Positions 1 through 64,000 of a DNA stretch of 64,000 nucleotides are shown piece after piece. Under the pieces are notes generated by a model. The model saw only the letters and a list, made by a program, of their open reading frames with translations. It was not told the origin of the DNA and made no database searches. A program made the position numbers and the translations under genes. Source of the stretch: a virus; the IMG/VR virus record IMGVR_UViG_3300037010_001382, positions 61,974-125,973 of that record, one strand, 5' to 3'. The stretch's first letter is position 1; the number at the start of each line of letters is the position of its first letter.

Positions 1-8532: not shown

Positions 8533-8771
8533 TAGAAGGTTACTAATATACCAATCGGTATTGTAATTGCGATATCAGCACAAGCTGTTTTAGCATCAAT
8601 CTTAGATTGCTCTGAGATTGCTCTATTAATAATGTTATTATTTATCTCTTCTAAAGAGTTAGGTCTGAAGTGAGTTATATCTAATGTTATTAGATCAGAA
8701 TCTAATCCCAGTTGAACAGATGTTATGATTGCGTCGTCTATTTGCGAAATTGCAAGAATTTTATAAGTCAT
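8532..8771 (-). CDS. Small fibre-associated protein (possible chaperone)
   Basis: 79 aa, coupled between two fibre genes. Confidence 0.6.
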   Translation of the reverse strand: MTYKILAISQIDDAIITSVQLGLDSDLITLDITHFRPNSLEEINNNIINRAISEQSKIDAKTACADIAITIPIGILVTF

Positions 8772-8772
8772 G

Positions 8773-10113
8773 TTAAGCTACAGTTATTGAGAGAGTGATT
8801 TTAGTAAATGCTGTATTTGAATTTACTACAAATTCTATTATATCTCCTGTTGCAAGGCTTGTAGACCACCCTGTTAAAGTAGAACTTGTGTTCTTTTGAG
8901 CACTAGTTACTGTAGGTAGTGTAGATCCTGCTATAGAAGTAGTTGTAGGAAATGCAGCATATGTAGATCTTTTAACATCTATTATGATGGATCCTGTTAC
9001 ATCACCAACAATTGTCCAACTTGTTATTGTACCAGCTCTTGGCATAAACATGTAACCTTTTGATCCTGCAGATATAGTACCTCCATTACCTGATAGTGTA
9101 ACGCCAATTGTAATTACTGGAGTTACAGAAACATTTATTGTTGTACCAGACATTGATAAACCAGTACCTAATGTTATCTCTTGTACTGCTGTTGTTGTAC
9201 TAGAACTTCCTAATAATCTGGAAGTTGTAGAAACAGCTTGCATTTTAGCATAAGTAACAGCATTAGCTGCTATTGTAGTAACAAACGAACCTGTTCCTGA
9301 ACCTGTAACATTACCTGTTAAGGTAATTGTTTGATCTCCTGTATTTGTGCCTGATAGATTAGAAGCTGTAATAGATCTTATACCTAAAACTACATTTGAT
9401 GTAGCTCCTGTATAAGGTACGTATCCTGTAACAGATGGTATATCTGATAATCCAGCAATTGTAATATCTTTATCAGGTAAAGTATAAACTCTAGGAGCTG
9501 TAAGAGTTGCTAATTTTAAATCTCCATTAAAATTTGTTGTAAATCGTATCTGAGGTATACCTGCTATTTGTTGTAAAGCTAATCCATATCCTGTTGATTG
9601 ATCACTAAAACTAAGTGTATTTGACGCGAGATTAGCTATAAAACCGCCTCCTTGCACACTCATATTATTTGTAGTAGTACTATCTGCATCAGTAACAGAT
9701 TGTAGCGTTCCTCCAGTTACATCATCCAACATTGCAAATGTACCTGTTTTAGGAGGCAATGTCCAAATGTAATTTGCAGACATTGTTGCTGCAACAATAC
9801 CACCTTGATATCCTGATCCTATATTTTGAAATGATATAGCTGGATCACCATTAGCATCTAATATAAGTTGTCCTGTATCTGATGTATCACCAATACTAAT
9901 AGTTGAAGGTACTATTTTAGTAAACCTTGTTCCATCAATAACAGATATATCAGAACCTGTTCCTGTATAATTAAATACTACAGAATTAGTAGTAATATTA
10001 CCAGCATCAGTAATAGTTTGAAATGTACCACCTCCACCTCCAGGTGTATAACCTAAAGCAGCTAAAATACTTTGTGCATAAGTTAAAAATCCCGGACTAA
10101 AAGGATGAGGCAT
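8773..10113 (-). CDS. Tail fibre protein with internal repeats
   Basis: Repeats T[FL]Q.[IV]TDA...TTN and [WY]TLP.K..T.A.L.D; GYVPYTGAT; IAANAVTYAKMQ fibre motifs. Confidence 0.75.
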   Translation of the reverse strand: MPHPFSPGFLTYAQSILAALGYTPGGGGGTFQTITDAGNITTNSVVFNYTGTGSDISVIDGTRFTKIVPSTISIGDTSDTGQLILDANGDPAISFQNIGSGYQGGIVAATMSANYIWTLPPKTGTFAMLDDVTGGTLQSVTDADSTTTNNMSVQGGGFIANLASNTLSFSDQSTGYGLALQQIAGIPQIRFTTNFNGDLKLATLTAPRVYTLPDKDITIAGLSDIPSVTGYVPYTGATSNVVLGIRSITASNLSGTNTGDQTITLTGNVTGSGTGSFVTTIAANAVTYAKMQAVSTTSRLLGSSSTTTAVQEITLGTGLSMSGTTINVSVTPVITIGVTLSGNGGTISAGSKGYMFMPRAGTITSWTIVGDVTGSIIIDVKRSTYAAFPTTTSIAGSTLPTVTSAQKNTSSTLTGWSTSLATGDIIEFVVNSNTAFTKITLSITVA

Positions 10114-10114
10114 A

Positions 10115-10489
10115 TTAAATTATAAAATAATTAGTACCATCAAATTGATATTGCTTTGATGTATTTAAAATAGAAATAACAGAATTAGCACTACCATCTA
10201 TCAATCCTGATGTAGGAACTACAGTTACTGTATTTACATCACTTGATATTTTCTTTATATTATATATCTTACCTTGTGATGCAACTGGTAAAGTTAATGT
10301 AATATTTCCTGCAGTTGTATCTACTAAAACTGTATAATCAACACTTTGAGCAGTATAATTTGCAGTAACAGTTTCTATAGGTAATGTTCCAGAATAAAAC
10401 TTTATATACTGTAACAGTTTCTTAAAAAACTTTATATCTTTAAATAGTTCAACTGTTTCTTTATAATTGTAATTAAATAATTCTGCCAT
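10115..10489 (-). CDS. Putative fibre/virion protein
   Basis: TANYT...DYTVLVDTTAGNITLTLP...G..YNIKK fibre-type domain. Start moved to MAELF because the promoter overlaps the longer start. Confidence 0.7.
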   Translation of the reverse strand: MAELFNYNYKETVELFKDIKFFKKLLQYIKFYSGTLPIETVTANYTAQSVDYTVLVDTTAGNITLTLPVASQGKIYNIKKISSDVNTVTVVPTSGLIDGSANSVISILNTSKQYQFDGTNYFII

Positions 10490-10504
10490 AATATGTATAT
10501 TATG

Positions 10505-10549
10505 CAAAGGTACGCTAAATAGTTGGTTTTATCCAGTTTAGCGTACCTT
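10505..10549 (-). promoter_or_regulatory. -7 promoter box inside a 14-bp inverted repeat
   Basis: TACCTTTG on the minus strand (10505-10512); AAAGGTACGCTAAA...TTTAGCGTACCTTT. Confidence 0.65.
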
Positions 10550-10601
10550 TTTACAATATTATAAGCGCATTATATAGCATTATTATATTATCTCTTGTTG
10601 C

Positions 10602-13600
10602 TTATTTAGCTAGCTTCTTATTACCAACTTGTATACCTAATTCCTTTGCTAAATCAGGCATTAACACTGATATATAACTAGGAAATTGAGCTGATACAGG
10701 TAACATTTTCATAGCATATTTTGCTGGATGTGCATTCTTTACTTTTTCTTCATCATTCAATAATTTACCTAATCCATAATCTGCAAAACTACCACTAAAT
10801 CTAGCAGCATCTGTAAGTAATCCTAAAGTAGGAAATAATGAACCATTTACTATATTCTGCATTGAAATAGGATTATAATATAAGTTAATTTCCTCATAAG
10901 ATCGTTCTAGTACTCTTTCTGTAAAAGCATAATAACCTTTTTTATCTTTATCAGCATCATGTGCAACAGCAATTAATCCTGCAAGAGCACTCGCTAATAA
11001 CATCATACAAGCTATTTCTTTTGTTTGCTGAGCTATGTTTTTTCTTACTAAATCATAGAATTGCTCTTTAGTCATATCAAACTTTCCACCTCTTTCTTTT
11101 TCAAAATCAGCTTTCTTTTGTTCATATAACTTTTCCATTAAACCTATTCCTTTATCTGTAACTCTATACATTGATGTCATATCAGAAATAGAAGATAATC
11201 CATTTTCAACTATTAATTTACCCATCATCCTAATACGACCCCATTTGTATTCTTGTATAGATTCACTATGCTTTAAATCTACAAATCTAGTATCTATCAT
11301 ACCAAAGATCCAGTTGTGAAACATTGATAACTGACGACCTAAAACTGTCATTCTTAAGCGAGATTCATTTTCTGTAGAGATGTTACCTGATACTTTGCGA
11401 CCAATAGTTCTTACTAAACCTTTAAATTGAGCAACAGTAGCATTATCCATATCAAGACCATCTATCTTTAGCTTACCATCTACCATAGAAGCTTTATTTA
11501 TAAGACCATGTTGTTCTACTAGTTCTTTTACTCTATTTTCTAAATTAGAAGCTATTTCATCTCTTTCAGATTTAGATTTTGTTAAATCATATCTAGCTTG
11601 ACCATCAAGCATTCTTTGATACTTATAAGCATTATGTATTTTTCCATCTATTATAATTGTATTATCAAGCATTGCGCCAAAGTTTACATACTGAACGTAA
11701 TCATGCGCTCGTTTAATCATACCCATTAAGAAATCTGAAGCGGATTGGTTCGTGAGATGAGATAGCGACAATGCATTCATTTCATGTTGCATTTGACCAT
11801 CTACAGGCCAGAAATGCTTCAGTAATGCAATATGTAATTCAGCATTACCTTTGTAGAACTGCAGTTGAGTATGTCTCAATTCATGTGCAAAGTAATCTTT
11901 TGTACTATAATATTCTCCTGCGCCTATTAATCCTTGAATATTTGTACTTAAAAAACGATAAGTAGAAGCTCCAACATTTATACCTAGAACTTTTATCTGC
12001 TGTATTGTTTTCATTGCTTCAAGCGTCTTCATAAATGAAAAGTGACGTTGACCATTCAATTCAGGCATTATTTCAAATCCAAGACGTTTGTTCATCTTTT
12101 CTCTTATATTATTCCAAGTATCATTAATAGCTTTTCTTGATGCTATGTCTGTATACCTACTTTTAACATAAGATTGATCATATAGTTGATTTTGTACGAA
12201 ATCTTTTAATAATTGATAATTTTGATCATTATCACGTTTAGGATCTGCACCTTCAATTAAATTACCAAATATATTAGCTTGCAAAGATTCTTTATTCTTT
12301 TCAGCCCATAATAGCAATTTTGTAGATTCTTCTATCTTACTTTTACCATCATATTCCATTACTTTAGCAGTATATAGTGCTAAGTTTTTAACTATATCAT
12401 CAGATACATTAGAATGATCTATATAAGTTTTACCATCTGTACCTACTACTTCTTTACCGAAATCATTTGTAAAGTATTTTACTAAAGAATCTACCTGATC
12501 ATTTGCAAGTCTATCATATTTACCAAAATCTATATCAGTACGTCCTACAGTTAATGAATTAACAATAGAATCCATAAATGAATACTTACCACCAAATACA
12601 ACTTTATCTGCTAGGCTCTTGTGTAAGAAAGGTAAGAATGTTGTCATTCTATCATACTCGAGATAGCCTGAGGAAGTTGCAATTCTGTTTATCTTTTGTG
12701 CATAATTATATAATGCTAATACAGGAGCATTTTCTGGTTTGTCTACCAAATTCTTATATTCATCACTTCTCCATGTTTCTTTCTTAGGAAACTTTCTTAT
12801 CTCTGGTTTGAAGTATATCTCAGAACCATTAATATCGTATTCTGTACCCTTTTTCTCCTCATACTGAGCTTGAAAGTATGGATCTTGAATGTTATCTCTT
12901 GAGTATTTATAAGCCTTAGTTTTCTCTTCTATTGCCCATTTCTTGACAGCTTCTGTATCAATATTTTCCTTTATCCACTTAAGATTCTCAGCATTCTTTT
13001 CTTTCTGTTTATCTCCTAAGGTAGTATAAAATTCTTTCTTATATTCTCTTACTAATCTATTAGCATAATGACCTTTCTCATCTTTCTGCTTAATAGCATC
13101 TAATAAATCTTTATTAGAACGACCTTTCAACCAACCTTGTACACCTTCATAAACAGTATTAAGCTCATTAAGATGTTCTCTTGTTCTATTTTGATACTGA
13201 TTACGTGTATTTTCCATCATGCGTGTAAACACATAATGCGCTTTTGTTGTAGCTTCAGTAAATGGTTGTGCATTACCTTCATACCAACCTACTGTCTTTT
13301 CTGGTAATAGTAAATTCTCTATACCATATTTAGTTGCAAGTTTATCTTGTACAAATTCACGCTTAACTTCATCTAATCTATGTAATGCTTCTAATGCATG
13401 AACAGATGCATTTTTCAAATTATCAAATAGTTTCTTTTCAGAAGGACTAGGATTATCATAGAAGTCTTTGTATCTCAAGTACATATCACTGAAGGTACGT
13501 AATTGATCTGATAGTTTATTTAATTTAGACGATTCAGCTGCAAAATCTGCTTCTGTAAAATCAGCAACAGGTTTTGTTCTGACATCTCTTATAAAATTAG

Positions 13601-15068
13601 AAACAATAATATCAGAAGATTTAGCACTCATTTCAATTAGATTGATAAGTGGTGGAATACCTTTCTGATTCTGTACAGCACGTATGGTCCTTCTGATGCC
13701 TTTCATAGCTTCAGAATTCTCATCACTATATTTCTGATTGTCTTTAGATTTATAAACATCTATTAAGCTTTGTATCAACTTATCAGTTTGTTCATTACCT
13801 GAAGATTGATCCCATGTTGGTACTGGATCTATACTTTTTCTGTTATTTGATGCACTGTTAAATCCATCCCAGTTTGCAGCAGTTATACTAATTTTATTTA
13901 CTGCTATATACATTGGAACAACTTCACTTTTATCAAATTGTTTTATTCCATATGCATTCTTTAGAATACCTTTTGTCTGATTAAGATAATCAAGCATTAA
14001 TTCCTGATCTTTAGGACGAACATCTCTAGGACCTTCTTGATGAATAGGTTTCCAGTTACCTTCTCCTATAACATCAAATGAGAATATATCAGCTTTACCA
14101 TTTGGTTTTAAAGCTAAGAAATCTACACGAGATGCTTTATCATAAGTTTGATTATAAACAGGTTTATTATAAATAAATCTTGTATTTATAGGATATGATT
14201 CTACTCTTTGTTTTAGAGCAGATTCCATCATACTATAAACAGCAGGAAATTTACCATCCTTACCTTCTTCTAAAGGTTCAATAGTATCTCTCATGCGACC
14301 ATTCTTATCTACTAGACGATCCATTATATGCTCCATGTGATCATGTAATTGCATTGCGAGACGTCTACCCACTTCTGTTTGAATTCCTACTGATTCATCA
14401 TTAGTTTTATTTTTTACTATATGACCATCTTTAGTTTCATATGTAGAAGTTAGCTTACCATCTTTTAACTTTTGTATCAGTTTAACTTCACTTCCTACTT
14501 GTTGCAACTTTGCAAACTTTTCATCTACATCTTTTTCTATCTTAGGATCCATAGGAGCAGGATTCTCTATATGAGGATCTGCTGTTACAGATGTTAGAGT
14601 ATGTCCTGGTTTACCTTGAAAAGATACTGTACTACCAGCGACAGGAGATAAAGCATCAAATAATGGAGTTGAAAAGGCAGTAGTAGCTGCACCATTACCT
14701 GCAGATCCTGTAGTTAAATTAGGATTACCATTAGGCACAGAATCACCAAAGCGATCTATTCCTGAAGGTTCTTGTGTTGCATAAAAAGTTTCTACGTAAT
14801 GATCATAATATTTATCTACTAATTTAGCACTAGGATTTATAGTAACGGAATGACCGTCAGAGTGTTGTTCTCTGACGGCTATATCCTCTTTATACTCTTT
14901 ATTAATTTTTCTAACAAGCGACTCAGCTACTTTATAAGCTCCACCTTTAGGATAATCACTCTCTCGTACAAAGAGAGTGTTATCATCTATTTTCCTAATG
15001 GTATCTCTTGTTTCTTGACGCATAATATACTTTATTATGCTTTTTTCTGTGTCTACTTTACACTTCAT
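10602..15068 (-). CDS. Large virion/ejection protein
   Basis: 1488 aa, helical with a hydrophobic C-terminal segment; directly downstream of the virion RNAP, as in crAss-like gene order. Confidence 0.75.
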   Translation of the reverse strand: MKCKVDTEKSIIKYIMRQETRDTIRKIDDNTLFVRESDYPKGGAYKVAESLVRKINKEYKEDIAVREQHSDGHSVTINPSAKLVDKYYDHYVETFYATQEPSGIDRFGDSVPNGNPNLTTGSAGNGAATTAFSTPLFDALSPVAGSTVSFQGKPGHTLTSVTADPHIENPAPMDPKIEKDVDEKFAKLQQVGSEVKLIQKLKDGKLTSTYETKDGHIVKNKTNDESVGIQTEVGRRLAMQLHDHMEHIMDRLVDKNGRMRDTIEPLEEGKDGKFPAVYSMMESALKQRVESYPINTRFIYNKPVYNQTYDKASRVDFLALKPNGKADIFSFDVIGEGNWKPIHQEGPRDVRPKDQELMLDYLNQTKGILKNAYGIKQFDKSEVVPMYIAVNKISITAANWDGFNSASNNRKSIDPVPTWDQSSGNEQTDKLIQSLIDVYKSKDNQKYSDENSEAMKGIRRTIRAVQNQKGIPPLINLIEMSAKSSDIIVSNFIRDVRTKPVADFTEADFAAESSKLNKLSDQLRTFSDMYLRYKDFYDNPSPSEKKLFDNLKNASVHALEALHRLDEVKREFVQDKLATKYGIENLLLPEKTVGWYEGNAQPFTEATTKAHYVFTRMMENTRNQYQNRTREHLNELNTVYEGVQGWLKGRSNKDLLDAIKQKDEKGHYANRLVREYKKEFYTTLGDKQKEKNAENLKWIKENIDTEAVKKWAIEEKTKAYKYSRDNIQDPYFQAQYEEKKGTEYDINGSEIYFKPEIRKFPKKETWRSDEYKNLVDKPENAPVLALYNYAQKINRIATSSGYLEYDRMTTFLPFLHKSLADKVVFGGKYSFMDSIVNSLTVGRTDIDFGKYDRLANDQVDSLVKYFTNDFGKEVVGTDGKTYIDHSNVSDDIVKNLALYTAKVMEYDGKSKIEESTKLLLWAEKNKESLQANIFGNLIEGADPKRDNDQNYQLLKDFVQNQLYDQSYVKSRYTDIASRKAINDTWNNIREKMNKRLGFEIMPELNGQRHFSFMKTLEAMKTIQQIKVLGINVGASTYRFLSTNIQGLIGAGEYYSTKDYFAHELRHTQLQFYKGNAELHIALLKHFWPVDGQMQHEMNALSLSHLTNQSASDFLMGMIKRAHDYVQYVNFGAMLDNTIIIDGKIHNAYKYQRMLDGQARYDLTKSKSERDEIASNLENRVKELVEQHGLINKASMVDGKLKIDGLDMDNATVAQFKGLVRTIGRKVSGNISTENESRLRMTVLGRQLSMFHNWIFGMIDTRFVDLKHSESIQEYKWGRIRMMGKLIVENGLSSISDMTSMYRVTDKGIGLMEKLYEQKKADFEKERGGKFDMTKEQFYDLVRKNIAQQTKEIACMMLLASALAGLIAVAHDADKDKKGYYAFTERVLERSYEEINLYYNPISMQNIVNGSLFPTLGLLTDAARFSGSFADYGLGKLLNDEEKVKNAHPAKYAMKMLPVSAQFPSYISVLMPDLAKELGIQVGNKKLAK

Positions 15069-15069
15069 A

Positions 15070-18000
15070 TTAGCAGTTATTTTCCTCTGTTAAATCTATT
15101 GGTGGCAAACCATCTGGTTCTACTTTATTAGGATCTTTATTACCTATCAGTTTTTCGTACTTTTCAAGTACATCTTTTCTGATACCAGAATCTGCAGATA
15201 ATTCAGCTCCCATATTGCTTTCTGCCATTGTAAATATACGACCATCATTTGTTACAGCATACTTAATTCCATTCTTAGCTTCAACAAGCTTATGTGGTAA
15301 GAATCCTGATTTTAACAAAGCTTTGTTGATTAGTTTCTTATCCTTAACTGGATCTAACTGATCTCCTGTAGTTTTATTATAAACTTGTCCTGTTGGAGTA
15401 ACACTTAATGACCAATCAGATTTATCATCTTTCTTGACTGTTACTTCTACATTCTTTGGTGTATTATCTGGTTCTACAAAGTTACCACTTTTTTCTGGTT
15501 CTACCAAATTCTCTTTTGGCTTTAAAAAACCATCTTCATCAAGTTCTTGAAAATTACCTTCTTCGTCAGTAACACCTTGCTTCTTTAGCGACTCGTGATA
15601 TTCACGCATATCATCATAGAATTCTTGTATTCCTTCTATAATAGCACTATGTGGTATTTCTGCAGGCACTTGATAACCATCTGTTCTTAGAACTGACATT
15701 GGACTATCTGGAGTATGCTCTTCGAGTAAACGACCATCGCCCTTTGTAGAAATTGGAACATATAAGTACCATTCTTGACCACCTTCTTGAATAGTAAATT
15801 CTTTACCATCTTTACCACGTACTTTCTGTAAGAAGTAACTTGGATCTTTTACTACTGGATCTAAATCTTGTGATCTAGCTATAGCATTAGAAATACTTTC
15901 TGCATGTAAAGTTATGAAATCATATTGTGCAGACAAGTTATCAAGAGGTAATTTAAAAGGTATATAATCTTGGTATGGTCTGTAAGCAAACTCTACCTTA
16001 TCATTAGGATCATACATATCCCTCTTTGTTAAACCAATTGTTTTCTTTGTAGTATTACCAGTTTTATTTATAATCTTAGTGGCATTATCTACAGCTTCTT
16101 TTTTGGTAGCTCCTCGAGATATCTCTCGTCCTGTTTTATCATTAATAACAGCAAATTGTCCATCTTCAGTTTCATGAACCATAAGCTTCAACTTAGGATG
16201 ATCTTCACTTGTGATACGATTACCTTTAATTGCAGTTTCAGCTCTTTTTCTTCCTATTACTTTCTTTGTAGATTCTTCTTCTTCAGAATTAATCTTTAAA
16301 TCTGCAACTGGATGATATTCATTTACTGTCTTAGCAGTTTTCTCAGCATAAGGAACACTCCAACTCTCATTAGCACGTTCTCTTATTGATTTGAAAACTT
16401 CAGCAATGTCTGGAGAAACTCTATACTTAGATTTACCAGAACCATCTTCGTTCATGTCCCATATTTCTTTTTCTTGTGGAACAATCTTTTTATCTTGCCA
16501 CTTATTTCTGAAAAAGTCTTTAGAATCATAAAACTTCTGAAGCATTTCTTCACTATTTACTTTACCATTATTATCAACTAATTCATTGATTGCTGGCGAT
16601 ACTATCTTAGCATAATCTTCAGCTGGCATATACTTGCCAAATGATATATCAGAGTTAGCTAATCCTGATTGTAAAAACGATGCAATTAATATATCATTGT
16701 ACAAATCTTTATATTTCAAAGGAATTGTAGAATCTCTAAATTCACGCATTGCATCTGTTAGAACATCAATAGAGAATGAATCTGTTGGTTTAGAAGATAA
16801 GAAGATATTTTTAATATCTGCAACATTCTTCTTTGTTTTAACAACTAATCTCTTTAAGAATAAACTATTTGCAATATCACTATTTGAATCATTCTTAAGA
16901 TCTTTTCTTAATTGCTTGATACGTGCTGATATACTTGTTTTCTTATCAATAAGTAATTCATGTATACGTTCATTGTATCTCTTGTCAGTAACACCTTCAT
17001 ATTCTTTTCTACTTAAAGCATTAAGATCTGAATTTTGTACTAAGAAGCTTATTAAGTTTTCTTCTACAGCTTGAGCAGCTCTTTGATAATTATCACCACT
17101 CATTCTTGAAGGTAACATATTAAGAATACCTTTTACGTATGTTCTAACTATAGGATGTCCTATTTTGAACATTGATTCGTTAATAGCGACTGAAGATTGA
17201 CCAACATGTTTCATTAAGTTTTCTAAATGATTAGCTTGCAAAAGCTCATCTATAGATGAAATTATGATACTTGTTCTAGCTTTTTCTACTATATCTCTTT
17301 TACGAAGTTGCATATTAGGTTCAGCCATTGATTTAGTATCCCATGTAGAAGCTTCTTGCATTACAAACATATGATCTGATATAACTTTATATTTCAGGAA
17401 TTCCTGTAATATTGCATGTTGTTCCAGATTCTTTTCTTTAGAAGACAATTGTCCATCTTTATAGAATGATCTGATATTTTCTGGCAAAGCTCCTAAGAAT
17501 TGAGGATTATCAAATCCTTCCTTCATACGTTCATTAATAGCTTTCTGCATATTAATAGACCAAGCTTTCTTTTCAACAGCAGTTCTATTTGGAATATCTA
17601 CAGGAAACATATCAAATAATGACCTTCTTTCTGTAGAATCTACTCTTTTCAGCATAAATGTACTATCATTCTTAGCGAGCATTTTTACGAATTCTCTTAT
17701 GATAGGTTGGTTAGTAAATAACCCTGCTGTTTCTGGATCTATGCCCATTTTCAACATTGTAAAATAAGTCGAACTTATCATGTGATGTTGTATGATGTTC
17801 ATTATCCATGCACCTTTCGCAACGTCAGCATAACCATCTATACCTTGTGATATGTTATCTGATATCACTTGTTTTTTATTATCTGTTACTCCTGAAAAAG
17901 TAGGCAAAGCACGTCCTTGTTCAAATGGAACTTTTTCTAATGCACCAGCTTGTGCATTCCATCTATATGTATAATTTACTGTTGTTTTGTTATGTGGTAA

Positions 18001-21000
18001 TAATATTTTTGTATCACCTATAAATGTTTGCTCAATCTTTGATAATCTAGATTTAAACAATGGTTCAATAACAACTTGTGCTAATTGATTGATTGAGTGA
18101 TTCTTTTGATTATTAGCAGCAATAGATAAATCTTGTTTACCAGTGATAAATGCGTGTCTTGCTTCTGACATGAACATAGGATCTAAAACAGATCCAGTCT
18201 TATCTGCAGTGAATTCATTTGGAGCCAATTTTTCCAACATTTTAGAAATACCTTTCAGTAGTTCTGCATTATTTGGTTTAACTAATCTTTCATAGTTTTC
18301 TGGATCTAAAATCATTTCACTTAGAGAGTCATAATATGCATTTTGCAATGATTGCTTATACAACTTTTGAGCATAGCTTTCAATCTTTTCAGCTTCTGAA
18401 GCATTAGCATTTTCAAGCGCTTCTACTTCTTCTTCTGTCATTTCTTCAGAAGGTAAATCTATTACATCTTTAGAAACTTCTTCTTGTTTAAGAGTCTTCT
18501 TAAGTTCAGTAGCAATCTCTCTAAATTGACTTAAAGCAGCTTCACCTGTGCCTAAATATGGAACAGCTTTTGCATTACCATCTTTATCAAGATAAACATT
18601 CTTTAAGTATGTATTCAATTTATCGACGTCAAAGTCAGAACCAGCTTTTGCTGTAATAGCTTCTGGAACTACTATTGAATCCCCCATATATTCTGGTAAG
18701 AAACCTTTGATAACAAATGCTTCTAAAGAGTTCATTTCCTGTGTAGGAATACGAAAACCTATACCATGTAATAATTCAGGGTTTTCATTAAGATGTAGCA
18801 TTATTTCTTCATCTGTAGCATCTTTCCAACGTTCATGACTACGCATTTGTTTTGGAACTTCAGAAGTTATAATAACTTCCATACGTGATACAGACTTTCT
18901 CTGACCAGCTTTCTTATGACCTTCTGGATAATATTCTGCTTCATAGAACTTAAGTCCATCAGATACTAATCTTGATTGACCTGTATAATTACCATCCTTA
19001 TCTTTGACTTGAACAGTTCTTATTTCTTTTCCATTAACGCTACCAACCATTATACCAGGAATCATGATCTTTGGACCACCATTCTGCTTAGGCTTAGCAA
19101 TTGATTTATCTACATAAGAGAAGATAATATCCTTAATTTGCTTATAGTTAGATATTGCTTCTAATGGAGTATTCCATGTTCCTGATTCTTCATTAAAAGA
19201 TAAAGCATCTTTTAAGTTCTGAGATACATCTCTTCTGAGTAATTCTTCTCTTAAAAGAGCTTCTATCTTAGGCATATTTTCTCTAGGAATAGAAAATCCA
19301 CCACCTGTTTCAGCATTATCAACTATACCTAATTTCTTAAGTAATTCTGTATAACCATGATCTTGCATTGCTTTAAGCAAATTGCAATTATGATCAAATT
19401 TACGATATCTTTCTGAATGTTTGATTTTATCCGCTTCAGATAGCTTACGCCAATCACCTATTTTCTTATCGAAATCTGTAGGAGCAGCATTATCAAATGT
19501 ATTAAGATTAACCAATGTTGAAGCCTGTGTACCAAAAGAGTTATCATGGTGATTACCTGCAGTTTCAGTTTGTATACCTAAGTATTTGAAACTCAAATCA
19601 TTCCTTGTGTTATCTTTAGGACTTTCTTCATTTAAAGTACCATCTTCATTATAAATATCATGCAATTTATTTTTACCAATCTTACGACCTGAATCTGCAA
19701 CAGCATAATGAACACCTTCTTCAACCATATGTAAGAATAACTTCTCTAATGGTGTACCTCTAACTATTTCATAAGTCATTGGCGCAAGAGAATATTTATC
19801 TAATACAAGATTACCAGTCTGATCAACACCTGAATAAATTGGTTTCAAGATATTCAATGTACGATCAACGTTCATTTTCTTTATGCGTTTCTCATCATAA
19901 GCTTTTATTTCTGGACGATAATAATTCTTAGCATTAGCATCTTCAGTCTGCAAATGTCCATCTTGATACATCAACTGTCTGTCTTTAGCTAAAACATAAT
20001 CATACATTTTATCATGTGCGATAGTACCACGTCCACTCTTATAAACTATTTCTCTATGACCTGTTAAAGTAATGAAACCTGAACCATCTGTAGGATTTAT
20101 AGATTTATAAGCATCTTGTAAGATTTCACGAGCTTTAGCATTTCCAGCTAATAGACGTGCATCTTCTGTTATACCTACAAAACTATTAGCTCCGTGAGAT
20201 ACCTGTACTACATCTTGGTCTCTAAAGTTAACAGTCTTTAATACATCTGTATACTTTCTGTATCCATAGTCACCTTCTCGTAATGTAATAACTTTATCAA
20301 CAACTTCATCTTGCCCACTCTCAAGATCATTTGTAAGCTCTAATGTCTTACCAACTTTAATCTTGTTTAATGTTTCATTTAATGTATTGTTGAACTTTGG
20401 ATCATCGTATATCATTGTTTCACGTGGAGACATGAATGACTTGATACGTTTTAGTGGATCCTTAATAGCAGCTACATCACCAAAATAAATCTTGAACATT
20501 TCTATATTGTTTATCATATAGTTTGTGTTCCTGAACTTTAATAACTTCTTAAGATTGTCTTCTGTAAATAGAGCATTCTTATCTTTACGTTGCAATTCAT
20601 TAGATGCAACAAATTCCATATTGAAGTTCTTTATACGATAATATTCACTACCTTCAGCTTTAGTAATAGAACCTGCTTTAACAAGATACTGAAGCATTAC
20701 ATCAGCATCATCATCTAATTTCTTGATGAATTCATCTTTGTTAAGATTTTCATCTGCATATCCACCAGCTAAATCATGCATTAATGATTTATATTTAGGA
20801 TCTATTTTACCATCTATACCTGTAGCAATTCCTTTTTCTACTTGATAGTAATTATTGAATATATCATAGATTGTATCATTAACGCCTTCTTCGTGGAATG
20901 ACTTCCAAGGTACTATATGTTCCATTTTAAGTGTCCATTCTGTCTTGGAATCTGCTGGTACTAGTATGTAATATAACTTGCTTAAATTGGCATTTATTTC

Positions 21001-24000
21001 AAACATCAACCTTTCAGGATGACTCATCTCAGCAACAGTTTTATTATCTTCACCTGTTCTGTTATCAATGCGACCTTGTATATAACTTGGTTTTAATGTC
21101 TTAGAAGCAATACGCTTGTCACCATCAAATAAGATGCTATTTAAATAAATAGAACCTTGTCTAAATGGTTGTGCCATATGAGGCAATCTCTGTAAGAAAT
21201 TGTCCTTAGAAGTAGAATTGTTCAAATCATTACTGATAGTATGAACAAAGTTAGGACCTACTTCTTGTGATTGTTGTTTGTTATCTATATTATAAAATGT
21301 AGATTCTGCTTCACCTGAAGCCTTAAGATACAATTCAGCTAATGTTCTTAAACGACCAGCAACCTTAAGATTACCAGCAGTGATTTCATTAACATTTATT
21401 TTACCTAAATTGTCAAATAATGCACGAGTTGCTGTTACAAACTTATCAAGATCTGATTCAGACTGATTAGCTTCTTTAACAGTAGACAACTTATCTCTAA
21501 GATCTCTAGTGAAATCTATACCAAGACTATTCAAGAACTCAATTTGATTAGTAATTGCTTCTTCTTTATCTTTACTACTAATCTTTACATCACCATAAGC
21601 ATCCTTGAAACGATCACCATTAAATGTATATTGACCTTCTTCACCAGGAACATTACTCTCTTGTATAGGACTTCCTTTCTCACCAACTGTACCCTTAAGA
21701 GTATCAAGCCATATAGCTACTCTCTTAATTGTAGAAGCATTTAAGTTCTGTGGAGAGAAATTGGTATTATTATCTTCATGTATGTACATAGTAATAGCTT
21801 CTGGACGTTGCTTTCCAAATACATTATTGAATGCAGCTCTAATTTTAACTTCATCTCCTGACCAAACATCTTTCATCTGACCAAGACGTTCTACTACCTT
21901 AACGATATTAGGATCGAATTTAGCCATAAATTCAAGATGCTCCATCTTTTCTGGAAGTGTATTAAACTCTGTAAGTTCAGAACGTACATAGTTTACTAAC
22001 TTACTAAAATTAACAGGTATAGGCATATTAGTAGAAGGATCAAGTTTCTCACGTAATACCTGAGTTACATTACCTTCTTCATCTACTTCATCAACCCACT
22101 TTTGTTCAACAATAGTAGAGAATAACAACTTCATAGAAGCTGACATACTCTTATTATTATCAACACTGAATACGTCTTGGAAATCTCTATTATTAGCTAC
22201 TTCTGTTTCGTTTTCAGAATCATGTTTAATGCCCATTCCCTTAAGATACTCCTTAACAAGAGAATCTTTATTAGTTGCAATTTCATCCCAGTGAGCATCA
22301 ATGTTATTCCACATTCTCAGATGTTGTTCATACTGATCCTGAGTGATAAGATTGTCCTGATATTGTGATTCTATAGAATTAGGATCTGATTCTTCATAAG
22401 ATAAAGGATATTCCTTCCCTTCTGTATCCCATCCTACATTTACGAAGTCACTCTTCATTCTTCTACGTACTGTCTCTAGTAGATCTTTAGCGTTATATTT
22501 CTTAACATCAAATTCTATTAGCGACTTAGAATCAGCAAATAATTGCTGAATAAGACGTGAAGTTACACCTTTAACAACCATTGAACTATCTTGTATAGAT
22601 AATGGCCCTATTGTCATTTTTCTTGCTTCGCCTGTACCTGTATATTCATTCAGACGAGGAGCTGTTTTATAATAACCTATATTGATATTCTTGAAGTAAT
22701 TCTTAATACTACCATCAAATAATCCTTTTACAAAGTTTACAAAATCTTCGAACATTCTTGCAATGAAATTAGACTTAGTACTCTTAGGAGCTGAATAAAA
22801 TTTGTTATCAAGTACATAATGACCTAATTCTTCTGCAAGTTGTTCTTTCAGTTCATAATCTGAAGCATCAGCATATTTAATAATACGATCATCTTCATGA
22901 TGGCGGAATTCACCCTTTCTAGATCTGAATTCTTCCATTATCTGAGCACGCTCTTTAGCAGCTGTAAATGAAGCCCATATACCTTCAAATGCTTCATGTT
23001 CAATAGTACCACGCTTAGCATTTTCATACCATTCAGCATGTGTACCAACGTATTGACCAAATGCAAGTCCACCATCTGTAAGTTTTATAATTGTCTTAAG
23101 ACGTTCTCCAGGAAATGGAACATTAGCATTAAACCAAGCTTCTGACGTACCTATATCATGTAGAGCAAATTCTAATTCATTAGAGTTCATTCTACGTGCA
23201 TTACCTTTATTACCACCACCTCTACGCTTTGCAGGAGCAGCAGGTTTTGGTTCTTCTTCTTTTGCTTTATCTGATTCTTCTACTTTAGCTGCAACTTGTG
23301 CATCTTCTGCAGGAGTATTAGATACTTTTTTAGCTTGTTCAGCCATATTAAGTTCATATTGACCTATCATTGTGGTCATGAACTTTTCTACTTTCTCTTG
23401 TAAACTCTTTACTGTTTCATCTGGTCCTGCAGATACGAGTTGTAGCATTACAGGTACAGCAACAGGATTAGTAGGATTTTGTAAATTATGCATCAGATTC
23501 TTCATATCTTCAGCGTTAATTACAACCTTACCATCTTCTATTTTATACTTTAATTTAGTATTGTTCAAATCAAGAACAGGAGCACTAAATTCTTTTTCAG
23601 CAACAATAGCAGGATCTTTAGTAGCTTCTGGTTTCTTTGTAGCAGCAGCTTCTTTAGCACTCTTAACAAACATATAGCTACCTTCTTCTTTATTACGAAG
23701 CTTAGCATAACGTCCTTGCATATTAGTTGAATATTCACCTTGTCCCTTCATATTAACAGAAGTTCTAAAAGGAATTTCATCTACATGTCTTTGTTCTTTA
23801 TCGTTACCATTTCTTAAATCATAATGATCAGACAAGAGATAATGCTGATAAGTTTTCCATTCACGTGTTTGAATAGTTATTTTACCTTTATCATCTGCTT
23901 TTGTGTACATTTCTTGAAATGGTTCATTTGCAATAAGTAAACCACTATTTGCATTTGTATACAATTCAGCAAGACGAGCTTTGAATTCAGCTATTTGATT

Positions 24001-25434
24001 ATTTGGATTATCTTCGTTAAAAGTTTCTTCTGTAAATGGAAATCTATAAGGATAACCTGCTTTATTTTCACCTATCAGTAATTCACTACCTTTAAGATAT
24101 AACTGATTCTTATTACCTCTAAAGTCCTTACCTGTTGATCTAGGATCATTAGTACGACCATAATAAATAACACCTTGTAAATATTGTGTTAATTTAGTAA
24201 GTTGATCTTTAAATGAGTCTCTTTCAGCTTTTTGTTTCTCATCTGTAGTTTTAAAACTAATACCATGAATATCATCAAATAATTTAGCAGATTGTTTCAG
24301 AATATGAAACATGTCTTCTACTTGTGTTGTTGATAATTTACGGTTATTTAAGAATTGTAATGTACCGCCTTGTTCCAAATAAACAGCACCCACTTTAGCA
24401 GGTATATTCTCACCTTGATGAGTAATACCTGATGGATCTGTTGCTATCTTAACAAGACCTAAGTCATATAAGTCACCTCTTTCGACAAGAGACCCTACAG
24501 TGGGATTTTGTTTCCACTTAGTTGGATCTTTAGGATCTGGAGTTCTTTTTGGATGACCACGCGATACATCAAAATTAAATAATATTGGTTGTGTACCATC
24601 ATTAGCTAACATTTCTGCTCTCTTACCTTTCCACTGATCTATATATTGCTTTTGTTCAGCTTCAGTTGTACCTGCTGGAAATCTACTTCTACCTGTCCTA
24701 ACAGATGTTGGAGAAGGAGTTGGTAATGTATTGATAACCAAATCATGTGCTGTAGGATTCTCTATACGTTCTCCTTTTACATTCAGGAAATGATATTTAC
24801 CTTTAGGATTACCTTGTCCATTATTATGAGTAGGATCCCATTCTACAGCAACTGTAGCAATAGTTTTGTCATCAGGATTAGTCTGATCATAAGCACGTCT
24901 ATCAGGAGTACCAGTCTCTTCTAATTCTTTCTCTGAAGTATTAATATTCAGAAAATCAATTAGAGAATGTTGACCATATTCTCCTGCAAGTGTACCTTGC
25001 CATACTTTATCAAGTCCTAATTTAGCAACATTGTTAGATGTCACTACAAGCATTTGTAAAGAAGAATTTTCTCTTCCTTTCTGCTTAAGCATAGTACTTC
25101 TAATCTGATTGAAATTACTAAAGAACTGCTGCGTTCTAGCTACACGACTTTCATCAAATGCACTAGTTGGAGGAGTTATAGTACTACCAAATACAAAAGG
25201 AGCAGGCTTGAGTTTACCATTTTCTTCTATATCAATCTGCCTTTCAAGTCTAGATAAAGGTTCAGAAATAGCACGTTTTGCGATCACTTCTTTAAACTTA
25301 TCTAATAACTTCTCAGCTTCCTCTATAGTAGGTATTTTCTCGTCATTTAATTTAAATGCAGCTAACGCTTCACCTTTACCAAACTTCTCAATCAAATCCT
25401 TATATTCTTGTAAATTCTTGTTGGGACAACCCAT
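15070..25434 (-). CDS. Virion-packaged DNA-dependent RNA polymerase (crAss-like, two-barrel type)
   Basis: 3454 aa; GFRIPTQ...GDSIVVP..IT.KAGSDFDVDKL catalytic-loop motif; upstream KRIK and TDGSGF motifs. Confidence 0.9.
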   Translation of the reverse strand: MGCPNKNLQEYKDLIEKFGKGEALAAFKLNDEKIPTIEEAEKLLDKFKEVIAKRAISEPLSRLERQIDIEENGKLKPAPFVFGSTITPPTSAFDESRVARTQQFFSNFNQIRSTMLKQKGRENSSLQMLVVTSNNVAKLGLDKVWQGTLAGEYGQHSLIDFLNINTSEKELEETGTPDRRAYDQTNPDDKTIATVAVEWDPTHNNGQGNPKGKYHFLNVKGERIENPTAHDLVINTLPTPSPTSVRTGRSRFPAGTTEAEQKQYIDQWKGKRAEMLANDGTQPILFNFDVSRGHPKRTPDPKDPTKWKQNPTVGSLVERGDLYDLGLVKIATDPSGITHQGENIPAKVGAVYLEQGGTLQFLNNRKLSTTQVEDMFHILKQSAKLFDDIHGISFKTTDEKQKAERDSFKDQLTKLTQYLQGVIYYGRTNDPRSTGKDFRGNKNQLYLKGSELLIGENKAGYPYRFPFTEETFNEDNPNNQIAEFKARLAELYTNANSGLLIANEPFQEMYTKADDKGKITIQTREWKTYQHYLLSDHYDLRNGNDKEQRHVDEIPFRTSVNMKGQGEYSTNMQGRYAKLRNKEEGSYMFVKSAKEAAATKKPEATKDPAIVAEKEFSAPVLDLNNTKLKYKIEDGKVVINAEDMKNLMHNLQNPTNPVAVPVMLQLVSAGPDETVKSLQEKVEKFMTTMIGQYELNMAEQAKKVSNTPAEDAQVAAKVEESDKAKEEEPKPAAPAKRRGGGNKGNARRMNSNELEFALHDIGTSEAWFNANVPFPGERLKTIIKLTDGGLAFGQYVGTHAEWYENAKRGTIEHEAFEGIWASFTAAKERAQIMEEFRSRKGEFRHHEDDRIIKYADASDYELKEQLAEELGHYVLDNKFYSAPKSTKSNFIARMFEDFVNFVKGLFDGSIKNYFKNINIGYYKTAPRLNEYTGTGEARKMTIGPLSIQDSSMVVKGVTSRLIQQLFADSKSLIEFDVKKYNAKDLLETVRRRMKSDFVNVGWDTEGKEYPLSYEESDPNSIESQYQDNLITQDQYEQHLRMWNNIDAHWDEIATNKDSLVKEYLKGMGIKHDSENETEVANNRDFQDVFSVDNNKSMSASMKLLFSTIVEQKWVDEVDEEGNVTQVLREKLDPSTNMPIPVNFSKLVNYVRSELTEFNTLPEKMEHLEFMAKFDPNIVKVVERLGQMKDVWSGDEVKIRAAFNNVFGKQRPEAITMYIHEDNNTNFSPQNLNASTIKRVAIWLDTLKGTVGEKGSPIQESNVPGEEGQYTFNGDRFKDAYGDVKISSKDKEEAITNQIEFLNSLGIDFTRDLRDKLSTVKEANQSESDLDKFVTATRALFDNLGKINVNEITAGNLKVAGRLRTLAELYLKASGEAESTFYNIDNKQQSQEVGPNFVHTISNDLNNSTSKDNFLQRLPHMAQPFRQGSIYLNSILFDGDKRIASKTLKPSYIQGRIDNRTGEDNKTVAEMSHPERLMFEINANLSKLYYILVPADSKTEWTLKMEHIVPWKSFHEEGVNDTIYDIFNNYYQVEKGIATGIDGKIDPKYKSLMHDLAGGYADENLNKDEFIKKLDDDADVMLQYLVKAGSITKAEGSEYYRIKNFNMEFVASNELQRKDKNALFTEDNLKKLLKFRNTNYMINNIEMFKIYFGDVAAIKDPLKRIKSFMSPRETMIYDDPKFNNTLNETLNKIKVGKTLELTNDLESGQDEVVDKVITLREGDYGYRKYTDVLKTVNFRDQDVVQVSHGANSFVGITEDARLLAGNAKAREILQDAYKSINPTDGSGFITLTGHREIVYKSGRGTIAHDKMYDYVLAKDRQLMYQDGHLQTEDANAKNYYRPEIKAYDEKRIKKMNVDRTLNILKPIYSGVDQTGNLVLDKYSLAPMTYEIVRGTPLEKLFLHMVEEGVHYAVADSGRKIGKNKLHDIYNEDGTLNEESPKDNTRNDLSFKYLGIQTETAGNHHDNSFGTQASTLVNLNTFDNAAPTDFDKKIGDWRKLSEADKIKHSERYRKFDHNCNLLKAMQDHGYTELLKKLGIVDNAETGGGFSIPRENMPKIEALLREELLRRDVSQNLKDALSFNEESGTWNTPLEAISNYKQIKDIIFSYVDKSIAKPKQNGGPKIMIPGIMVGSVNGKEIRTVQVKDKDGNYTGQSRLVSDGLKFYEAEYYPEGHKKAGQRKSVSRMEVIITSEVPKQMRSHERWKDATDEEIMLHLNENPELLHGIGFRIPTQEMNSLEAFVIKGFLPEYMGDSIVVPEAITAKAGSDFDVDKLNTYLKNVYLDKDGNAKAVPYLGTGEAALSQFREIATELKKTLKQEEVSKDVIDLPSEEMTEEEVEALENANASEAEKIESYAQKLYKQSLQNAYYDSLSEMILDPENYERLVKPNNAELLKGISKMLEKLAPNEFTADKTGSVLDPMFMSEARHAFITGKQDLSIAANNQKNHSINQLAQVVIEPLFKSRLSKIEQTFIGDTKILLPHNKTTVNYTYRWNAQAGALEKVPFEQGRALPTFSGVTDNKKQVISDNISQGIDGYADVAKGAWIMNIIQHHMISSTYFTMLKMGIDPETAGLFTNQPIIREFVKMLAKNDSTFMLKRVDSTERRSLFDMFPVDIPNRTAVEKKAWSINMQKAINERMKEGFDNPQFLGALPENIRSFYKDGQLSSKEKNLEQHAILQEFLKYKVISDHMFVMQEASTWDTKSMAEPNMQLRKRDIVEKARTSIIISSIDELLQANHLENLMKHVGQSSVAINESMFKIGHPIVRTYVKGILNMLPSRMSGDNYQRAAQAVEENLISFLVQNSDLNALSRKEYEGVTDKRYNERIHELLIDKKTSISARIKQLRKDLKNDSNSDIANSLFLKRLVVKTKKNVADIKNIFLSSKPTDSFSIDVLTDAMREFRDSTIPLKYKDLYNDILIASFLQSGLANSDISFGKYMPAEDYAKIVSPAINELVDNNGKVNSEEMLQKFYDSKDFFRNKWQDKKIVPQEKEIWDMNEDGSGKSKYRVSPDIAEVFKSIRERANESWSVPYAEKTAKTVNEYHPVADLKINSEEEESTKKVIGRKRAETAIKGNRITSEDHPKLKLMVHETEDGQFAVINDKTGREISRGATKKEAVDNATKIINKTGNTTKKTIGLTKRDMYDPNDKVEFAYRPYQDYIPFKLPLDNLSAQYDFITLHAESISNAIARSQDLDPVVKDPSYFLQKVRGKDGKEFTIQEGGQEWYLYVPISTKGDGRLLEEHTPDSPMSVLRTDGYQVPAEIPHSAIIEGIQEFYDDMREYHESLKKQGVTDEEGNFQELDEDGFLKPKENLVEPEKSGNFVEPDNTPKNVEVTVKKDDKSDWSLSVTPTGQVYNKTTGDQLDPVKDKKLINKALLKSGFLPHKLVEAKNGIKYAVTNDGRIFTMAESNMGAELSADSGIRKDVLEKYEKLIGNKDPNKVEPDGLPPIDLTEENNC

Positions 25435-25437
25435 ATA

Positions 25438-28400
25438 TTATAAACAGTTTAAACTATCAATTATTTCGGCTTTACTCAAACCTTTTGCATCCATTAAATC
25501 TACTACTTTTCTTGCGTCTTTAGTAAACTCATCAAGACTTTCTTCTCTATTTTCTATTGCATCATAAATGTCTTTAATCTCTAAATCATCTATAATCTTA
25601 TCTGCAGTTTCTGTAGTACCTGTTTCTTCTTCATGAATAACATTTTCTACAGTTTTATATTTTGAATTTGTCAATGCTTCCTTTTCGTTATATTCTTCTA
25701 CAAAGTTATTTAATTCTTGTCTTTCTGGAGCATCTACTATCTCTTGTGGAGTTTCTGTTGCTATGTGATTAGCTAATAAAGCAGGATCTATATGATAAGT
25801 TTTTCCATCTTCTGTTTTAACTTCTATATTTCCACGTCCATCTAATTCTCTACCAGTGATCGTTACTGTTCCAAGTTCCTTAGCAAATGTCTCAGCATCT
25901 TTAGTCGCTTCTACTTCTGCTTCTTCTTTACTCTTAAATATCTTAGTAGCATTTATTCCACCCCAATAATCCTTAGTAAAGAACTTTGATATACCTTTTG
26001 TGTCTTTAGATTCTGTTACTTTAGGTATTTCCATACCTTTCTGTAATACATATTTATGACCTGTTTGGTAACTCTTTTCTCCAGCTTGTACTATATTTGC
26101 AACAGTACCTTTTTCTTTTGCTTCTTGTAATTGACGTTTACCTTCTGATGCTAGGAATACTTTAGTATCCATCCATTCTTTAAAGCCTTTCTCTGTATAT
26201 AAGTGATTTATCAGGGCATTTGCATCATTGATATCTGATTTAAGATTATCTATATCAAATCCTTTTTGCAACAATCCTTCATCACCAACTATATCCGAAG
26301 TTTCAACATCAATTCTTTCAGCAGAAGGATCTCTACCATTCATTTCAAAACTTGCTAAAGATTGAAAGATTTCTGCTTGTTGAGCAAGATTAGCTTTCTT
26401 TTCATTTACATCTTTAACATATCTTTCAATATTTCCTATATGAGTATCAAGCGTTGCTCTTTCTTTTCTTATTTCAGTACGTCTGTCTGCTGTACCTTTA
26501 GCATGTCCAAGTTCTTCTTGTTCCTTAAACAGTTCAGTACTTCTTTCAGAATATTGTTTCTTTAAACTTTCAAGACCGCCATAAGTAGTAACACTGTGTA
26601 CTATATCTGGGGTTAATCTTTCATGAGTTTTAAAGATAGATTCTGCTATATCATTTAAACGTGATTTTCTATCATTTATTGCATACTTTGATTTTATAAG
26701 ATCTTCTTTTGTACTTTCATACGCGAGATAGTATTCAGTCATTGCTTTTCCTTCTTCATCTCTAGCGTCAGGACGATATTGGAAATTATTTGTAAATACT
26801 TTACTTATGCCCTCATGATAAGTTTTAAGCAAATCAGCATGATTCATCATTTTATCAACAAGTGCATGTTTTTGTGCCATTGTTGTGTCATTGTTGATGT
26901 CACCCATTAATTTGTTAACTTCTTCTTCAGGTAATTCTTTGATCATTTTTAGTTGTTCTTTTACAACATCAAAACGATTACTTTTTATACCTGTAAGAAT
27001 CATATCGACAAACTGTTCAGCTTGTAAATTCTTATATTCAAATATATCTCCTGTTTCTACAGCTTTTTTCATTCCTTCAGAATGACTAAGCCCGTTTGCT
27101 ATACTTGTGTATTGATCAGAAAATAAACCTGTTATACTATTTTTTCTAAGATTTTCTAAAGCGACTTGAGATGCTTTCTCTGGACTTAATCTTCCAGCTT
27201 TTTTGGCCATCGCTTCACTTATTCCATGTTCTATTGGTCCTACAAATAAACCTGTTAAAGCACCAGTAAGCATCGATTCTAAACCTTCAGTAGTGCCAAA
27301 AGTAGAAGATAATCCTTCCATTGTAGAACCAAATAAATCACCTGCTCCTTCGTAATCTGGATTATTATATTTTCTTCTATAGTAAGCTTTAGTACCAACG
27401 TCTGTGCCATGTACAGCCCCCATTACAATTGCTTGGGTTCCTATGCTTGTAGGTTTAACCCACTTTCCAAATTGAGCTAATCTCGACTGAGGAGTTAGCT
27501 TTAAATTGTTAATATCTTGTATAGTTTTAACTTCAGTAGATGCCAATCCTATTTCACCAGCTTGTTCAAGTGTAGTAGCTGCTAACCCTGTTTTAATGCC
27601 ATTTTTAGCTGCACTAAAGCCCTTCATTACATTAGGGAATACAATTGCATTCTGAAGTGTAAAAGCGACGAAATCAAGGCCATATTTAGTATTTGCAGAT
27701 GCATGAGCATATTGCTCAATTGTTGCTAAATCATCTTTATCTGTAGGAGCATAACCATGTTCTTTGATATACTCTTTCTCAAGTTCATCTTTAGTAGATT
27801 TGTATGATTCTCTAGCACCTTGAGCTGCCATCATATTAGATGACGAAGCTAGTGTTAGACCATATTGTACATTAGATATTACTTTAACTCCTGCAGCTGC
27901 TTCTTCTAATCTTTTTGCATTCCTAAATGCATCACCTGTTACTTTAGAAGCTTCTAAGAATTGTTCGAATTTACTTCCACCTGTTGCTAATTTAGATATT
28001 CTTAAAGCACTACGACCAAAGATCCTAGAGATAGTATTAGCTTCAGCGCCTAATGCTGCAATATTACCTAATCCTTCTGTAGTAGCTGCTAATGCAGCAT
28101 TTTCTACAACTGCTCCTGCTAATGTACCTACAACAAGACCTGAACCTTTAAATATCTTATCAAACCAAAAGTTAGCAGAACCACTTGTAAATGGTATAGC
28201 TGCTCTTAATGGATGATTAAGTTCATCTTGTGTGTAATAGTTAACAAAAGTATTTTCTATATTACTTTGGAAATCTTCTAATGTTTTAGCTACTGGATTA
28301 TCATAAATAGCACTTACACCTTTAGAAGCACTACCATTAGCTATAGCAGATGAAGCGCCATGAATCAAATCTGGAATTGACATTAATGTCTCCAGAAATG

Positions 28401-28797
28401 CAGTACCTGCACCAACAGCAAATTTAGCTGTATCATTTCCTAATTTAGAAAAGATACCTTGATTTTGTGCTGCTATTTCTTCATTATTCTGCCAAGGATT
28501 AAATTGTCCAGATTGATGATATCTTTTAGCTTCTTCTTGTGGTGTATAAATAGAAGAATAATCATCAAGTGGTTTTACTTGTAGATTGGATAAGTAATCA
28601 TCTAATCCTACTTTAGCTACATTTTCATTCTCAGGACGATATTCATTCGGATCTGCTATAGATGGAACATATATATCAGGAGCTCCATGACCAGGTACTA
28701 TTGCAGTATTATGTGCTGGAACAATACCAGCAGCATTAGGATCTGTAGGAGCAAGATATGGAAATGGCGATTGTGGATTAAAATTTGTACTGTCCAT
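25438..28797 (-). CDS. Ejection/cargo protein with membrane-like segments
   Basis: 1119 aa; G/A-rich hydrophobic helices followed by coiled coils; adjacent to the vRNAP. Confidence 0.75.
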   Translation of the reverse strand: MDSTNFNPQSPFPYLAPTDPNAAGIVPAHNTAIVPGHGAPDIYVPSIADPNEYRPENENVAKVGLDDYLSNLQVKPLDDYSSIYTPQEEAKRYHQSGQFNPWQNNEEIAAQNQGIFSKLGNDTAKFAVGAGTAFLETLMSIPDLIHGASSAIANGSASKGVSAIYDNPVAKTLEDFQSNIENTFVNYYTQDELNHPLRAAIPFTSGSANFWFDKIFKGSGLVVGTLAGAVVENAALAATTEGLGNIAALGAEANTISRIFGRSALRISKLATGGSKFEQFLEASKVTGDAFRNAKRLEEAAAGVKVISNVQYGLTLASSSNMMAAQGARESYKSTKDELEKEYIKEHGYAPTDKDDLATIEQYAHASANTKYGLDFVAFTLQNAIVFPNVMKGFSAAKNGIKTGLAATTLEQAGEIGLASTEVKTIQDINNLKLTPQSRLAQFGKWVKPTSIGTQAIVMGAVHGTDVGTKAYYRRKYNNPDYEGAGDLFGSTMEGLSSTFGTTEGLESMLTGALTGLFVGPIEHGISEAMAKKAGRLSPEKASQVALENLRKNSITGLFSDQYTSIANGLSHSEGMKKAVETGDIFEYKNLQAEQFVDMILTGIKSNRFDVVKEQLKMIKELPEEEVNKLMGDINNDTTMAQKHALVDKMMNHADLLKTYHEGISKVFTNNFQYRPDARDEEGKAMTEYYLAYESTKEDLIKSKYAINDRKSRLNDIAESIFKTHERLTPDIVHSVTTYGGLESLKKQYSERSTELFKEQEELGHAKGTADRRTEIRKERATLDTHIGNIERYVKDVNEKKANLAQQAEIFQSLASFEMNGRDPSAERIDVETSDIVGDEGLLQKGFDIDNLKSDINDANALINHLYTEKGFKEWMDTKVFLASEGKRQLQEAKEKGTVANIVQAGEKSYQTGHKYVLQKGMEIPKVTESKDTKGISKFFTKDYWGGINATKIFKSKEEAEVEATKDAETFAKELGTVTITGRELDGRGNIEVKTEDGKTYHIDPALLANHIATETPQEIVDAPERQELNNFVEEYNEKEALTNSKYKTVENVIHEEETGTTETADKIIDDLEIKDIYDAIENREESLDEFTKDARKVVDLMDAKGLSKAEIIDSLNCL

Positions 28798-28799
28798 TA

Positions 28800-31250
28800 T
28801 TACTTAACTTGATTTAATGAGTTTAATATGTCTACTCTTGTTTGTTTCTGAGACATCATTTCAACTTTTTGTCTTATTTCATCTTTACTAGCAGAAACAG
28901 TATTAGTCATAATCGGACGTCCACCTGTTCCTAAAATCCATAATCTATATCCTGCATCATCTTTTACAAGCTGATAACTTAATAGATTGTTTTTTGTATG
29001 TAAAGCATAATAAGGATCTGTTGATGTTTTACCTGTTGTAGCTACTTCCCAATCAATGTCTTCACTTGTATTGACAGGTATAACTTTATCTGTTTGTATA
29101 TTAGGAGTTACATCAAACGGTTTATTCTTGTGATCCAATCCTGTAACATGAAGCTTACCTTGATCATCACGGTAAGCGTGCGTAACTTTAATGCCTCTAT
29201 TGTCTCCTTCACCTAATTCTAATTTATTGTCTGTCATTCCAAGAACAGCTGTTGAAAGTTGTTCCTTTTCATTTTTATCAACTATTAGTTTACCTACATA
29301 ATTGACATTTTGTCCTACACTTTTAAGTTTATCATTAATGTAAGCTCTTTGTTTATTACGAATATCTAATTGAGGAGCTATAATATTAGCATAAGCTTGT
29401 GGAGTTCCACCAGAAACTTCATGATCGATTATTGCTTTAAGATTACCATAATAAGGATTTCCTCTAAACTTTTCAAGAGCAGCTTTTTTAATATCATTCA
29501 TTCTATTAGTTGATATTACTGTACCCTTTGTTTCTGGATCATGTTCTAAAGACATTACTTTATGAACTTCAGATTGAATATCGAAATATAAATCTGTCAT
29601 TGTGCCTATAAAAGCTTTATCTCTTTTAGGATCAATTATCATAGTGTTAATTACTCGTCCAGTAGAATCCTTATAAGGAGCTATTGGTAAATTAACTTTA
29701 TTAGGTAAAGAAGATTCTACGTTAAATAAAGCAGAAGCTTCATTTTCTAATCTATCAGTAATTGATTGAAGAGCATTTTGCTTTCTTATGATAGGGTCAT
29801 ATTTTTGTCTCCAACTATTAAATATTGGATCTACTAAAGGATTACCTTTTTCGTCTGTACTATTATCTGCGTAAGCTTTCTTTTGATTTTCTATATATTT
29901 AGCAAAATCTGCATCAGATCCATTTTTATTAGCGTTTTGCCAAGCAGATCTTAATTCTGGTACTGCTTGCACTCTATATTGTTCATCTAACATTGCAAGA
30001 CGAGAAGCTTGTGCATTCATATCATAACTTCCACTTGCTGGCGTATTATCTATTGCTACTTTTGTACTAGAGATAGAGGATGGATTATTTGCATCATAGT
30101 TCATTTGATCTATTTTTTGCTTCCAATTAAATTCTCTATCTTGTCTATCTTCTTTACGAATGTTTAATAAATAATTTCTATCTCTATCTTTTTGTTCTAA
30201 AGCAAATTTAGCTCCTTCATTTACAACAAGAGATAAGTCTAGGTCTTGTTTTGTATATTTTTGTATAAGATTAGCTTGAGCGCTTTTCATTTGTAATGAT
30301 ACTTTAGCGCCTGTTAAATTGCCATTTTCAGCCATTTCTTTTACATTCTGATAATATTGACCTGTAGGAACCCATTTATTAAATTCATTAAGAACTTGCA
30401 TCTTTTGTGATGCCCAGTACTCTGCATGTCCTTGTGTATCAGTTTTAGCTTTAGCATCTATAGCATCAAGCATTTGTTTATATCCGCCAACAATTGAATT
30501 AGTTTCTATATTCAACATTTGTGACATTTGTTGTGGAGCAGTTATATTTCTATAATTAAACTCACCTAACATTTGAAAATGTTTACCAATTCTTGGATCA
30601 TTTTGGATCTGTGAATCAATTATAGCTTGAATTTGTGCTGGAGTTCTACTTGTAAGCTTACTCTTTTGCAATTGTATTTGACCATAATTGTCTAAGCTAA
30701 CTTGTTCATCAGGAGCTTTCTCCTTAATTGCAGCAGCTAATGCTCCAAGACCATCATATGCTTCTGTAGCTTTAGAAGGACCTTGATAACTATGATTTAA
30801 GTTATTACTACCTAAGTAGTCAACAACTCCCTGATTATCATACCATCTTTCTAGATCAGTATATTTACCAGCTTTTTCTTTCACAGCTTGATCTGCTGTT
30901 AAGCTTCTTATTTGTTGAGTTGATATAAGAGCATTTTGAATCTTTTCATCTTTAGCTATTTGAGGAGCTAAACTCATCGCTTGTCCTACAAGAGATTGAT
31001 TAGAAAAGTCACCACCAGCCATTGTATTAAGCTTAGATGACATATCAGATAATTTAGATTGAAGATATTCTTTTGCGAGAGGGTGCATGATATCAAGTCC
31101 TGCAACTTGATCTATACTACCTTGAACACGAGCAACACCTTGATTATATTGTTGTTGTTTATAATCTAAAGTGCCTGCATATAAATTTAAGTCCACTTTT
31201 GGAGTGTACTGAGTTAAATATGCTTGTGGTGAATCAGTAAATGATGCCAT
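28800..31250 (-). CDS. Ejection/cargo protein
   Basis: 816 aa, Q-rich and helical; first gene after the 31.27-kb promoter. Confidence 0.7.
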   Translation of the reverse strand: MASFTDSPQAYLTQYTPKVDLNLYAGTLDYKQQQYNQGVARVQGSIDQVAGLDIMHPLAKEYLQSKLSDMSSKLNTMAGGDFSNQSLVGQAMSLAPQIAKDEKIQNALISTQQIRSLTADQAVKEKAGKYTDLERWYDNQGVVDYLGSNNLNHSYQGPSKATEAYDGLGALAAAIKEKAPDEQVSLDNYGQIQLQKSKLTSRTPAQIQAIIDSQIQNDPRIGKHFQMLGEFNYRNITAPQQMSQMLNIETNSIVGGYKQMLDAIDAKAKTDTQGHAEYWASQKMQVLNEFNKWVPTGQYYQNVKEMAENGNLTGAKVSLQMKSAQANLIQKYTKQDLDLSLVVNEGAKFALEQKDRDRNYLLNIRKEDRQDREFNWKQKIDQMNYDANNPSSISSTKVAIDNTPASGSYDMNAQASRLAMLDEQYRVQAVPELRSAWQNANKNGSDADFAKYIENQKKAYADNSTDEKGNPLVDPIFNSWRQKYDPIIRKQNALQSITDRLENEASALFNVESSLPNKVNLPIAPYKDSTGRVINTMIIDPKRDKAFIGTMTDLYFDIQSEVHKVMSLEHDPETKGTVISTNRMNDIKKAALEKFRGNPYYGNLKAIIDHEVSGGTPQAYANIIAPQLDIRNKQRAYINDKLKSVGQNVNYVGKLIVDKNEKEQLSTAVLGMTDNKLELGEGDNRGIKVTHAYRDDQGKLHVTGLDHKNKPFDVTPNIQTDKVIPVNTSEDIDWEVATTGKTSTDPYYALHTKNNLLSYQLVKDDAGYRLWILGTGGRPIMTNTVSASKDEIRQKVEMMSQKQTRVDILNSLNQVK

Positions 31251-31268
31251 AGGTTATTAATGAATTTA

Positions 31269-31318
31269 CAAAGATACATAAAAATAATGAGACTACCAAA
31301 TATAATTCAGTAGTCTCA
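31269..31318 (-). promoter_or_regulatory. sigmaA-type promoter overlapped by an inverted repeat/terminator
   Basis: TTTG-N20-TATCTTTG; TGAGACTAC/GTAGTCTCA stem followed on the minus strand by TTATTTTTT. Confidence 0.7.
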
Positions 31319-31353
31319 CAAATTAATCTAATGATAAACATTAGACACGATAA

Positions 31354-34300
31354 TTAAGAATTAAACATATTGCCCCATTTAGCAGTAGCAGCGCTCATAG
31401 ACTTCTTTTTACGACTATCATCTTCCCATTTACCAGTATCTTTGTTAAATTTCTGTTGATATTCCCAACTTTGATCCGAACCATTGCTTGTACCTGAACC
31501 GTAAGGATTAAATGCTGCAGCTGGACCTTGATATTCCATCTGTTGTGTATCAGGATTATATCTGAAACCTGATCTCTGTTCTACCATATGAATGTTCATG
31601 TTTTCATATCTATTCTTAGCGAGCTTGTCAGATATAGAAGCTAATGCTTGAGCTTTTTGTGCATCTGTATTAGATTTAGCTTGAGATTGTCTAACATATT
31701 GTTGGTCTTTCAATCCTATATTCATCTTATTAGCATCATTTAAAGTATTATAATTTTGATTTGTAATCTGACTATATATACCTTGATTAGTTCTAAATTC
31801 TTCTGCATTGACAGAATTGTCTTGTTCATATTTCTGTCCTGCTAAAGCTGCTAGAGATGCTGCTGAAGCACTTCCTTGTAACTGTCTAGCTACTTCATTG
31901 AAAGTAGATTGGTTTTGATTTCTTCTATCTTGAAAAGATACTTGATAAGGATCCTGCAGATAAGGTTTATATTGCTGACCAACTACTTGTTGCGGTTGCT
32001 TAGATAGATAATTAAATTCACCTAAGAAATCTGTTATACCTAAGTTATTACTATCTGCTAAAGATGTATATTTCTTAGCAACAGCTGGCTTCATGGGAAT
32101 TTGTTCATTTGTCAATGAATTGTAATGAACTTTATCAGGATTAGAAATGTAATCATTTACCACGCCTGTATCTGTAGGATTATACGTTGAAGGTCCTGCA
32201 GTTGGATCTGGCATTTCAGTTGGATTGTTTGGATCTCCCATAGATTGTTTAAAACTAATACCTTTTGGAGTATCATCTGCAGCTTTCTTAGCTACATAAT
32301 CCTTTACATATCTTGTACGAGGACCATCTAAACCATCATCAAATCTACCAGCTTTAGGTTGTCCATACTTATCTAATGCCTCTTTAACCCAATCTGGATG
32401 CTCTTTAAGCATCTTTTCTTGATCATCCTTAATAGATCCACCTTTCTTAAAAGATGCACCATTCTTAGCGAATATAGAGTGTGCTTTAGAGTAATCTACT
32501 CCTTTATCATCTGCTTCTTGCTGCATCATCTCTTGTATCTGACCTAGATGTTCTTTTTGATTTGATAAAGCCGCAGAACGCATTTTAAATGCACTATCCA
32601 TAGCAGCTGCAGATCCTAGTTTAAGACTATCAAATTTGTTATGAGGATTATAATTCTCATTAATAGTAGCTGCTGGAATTGCTAATCTTTTAGTATTCTT
32701 TTCTTCATCTTTAGCGATACTCTTTGCTAATGATTGAAATGTCTTACCCGCTAAACCCTTAGTTTCTGGACCAAGATTAGGCATCTTCATAGCACCAAAC
32801 ACTCTTGTAGAACCATCATCAGATACATGAACTCCTTCACCTCCTTGTATCTCTGCATTCTGATCTCCTACACGTATTGGCATTCCACCATTATCATGAG
32901 AAGGTCCTTGAGATACCATCATAGGATTTGAGTAAGGATTAACACCCATTGGTTGTATTGAACCAGGTCCCAACATCTGAATCCCTTGAGTAGCTTCGTC
33001 GAAATCATTGAAATCACCAAAGTCTTCCATCTCACCACCATCTTCGTACTTACGCATTTTCATGCCATAACGACCTGTATCATCACTATTATTAGAACCT
33101 TGCTTCCTAACAGCATCTATTGAATACTCTTGTTGACCATCAGAATCTGATTCTTGATAAGCTCCATGAGTACCCCAACCTTTAGCTGGAGTTTTTGCCA
33201 TTGGAGTAGGCTGTGGATCTATTGGTTGAACTGCGTTATGACTATAAGTTTGATTGAAACCAGACGAAGTATCTTCTTGTTTAGATACTGAACCATCCAT
33301 AGCAACACCATCATTATTAGATGTCCAGTTCTTAGGACCTCCTGTAGATCCTGACGCAAGATCATTCCATTCAGATTGACTTAAAGGGTTACTACCAGCA
33401 TCCTTTAACATGGTTTGAGAACCATCTCTATTCTGTTTTAAGTATTGATATTGTGTATATTGTTGTTGTGATGTCTTATGACCATAGAAATCATCTACTT
33501 CAGATAATCCTTCAGAACTATTTTGAATCCTTCCAGGAGCTGTCTTAGACATATTCTGGAAGTCTTGCTGATAAGCTGATAATCTTGTAGGATCAACGCC
33601 ATGAGCTTTCATAAAATCAACTCCAGGAGTCTTATTATGATCATCCCCTTTATAGCCTGATTGATAAGCTGCAACTTGCATCTTAGACCAAGCATCACGT
33701 TCTTGTGGACTTATAGGTTGTACTTGACCGCCTTCTGCGAAATTAATACCAAACTTTCCTATTGCTGATGTACCATCTCCATTTGGACGAGGATTATACA
33801 TCATAGGCATTTTGTTCTGATTATCATGTATTGGTCTATTTTTAATAAGCGCATTAGCACCCATTAAAGCACCTTTCACGATATCTGTAGTATCAAATGA
33901 GAAGTTAGCTGTAAACTTTCTAGGAGCTCTAGTTTGAGCATTAGGGTCTTGAGCTTCATCACCATCATTATCTCCTGGCTCTTGAATTGGAGCATCTTCA
34001 GGTTTTGGATTAGCCTGCCAAGGATCTGGACGTCCGTCTGGTGGTAATTGATCTGGTGTTCCCAAACCTGGAGGATTATCGCCACTTACTGGTGGCCTTG
34101 GATCTTCATCACCTACTACACCACCATCCAGAAAACGCCTACCAAATTGAGCTTTGATAGGCATTATCTTATTCATCACCTTCTTAGGTGTTTTTCTATT
34201 AGCTTTCATATTAATTTCTCCTCCTTCTTTCAATTTTCCTAAAGTAACTCCTGTGCCTTGTTTATAACCATTATTGGCAAACCAATTAGCTTTATCTTCA

Positions 34301-34590
34301 GAATCAAAAGGAATAGCAGTTTTATTTTTCAATGCATAATCAAAAGCATCATCTCCTAAATATTTAAGTTGACCATTGACATTTTGAATTGTAGGATATG
34401 CATAATTTGTACCATCTGCTTCTGCAGATTCCATTAAGTGTGTTGAAACACCTTGCTGACCAGGCACCTGAATTGTTTTGGGCTTCTGTTCATATAGACG
34501 TTTAACCCACTCTAGATTTTTATTAGCATCTAGAGTGCTATCGACAAATGCAGCCTTATTTGTTTTAAATAGATTTGTTTTCTTTGGCAT
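31354..34590 (-). CDS. Cargo protein with GPSHDNGG motif and long disordered linkers
   Basis: GPSHDNGG...AEIQGGEG motif and repeated [FY]xxGG linkers. Start taken as MPKK, just after the upstream stop. Confidence 0.7.
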   Translation of the reverse strand: MPKKTNLFKTNKAAFVDSTLDANKNLEWVKRLYEQKPKTIQVPGQQGVSTHLMESAEADGTNYAYPTIQNVNGQLKYLGDDAFDYALKNKTAIPFDSEDKANWFANNGYKQGTGVTLGKLKEGGEINMKANRKTPKKVMNKIMPIKAQFGRRFLDGGVVGDEDPRPPVSGDNPPGLGTPDQLPPDGRPDPWQANPKPEDAPIQEPGDNDGDEAQDPNAQTRAPRKFTANFSFDTTDIVKGALMGANALIKNRPIHDNQNKMPMMYNPRPNGDGTSAIGKFGINFAEGGQVQPISPQERDAWSKMQVAAYQSGYKGDDHNKTPGVDFMKAHGVDPTRLSAYQQDFQNMSKTAPGRIQNSSEGLSEVDDFYGHKTSQQQYTQYQYLKQNRDGSQTMLKDAGSNPLSQSEWNDLASGSTGGPKNWTSNNDGVAMDGSVSKQEDTSSGFNQTYSHNAVQPIDPQPTPMAKTPAKGWGTHGAYQESDSDGQQEYSIDAVRKQGSNNSDDTGRYGMKMRKYEDGGEMEDFGDFNDFDEATQGIQMLGPGSIQPMGVNPYSNPMMVSQGPSHDNGGMPIRVGDQNAEIQGGEGVHVSDDGSTRVFGAMKMPNLGPETKGLAGKTFQSLAKSIAKDEEKNTKRLAIPAATINENYNPHNKFDSLKLGSAAAMDSAFKMRSAALSNQKEHLGQIQEMMQQEADDKGVDYSKAHSIFAKNGASFKKGGSIKDDQEKMLKEHPDWVKEALDKYGQPKAGRFDDGLDGPRTRYVKDYVAKKAADDTPKGISFKQSMGDPNNPTEMPDPTAGPSTYNPTDTGVVNDYISNPDKVHYNSLTNEQIPMKPAVAKKYTSLADSNNLGITDFLGEFNYLSKQPQQVVGQQYKPYLQDPYQVSFQDRRNQNQSTFNEVARQLQGSASAASLAALAGQKYEQDNSVNAEEFRTNQGIYSQITNQNYNTLNDANKMNIGLKDQQYVRQSQAKSNTDAQKAQALASISDKLAKNRYENMNIHMVEQRSGFRYNPDTQQMEYQGPAAAFNPYGSGTSNGSDQSWEYQQKFNKDTGKWEDDSRKKKSMSAATAKWGNMFNS

Positions 34591-34591
34591 A

Positions 34592-37500
34592 TTATTTATA
34601 ACTTGGTACTGTTGGAGACAGAACAAATTTAGATATTAATCTTACATCACTTTTATCATCAAGTATATGTCTTATTTTAACATCCTTTGCTCTTATTTGT
34701 GCTTTCTTATGAGTTCTAAGACTATAATCCATATTGATTTGATTTAAGTCTTTATCTTGTTTATTCATATCACATCCTGTTATCCAAGCAGGTATAGATT
34801 TACTTTTTATGATATCCCAAAACATGTTATAATTATAGAAATTATCTGATTTTGTTACTATGATATCTTTAGAATCTATATTGTATTTTGGATACGTGAG
34901 ATAAGATGCAAGATTATTAAGCGGTTTTGGTATAAGATTTAATATACCTGTGTTCTGTTGACCGTTATAGATGATTGCTTTATTGAAATAAATTGTTTCA
35001 TCTGGTTCATAGAACGTAAGATAATCTAAATACTTTCTTACTGTAGTAAAATCTTTTATACTTTGTAATATCTCATCTTGCATTTTGTATGCATATGGAT
35101 ATTCTAATATATAAGGTTCTTGTTTACCAAAGAAATTATTGAATTTAGTTACATTATAACTATGATCCCATGTTTGTTCTAACGCATTATTACCAGCCTG
35201 AAAATGTGAATAAAAAGTAATGTAGTAATCTGGAATATAAGAGTGAAATGAAACCCAAGATTGAGTCTTAAATGAATAACTTAATGTCCATGATTTGTTA
35301 CAAAAGAACTTTTCATCTGTTAATTCAACTAGCATTAATGTCATATAATTAGATAATGAAGGACAGTTTACTGGCTTAACTACAGAATCAGGATTAACAG
35401 AGTTTACGCACAATCCAGTATGATTTAAATTGTATCCATCTGGACAGCAAACTCTTGTACCTTGATTGTTTATGAACTGTACAAGACCTTGATCTGTTGC
35501 ATTTTGCTCTGCATAGAACTTACCATTTGTATACTTAATATTATCTGTAATTGGTTCATAATCTTTCTTTGTAATAAGAATTCTATCGAAATATGGATCA
35601 TATGTTCCTGTTATACCTATACCATTAAACGAGTTATCGATATTGATATCAGGAAAGTAATCCAGTATTTTGAATGGTAAGTTTTGATACATCCATTTAG
35701 TAACACCTTTATCTTCTAGATTACCTACTGTAGTACCTTGTAATATAGCTACTTCACCTCTTTTAGCATCAACAAATATAACACCAGCATCTGTTTTAAG
35801 TAACATACTATGTTGTGAACCTACATTTCCTGTATCTGTATGAGATAAATCTAATGGAGGACTATTAAATAGCTCCATATTGCCTATATAAGCAGCAGGT
35901 CCTGCAGATACCTGTAGTGTAGTAAGTGCATTATAGATTTGAGATCTATTTTCAAACCTTACTAAGATCTGATTATTAGATAAATTATCGATATTCTGTA
36001 ATTTACCATATCCTTTTGGTAGATCTTTAGTATTATTAGGTCTGTATACAAGCCAATTATTACGTGTTTCTTCTAAATTAGATTTATCAGACCAGATTGC
36101 TCTGTTATTAAACACTGTAAAACATGGATTATAAGGACTCCAATCCTTTCTTAATAGTCCGAAGTATGTTTCTTTGTTCTGTTTACTATATGTTTTGTTA
36201 TAAACGTATGTATTATCAAAGATTATTGGTACATTTGTCTCTTGTAACCAGTCATCAGGAATATCTGAAGCTACTTGTGGATAGAAATTACCCTCCAAGT
36301 AGTTAGTTGCCTGACGCATATCTACATTTACTTCAGATTCACAGAAATAATAAGGTACTCCATAAGCATATAAGTACGCTTGACCTCTTTCGTGTAGCTC
36401 ATCTAGATTAGATGACTCTAGATTTGTGATCTTAATACCTAATGTCTTTAATAAACCATCAGTTATAAGTCCTATAAGTAACTGTAAAGCAGATAAAAAG
36501 ATAGGTATACCTAATGTTAGTAAAGAAAATGCCCAGTTCTGTAATGCATTTGTTAAATTGACAATACCAGCATGTAAAAGACCACCATCTACATCAGCTC
36601 TAACATTACTAGTAGAATAATACCAAATAGGATATCCTACATTACCTGTGTTAGTACTGGAATAAGCATCTTGATTATAATCAACATCTGTTCCATCAGG
36701 AAAGTTCACTGACTTCTTTAAGAAGAAAGAATGCTTTCTTTTTATTGCGAATCTGTTGATAAATATATCACCACCAAAAATAGTAGGTAAAGAATGAATG
36801 CGATTACCATCGTCATCTATAAGTTTAGAATAAAATCCTGTATCAACAGGTACATATGAAAATACTTCACCCCATTGTCCTGGTAAGAATCTCTTAATAG
36901 AAGCATAATAAGATGCTATATTTCTATAGAATACAACACTAGACTCAGGTACACCAGCTTCTCTAGCAGTAGTCCTAGAGTTATCTGAAGGAACACCAGC
37001 ATAGATTTGATCGTTAATAGGTAAAAATGAACCATTTGTACTTACATAAACAGATGTTTCTCTATCTGTATTGTTAATAGCATGATCATCCCCAAATGTT
37101 CCTTGTAATCCAGAAGCTAAATAACCACCATATTCAATACCTCTTATCTTATTACCACTATTAGGAATAGGAGTATAATTGCCATAATAACCTACACCAT
37201 TGTATTGCCAACCATAATTTACATATGGCATCAATTTATCCAAAAGATCAAGAGTGGTATTGAAAGCAGGAAAGAAATTCTCAGCATGAAAACTAGGTGA
37301 TATTTCATTTGTTACACCATATACATCACCAATAGTAGTAGATACACTACCTGATACTCCAATTGTTGAAGTAATAGCAGCTACAAATGCAATCGTCAGA
37401 TCTTTAGTTGTTCTAAGTTTCTGTCTAGCATTATCTTTTACTGGTACAAAATGTGCTTTTGCCTGTCCATACTCTACAGTTTCTAGCTTCAAGAATGAAC

Positions 37501-39457
37501 CTTGAATGCCAAATGGTTTATAGAATGATGTGTCAGGCGAATGAAATGTAAACCTATTGGTTTGAAAATCGTTAAGTCTATTTCCTAAATTAGCTCCTGA
37601 TTTATCTTCCACAAAGTGACTAGAGATAAATGAATCAGGATGTGTATCATTGAAAGGATAATTAGGATAATAATATGTACTAGTATCTTTTGTATACTTA
37701 CCACAGTTATATAATAATCCTTTTGCAATAATAGAAGTATTATTTGTTCTATCGCCACGCATTATTTTAAATCCTACTATCTGACTTTTTTGTTCAGGAG
37801 ATAGATCTGGAGAGTTTTGTATTGCGTTATATAAAGTATCGACATCAACTTTAAATCCTATTGGATTAATATTATGTTCAAAGTTTGTATAGTTATCTCC
37901 TGTAGTATAATTCTCATTATGAATATGTACAATAGAGTTGTCAGGAAACTTATGGTGTCTTATTGGTTTACCTGCTAACGAACCCCATATTGCAGGAGTA
38001 TTAGGATACTTCATTTCAGACTCCCAATATGCCATGTTACCATGTAAATGAGGACCTTTATAACATGTATCTAAAGGTGTATATCCAGGATATGTTCCTG
38101 TTATACTACCTGTATTGTAAACTTTCCATCTTGGTTTACCAACAGTATCTGGATGACATGGATTTACTGAGTTAGAAGCTTGTGAATCTGCATTTGCAAC
38201 TATATCTAAATCAGTTGGTAAGGCAGCACGACCAGGAATGTGTCCACGTGTCGTTTGCTTGCCATTTGCGAGGATAAAACAACCTTCTAAGGGGTATACC
38301 TCATCTCGCATATAACCCTGTAGATTCGCACAATTAGTGCCATTAAAGTAACCTTCAGATTCGTTGTAAGGTATCTGCCAAGTTTCCCAACCTACAGCTA
38401 CTTGGTTCCATATCTTCTGATAACTAATATCATCTTCCTTAACAAGATCTGCCCATACAAGTACATTATCTACTTGTGTGAGATCTCCTGCTAAATCATA
38501 ATAATCTACCTTATTAAAGATGTCTGTAATAGTTAGATTGATATTTGCAAGAGAATGCTCTGTACCTGAATAATTAAAATTATAAGTAGGACCAGTGATA
38601 TCATAAGTACCTATTAGTTCTACAGATGCAATGTCATTAACTGTCTTAATTACAGCAATATTAAAATATTGATATAATCCTGATGTATCAAGATTACTAA
38701 CTGTTACATTGATAGACTTGTTAGTTGTTTCATTGAAATTAGGAGATGTCTTATGATCTAAGAATATTCTAACTTTATTAGTAACAGAATAAAATGATGT
38801 ATATCCATTACTTAAAATATCAGAATATTGAATAGCAAATTGATAATCTCCTTCTATGAGACTGCCACCTATATTAACTTCATTAGCTTGTAGAGCAGGA
38901 ACTTTAAAGTTCGGCTGTACAAGCATATTATTAATATCAATTTGACCTATTTGTGGTGTAATAACACCAGCTATAATAACATCTTTCCAAGGTAAGTTAT
39001 TAAGATCTAGAAATCTTCTAGGATTAAATTTATCTGTCCAATATAACTGTGTTGAGCAGTTAGTTGTTTTTACTTCTATTTTAAATATTGGATGATCAAT
39101 GCTAAAATTTAGCGAATCGCTTCCAGCGATAGAATCATCCAGTAAAGGATAAAAAGTACAAGAGTTCAATGTACTATAACCTATCATAGAATGACCTGAA
39201 GATGGATTTGTAATGAAATAGTAGATTGTATCAATTGATGTTACATTCTTTGTTCCAATTACTTTATATCCTTCAGGAAAAGTAACACATAAATCACTAC
39301 CCTGTTCATTCTGATAAGTTACACTTGAACCATCAAAACCTTCTACCATTGCATTAAGTGCATACGTAAGTTGACCAGGTTGTACCTGATTAATTACAGA
39401 CTCTAGATTGAGTCCTATAGTAGCTTGAGTTGGATTTAAATTCTGTTGTTCTGCCAT
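34592..39457 (-). CDS. Tail stabilisation/muzzle protein
   Basis: 1621 aa; YWTD..NP.R, GYMRDEVY, FGGDIFI and SWTLSYS....WVSFHSYIP motifs of crAss-like muzzle proteins. Confidence 0.85.
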   Translation of the reverse strand: MAEQQNLNPTQATIGLNLESVINQVQPGQLTYALNAMVEGFDGSSVTYQNEQGSDLCVTFPEGYKVIGTKNVTSIDTIYYFITNPSSGHSMIGYSTLNSCTFYPLLDDSIAGSDSLNFSIDHPIFKIEVKTTNCSTQLYWTDKFNPRRFLDLNNLPWKDVIIAGVITPQIGQIDINNMLVQPNFKVPALQANEVNIGGSLIEGDYQFAIQYSDILSNGYTSFYSVTNKVRIFLDHKTSPNFNETTNKSINVTVSNLDTSGLYQYFNIAVIKTVNDIASVELIGTYDITGPTYNFNYSGTEHSLANINLTITDIFNKVDYYDLAGDLTQVDNVLVWADLVKEDDISYQKIWNQVAVGWETWQIPYNESEGYFNGTNCANLQGYMRDEVYPLEGCFILANGKQTTRGHIPGRAALPTDLDIVANADSQASNSVNPCHPDTVGKPRWKVYNTGSITGTYPGYTPLDTCYKGPHLHGNMAYWESEMKYPNTPAIWGSLAGKPIRHHKFPDNSIVHIHNENYTTGDNYTNFEHNINPIGFKVDVDTLYNAIQNSPDLSPEQKSQIVGFKIMRGDRTNNTSIIAKGLLYNCGKYTKDTSTYYYPNYPFNDTHPDSFISSHFVEDKSGANLGNRLNDFQTNRFTFHSPDTSFYKPFGIQGSFLKLETVEYGQAKAHFVPVKDNARQKLRTTKDLTIAFVAAITSTIGVSGSVSTTIGDVYGVTNEISPSFHAENFFPAFNTTLDLLDKLMPYVNYGWQYNGVGYYGNYTPIPNSGNKIRGIEYGGYLASGLQGTFGDDHAINNTDRETSVYVSTNGSFLPINDQIYAGVPSDNSRTTAREAGVPESSVVFYRNIASYYASIKRFLPGQWGEVFSYVPVDTGFYSKLIDDDGNRIHSLPTIFGGDIFINRFAIKRKHSFFLKKSVNFPDGTDVDYNQDAYSSTNTGNVGYPIWYYSTSNVRADVDGGLLHAGIVNLTNALQNWAFSLLTLGIPIFLSALQLLIGLITDGLLKTLGIKITNLESSNLDELHERGQAYLYAYGVPYYFCESEVNVDMRQATNYLEGNFYPQVASDIPDDWLQETNVPIIFDNTYVYNKTYSKQNKETYFGLLRKDWSPYNPCFTVFNNRAIWSDKSNLEETRNNWLVYRPNNTKDLPKGYGKLQNIDNLSNNQILVRFENRSQIYNALTTLQVSAGPAAYIGNMELFNSPPLDLSHTDTGNVGSQHSMLLKTDAGVIFVDAKRGEVAILQGTTVGNLEDKGVTKWMYQNLPFKILDYFPDINIDNSFNGIGITGTYDPYFDRILITKKDYEPITDNIKYTNGKFYAEQNATDQGLVQFINNQGTRVCCPDGYNLNHTGLCVNSVNPDSVVKPVNCPSLSNYMTLMLVELTDEKFFCNKSWTLSYSFKTQSWVSFHSYIPDYYITFYSHFQAGNNALEQTWDHSYNVTKFNNFFGKQEPYILEYPYAYKMQDEILQSIKDFTTVRKYLDYLTFYEPDETIYFNKAIIYNGQQNTGILNLIPKPLNNLASYLTYPKYNIDSKDIIVTKSDNFYNYNMFWDIIKSKSIPAWITGCDMNKQDKDLNQINMDYSLRTHKKAQIRAKDVKIRHILDDKSDVRLISKFVLSPTVPSYK

Positions 39458-39459
39458 TA

Positions 39460-40338
39460 TTAATGATTATAGGAGTTATCTCCTGGTAATCTATATTTGT
39501 TAAAACGTTCGTAAGACTTTCTAATTTGTCTTAACTTATCATGTGTTGTCTGCTTTTTAAGTTCAGTTTCTGCAACTATGAATGCTATCTCTTGTTCCTG
39601 TTTAGCTTCTGCTTTCTTATGAACAATTTGATTAAACGATTCATCAGTTATAATATTAGATAACTTAGAAAAGCATTTAAAGATAATATACTTACGTATA
39701 AAATCTTGTATCCACCAATTATCAGGTATCATCTGATCACCCTCTAAAGATGGATCTGAATAGTAAACTAAATGAACTATTCCTTCATTAAAATTAGTTA
39801 ATAGATTTCCGTTCTCTACATCAAATGAATAAGGAGATGAAGCACCTAGATTTATACAGGTTTCTTCACATCTATTTCGTGCTCTTATAGTTCCAGGAGT
39901 AAGTAAATAAGTTCTCTTAAATGAAAATTGATATACTCCTGTTACTTTATGTACTACATTATAATCTGTAGTACAACTGTTAGCACCATCTGCACAAGGC
40001 CCACATCCATCAGTTGATACAGGATCTATTCTGCAGTCCTGCTGATAATATTGTGCTGTTGCAGATTGATAAAGTGGAGATACAAACTCATTACATGCCC
40101 AAGCTTCTCGAACTCCCTCAAACCCATCAGGCAAACAAGCCTTAAAATCTTTCACTCTTAGAACAATCTGTTCTATCTTAAAAGCGCTCTTACGAAACCT
40201 CTTAAGGCAATCTTCTGTCCATTTAGGGAACATTACGTCATCAATTGCTCCAGACGCAAAATAAGAACTCAACTCTTCCTTTACCTCCGCAAATAGCGGA
40301 TCCGGAGAAGTGAATTCTTGTTTGTAATAAGTTGACAT
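39460..40338 (-). CDS. Tail ring/tubular protein
   Basis: 292 aa; TNF.EG.V..VY...MIPD pattern; synteny with the muzzle gene. Confidence 0.65.
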   Translation of the reverse strand: MSTYYKQEFTSPDPLFAEVKEELSSYFASGAIDDVMFPKWTEDCLKRFRKSAFKIEQIVLRVKDFKACLPDGFEGVREAWACNEFVSPLYQSATAQYYQQDCRIDPVSTDGCGPCADGANSCTTDYNVVHKVTGVYQFSFKRTYLLTPGTIRARNRCEETCINLGASSPYSFDVENGNLLTNFNEGIVHLVYYSDPSLEGDQMIPDNWWIQDFIRKYIIFKCFSKLSNIITDESFNQIVHKKAEAKQEQEIAFIVAETELKKQTTHDKLRQIRKSYERFNKYRLPGDNSYNH

Positions 40339-40343
40339 ATGTG

Positions 40344-40835
40344 TTATTTGGTTCTAGGATATTCTCGATATAAATCTTTGTATTTAGAGTTAGGTTTCTT
40401 AAGATAGGTTTTAAGTAATCTACTATTTACACGTGCCATTTCGAATTTCCAGATATATGAAAATTTCATGCGCGTCTTCCAGTAATTCCACATCCAATAG
40501 TATTTATAACCATCACTATGTGCATTCATGTAATAGACGTACTTACCTTCTTTTTTTGTTTCTTGCCAGTTAATAGGCAAATTACTGTATTCTGTACCAT
40601 CTGGAGCTATTTTATAACGTTTAGGTTTATACTTGTTAACTACAAGTTCTCCTAGCCCAAATGGCATCTTAATCTTATCTCCTGTCTCTAAGAGATGAGC
40701 TACTAAAGATGCATTATATGTATATAATATCTTTTTATAATCTTCAAAAGATAAGTTTAAAGAAGGATTGTTTGTACAAAATTCATTATAACTTTCTTTT
40801 GATCCTGTTCTGTATCCTATTTTAGGTCTACTCAT
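40344..40835 (-). CDS. IHF/HU-like DNA-binding protein
   Basis: Basic; helices followed by GDKIKMPFGLGELVV and INWQETKK; conserved position in the crAss-like tail block. Confidence 0.7.
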   Translation of the reverse strand: MSRPKIGYRTGSKESYNEFCTNNPSLNLSFEDYKKILYTYNASLVAHLLETGDKIKMPFGLGELVVNKYKPKRYKIAPDGTEYSNLPINWQETKKEGKYVYYMNAHSDGYKYYWMWNYWKTRMKFSYIWKFEMARVNSRLLKTYLKKPNSKYKDLYREYPRTK

Positions 40836-41509
40836 TATTTACTCTGATCGTTGTTATCTGCGGTTTTATCTTCTTGTGACTGCTTATAATCTCTTGCAAT
40901 CATATCTCTTGCCATATTAACAACATCAGCTTCTAAATAACCTGGACATTTAAATTCTAAATCAGTAGGATTATCAGGACATTCTTGAGAACCATCACAA
41001 CTAAAGTTTCCTAAAGTAAAATCTTCTTCAAAGAATGCTGCTAAATCAACCATTTCAATCTTTGGATCTGTAATGTATAAATAACCGTTACGTAACCAGA
41101 AATATCTAAGACCTTTATTTTTAGGATATAACTTTAACAAATTAGCATATCTATCAGGATCTGCATAATCAAAACGTACCCCTCTATCAATAGAATAAAC
41201 TCCTTGTATCAGTGGACCATAGACATTCTCTGCAATTCTCGGAAGTTTTAATTTAGACTTCGCAATCATACATGGAGACCTGTAGTCACAACATTCAGAC
41301 AGTGGTACTTCTACCATTTCTAAACAAGGAATGTCAGTGAAAATGTTATCTGAAGAGAATAATCTCCTCTTATCTGTTTGTTGTTTAATTAACTTTATAG
41401 CAGCCGCACGAAGCTCATCTGCCACAACACGATTAGTTATCGTATTGTCCGCATCAATAAGTTTGAATGCAGAACGAACTCTGCTTATCATATCTCCAAG
41501 ACTTGCCAT
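40835..41509 (-). CDS. Tail ring protein
   Basis: 224 aa; IPCLEM.EV...CC, KSKLKLP, YFWLRNGYLYI; synteny. Confidence 0.65.
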   Translation of the reverse strand: MASLGDMISRVRSAFKLIDADNTITNRVVADELRAAAIKLIKQQTDKRRLFSSDNIFTDIPCLEMVEVPLSECCDYRSPCMIAKSKLKLPRIAENVYGPLIQGVYSIDRGVRFDYADPDRYANLLKLYPKNKGLRYFWLRNGYLYITDPKIEMVDLAAFFEEDFTLGNFSCDGSQECPDNPTDLEFKCPGYLEADVVNMARDMIARDYKQSQEDKTADNNDQSK

Positions 41510-41528
41510 TATATAGTATTGCTTTTTG

Positions 41529-41560
41529 CAAAGATAACGTATTTATTCGACATTGCCAAA
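41529..41560 (-). promoter_or_regulatory. Bacteroidota sigmaA-type promoter
   Basis: TTTG-N20-TATCTTTG. Confidence 0.7.
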
Positions 41561-41561
41561 T

Positions 41562-41837
41562 TTATTTTTCTTCTTCAGGTTTAATTTCCTCTATAGGATC
41601 CTGTGGTTTAATTGTTATTGTATCTTTAGGATCTGCAGTTACTGATTTACGACCTGCACTGTTTCCCCAGTAAAAGCCACATATCAACATACAGATACCA
41701 AACAGACCCTGAGTAATCTGGGTCTGCATGGATTCTGTACCTTTGAATATGCCACTTGCTGCAAAGAAGAAGAATAATATTCCTCCTAAGCTCCACATGA
41801 TAGCTAGAGCTGCTTCTAAGTGTGTATTTTTATTCAT
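41562..41837 (-). CDS. Two-TM membrane protein (holin candidate)
   Basis: Two hydrophobic helices, GFYWGNSAG motif and a charged tail. Confidence 0.6.
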   Translation of the reverse strand: MNKNTHLEAALAIMWSLGGILFFFFAASGIFKGTESMQTQITQGLFGICMLICGFYWGNSAGRKSVTADPKDTITIKPQDPIEEIKPEEEK

Positions 41838-41850
41838 AAGTTATATTTTA

Positions 41851-43713
41851 TTAAGCTACTATAATACCTGTTGGTCCAGCATACTTTGCATTTTCCCAAG
41901 TTGCACTATCACTATATACTAATGTACCATTAACTGTAGCACCTATTCTATAAAGGATATGATAAGTTCCTGTAGGAACTGCTTGGAAACCAGCTGTAGG
42001 TGAAGATGAATTAGTTGTTGCTGTACTTACAACAGCACTCGTAGTAGTATTTACTAATGTATATTCTACATATTGACAAGTAACTAATGGATTAGTTGTA
42101 ACTGATACTACGTGAGATGCTACTGAAGCAGTCATGTTAGGCATTACATCAGCAAATTGTACCCATTCGTATAAGTTAGAAGAAGATGTGCCAGATGTAC
42201 AGTTTGTATCAACTTGAAATTGATAAACTGTATTCATGTTAAGTTTTAGTACTTTAGCACCATTATTAGTTCCATCTTGTGGATTAGCTGGATCAAGATT
42301 AAAATTAGTAACCCATGAACCTGTATCTCTCTGTCGATACTTACCTATTTGTGATACAGCAGATGGATTAGGGGTCCATTGCATAAGAAATGAACCTAAT
42401 ACAAATTCTACTACTAAATCAGATATAGCATCACAAACTGAAGACGAACCACAAGTTGCAACTAATGCACAAAATCTAGCCATAAGAATTGGATCATCTG
42501 CTATGTAATCAAACAAAGCATTAACAAAAGTATCACCTTCTATAGCTGTACTCATTTCTACTTGAGCTCCAGTCTTAATAGGATTAACTTTCATACCCCA
42601 AGCAGGATACTGAGAACCTAAAATCTTATCATATAAATAACCAGCAGTTGCATTATCTTCATCGTCTTGATCTATTGCAACCTTGTGATCACTAGTGTTA
42701 GCAACGCCAGTATTAGTTACTACTAATTTACCTGAAACTATTGCTATATCAATGCCATCTCCTGGCTGTAATATTTGATCAAGGTAATCTGCAGTACTTA
42801 CTGGATCATATTGTAATCCAACTCTATAAAGAGGTGCATAATTAGGATCAATAGATACTCCAGCTCCACTATACGAATCAGTACCACCATGTTGATTATA
42901 TAAAATACCATTATGACCTTCATTGACACTATGGTCAAGTAAATATCCAGAAATGGTAGTCAATGCTTGTATTACACTTTGTAAATCTGTTGGACTATAT
43001 CCATTAGTAGGTCCTTTTGTATATGTATTAATGTTAAAAGTAGGTACACTATTACACAAGAATTTTATGATGTAGTATATAGTAGATATAACAGTATTAT
43101 GCTGACCACCACCTACTGTACTAAGACAGTTTAATGAATTATTATAAGGACCTTGTGTATCATCATACATGTCTCTATTAATAAAACTTACAGTATCTTT
43201 AGTATCATCTAATATTGCAATTAATGTATTAAATGCTGTTACAATATCAGTAGCATCACTAACACCTAATGTACTCCAGTTAGCTGCATCAGGTTTAATA
43301 GAATTGATAATTCCTGTAAATCCTGTAAACATCTTAGCGTAAACTTGTGTTAATGTGTCTACGTTTGTTATGCTAAATGGACTATAAACCAATGCTGGAG
43401 CTTGCAGACCAGTGATAGCTGTTGCTATAACTCCTTGATTTGTTGCATATGTACTTGTAAATGCTGTATAATCAGTCTTTAGCTGACAGAACATTTTACT
43501 TATGCCTTCTGCAAAGTTTTGTGTGTTAGTAGGGTGTGTAGTATTATCTGTTTGCTTTACGCAGAATAGATTATACCCAGAGTAATCTGGAGTAGCACTT
43601 GAATTTGATATCGCTGTGTCTATCAAACCAAGTATCAATTGCAGATTTGTATTTGGGGTTACTGGAATATGTGTTAACGGCAGTCCTGTATATAGGATTT
43701 GTGTTGCGTCCAT
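41851..43713 (-). CDS. Tail fibre/hub protein with C-terminal FN3/Ig-like domains
   Basis: 620 aa; W.P...YR....W...L...TVYQFQV...C FN3-like pattern. Confidence 0.65.
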   Translation of the reverse strand: MDATQILYTGLPLTHIPVTPNTNLQLILGLIDTAISNSSATPDYSGYNLFCVKQTDNTTHPTNTQNFAEGISKMFCQLKTDYTAFTSTYATNQGVIATAITGLQAPALVYSPFSITNVDTLTQVYAKMFTGFTGIINSIKPDAANWSTLGVSDATDIVTAFNTLIAILDDTKDTVSFINRDMYDDTQGPYNNSLNCLSTVGGGQHNTVISTIYYIIKFLCNSVPTFNINTYTKGPTNGYSPTDLQSVIQALTTISGYLLDHSVNEGHNGILYNQHGGTDSYSGAGVSIDPNYAPLYRVGLQYDPVSTADYLDQILQPGDGIDIAIVSGKLVVTNTGVANTSDHKVAIDQDDEDNATAGYLYDKILGSQYPAWGMKVNPIKTGAQVEMSTAIEGDTFVNALFDYIADDPILMARFCALVATCGSSSVCDAISDLVVEFVLGSFLMQWTPNPSAVSQIGKYRQRDTGSWVTNFNLDPANPQDGTNNGAKVLKLNMNTVYQFQVDTNCTSGTSSSNLYEWVQFADVMPNMTASVASHVVSVTTNPLVTCQYVEYTLVNTTTSAVVSTATTNSSSPTAGFQAVPTGTYHILYRIGATVNGTLVYSDSATWENAKYAGPTGIIVA

Positions 43714-43722
43714 TTAAGTAAA

Positions 43723-44478
43723 TTATTTTAATTTGAAATTAATAACAGGGCTTGTTAAGAAATAAGGTAAGAATGAATTCAATTTTCCATTATCTGTTAA
43801 TTTGAAATCTTGAGCTTCACAATCTGTACATGTTTTCTCATATGGATTGAAATGAAATGTTACTGGTAATCCACTATTAGCACATCCAATACATGGTTTA
43901 GGCACTATAATAGGTATATCACAAGTATAAAATAGTCCAACAGGATCTTTATAACAGAAAGAATTTGTTGTTGCTACAATTCTACTTCCATCAGGTTGTT
44001 GATTTCCTAAGTCCATACTTTGTAAACACATCTTTATAGATGCTAATGTTCCATCAGGTTGGACTGTAGAAGGAAAATACATATCTTGTGCTGTACCATC
44101 TGCCAAAACTACTGGGCATGTGCCACCTATAGATTGAATTGTCCAACAAGGAACATCTGTCATATTAGGATCTGGAGCACAATTACATGGAATACATAAT
44201 GTTGTAGGAACTTGATTATTGTAGTTAACTTGATCTACACACATGTCCATGAAATTACTATAAATAAATCCTGGAGGACAGCATGGACAATCTGTATATG
44301 GATCAGATGCTGATATAGCTAAGTTCTGTATAATAAATCCACATTGATCATGTACTACATAAGCATTTAGAATTGTTCCAGATCCTAAAATTGGATCGCT
44401 ATAATTACCAGTGCTGTCTATCCAAACGTATTTGGGCGGACAGCATGGTGTAAATGTAGTTGAGGAAGTACCAGCCAT
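43723..44478 (-). CDS. Cys-rich virion protein
   Basis: 251 aa with CCPP, CPCCPPG and CxxC clusters. Confidence 0.6.
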   Translation of the reverse strand: MAGTSSTTFTPCCPPKYVWIDSTGNYSDPILGSGTILNAYVVHDQCGFIIQNLAISASDPYTDCPCCPPGFIYSNFMDMCVDQVNYNNQVPTTLCIPCNCAPDPNMTDVPCWTIQSIGGTCPVVLADGTAQDMYFPSTVQPDGTLASIKMCLQSMDLGNQQPDGSRIVATTNSFCYKDPVGLFYTCDIPIIVPKPCIGCANSGLPVTFHFNPYEKTCTDCEAQDFKLTDNGKLNSFLPYFLTSPVINFKLK

Positions 44479-44481
44479 ATA

Positions 44482-45675
44482 TTATATATATCTTTGTATG
44501 AAATGAAATGCGATGTAAGGCTGTCTATTTTCGTGTGGAATGTTCTTGCCTTCTTGACTTACTGTTGCTGGTAGTCCAGGATTAGGAAAATTACCTACTA
44601 AAGGAATTGTAGCATTTGGAGCAGAAGGACAAGGAGTAGAAGTGCCACCACCATCACAAGCATAACCCATTGTATTATCACCTGTTGATGCGTGTTTACG
44701 TGACACAGTATAATAACCTAATGAACCCATTACAACACCATTAATTGGAGTATATACTGCGTGTGCGTGTTGTGCAAGTTCTGGAACTGTTAGTTGATGT
44801 AAAGCTTGTCCACCTTTATTACCTATTGAATAAGCTACAGAAGGTGATGCAGTTGAATTAGTAGGATTTGCAGGATCAACAGTAGCATCTAAAGCGCCAC
44901 CGCCCATACCAGCAATTGTACATACAGGAACTCGTCCTCTTGCGTCTTGACGACCATTGTTACCATTTAATAATCTCCAACCACACATTGGTGTATTAGG
45001 TAGACCATTACCATTAGTATCAAAATAAGATAAAGAACCTTCATACATTATGATACCACCTATTGGTGTGAATCCTCTAAATTCTATATTTGCACTTGCA
45101 CCTGTTCCTGTCTTTATGATATTTCCACTAGAGCAACTAGAGATAGCATTGAGCAAGAAGTTGCCTATTGTTGTTGGCAATCCTATAGTCAAGTTATTCA
45201 CTTGAGTTTGCAAATTGTTAACCTGAGTTTGTAAGAGACAGTACTGGTTAATTAATTGCTGTATAATTTGATTTAGAGTAGGGTTGTTGCCCAGTCCTGT
45301 TAAACAACCAGTATTATATGGTCCATTTAATAGAGCATCTACAAGCGCCTGTAAATCAGTAAAATCGGTATATAGTGTACATAGTGATTCAAATATAATT
45401 TTCATTAAACAGTCTAACTCATCACAACCATTGCAACAAGTGACGTAATCAACGAATAATCCACAAGCTGACAAATCAATGTCTGGTATATGAATACCTT
45501 TACCTGTAGAGAAGTTTACTATATTTTGTAAGATTACTGCTTCTATTTCAGCTAAGGTATCTCCTGTACAAATACCTAAACTAGGTATTGGTGGACCTGT
45601 ATAAATTACAGTCTTGTCTGATATATTCTTTTGAAACAGGTAAGAAGATGTATTAGTTGTGCATCCAGATCCCAT
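44482..45675 (-). CDS. Tail fibre/collar-domain protein
   Basis: Coiled coil followed by PIGGIIMY, GW.L.NG.NG..D.RGRV, GG...H.LT..EL..H.H and PHENRQPY collar/tip motifs. Confidence 0.8.
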   Translation of the reverse strand: MGSGCTTNTSSYLFQKNISDKTVIYTGPPIPSLGICTGDTLAEIEAVILQNIVNFSTGKGIHIPDIDLSACGLFVDYVTCCNGCDELDCLMKIIFESLCTLYTDFTDLQALVDALLNGPYNTGCLTGLGNNPTLNQIIQQLINQYCLLQTQVNNLQTQVNNLTIGLPTTIGNFLLNAISSCSSGNIIKTGTGASANIEFRGFTPIGGIIMYEGSLSYFDTNGNGLPNTPMCGWRLLNGNNGRQDARGRVPVCTIAGMGGGALDATVDPANPTNSTASPSVAYSIGNKGGQALHQLTVPELAQHAHAVYTPINGVVMGSLGYYTVSRKHASTGDNTMGYACDGGGTSTPCPSAPNATIPLVGNFPNPGLPATVSQEGKNIPHENRQPYIAFHFIQRYI

Positions 45676-45676
45676 A

Positions 45677-45952
45677 TTATTTTATTAGTTTTTTAAGTTT
45701 TGAAACAATCATTAGTAAGAACTGATCTGTTAGACAGTTACATCCTAATAGTTTATCGAGCAGTATTTTTTTATATATAAGTAAGTCTTCGTACTTCTCA
45801 ATGTCTACTGGTTGTACAAAGCCGAACCTCACATTATTATATTGAACAACTGCCATTTCTAATATCTTATGATCTATCTTTTCAATTAAATCATTTAATT
45901 GTTCTGTAGTAGAATAATTATTAGTTAAGTGAGGGGCTATACAATACAGCAT
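45677..45952 (-). CDS. Hypothetical virion-block protein
   Basis: 91-aa ORF tightly packed in the operon. Confidence 0.7.
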   Translation of the reverse strand: MLYCIAPHLTNNYSTTEQLNDLIEKIDHKILEMAVVQYNNVRFGFVQPVDIEKYEDLLIYKKILLDKLLGCNCLTDQFLLMIVSKLKKLIK

Positions 45953-45954
45953 TA

Positions 45955-46101
45955 TTAAGGAGTTTTAGGAGTGTTTGCAAATTGTGCCTCTGCTGCTTTT
46001 TGCTTTTCATAGCAGCTTGGACATTTACCATTTATCAATTGACATGCTTTCATACTCACACTACAAGTAGGAGTAGAACATTTAGTTACTGAGCAACCCA
46101 T
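45955..46101 (-). CDS. Small Cys-rich (zinc-finger-like) protein, 48 aa
   Basis: MGCSVTKCSTPTC...CQLINGKCPSC; start moved to the ATG after an A-rich leader. Confidence 0.6.
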   Translation of the reverse strand: MGCSVTKCSTPTCSVSMKACQLINGKCPSCYEKQKAAEAQFANTPKTP

Positions 46102-46121
46102 ATTATTTATTTTTTTAATTG

Positions 46122-46721
46122 TTATTGACATGAAGGACAAGAGAATACTTCTGTGCAAGTCATTCCAAAATCACAACATAATTTATCTAGCATTGAATCT
46201 GCTTTACTGTACAATCTGTATGCCATAACAGAATTACATTCATTAGCTGCAGCAACACTTCCTGCAATCATCATATCTATTTCTTTCAAAACATGTTTAT
46301 ATTGCTTCTGAGTATCATTTCCACAGTTACAATCTAAGTCTATCTTAGAGAACATATTTTGAAACTTACACATAATTTGATCTACTTTAATAAAAGTTTG
46401 ATCAATAGATGTAGAAGAAGAATAGTTAATGTTAGAATTTGGAGTCGACACTGTGTATATTACACTATAGATACCATCTGGTAAAGGACAACAATCTGTT
46501 GGTCCACAAGAGATACCTAAGTCAGCACATTTATAAACATTGACACTGCCAGGATTAAATATTACATTTACAGTTTCAAAACCTGGTGCAGTAATTTGCA
46601 TTGATAATTCTGAAGATGTAGGTAGTATTGCATAAGAGGATAAGTCTATGATTGCAAAGGCTTGTTGTTCTCTCATATCAAAGAGACTCAATTTGAGATT
46701 TGGTAGTACTACTGATATCAT
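46122..46721 (-). CDS. Putative tail hub/virion protein
   Basis: 199 aa; LPDGIY motif; Cys-rich. Confidence 0.65.
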   Translation of the reverse strand: MISVVLPNLKLSLFDMREQQAFAIIDLSSYAILPTSSELSMQITAPGFETVNVIFNPGSVNVYKCADLGISCGPTDCCPLPDGIYSVIYTVSTPNSNINYSSSTSIDQTFIKVDQIMCKFQNMFSKIDLDCNCGNDTQKQYKHVLKEIDMMIAGSVAAANECNSVMAYRLYSKADSMLDKLCCDFGMTCTEVFSCPSCQ

Positions 46722-46733
46722 TATTTAGAATTA

Positions 46734-47216
46734 TTATAAGTTTACGTAGCCCTGAGCGTCTACTTGCTTAGCGTTGACCATTTTAAATAGATCCTGCCAT
46801 GTCTTACCGAATGTATATTGGAAGTGTGGTTTATCTTTAATTGTATGCCAATCACCACCCCATTCCAGATTATATTTTTTAGCTATTGGATCCAATTTAC
46901 CATTATCAAAATCCCATAAGATTTCTTTTGAATCTCCATCATGATCTGAATCTTCAGCATCAACTCTACAGAGATCAATTGCTAGACCGTAATTATGAAA
47001 AGATGATCCACCTTTAGCATTTGTCACTATTTTTCCTGGAGATGTTCTACCTTGAGTATACAGTGCATTCTGTTCAGATATTGTTCTGAATACAGGCAAC
47101 ATTATTCTTAATGTAATATTAAATGTAGTTTCACACTCTTCTATGAACTTAGTGAATATCTCTTGTACCTTAGGATGTAATTGTTTAATACGTTCTACTG
47201 AAATACTATCTTTCAT
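46734..47216 (-). CDS. Endolysin, M15 family L-Ala-D-Glu peptidase
   Basis: RT..EQ..LY.QGRT.PG.IVTNAKGG.S.HNYGLAID, LEWGGDW, DKPHFQ. Confidence 0.92.
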   Translation of the reverse strand: MKDSISVERIKQLHPKVQEIFTKFIEECETTFNITLRIMLPVFRTISEQNALYTQGRTSPGKIVTNAKGGSSFHNYGLAIDLCRVDAEDSDHDGDSKEILWDFDNGKLDPIAKKYNLEWGGDWHTIKDKPHFQYTFGKTWQDLFKMVNAKQVDAQGYVNL

Positions 47217-47227
47217 ATATTTTTAAA

Positions 47228-47267
47228 TAAAAAAGAGAGGAATCAGGGAGAACCCCAATCCCTCTCT
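47228..47267 (-). terminator. Intrinsic terminator
   Basis: Minus strand AGAGAGGGATTGGGG-TTCT-CCCTGATTCCTCTCT followed by a T tract. Confidence 0.85.
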
Positions 47268-47287
47268 AGGTTAGTAATTAATTAAAT

Positions 47288-48388
47288 TTATGCACTTTCA
47301 TCTATCGGTGTACCTAAGAAGGTAGTTAATAGTGCGATAGTAGTTGCATTTTGACCTGTAGGATTCAGTAAGATAACTGACTCATCCTGTGCTACACTAG
47401 CTACCCAAGGTAACTTACGTGGATTAGCATACTTTAAGTAGTAGAAATCGTAGAATGTACCATCAACTACTTCTGATGTATAAGCACCATTGAAGTTAAC
47501 ATTGGTCCAAAGTCTCTTAGCTATTTGAGCTGTATTGTTACTCCAGAAGTTCTTCTCAAGTTGCTTAGCTTGCTTAGAATCACCATTGATAAATGTTGAC
47601 GTTTGAGTAGTTGTTACAGTAGCCCAAGGATCGCAACCATCAGGAGCACTAATAAAGTCTTGAGATGTAGCTGGACCTTTATAAGCAAACCCCCAGAAGT
47701 ACAGACGATCATACTGATAAGAGAATGCAGTCAAGTCAGGAGTTGTTGGTTCAGCAGCAAGTGGCTTACCAGTTACAATCAATGTTCTTGCGCCAGTTGT
47801 ACCACCACGTGTAGCAGTTACATAAGAACTAATACTATTAGCATTTCTTGATGTAAAACCTAAAGCGTTATTACCATTGATATTTGTTTCATTAATCTTA
47901 TCAATGAAGTCATCAATTAAACTTACAATCTGAGCATCGTTCAAATTAGAACAAGGATCGTCACCACAATTGCAACAAGGTGTTGATAAAGTATAAGACT
48001 GTGTCTTACCATTAAAATAACCTGTATCAATGTAGAAAGACTTAAGTCTCAAAGTAATTGTTACATCTTCACCACAAGCACTTGTGTCGAAGGCAGAGAA
48101 TGTTACTATCTGTGGAAGTACAGTGCTATTCGCAGTTACTTTATACCACTCGGTAACATTAGACAATATAATCTTGTCTGATTTCTTAGTACCTACACCT
48201 GGATAATTTTGCTGCCTACCCTGCGCTAGCATGATATATGGCAATGCACTGATTGTTCCGGTTGTAGCAGGAGTATAGTCTGGCTTAAATACACCGAACT
48301 GACCAGCAGTTAAGTTAGCAGTACTACCTGTTGTAGGGAGCGTATTACTCGCAGGCAATACGTAAAGGGTTGTTAATGAAAAATCCAT
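47288..48388 (-). CDS. Auxiliary capsid protein (putative)
   Basis: 366 aa, T/S/G-rich; third gene after the MCP and followed by a strong terminator, as in crAss-like capsid blocks. Confidence 0.65.
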   Translation of the reverse strand: MDFSLTTLYVLPASNTLPTTGSTANLTAGQFGVFKPDYTPATTGTISALPYIMLAQGRQQNYPGVGTKKSDKIILSNVTEWYKVTANSTVLPQIVTFSAFDTSACGEDVTITLRLKSFYIDTGYFNGKTQSYTLSTPCCNCGDDPCSNLNDAQIVSLIDDFIDKINETNINGNNALGFTSRNANSISSYVTATRGGTTGARTLIVTGKPLAAEPTTPDLTAFSYQYDRLYFWGFAYKGPATSQDFISAPDGCDPWATVTTTQTSTFINGDSKQAKQLEKNFWSNNTAQIAKRLWTNVNFNGAYTSEVVDGTFYDFYYLKYANPRKLPWVASVAQDESVILLNPTGQNATTIALLTTFLGTPIDESA

Positions 48389-48416
48389 TTAGTAGGAATT
48401 TTAATTGTGATTGTTA

Positions 48417-49136
48417 TTATTCGTTGTTCTTGTTTCTAATTTCGTTAGCTTGTACTACAGGAGTATTCTCTGTATCTAATGCTAATTCTAGGATAGCTAA
48501 GTCAAGCAATTCATCTTCAAGATAATCTGCTAGTTCACAGTTTTGGTCTATAGAAGCTGTACCGTCAAAGTTTATATAACCAGCAGCATCAATCTTTTTA
48601 GGATATCTTATGTAAGAGATATTAAATTTATCTACTACAAATGTGCCATCTGTATATGTTATTATTTTGTCTGAAGACATTACTGCAAATGTTTCTTGCC
48701 ATTCAAATGAGGGAGCATAGTGTGTATTAAACATTAAAGTAGATATATCACCATGCTTTACAAGCTTAGATAAATAAACTATTCTATTTCTACAATTTCC
48801 TCTTGAGCAAGTTGCATACATATCTAAAGGAAACATAAACTTATTATGTAACATATTTACATCTGCCTGATATGCTGAGTATGCATCTGCAGTCGCAGTT
48901 ACATTTAATGGTTCAAATTGAACTATTAGATCCTGAAGATCCTCATAGCGTTTCTTAAAAGAATCAAGTCCTAATCCGTATATATTGTTAGTACCTAACT
49001 TCTTCTTTATAAGCTGTATTTGCGCCTCATTAAGAGCTAGTATCTTGTCTTCCAAAGGTATACTCTGGTGCTCGTTAGAAGCCTTCTTGTTGAGCTTTAA
49101 ATCGAGCTTATAAAGAAGCTGAAAGGTGAGTATCAT
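48417..49136 (-). CDS. Head-proximal ring/adaptor protein (putative)
   Basis: LNEAQ, KKRYEDL..L, YIRYP and CEL motifs; synteny. Confidence 0.7.
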   Translation of the reverse strand: MILTFQLLYKLDLKLNKKASNEHQSIPLEDKILALNEAQIQLIKKKLGTNNIYGLGLDSFKKRYEDLQDLIVQFEPLNVTATADAYSAYQADVNMLHNKFMFPLDMYATCSRGNCRNRIVYLSKLVKHGDISTLMFNTHYAPSFEWQETFAVMSSDKIITYTDGTFVVDKFNISYIRYPKKIDAAGYINFDGTASIDQNCELADYLEDELLDLAILELALDTENTPVVQANEIRNKNNE

Positions 49137-50107
49137 TATATTTCTATGGATTTAGCATTATCTATTTTCTTCTGCAATGCCATATACTGATCTTGATTCT
49201 TTGGTGTTGAGAAATATTCAATCAGATCATTTTCATCATCTGCAATTGGAGTTTCTCCTTCATAAATCTTTCCACCTTTACCTGTACGATAAACATTGAA
49301 ATCCATCGCTTCCTTTATCCTAAATCTCATGTCAAGATTTTCATCTTCCATTAGAGCAATAGTATTAAAGTTTGTAACATTAGAAGATCTACGACCCTTA
49401 GTATCTGTATTCTTTATATAAGTAGTTAACTCATTATATATAGCTTCAGGCTTACTGTTATATGATACAGGCAATGTAAGCAATTTAGCAACCTTAAGCT
49501 GCCTTGTAGGACTCATATTGATAAGTGAGTTAACAGCCTTGTCAACCAACATATTCTGCTTGTATGCAACTTCTGTCTGGAAATCAACGTCATCAACGAA
49601 GAACTGACAAGAAGATATAACTGGACAACGTACACTAGAGATACCTCTCTCCCAAGCATTATACGTAGGTGCGATCTCAGGATGAACCCTCAACCATGCA
49701 AACGTAATAGCTTGCTGGGCAATTGATAGATTAAATACATTCGGCTGATCTTGCAGCTTAACATACTGTGCGCGTTCTGTATCACTAAAGTGATTGTCGA
49801 ACATCTTAGCGTAATAGTCACTCTTAGGACTCAGATCCAAACCTGTTACAGCTGTGATCTCATCGAACATTGCTTGAACGCGTACTTTTTCTATCTCAGC
49901 TTCCTCTGCAGGCATTGCTTTAATGTACAAAGCGTTAGGATTTAAACCTGTGCGATATTCACCATTCTTTTCTTTATAAGGAACCATTCCTTTTAAAGTA
50001 CCAGGAAACATTGACATACCTTTCTCAGCTAGAGAACTTGCTAATGACTGACCTGAGGCTTTTGAATATTCCCTCTTAATAGGACTAATTCTACCTATCT
50101 TACCCAT
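49136..50107 (-). CDS. Conserved capsid-block protein downstream of the MCP
   Basis: 323 aa; YRTGL motif; synteny with the crAss-like capsid block. Confidence 0.7.
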   Translation of the reverse strand: MGKIGRISPIKREYSKASGQSLASSLAEKGMSMFPGTLKGMVPYKEKNGEYRTGLNPNALYIKAMPAEEAEIEKVRVQAMFDEITAVTGLDLSPKSDYYAKMFDNHFSDTERAQYVKLQDQPNVFNLSIAQQAITFAWLRVHPEIAPTYNAWERGISSVRCPVISSCQFFVDDVDFQTEVAYKQNMLVDKAVNSLINMSPTRQLKVAKLLTLPVSYNSKPEAIYNELTTYIKNTDTKGRRSSNVTNFNTIALMEDENLDMRFRIKEAMDFNVYRTGKGGKIYEGETPIADDENDLIEYFSTPKNQDQYMALQKKIDNAKSIEI

Positions 50108-50189
50108 ATTGTAGTTGTATTATTGTTTTTAAAATTATAGCGCGGAAACCAGTCGTGAGCTAATAGGATTCTAAATCGTCCCGCAAGTG

Positions 50190-50215
50190 TGGGAGTCTAT
50201 ATTACAAGACTCCCA
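50190..50215 (-). terminator. Stem-loop after the major capsid gene (terminator or stabiliser)
   Basis: TGGGAGTCT/AGACTCCCA 9-bp stem; no U tract on the coding strand. Confidence 0.6.
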
Positions 50216-50233
50216 TTTTATTAGTTATTAATA

Positions 50234-51784
50234 TTAGTACTGTGGATTTTCTTCTATCAGAACCATTCTTGACAAATCTTCTACGAAGATATCTGAACGA
50301 TCTTCCATCCAAACTGAAGCTGCTGGATCCATAGAGCTAGAGATCATACCCTGAGCGCCCATTGCACCTGCATTCCATTTAGTACGACCATTGATGTAAC
50401 CCCAAGTCATTGCTGGAGCTTCCTTCATACGTACTTCACGTACGTTATTGGCTGGTGTACCATTACCATCTGGAGAGATATCAAATACCATAAAGATTGG
50501 TGTTGATTTCTTGTTCTGACCATATTCCTGATTGGTTTGTGGCAAGTCAAGCTCCTTAAGATGGATAAGTTCGATTGGACCGGTATCCAATGTAATAAGT
50601 CTATTAAATCTGTAGTTAACAGTCATATTCTGACCTTCACCTTGAATGAACTTATCATTAGTACCTGCTACGATATTCAAACCTGAACCAAGCATATCTT
50701 TCTTCAATGCTTCAGAGAAGATTTCCATACCAGCTTCGTTAGTGTAAACACGAACTTTTCTGTCTGCAATATCTACTCTACGATAGAACAAGTCACCGTA
50801 AACTGAACGCATCAAATTGATAGTAAAGTCACCACGGTTATAAGTAACACGATTACCATAGTTACGCATCTTCCAGTATAGACCTTCTACACCTTTCTTG
50901 ATCTCTTGGAATTCACCTGCAGATTTCGCTGTACCAGGTTTGCTCCAGATGAAACGATTCACCTTAGTATCAAGCATCCATTTACGCATTTCTGATTCAA
51001 TGAATGTTTCCCACTGCATACCCATAAGCTCACGCTTACCAAGATCGTTCACACGATACTTCGAATATGCCATTAGATTAAGTGCCTTACCATTACCATC
51101 CTTCATAGACATCTGTTGTGCCCACTTGGTGATTTTGTGCTGGATACCATAAGCTGCAGACATTGTTTCATACAGAGTGATGGTTTGAGCCAGTTCAGGC
51201 AGACCAGAAAGTTCTTGATCGAACTCACCAATCATGTTGTCTATTCTCTGCATATTCAGACCAACTTGCAACCAAGCAGAATCTACATATTCAGTAAGAG
51301 GTGATTGTGACTTAAGAGTCAATTTGTACTTCCAACCAGCATTATAAGGCTGTGGATCATCCAATACATAGAACTCAGGAGCATACCTACGGTCTGCAGT
51401 GATAGTATCATGTATGAAGAATGCCTTTCTATCAAGTACGATTTCGAAAGGTTGACCATCAATACCTGGAGTAGACAGCGATGCTGTACTTGCAGGAATT
51501 TCTATGATCTGTGGGAAACGATAGGGAACGCCTATTTTCCATTGCCAGAAGTCTGTGTCAGTCCAATAAGTAGAAGACTGATTGATCATCTGCAGGAAAT
51601 CATTGCTATAAAGCGAAGTCTGTGTATACAAACTTATGATTTTCTTGTCGTACTCACTTGGTTCCATTTGATGGAGTGTGTACATGTGATTGGTGTCAGT
51701 AAACTTACCTATCGCACGGTTATCGAAAGAAGAAACTCTCGTTGCTTCATAACCAATAAAACCAGGGATGTTAGATAAAGCCAT
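50234..51784 (-). CDS. Major capsid protein
   Basis: 516 aa; FTDTNH N-terminus, EGLY and VYTNEAG motifs; order terminase-portal-scaffold-MCP; codon use suggests high expression. Confidence 0.88.
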   Translation of the reverse strand: MALSNIPGFIGYEATRVSSFDNRAIGKFTDTNHMYTLHQMEPSEYDKKIISLYTQTSLYSNDFLQMINQSSTYWTDTDFWQWKIGVPYRFPQIIEIPASTASLSTPGIDGQPFEIVLDRKAFFIHDTITADRRYAPEFYVLDDPQPYNAGWKYKLTLKSQSPLTEYVDSAWLQVGLNMQRIDNMIGEFDQELSGLPELAQTITLYETMSAAYGIQHKITKWAQQMSMKDGNGKALNLMAYSKYRVNDLGKRELMGMQWETFIESEMRKWMLDTKVNRFIWSKPGTAKSAGEFQEIKKGVEGLYWKMRNYGNRVTYNRGDFTINLMRSVYGDLFYRRVDIADRKVRVYTNEAGMEIFSEALKKDMLGSGLNIVAGTNDKFIQGEGQNMTVNYRFNRLITLDTGPIELIHLKELDLPQTNQEYGQNKKSTPIFMVFDISPDGNGTPANNVREVRMKEAPAMTWGYINGRTKWNAGAMGAQGMISSSMDPAASVWMEDRSDIFVEDLSRMVLIEENPQY

Positions 51785-51808
51785 GTTTATGTTTGTTGTT
51801 TAAATTTA

Positions 51809-53062
51809 TTATAAATTGTCTAAGAATGATTTTGGAGACATTGAGTTCAGAGTTTGTGTTCTCTTAACTTGTGCCTCGCGCTTTACTAGGTTATCAAATA
51901 CTCGATTAGATTCCTGAGTAACAGCTTTTGATTTTATTTTAGTAAGATCTAACTTATTCTTTAATAGAAGAGCTAGTTTTACTTTTAGTTCATGATTTTT
52001 AGGATCACGTAATTCTAATATATCCTTGTCGAAATCTGTAAGCTTTTCACCTGAAGGTAATACCCACTTTTCGGACGTGAGATAATCATAGGTTTCTCTT
52101 GCAACTTTATCAGTAACTGGTATACCGTCGAACTCTCTTTCCTTTAATTTCTGACCAAAGATCAGATTCAAGTTATTTGCATATTGAGCTTTCTGTTCTC
52201 TCTTAGCTTGTTCAGCCTCTTGAGCTTCAGCAAGTTTGAAATTCATATCTTCTCTTTCTTGCTTAACTATAATCTCATGCAAATCTTTAGTTTCATCTTC
52301 TAGATCACCATAGTCAATTGTCCTCTGAAGTTTCTTTTCAATCTTATCTTCAGGCATTCCTTGTCTGCGATAAGCTTCTCTAAATACTTTCTTTTGATTA
52401 TCTTCGACTGACAGATCAAGATTTTCCATTGTCTGTAACTGATCGAATTTAGCTAAGTAATCTTTTGGTGGAATTCCTTTAACAAAAATAGCATCAAATG
52501 CTTCAACTCCGTCTTCACCATGTTTGGATAATATGAAATTGTAAATATCACTATTTGCTTTCTCTTGTGTTTCTCTTACAAAGCGATCTCTTAATGATTC
52601 ACCATCCTTGATAGGATTTGTTGAATCTTCATCTCGTTCTTTAAAGATACCTATTTTAACAAGTTCTTTAGCTATATCTGAGAATGTAGAGTGTTCTTCT
52701 GCTTCTGTGATTGCATCTTGACCGCTCGGAGTTAGTTTAGTAACTGGAACTGGTTGATCATCATCTGTAGGAGCTTCTAGTGAGTTAAAGATTTCATCTG
52801 CAGTTAGTTTTTCATCTAACTCTTTTGGTTGTCTATTAACATGCACATCAGGATCTAAATCGTCGTCATCATCTTCATGTTCTATTGGTTGTACTGTAGG
52901 CTTCTTCTTAAGCTTCTGAACAGGAGCTATACTAGAAGGATCTGCACTTACACTACCTCCTCCGAAGATTAAGTCTGCAGTTTCGTCCGATATAACAGAT
53001 GCCTGTTGAATACCAAATGATTGCGTACCTCCTGAAAGGAAATTGCTTCCTATATTATCCAT
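51809..53062 (-). CDS. Scaffolding-like protein
   Basis: Acidic disordered N-terminus plus coiled coil; between portal and MCP. Confidence 0.7.
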   Translation of the reverse strand: MDNIGSNFLSGGTQSFGIQQASVISDETADLIFGGGSVSADPSSIAPVQKLKKKPTVQPIEHEDDDDDLDPDVHVNRQPKELDEKLTADEIFNSLEAPTDDDQPVPVTKLTPSGQDAITEAEEHSTFSDIAKELVKIGIFKERDEDSTNPIKDGESLRDRFVRETQEKANSDIYNFILSKHGEDGVEAFDAIFVKGIPPKDYLAKFDQLQTMENLDLSVEDNQKKVFREAYRRQGMPEDKIEKKLQRTIDYGDLEDETKDLHEIIVKQEREDMNFKLAEAQEAEQAKREQKAQYANNLNLIFGQKLKEREFDGIPVTDKVARETYDYLTSEKWVLPSGEKLTDFDKDILELRDPKNHELKVKLALLLKNKLDLTKIKSKAVTQESNRVFDNLVKREAQVKRTQTLNSMSPKSFLDNL

Positions 53063-53097
53063 ATTTGTAGTTGTATTATTATTAATTGAATTCTATG

Positions 53098-53146
53098 CAA
53101 AAGTACGACGAATGTTTGAGATGACAAAGGATTTATGTCTCAAACA
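53098..53146 (-). promoter_or_regulatory. sigmaA-type promoter with an inverted repeat around the -33 box
   Basis: TTTG-N19-TACTTTTG; TGTTTGAGA/TCTCAAACA. Confidence 0.65.
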
Positions 53147-53213
53147 CTCTATTATTGTCGCATTATATAGCATTAACTGTTTATCTTTTTTAACAGTTTT
53201 TATTAGATTGTGA

Positions 53214-55820
53214 TTATTTCTTAGCCGAAGGCTTCGGTTTTGCAGCCCTATTCTCCTTAGCTATTTTGTATTGTGTATCAACTTTATGCTTTTCCATTCT
53301 AAGTTTCTCTCTTTGTAACTCATGATCCTTAGCTGAAGCATTCTGATCTGAACCAATCTTCTGTCTTTCATGTTCAATCTTCTGCAGATCAAGTTGGTAT
53401 TGTCTATCAGCTTTCTGTTGTTCAAGAGATAACTTAGCATAATCATGTTCTATTCCTGAAGTATCTTCTTCTTGTACTGGAACTTCTGATTTCTTCATAG
53501 CAGCAATTCTCTCAGCAGATTGTCTATCAAGATCATTCTGATTAGCATTAAACTCTTGATCAGCTTGGTGTACTTGCATTTGTACTTGTTGAGCTTGTTC
53601 AAACTGAGCTTGTTGTTGTTCGAGTTGTTGTTGCTTCTGCTGTTGTTCTTGTTGTTGAAATTGATCTTGTTGCTCCTTAAGATTCTTATATATCTCTTGC
53701 ATCTTACGCATAGATTTAGTAGCGTATAAAACAGATATCTCATAAGGTGAAGCTCCATTCTGTAACATTGCTTGTGATAACTGACGGAACTCTTTAAAGT
53801 TCTGTGCATCTTCAGCTCTACTAGTTACAAATACTCCTAACTCTCTTAACTTAAGATCTGAACCATTAATTTTTACAAAACAATTCTCACCTTCTGTAGT
53901 AATATAAGATATTGTACTTTCTGGTTTAGATGATTCTATATACAGTGCAGCATCAAGTAATGCTTGATATAATTTATTAAGTGTGTATTCATGCTGAGCA
54001 AACAATGGTTCTGTTTGTGCATATGATTGAGTCAATGCACTATTGATACCTGTTGCTGTCTCAGTTGCTTTCATTTCACCAAGACGTTGTTCACTAATAC
54101 CAACAAGCTTCCAACACTCACTACGCATTTGAACTGCTAAGTTATAACGTGCTTGAATCTCTGCTGTACGTGACAAATCTTGACTAGAGAACTGATTAAA
54201 CGATGATGTACCTTTTACATTCTCTGGAGAATCATCTACAAAGATAACACCTTTCTCACGAGCTTCATTTTCCCATACTTCTAATGCATCTTGATAATCA
54301 CCATCTTTAGGTACAGGTATATGACGAATACTCATTACCATCACTCGTCCCATATCTTTCTCAAGTAATCTGAACAATTGATTCATTGCTACATTATATA
54401 GCATCTGAAATGGTTTCATTTGATCTATAAGAGAAGGTACACGAGGTACATTCTTATTCTCATATAAAGCACCTATAATAGGACAGTAATCAACAAACTC
54501 TAAAGGTTTAACATTATATATATCCATACCTATCTTAAGTCCCTGATACCATTGATTGATCCAACCCCATTCAAGTGATTGTTGGGTTGGATGCATTCCA
54601 CTCTTATATGATTCATCAACAAGCATTGTTTGTAATATACCTTGTTCATCAATGAAAGAGAGCTTACCTATTTTCTTTTTGCTACACCAGTATGCTCTTA
54701 CTACTAAGAACTTATTACCAAATACAGCGGCCGAACTTGTGAGGCCAAGCAAATCTTTTAACTCATCCTTATTCTCTTGCATTTCACCTTCAAGCATTTG
54801 TCTATACTGAAGTACTGCAGGATCATAAGTATCATATTGTACTGAATCCCAACCAGCTTTTACTGGAGCTACTAAGTTTGATTTACGTCCAGACAAGAGA
54901 TAGCCTTGTTGAGCTATGTCTCTCATATGTTCTATCTCATCCTTACTAAGCTTAAATTTATTAATAATCTCTGAAAATTCCATTATATGAACTGTTCCAC
55001 ATGCGTATGCACCAGCATTTGCATCTAAAGGATCAGACATATATCTCTCGTCCATACGAGTAAGATACCATACATTTCTTGGATTAAGTACTTCTACATT
55101 GAATCCAAATTGAGAGTTATCTTCATAAATGTGAAAGAACTGTTTACCTGCTATTAGTAAATCTCTAAATGCATCCTCTGATTTTTCCTTCAGATTGAAT
55201 CGCATCTTCATAAGTTCTAACACACGAGATCCCCATTTCTCAGCTAGAGATGTATAGTTACCTATGTCTTCTTTAGCCTTTTCTTGAGTCATCTGCTCAA
55301 GTTTATCTTGGTCATCCATTTGAATACCTTGTTGAGCAGCTTTAACTTGTAATTGCTGTCTAACAGTATCCATTATTAGTTTCTGAAGAACCTCAGTTTT
55401 AAACTGTAATTCTTCTGATTGAGATTCTGCATCAAACGCTTTAACAAAAGCATTATCAGGTCTCTTTGATAGTTCACCTACTAAATCATTGATAACAGGA
55501 GTGAGAATAGAATAATGCTTTACAAATGCAGGCAAATCCTCATTTCTCATTATTGTTTCTGTAAACGTTCTCACTTCATCTGAATCTTCAGAATAAAAGT
55601 CAGAGCGTCTTAAGATACCCTTAACCAATTCATAGTTAGGAACTATATGTTTCTTATTATATGAATACTGTTGTATAGATACATTGTACCAGTAATCCAT
55701 ATTAATCTTCCACCAATCCTCTGACTGTTTCACCTTCTCAGTTACAAACTGATCAGGATAACGCTTCAACAGAGCAAAATCTGGTGAGCTATATTTCTTT
55801 GTAAATAGTATAATTGCCAT
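53214..55820 (-). CDS. Portal protein
   Basis: 868 aa; KHY.I..P.IN.LVGE..KRP, GI..QRLG, Q-rich C-terminal coiled coil; follows the terminase. Confidence 0.9.
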   Translation of the reverse strand: MAIILFTKKYSSPDFALLKRYPDQFVTEKVKQSEDWWKINMDYWYNVSIQQYSYNKKHIVPNYELVKGILRRSDFYSEDSDEVRTFTETIMRNEDLPAFVKHYSILTPVINDLVGELSKRPDNAFVKAFDAESQSEELQFKTEVLQKLIMDTVRQQLQVKAAQQGIQMDDQDKLEQMTQEKAKEDIGNYTSLAEKWGSRVLELMKMRFNLKEKSEDAFRDLLIAGKQFFHIYEDNSQFGFNVEVLNPRNVWYLTRMDERYMSDPLDANAGAYACGTVHIMEFSEIINKFKLSKDEIEHMRDIAQQGYLLSGRKSNLVAPVKAGWDSVQYDTYDPAVLQYRQMLEGEMQENKDELKDLLGLTSSAAVFGNKFLVVRAYWCSKKKIGKLSFIDEQGILQTMLVDESYKSGMHPTQQSLEWGWINQWYQGLKIGMDIYNVKPLEFVDYCPIIGALYENKNVPRVPSLIDQMKPFQMLYNVAMNQLFRLLEKDMGRVMVMSIRHIPVPKDGDYQDALEVWENEAREKGVIFVDDSPENVKGTSSFNQFSSQDLSRTAEIQARYNLAVQMRSECWKLVGISEQRLGEMKATETATGINSALTQSYAQTEPLFAQHEYTLNKLYQALLDAALYIESSKPESTISYITTEGENCFVKINGSDLKLRELGVFVTSRAEDAQNFKEFRQLSQAMLQNGASPYEISVLYATKSMRKMQEIYKNLKEQQDQFQQQEQQQKQQQLEQQQAQFEQAQQVQMQVHQADQEFNANQNDLDRQSAERIAAMKKSEVPVQEEDTSGIEHDYAKLSLEQQKADRQYQLDLQKIEHERQKIGSDQNASAKDHELQREKLRMEKHKVDTQYKIAKENRAAKPKPSAKK

Positions 55821-55822
55821 AT

Positions 55823-57850
55823 TTAAAATAGTCTACGCTTTCCTTTTGAAAATAGATTACTTCCACCTCCAAATAATGTATTACCGATCTTTCGTTTTTT
55901 ACTGAATAATTCTGCTAATCTTCCATCCTCTTCGCCTGAAGATGCCTTTAGGATAGGATCAAGATGCATTGCTAAAGCTATTGCTAACTCAGCAGCTATC
56001 ACTCGGTCAAAGTTATCATCATCATTAAATTTAGATATTTCTTCAAGTAACATAATATCTCTTACTTGATACACACCTAATACTTCTCTAATAACAGACC
56101 CTTCTTCATCTTTCTCTATTGATAGTTTCTGATTAAGATATGTTTTAAGACAACCATGTAGATGCTCACGTATTCTTTCTGCAGATCGATGTATACCAAA
56201 CTCACGATTAACCTGAGTAGTAGGAACTATCTCCTTCAACCAACCTGGCTGCTTCTCAAGATATCTTGAGTCGCCTTGAGCCTTCATGTATTCAATGAAT
56301 GACATTTCATCATTCTCACAAAGTGTGCGAGCGTTGTAGAACTTGATAAGCAATCTAGCTTGTTCGTTCCACTTGTCTTTGTCTTCTGGGCGAGCCACAT
56401 AAGAAGCAACAAACGTATCTTGAAATTCTTCACCGAGTATATTATGAATTCGTTTATAAATATATACACTTCCAAGTGAATCTGAAAACGCTGAATTGGC
56501 TTGACGGTAAGGATCGACTCCTGCAACATACAGTCCAAATGGTGGACTCTTTATTGGGAACTCCCATACAATAATAGGAGCATCCTTATCGTCAGATGGC
56601 TTAGCTGGATAATGACTAATTGCTTTCTTGTCTACAAATTCATGTTTAATAGTATCTCCATCATGATATAAGAAAATACTAGATCCTTCAATATTATTAT
56701 CAAATAATCTTTGCTGTTGAGCTTTTGCAGCTCTAGCATTAAATATATTATTTGATTGAGTTAGGAAACATTCCTCTTCACTAAGAGGATAATACATTAT
56801 GGCCTTGAGATACTTAGTCTGATCAGGGTCACTTTTAAGTAACTCTCTTTCTTGTTTGATAGTTCTCTCTGCTAATTCTTTATCAGCAACAAGGATAATT
56901 ATCTTATTAAGTTCATCTGAAGATTTCTCTATTCGACCTTCTTGTTGTAAGTAATCTCCTAGTCCAATAGGATGCTTAAAATCTTGTCTATAAACACCAG
57001 ACATAAATAAACATGTCTCTTTACCAGCAGCATTCTTAAACGCTAAGAATTTATTAGCTGTAGGACTATAAAATAGATTTTCAGCATCTTTACCTTTATC
57101 AAATGAACCACCTGTACCAACTAAGATAGGTATAGCACGCCATCCCATAGGAGATAAGAATGCTGGTTTAGCAGCTTCGAATGCAGACGCAAAAGGGTAC
57201 TTACCAACCTCATCCATTATATAGGACTTAGCGGTAGTACCTGCTGCAGTTTCTGTATTCTTACCATCATCAGCATTACGAATAATAATAGAAGACCAAA
57301 TCTGATCTTCACCACTCTTAAGCTTAAACCCTAAATTGATCTTAGAACCTCTCCATGTTTTGTCTAGACGTGGAATAGCAATGCCTTCCCATAAACGTTT
57401 AAGACCAAAATCTATCTTATCTTTCAATAGACCTAGATCCGCATCATTACCACCTACAATAACATTCTGAGAATCCTTAAACATGATAGCATTATATGCA
57501 CAGAAAGATGCTTCAAGCTCTGATTTACCTCCCTGACGTAATCCTATCTCTAGGTAACCTAATTGATCTATTCTACATTGTTCTAATGCAAGAGCACGAA
57601 TCAATTCATTATCTCTCAAGTCTGGTAAAGAAACTATACGACCAATATTACCATGATCGTCTTTCTTATCCACACGAATGTACCAGTGATTGGTATGCCA
57701 ATAGAGCCATCCAGGTATATGAAAGCCATCGATGGTAACACCACCCATACATCTTTCAATTTCTATATTTACTAGCTCATCGAAATCTTTAGTACCTTTT
57801 GGAGGCAAATTCTTTCTATTCTTGAAGAGCTGATCTACTGTTATATTCAT
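55823..57850 (-). CDS. terL: Terminase large subunit
   Basis: RQGGKS Walker A, YIMDEVGK Walker B, GTGG coupling motif, nuclease AGVDPY...EN...NFDRV. Confidence 0.93.
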   Translation of the reverse strand: MNITVDQLFKNRKNLPPKGTKDFDELVNIEIERCMGGVTIDGFHIPGWLYWHTNHWYIRVDKKDDHGNIGRIVSLPDLRDNELIRALALEQCRIDQLGYLEIGLRQGGKSELEASFCAYNAIMFKDSQNVIVGGNDADLGLLKDKIDFGLKRLWEGIAIPRLDKTWRGSKINLGFKLKSGEDQIWSSIIIRNADDGKNTETAAGTTAKSYIMDEVGKYPFASAFEAAKPAFLSPMGWRAIPILVGTGGSFDKGKDAENLFYSPTANKFLAFKNAAGKETCLFMSGVYRQDFKHPIGLGDYLQQEGRIEKSSDELNKIIILVADKELAERTIKQERELLKSDPDQTKYLKAIMYYPLSEEECFLTQSNNIFNARAAKAQQQRLFDNNIEGSSIFLYHDGDTIKHEFVDKKAISHYPAKPSDDKDAPIIVWEFPIKSPPFGLYVAGVDPYRQANSAFSDSLGSVYIYKRIHNILGEEFQDTFVASYVARPEDKDKWNEQARLLIKFYNARTLCENDEMSFIEYMKAQGDSRYLEKQPGWLKEIVPTTQVNREFGIHRSAERIREHLHGCLKTYLNQKLSIEKDEEGSVIREVLGVYQVRDIMLLEEISKFNDDDNFDRVIAAELAIALAMHLDPILKASSGEEDGRLAELFSKKRKIGNTLFGGGSNLFSKGKRRLF

Positions 57851-58167
57851 TATGTACCACTTTGCATTCTATGTGGTATATCGGAATCACCACGTGCTTC
57901 TTTCTTCTTTTCTTCTATTTCACGCATCTTATTAACTTGTTCAAGCAACAAGAGATACTCCTTCATAGTATCGCGTATGCATTTTATCTGTGCTTCCATT
58001 GAAGCTATTACCATTGGTAATGCTCCACCTTTAGATGTTGGTTTCCACTCTATACGATCTTTAAGACCTGCAATAGGATTGTTATCAACATACTCTCTCC
58101 ATTCATGGAGTTTTTCCTCAGCCCATTCTAATTCAGCTGATATATATATTTCTTTCTTAGCTGCCAT
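57850..58167 (-). CDS. Hypothetical protein (small terminase candidate)
   Basis: 105-aa helical protein coupled to terL. Confidence 0.6.
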   Translation of the reverse strand: MAAKKEIYISAELEWAEEKLHEWREYVDNNPIAGLKDRIEWKPTSKGGALPMVIASMEAQIKCIRDTMKEYLLLLEQVNKMREIEEKKKEARGDSDIPHRMQSGT

Positions 58168-58552
58168 TAAATAATTTATTTGTTATTTCATCACTGATAA
58201 TCATACCTGTTTTCATCATGATGTCAATTTCTTTATTCCTTTCTTCTCTCTTAGAATCATAGATTAATTCATCCCACGAATCATTCCAAATTACTTTAAA
58301 ACGTTCCTGTTGTTCTTGATAGGAACCATATCCATGATTAGGTTGATAGGGTATACATTTAGTTCTAGTACCATCTGGATCAATAAAATCCTTTCTCAAT
58401 TGCTTCTGACCTAAATCAGACCAAAAATTATACTCTGGCATTTCAAAGAACTTATCTATAGCATGCTGTATTTTAACTGTAGCTATTTTCTGATTTAGCT
58501 CTTGGTCTTCTATACTAATATTATTCATATTCTTCGTCATCATACAAATCAT
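58157..58552 (-). CDS. Hypothetical protein
   Basis: ORF fills the operon; exact start uncertain. Confidence 0.6.
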   Translation of the reverse strand: MICMMTKNMNNISIEDQELNQKIATVKIQHAIDKFFEMPEYNFWSDLGQKQLRKDFIDPDGTRTKCIPYQPNHGYGSYQEQQERFKVIWNDSWDELIYDSKREERNKEIDIMMKTGMIISDEITNKLFNGS

Positions 58553-58805
58553 CTGAAGTTAAATTCATTGACTCTTTATAGATCTGATCGAGATCTTCTT
58601 CTTTTGTTAATGGTGTAGTGTCTAGTTCTTTCTCACATCTATACTTCTCAAGTATGAAGTAGAACTCTTTGTCTGATATACCATCAAAATTTAAGTAGTC
58701 AGAAAGAGCTATAGACAAGTGAGTAGATAGCAGTTGGTTAGGATATTGTTTAGCTAACGCTTTCAGTACTATCAGGATCTCCTGTTTGTAGTTTGTTATT
58801 TTCAT
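58521..58805 (-). CDS. Hypothetical protein
   Basis: 94 aa with an acidic tail. Confidence 0.65.
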   Translation of the reverse strand: MKITNYKQEILIVLKALAKQYPNQLLSTHLSIALSDYLNFDGISDKEFYFILEKYRCEKELDTTPLTKEEDLDQIYKESMNLTSDDLYDDEEYE

Positions 58806-59112
58806 TCTGTATTTGTTTTTCTATATTGTAACGCTCTTCATCTGTTGCTATTGCTTCCCATTTACCTAATGGACAAGTTGAAGATAAAGATTTTGATTTG
58901 GCAGCTAAATGACATCCGCAACTTGTGCAATGTAAATCTGTTCTATAACCTTTATATGTTCCTGCTTCTTTGGCATTCTTTGATTGAAAAGGACAGCCAC
59001 TACAGATAGATAATCTGTGCTCTGATACTTCATCAATTAAGTTTACCAATTCTAATGGTGGAACTAAATGATTATGCCAACCTTCTATAATCTCTTTGAA
59101 ATTTAATCTCAT
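58750..59112 (-). CDS. Zn-binding Cys-cluster protein
   Basis: R..IC..CP, HC..CGC.L.AK and CP.GKW. Confidence 0.75.
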   Translation of the reverse strand: MRLNFKEIIEGWHNHLVPPLELVNLIDEVSEHRLSICSGCPFQSKNAKEAGTYKGYRTDLHCTSCGCHLAAKSKSLSSTCPLGKWEAIATDEERYNIEKQIQNENNKLQTGDPDSTESVS

Positions 59113-59441
59113 ATTTTTGATTCTAAATAAGCTTTTTCATCTACAAACTGTTCTAACATTTTTAAGTACTTTACTTTTAACTTGTCAGTTATGTTTCCAT
59201 CTTGTAGTTGTAAATTGATCCAGTCGATCTTAAAGTTCATCTTTGCAAGTTTATTGATTACTACCCTATCTCTTGTAGAAAACTTTCCTAATCCTGAATC
59301 TTCTATTGTTGTATGTAAGTACTGTGCTTCATACACAGACTTCCATTTATGCTTTATTACTATCTCTACTATACTCTCTGGTATATTAAGTTGTACTGCT
59401 GTCTTACGTGTGATAAGATCTATAATACTAAGCTGTGCCAT
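59109..59441 (-). CDS. HU/IHF-like protein
   Basis: Helix-turn-helix followed by IEDSGLGKF. Confidence 0.6.
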   Translation of the reverse strand: MAQLSIIDLITRKTAVQLNIPESIVEIVIKHKWKSVYEAQYLHTTIEDSGLGKFSTRDRVVINKLAKMNFKIDWINLQLQDGNITDKLKVKYLKMLEQFVDEKAYLESKI

Positions 59442-59793
59442 TTTCCTTTAACATTTTGATTACTAATATAATATCTGTATGTTGAGCAAAATCTGGCAAT
59501 ATAACAGGATTGATTCTTATCTTGTTTTCTCTATCCTTAATTAAGATGTTAAGCTTCTTAAGCTTACCAATGATATTATAAACAGATGCTGATGGAACAT
59601 CGAACTGTTCACAGAACTGTTGCTTGATAGGAGGTGTTGATAATGTACCATTAACTGCAGAGAAGGCAACAAGATTAATTTCATTCTTTGTAAGATGAAT
59701 ATCATTCAATGTAAAAATTATTGTATAATATTTCTTAGCGATATCAAACTCTGTTATATATGTTTTAGCTATTCGCTGAAAATTTGCTTCCAT
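59428..59793 (-). CDS. Winged-helix DNA-binding protein (RepL-like)
   Basis: LTKNE...SASVYNIIGKLKKLNILIK....IRINP. Confidence 0.65.
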   Translation of the reverse strand: MEANFQRIAKTYITEFDIAKKYYTIIFTLNDIHLTKNEINLVAFSAVNGTLSTPPIKQQFCEQFDVPSASVYNIIGKLKKLNILIKDRENKIRINPVILPDFAQHTDIILVIKMLKENGTA

Positions 59794-59895
59794 TCCCTAT
59801 TTGTATTTAGTACCTATATGTAGTAAGATAAACTTACTTCACCTTACTACAAAGGTACAACAATAAATTAAAATAAAAAAACGTATAACGCTATA

Positions 59896-60240
59896 TTATG
59901 CGCCATTAGTTTTATAATACTCATCTATTTTTTCCTGTAGATCATTCAGACCACCAACAATTGATAGCTGAATTCCATCTTCAAGACATAAATCTACTGA
60001 ATCAAAATGTGGATCTTCTGGATTGTTTGCCATTTCTTCTAATGAATAAGATTCAATTGCCATAATAATCCTCTTAGGATCTACAAATACTCTTGAAGGA
60101 TATGTCTTAGGAATCATTGGTTCTTCAATGTCCTTCTTCCACTCATTACCTTCTTCTTCTGAATCTTCTTGTGATTTGAAGTAAGCCTTATACTCTTTAC
60201 CTAAATAAGTTCTTGCTTCCAACTCTATTAAATGTCTCAT
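59896..60240 (-). CDS. Hypothetical acidic protein
   Basis: 114 aa; TATCTTTG box at 60264-60271 upstream. Confidence 0.75.
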   Translation of the reverse strand: MRHLIELEARTYLGKEYKAYFKSQEDSEEEGNEWKKDIEEPMIPKTYPSRVFVDPKRIIMAIESYSLEEMANNPEDPHFDSVDLCLEDGIQLSIVGGLNDLQEKIDEYYKTNGA

Positions 60241-60310
60241 CTAATTATTTTTATTAATTTGTACAAAGATACAAATGTTTTATTACATTTCCTAATTTAT
60301 TTAATTAAAT

Positions 60311-60335
60311 AAAAAAAGACAGCACAAGGCTGTCT
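60311..60335 (-). terminator. Terminator of the tRNA operon
   Basis: AGACAGC-cttgt-GCTGTCT followed by a T tract on the minus strand. Confidence 0.85.
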
Positions 60336-60344
60336 AATTAAAAG

Positions 60345-60415
60345 TAGTTCTACCAGGACTCGAACCTAGAATAAGGGAGTCAAAGGCCCTTGTGTTACCA
60401 TTACACCATAGAACT
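60345..60415 (-). tRNA. tRNA-Gln(TTG)
   Basis: AGTTCTA/TAGAACT acceptor, loop CTTTGAC, GGTTCGAGTCC. Confidence 0.9.
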
Positions 60416-60424
60416 ATATATGTG

Positions 60425-60496
60425 TGGAGAAGAAAGGAATTGAACCTTCTACGCAAGCCTCTTCAGAGCTTCACTCTACCGATGAGCTACATCTCC
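60425..60496 (-). tRNA. tRNA-Phe(GAA)
   Basis: GGAGATG/CTTCTCC acceptor, AAGCT-CTGAAGA-GGCTT, GGTTCAATTCC. Confidence 0.88.
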
Positions 60497-60501
60497 AGTA
60501 G

Positions 60502-60574
60502 CAGTCCATACGAGATTCGAACTCGCTCCGCCGACCGTGACAAGGTGGCATCTTAACCATTTGACCTATGGACT
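60502..60574 (-). tRNA. tRNA-Asp(GTC)
   Basis: AGTCCAT/ATGGACT+G acceptor, CCACC-TTGTCAC-GGTCGG, GAGTTCGAATCTC. Confidence 0.88.
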
Positions 60575-60621
60575 AGGTATGCTGTTCATACTTGGTAACG
60601 ATTATACAGCAAACTAAGATG

Positions 60622-60696
60622 TCTAGGTAACCGGATTCGAACCGATGAACACTCGCTTCCAATGCGAGGAAGTATAGCCATCTGCATGACACCTAG
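60622..60696 (-). tRNA. tRNA-Pro(TGG), atypical D arm
   Basis: CTAGGTG/TACCTAG+A acceptor, CTCGC-ATTGGAA-GCGAG, CGGTTCGAATCCG. Confidence 0.85.
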
Positions 60697-60700
60697 ATAT

Positions 60701-60737
60701 AATAAAAATCCCTCTAACAAATAAATGCTAGAGGGAT
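60701..60737 (-). terminator. Attenuator terminator inside the tRNA operon
   Basis: Minus strand ATCCCTCTAGCA-tttatt-TGTTAGAGGGAT followed by TTTTATT. Confidence 0.85.
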
Positions 60738-60764
60738 AGTTGGAACTTTAAAGAAACGTTCACA

Positions 60765-60845
60765 TTACAACATACCCTCTCCCTTATCAGGTTGATCCTG
60801 AAATATGCAAGGGAAAAAAGTAAAAGTAAAAGTAATGTTTGTCAT
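60765..60845 (-). CDS. Putative attenuator leader peptide MTNITFTFTFFPCIFQDQPDKGEGML
   Basis: 26-aa ORF translated by hand, between tRNA-fMet and the terminator; rich in F, P, Q and D. Confidence 0.75.
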   Translation of the reverse strand: MTNITFTFTFFPCIFQDQPDKGEGML

Positions 60846-60859
60846 TTGTATGTTTGTTG

Positions 60860-60931
60860 TAGCGAGACTGGAGATCGAACCCAGGACCTTCGGGTTATGA
60901 GCCCAACGAGCTACCGCTGCTCCACCTCGCG
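60860..60931 (-). tRNA. Initiator tRNA-fMet(CAT)
   Basis: Unpaired C1:U72, three G-C pairs in TTGGG-CTCATAA-CCCGA, GGTTCGA. Confidence 0.92.
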
Positions 60932-60941
60932 ATATATTTTA

Positions 60942-60973
60942 CAAAGGTAAATCAATTATTTGATATTACCAAA
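60942..60973 (-). promoter_or_regulatory. sigmaA-type promoter of the tRNA operon
   Basis: TTTG-N20-TACCTTTG, ending 10 nt before tRNA-fMet. Confidence 0.75.
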
Positions 60974-61060
60974 TTTATTTTTAATTATTTTTAAAGAGGG
61001 ATTACTTGGTAGATTTAGAGTAGCACGTCTTCATGTACCAAGGTTCCTTTATGTCAGTAC

Positions 61061-64000: not shown

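Follow-up and report, generated by a model that had tools for sequence, protein, structure and literature searches.

Leader-peptide attenuators control the enterobacterial pheA (leader pheL), pheST (pheM), trp, his and leu operons, and Rfam describes such leaders with its models Phe_leader (RF01859), His_leader (RF00514) and Thr_leader (RF00506). Multivalent attenuators precede thr (Thr, Ile) and ilvGMEDA (Ile, Val, Leu). The T-box responds to uncharged tRNA by direct binding, independently of translation. To our knowledge, amino-acid and synthetase genes are so far the only described targets of leader-peptide attenuation. The tRNA genes of phages are mostly regarded as constitutively expressed aids to codon usage or as spare copies in case defences cleave tRNAs, and we are aware of hardly any knowledge of their regulation. 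A literature search found no paper on leader-peptide attenuation of tRNA genes.

Here we analysed a tRNA operon of an uncultured phage, carried on a 64,000-nt stretch of viral DNA (the window). We propose, with a probability of roughly 55%, that a ribosome-sensed (leader-peptide) transcription attenuator lies inside this operon. The same promoter-leader-terminator-tRNA unit is present in two relatives, the metagenome contig L003 and the cultured Leptolyngbya phage Lbo-JY46, and three related leaders in all were compared.

Organization of the tRNA operon

The operon lies on the minus strand, in the order promoter, tRNA-Met, leader ORF, terminator, tRNA-Pro, -Asp, -Phe and -Gln, and end terminator. 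All of the elements listed in the original prediction, which had been made from the letters of the window, were recovered on this strand by the ORF list, ARAGORN, Rfam, a terminator scan and a promoter motif count. The features are as follows.

60942..60973, minus strand: promoter TTTG-N20-TACCTTTG (motif count and identical placement in relatives)
60859..60931, minus strand: tRNA-Met(CAT), initiator-like, 5' of the gate (ARAGORN, Rfam; 50.5 bits)
60765..60845, minus strand: leader ORF of 26 codons plus TAA, MTNITFTFTFFPCIFQDQPDKGEGML (ATG at 60845, TAA at 60767-60765)
60762..60838, minus strand: extended leader hairpin, the predicted anti-antiterminator, with the 1:2 pairing of the original prediction as its core (fold, -22.5 kcal/mol; kept in L003)
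60730..60780, minus strand: predicted antiterminator 2:3, AGAGGG..GUUG with CAAC..CCCUCU (-13.9 kcal/mol; forms in the truncated transcript)
60697..60737, minus strand: intrinsic terminator with a 12-bp stem (60737-60708), 6-nt loop and T-run (-19.0 kcal/mol)
60621..60696, minus strand: tRNA-Pro(TGG), the first gated tRNA (ARAGORN; 29.9 bits, at threshold)
60575..60620, minus strand: conserved 46-nt spacer element 3' of tRNA-Pro (near-identical in L003 though the following tRNA differs)
60501..60574, minus strand: tRNA-Asp(GTC) (ARAGORN, Rfam)
60424..60496, minus strand: tRNA-Phe(GAA) (ARAGORN, Rfam)
60344..60415, minus strand: tRNA-Gln(TTG) (ARAGORN, Rfam)
60308..60335, minus strand: operon-closing terminator with a 7-bp stem (60335-60317) and T7 run (terminator scan)

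The promoter motif has 10 matches in the window against 1.85 expected, a count of at least 10 being reached in 0/100 shuffles, and it also occurs at the equivalent place in L003 and ahead of both leaders of Lbo-JY46. Promoters of this kind can be written TTTGGTAG...TAnCTTTG. The motif probably resembles the Bacteroidota sigma-A consensus. A motif scan of the window revealed no additional promoter motif within the spacer, and the gap between terminator and tRNA-Pro, at 11 nt, is too small for a promoter; thus the four gated tRNAs would be made by read-through alone. Terminator-like sites number three in 2.5 kb, compared with 1.0 +/- 1.0 in shuffles.

Bacterial initiator tRNAs are marked by an unpaired 1:72 position, three G-C pairs in the anticodon stem and A11:U24. 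The window tRNA-Met carries all three marks, with a C1xU72 mismatch at the first. The initiator identity of the L003 tRNA-Met is less certain, because it has U1-A72 and only two anticodon-stem G-C pairs. The T-stem of tRNA-Pro shows compensatory changes between the window and L003.

Relatives of the unit

The search for relatives covered several collections. Among viral contigs, the GroES neighbour, used as a single query and as an alignment, found no relative; a three-motif attenuator pattern and a tRNA-Pro 21-mer gave 0 matches each, and the 28 loci with a 15-mer from segment 2 (the hairpin 3' arm) were all chance matches on inspection. A PhoH alignment of 28 sequences (27 of 81 homologues plus the query), for which 80 loci were kept in viral contigs, returned only one moderately close locus (L032, 39%), with no tRNA nearby. 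Genome contigs gave no matches, and metagenome contigs gave L003 and L002, which ends ahead of the array, and nothing else. In a tblastn search against GenBank phages there was no match for the GroES-like protein or its 114-aa neighbour. The protein database held 20 GroES and 81 PhoH homologues, many from 100-130-kb contigs. Four DNA sequencing runs, available as contigs, carry the stretch, with 0 differing letters in the pieces over the leader; no RNA run is listed as carrying it.

The window phage belongs to the crAss-like terminase neighbourhood. Lbo-JY46, on which our literature search found no paper, has a terminase 36.5% identical to that of the window phage and shares gene synteny with the window. 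The arrays differ: L003 encodes Pro, Gln, His and Trp, and Lbo-JY46 encodes Pro, Thr, Phe, Gln, His and Arg. All three units keep an ATG-started frame, a long hairpin over that frame, an antiterminator formed by the hairpin 3' arm paired with the terminator 5' arm, and the terminator, which ends 11-12 nt (window, L003) or 7 nt (Lbo-JY46) ahead of tRNA-Pro. The Lbo-JY46 leader sits directly 3' of its promoter with no tRNA-Met between them; the tRNA-Met upstream of the gate is lineage-specific.

These elements are conserved with compensatory changes. The terminator has four compensatory pairs between the window and L003, and the hairpin has an AU to GC compensatory pair at alignment columns 23/95. 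By our reading of the folds, all three of the hairpin 3'-arm substitutions between these two sequences appear to be compensated in the 5' arm; RNAalifold, run on its own MAFFT alignment, confirmed one of the three (columns 23/95) and scored another as one-sided. It found two-sided changes in 5 of 31 pairs with two sequences and in 11 of 37 with three. In Lbo-JY46 the terminator stem differs (GCCCAGG/CCUGGGU) and segment 2 co-varies with it (CUGGGCU/AGCCCAG).

The leader frame is the sole frame open in both the window and L003, which differ in length by 6 nt, and in both its ATG lies 14 nt 3' of the tRNA-Met end. The leaders comprise 26 (window), 24 (L003) and 21 codons (Lbo-JY46). With A at -3 and an A-rich stretch before it, the window start resembles the starts of the phage's own genes, which have no SD, and its context score falls at the 45th percentile of them. 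The three leaders keep ATG, frame and stop position but diverge in the 5' half of the peptide. They also share the 3' end GGUAUGUUR-UAA, and in both relatives, as in the window, the stop codon lies where segment 2 ends. Between the window and L003, segment 2 is identical over 28 nt (10 + 18), with zero synonymous changes.

The leaders share a C-terminal G-x-G-M-L, the frames ending ...GML-stop, as would be expected if the ORF were a functional micropeptide whose transcript the hairpins merely end. However, this C-terminus, which makes up the switch segment, is nucleotide-identical; sequence and length vary freely in the N-terminal two thirds of the peptide; and the terminator of a peptide gene would cut off four promoterless tRNAs. 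We find a micropeptide highly improbable.

RNA structure and ribosome position

The 162-nt spacer folds at -44.6 kcal/mol compared with -25.8 +/- 3.4 kcal/mol in shuffles (z -5.6, 0/200). The original prediction had named three pairings. Its 3:4 pairing, the 12-bp terminator, is borne out by the terminator scan and the fold. Its 1:2 (UCCCUU/AAGGGA) and 2:3 (AGAGGG...) pairings share only one base and are therefore not mutually exclusive as had been claimed. The true competitor of 2:3 is the extended hairpin, in which codons 3-11 are paired with AGAGGGUA...GUAAUGU (spacer positions 21-97). The window 2:3 duplex is not above chance, being equalled in 142 of 1000 dinucleotide shuffles, and the L003 duplex is matched in merely 4 of 1000.

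We modelled ribosome position on transcripts cut before the terminator 3' arm, with the A site moved along the codons. For the window, the antiterminator core has a probability of 0.82-0.97 while the A site is within codons 1-18, and of 0 once it has reached codon 20, up to the stop. L003 gives 0.82-0.97 over codons 1-16 and 0 from codon 18 on, and its ribosome-free value is 0.07. For Lbo-JY46, where the looser measure of mean pairing of the terminator 5' arm was used, the values are 0.58-0.71 at codons 1-12, 0.02 at 14-16 and then 0.11-0.43 until the stop, a curve of the same shape as the other two. Ribosome-free truncated RNA already favours the antiterminator in the window (0.64) and Lbo-JY46 (0.59), which departs from the classical trp logic. 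On the full-length RNA at equilibrium the terminator wins at any ribosome position (0.97 for the window; 0.89-0.97 for L003), so the switch could only be kinetic.

A trans-acting factor could instead bind the hairpin, either an RNA-binding protein as with PyrR or TRAP, or a tRNA as in the T-box, and ribosome position would then be irrelevant. We consider this very unlikely. The layout is one that protein-type attenuators also have, and among the Rfam matches below threshold in the window, the best is to the PyrR binding site (RF00515) over its full length, but it scores 31 bits against a gathering score of 54, its binding loop is unmatched (7 unrelated bases replace 10 model positions) and it is absent from L003 and Lbo-JY46. 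A UCAAC that includes a Gln codon (CAA) is conserved in the apical loop of the window and L003, yet this loop is not preserved in Lbo-JY46. Searches for a T-box riboswitch gave no match at E up to 10 (window), 5 (L003) or 0.5 (Lbo-JY46). The amino-acid leader models Phe_leader, His_leader and Thr_leader scored 16.1 (window), 25.8 (L003), and 25.0 and 25.0 bits (Lbo-JY46) against thresholds of 49-55; the best weak Rfam matches of L003 and Lbo-JY46 are to His_leader, Thr_leader and Phe_leader.

Codon content of the leaders

Codons 6-20 of the window leader contain five Phe, two Pro, two Gln and two Asp codons, so that 11 of 15 belong to the downstream tRNA set, exactly as originally described. 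Using the amino-acid frequencies of this one genome as background for all three leaders, the codons matching the leader's own array number 11 of 25 in the window (binomial p 0.0033), 6 of 23 in L003 (p 0.036) and 11 of 20 in Lbo-JY46 (p 0.0034), where all six array tRNAs are represented in codons 4-13; the three p-values are not independent, because the leaders share ancestry. Only 2 of the 434 small ORFs of the genome reach the match fraction of the window leader. The match is specific to the leader frame (11 versus 3 and 6 in the window; 6 versus 1 and 0 in L003).

Whether leader composition tracks the downstream tRNAs, as the original prediction proposed to ask, was compared across the arrays. 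No leader has a higher observed/expected match to another array than to its own, and for amino acids whose tRNAs differ between arrays there are 17 own codons against 12.0 expected (exact p 0.029). Codons of the own array include Trp and His in the L003 leader, and four Thr codons together with His and Arg in that of Lbo-JY46; among the three leaders, His and Arg codons are confined to those with the matching tRNAs downstream. The tracking thus goes in the expected direction at p 0.03 and is weak, with exceptions. In raw counts the L003 leader fits the window tRNA set (8) better than its own (6), with Phe and Asp codons but no such tRNAs on its 3-kb contig; Lbo-JY46 has one Trp codon without an array tRNA; and the four Thr codons without an array tRNA in the window leader, a caveat raised at the outset, are indeed there.

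Base composition and pairing also shape the leader. Phe richness is partly compositional: another frame of the stretch also gives 6 matches, and Phe codons are frequent in another frame as well. The conserved UACUUUU (Thr-Phe) pairs with GAGGGUA, and a CAU in L003 and Lbo-JY46 pairs with the AUG of segment 2. Some Thr and Phe codons are thus dictated by RNA pairing, which explains part of the codon content.

Similar units elsewhere

Units with a similar layout were also found outside this alignment. Lbo-JY46 has a second, sequence-unrelated unit consisting of a promoter, MKNFNTYYSLSLSLSQPTQELYLCAY (YYSLSLSLS), a terminator, tRNA-Leu(UAG) and tRNA-Leu(UAA). The window's own genome has MANNKKGSLTLNVQ, with three Asn codons, and a terminator ahead of tRNA-Asn. 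In Caulobacter phage CcrSC, a 32-codon ORF in which 17 of 31 residues are the array's six amino acids is followed by a 14-bp terminator; this unit has the layout of promoter, mini-ORF, terminator and tRNAs seen in the window but is unrelated in sequence, and in the window the gate is 3' of tRNA-Met. No clear leader-terminator unit was found in Flavobacterium phage immuto or the crAss-like phages cr3_1 and cr60_1.

These observations bear on whether the switch reads particular codons. The same ribosome-dependent switch might be a general gauge of translation speed, the codon match being incidental or a by-product of pairing and ancestry. In the model, stalling anywhere within codons 1-18 does lead to antitermination, irrespective of the amino acid, and the weak tracking with its exceptions and the sensor codons fixed by pairing point the same way. 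Against this stand the enrichment of array amino acids in all three leaders (p 0.003, 0.036 and 0.003), the His and Arg codons found only where those tRNAs follow, and the enrichment in the unrelated leaders (SLSLSLS before tRNA-Leu, three Asn codons before tRNA-Asn, and CcrSC). We judge a general speed gauge unlikely.

Rather unlikely, in our assessment, is an element that works independently of translation, namely a leaky terminator or a processing or stability hairpin that fixes the ratio of tRNA-Met to the other tRNAs, with an incidental ORF. Terminators ahead of phage tRNAs do occur in other settings: the tRNA-Gly of the window genome lies directly behind the terminator of an ordinary gene, and the crAss-like phage cr85_1 has a promoter, a long hairpin and a U-run ahead of 18 tRNAs, with no short ORF ahead of the array. 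The nucleotide-level conservation of segment 2 and the non-significant antiterminator of the window alone would also suit such an element. A fixed terminator, however, needs neither an antiterminator nor a masking hairpin, and both are kept with compensation in three genomes; likewise, ATG, frame and stop position persist over a diverging peptide, and the codon enrichment is frame-specific.

Discussion

The window unit combines what is expected of an attenuator. A short ORF with a usable start codon lies in the transcript ahead of the regulated genes, and an intrinsic terminator, with no promoter after it, separates the two. The antiterminator shares bases with the terminator and with a masking upstream pairing, although in the window alone it does not exceed shuffles. 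The leader is enriched in codons related to the regulated genes, an enrichment partly confounded by pairing. The set of elements, their conservation with compensatory changes and the correspondence of codons and tRNAs hold in three leaders. The original prediction had stated that homologues keeping the hairpin but losing the ORF or the codon match would speak against it; both relatives keep all of these. Its interpretation is partly supported, with limits set by the weak tracking and by the part of the codon content that pairing forces.

We propose that the attenuator acts as follows. Transcription from the TTTG/TACCTTTG promoter would always yield tRNA-Met. The following 162 nt carry the 26-codon frame within a long hairpin, the 3' arm of which (AGAGGGUAUGUUG) could pair with the terminator 5' arm instead. 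A ribosome reaching the stop codon would cover this 3' arm, and the terminator would form and stop transcription 11 nt ahead of tRNA-Pro. A ribosome held at codons 1-18, which are mostly Phe, Pro, Gln and Asp, would open the hairpin and free the 3' arm to form the antiterminator, and the polymerase would continue into tRNA-Pro, -Asp, -Phe and -Gln. The fresh tRNAs should relieve the stall, giving feedback. This scheme presumes that the leader frame is translated, that translation is coupled to transcription and that the switch is kinetic, and the cause of tRNA depletion, for which the original prediction named starvation or anticodon-nuclease defence, is likewise inferred. Leader-peptide attenuation is plausible in Bacteroidota, since a study of Flavobacterium psychrophilum reports 'strong clues' of it upstream of amino-acid operons (PMC9723704).

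More tentatively, and at somewhat less than even odds, phages may regulate tRNA genes by a codon-specific decoding gauge. The leader would be a modular strip in which codons are exchanged as tRNAs enter or leave the array, such as the Thr-Phe repeat of the window, Asn-Trp-His in L003 and Thr-Arg-Gln-His-Thr-Gln in Lbo-JY46. Transcription of each tRNA block would then require slow reading of these very codons. Depletion of host tRNAs by defence nucleases, or host shut-off, could bring this about, and the products of the block would close the gate again. With an initiator tRNA ahead of the gate, this lineage would keep the gauge itself in operation.

A leader-peptide attenuator before phage tRNAs would extend the classical mechanism to a new target class, the tRNAs themselves, and would let phages sense decoding capacity directly, with feedback. 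From the leader codons, as a simple signature in the sequence, one could also predict the host tRNAs that a phage expects to be in short supply. The idea is testable at the bench, because the cultured Lbo-JY46 has two such units.

The functional outcome recalls the trn operon of Anabaena sp. PCC 7120, described as a silent tRNA array induced by translational stress (PMC8421152, PMC10272220); in both cases extra tRNA genes would be switched on when translation is impaired. According to PMC8421152, control there acts on the promoter by means of direct repeats and a repressor, and the words attenuat-, leader and terminator are absent from the main text of that paper. The window unit resembles the T-box in coupling tRNA status to the choice between terminator and antiterminator but has a conserved translatable frame and no T-box match.

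With the enterobacterial attenuators the unit shares a short leader rich in sensed codons, its translation being predicted here, and three overlapping pairings among which ribosome position decides. Those attenuators regulate biosynthetic or synthetase genes, whereas the window unit would regulate tRNA genes. It also lies inside an operon, after a tRNA, and would sense several amino acids at once. Unlike in the enterobacterial attenuators, its ORF runs through both arms of the first hairpin, and its stop coincides exactly with the end of segment 2. As in thr and ilvGMEDA, one leader would sample several amino acids whose supply the operon affects; here, however, the sampled set consists of the tRNA species encoded downstream, and it differs among relatives with the content of the array.

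Organization of the tRNA operon

The virus record is 125,973 bases long, and the window is its second half. On the minus strand we located a promoter, tRNA-Met, a short ORF, a terminator, four tRNA genes and a closing terminator, in the order originally claimed.

60973-60942, minus strand: promoter TTTG-N20-TACCTTTG (motif match)
60931-60859, minus strand: tRNA-Met(CAT)
Between tRNA-Met and tRNA-Pro, minus strand: spacer of 162 nt
ATG 60845, TAA 60767-60765, minus strand: leader ORF MTNITFTFTFFPCIFQDQPDKGEGML, within the spacer
60737-60708, minus strand: 12-bp terminator, within the spacer; its T-run ends 1 nt from tRNA-Pro
60696 to 60344, minus strand: tRNA-Pro, -Asp, -Phe and -Gln
60335-60317, minus strand: closing terminator

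The promoter motif has 10 matches in the window, against 1.85 expected. The spacer folds well above its shuffles (z -5.6). Initiator features are visible in tRNA-Met: pair 1:72 is mismatched, its anticodon stem has three G-C pairs, and A11:U24 is present. The observation behind the original prediction therefore stands.

Upstream, the unit is flanked by genes for a GroES-like protein and for PhoH; downstream come small genes, followed by those for the large terminase, the portal and the major head protein. The terminase is most similar in GenBank to that of Leptolyngbya phage Lbo-JY46 (36.5% identity, full length), with Cellulophaga, Flavobacterium and crAss-like phages as the next matches.

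Related leaders

We compared the leader element across the window and two relatives, the metagenome contig L003 and the cultured phage Lbo-JY46 (L117). L003 (3,073 bases) carries, in order, a GroES homologue, a promoter as in the window, tRNA-Met, a 170-nt spacer containing the ORF MKNVNWHTFNPCDQFQPDTGEGML and then a terminator, and tRNA-Pro, -Gln, -His and -Trp. In Lbo-JY46, a promoter of the window type is followed 7 nt later by the ORF MKITRQHTQFWFPTGTGLGML, a 13-bp terminator, and tRNA-Pro, -Thr, -Phe, -Gln and -His plus a sixth, unannotated tRNA, for Arg (anticodon ACG, 47.9 bits). The three leaders are homologous; GGUAUGUUR-UAA, the ensuing UUUAA, the terminator position and tRNA-Pro are common to all.

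The arrays behind these gates (leader ORF plus terminator) have further features. A 46-nt stretch right behind tRNA-Pro, holding a UGCUGU/ACAGCA stem, is near-identical in the window (60575-60620, minus strand) and L003 (2161-2206), and the next tRNA is Asp in the former versus Gln in the latter; Lbo-JY46 lacks it, with tRNA-Thr 4 nt after tRNA-Pro. Between tRNA-Trp and the next gene, L003 has a separate unit of about 70 nt (2440-2580) with its own promoter motif and terminator, which gave only weak matches to sRNA models. Unannotated tRNAs also lie on the minus strand of L117 at 3351-3421, 5617-5689 and 4286-4373; among the unannotated tRNAs, one (37.6 bits) overlaps the end of a homing-endonuclease gene.

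RNA structure

In the window and both relatives, the full RNA forms the terminator together with a long hairpin spanning the ORF. When the RNA ends before the terminator 3' arm, the leader hairpin 3' arm (the switch segment) instead pairs with the terminator 5' arm, again in all three.

Table. Folding energies of the alternative structures (window values in kcal/mol)
Structure; window; L003
Leader hairpin; -22.5; -23.7
Antiterminator; -13.9; -20.0
Terminator; -19.0; -17.4

The original prediction had set a short 1:2 hairpin and the 2:3 antiterminator against each other as exclusive pairings, but these overlap by one base only; the competitor of 2:3 is the extended leader hairpin. The antiterminator duplex itself is above chance in L003 (4 of 1000 shuffles as good) but not in the window alone (142 of 1000). 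By our own reading of the folds, all three substitutions between window and L003 in the hairpin 3' arm are matched by 5'-arm changes; RNAalifold confirmed one (AU to GC, columns 23/95) and scored another as a one-side change. Overall it counted two-sided changes at 5 of 31 pairs for the two-sequence alignment and at 11 of 37 once the third sequence was included. In Lbo-JY46 the terminator stem differs in sequence, and the switch segment is altered along with it. A conserved RNA switch gating the four tRNA genes is well supported.

Translation of the leader

Several features argue that the leader frame is in use. Its ATG lies 14 nt downstream of tRNA-Met in both window and L003, no other frame stays open across the two, and its start context is gene-like. 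The leaders differ in length by whole codons (26, 24 and 21), and in each of the three the stop codon coincides with the end of the switch segment.

In a simple ribosome model, masking 28 nt around each A-site codon, the antiterminator is predicted with the ribosome at codons 1-18 (window), 1-16 (L003) or 1-12 (Lbo-JY46); further along, or at the stop, the terminator arm is free. Two results limit this model: the full RNA at equilibrium forms the terminator at every ribosome position, and ribosome-free shortened RNAs of the window and Lbo-JY46 already prefer the antiterminator. A translating ribosome probably sets the switch (about 70%, taking codon-specific and general versions jointly).

In the window phage, genes are devoid of Shine-Dalgarno sequences, and their starts are A-rich and carry A at -3, the pattern given for Bacteroidetes in PMC6847099. 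The runs containing the window DNA are from microbial mat and sediment, and the recorded host of Lbo-JY46 is a cyanobacterium. The promoter motif TTTGGTAG-N-TAnCTTTG, common to the window phage (10 sites in the window), L003 and Lbo-JY46, frequently lies just 7 nt ahead of an ATG, which suggests near-leaderless mRNAs. It resembles the Bacteroidota primary-sigma consensus, yet the phage Lbo-JY46 is recorded on a cyanobacterium. By analogy, the motif probably serves the host enzyme.

Codon match to the gated tRNAs

The claim that leader codons match the downstream tRNAs was assessed as the fraction of codons for amino acids of the gated tRNAs, with binomial p; the three leaders behind these statistics share ancestry.

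Table. Leader codons matching the gated tRNAs
Leader; matching codons; p
Window; 11/25; 0.0033
L003; 6/23; 0.036
Lbo-JY46; 11/20; 0.0034

Enrichment was found in all three. Of 434 small ORFs in the genome, only 2 attain the window's fraction, and in Lbo-JY46 nine of the ten codons 4-13 (TRQHTQFWFP) correspond to one of its six array tRNAs. The observed/expected ratio is top, or tied top, for its own array in each leader, and the six amino acids with array-variable tRNAs have 17 own-array codons versus 12.0 expected (exact p 0.029). Other findings weigh against the match. By raw counts, L003 fits the window's tRNA set (8) better than its own (6), and some Asp, Phe, Thr and Trp codons have no counterpart among the array tRNAs. 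UACUUUU and CAU are fixed by their pairing with the switch segment, the 28-nt segment is identical in window and L003 with zero synonymous changes, and Phe codons are present in another frame too. Tuning of leader codons to the gated tRNAs is plausible, but its support consists of three related leaders and analogies.

Similar designs with unrelated sequence

A second Lbo-JY46 unit (L117 4531-4669, minus strand) comprises a promoter, MKNFNTYYSLSLSLSQPTQELYLCAY and a terminator, ahead of tRNA-Leu(UAG) and tRNA-Leu(UAA). It forms the same three pairings with sequence unrelated to the first leader, and 5 of its 25 codons specify Leu (p 0.04). Behind it lies a sub-threshold long-arm tRNA-like sequence (L117 4286-4373; 27 bits against the tRNA-Sec model), with anticodon UGA (Ser) by our reading.

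Elsewhere in the window's own genome (G000:C1:12617-12712), a 14-codon ORF, MANNKKGSLTLNVQ, with three Asn codons precedes a 15-bp terminator that stops 6 nt short of tRNA-Asn(GTT); in the shortened-transcript model an antiterminator still forms with a ribosome at codons 1-4 but not further along. Caulobacter phage CcrSC (L116 4078-4236, minus strand) has a 32-codon ORF, MSKTYRQFVRQIQFVRVNRTGLSRMVDGGTSI, then a 14-bp terminator and tRNAs for Val, Ile, Val, Gln, Asn, Arg and Phe; 17 of 31 residues come from the array's six amino acids.

An odd tRNA-Gly at 3535 of the window lies 5 nt past the preceding gene's terminator (locus about 3497-3534, plus strand), with no promoter in between, and would also depend on read-through. 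In crAss-like phage cr85_1 (L115 2563-2740, minus strand), a same-type promoter and a hairpin of about 16 bp with a U-run stand immediately ahead of an 18-tRNA array; no short ORF ends ahead of the hairpin. The 272-nt gap between its tRNA-Asp and tRNA-Pro (L115 1978-2249, minus strand) resembles two unannotated long-arm tRNAs, one candidate having, by eye, a CUA anticodon.

Comparison with known systems

Rfam searches placed the window element outside all leader families and ruled out a PyrR site and a T-box. Leader peptides were known from Proteobacteria, Actinobacteria and later Firmicutes, according to PMC2965389, and PMC9723704 reports clues to them in a Flavobacterium. Our full-text literature search found no description of leader-peptide attenuation of tRNA genes. 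The nearest published stress-induced tRNA genes are those of the Anabaena trn operon, where control, as described in PMC8421152, is at the promoter. In layout the element resembles the classical leader-peptide attenuators, the multivalent ones most closely, but differs from them in its targets, which are tRNA genes.
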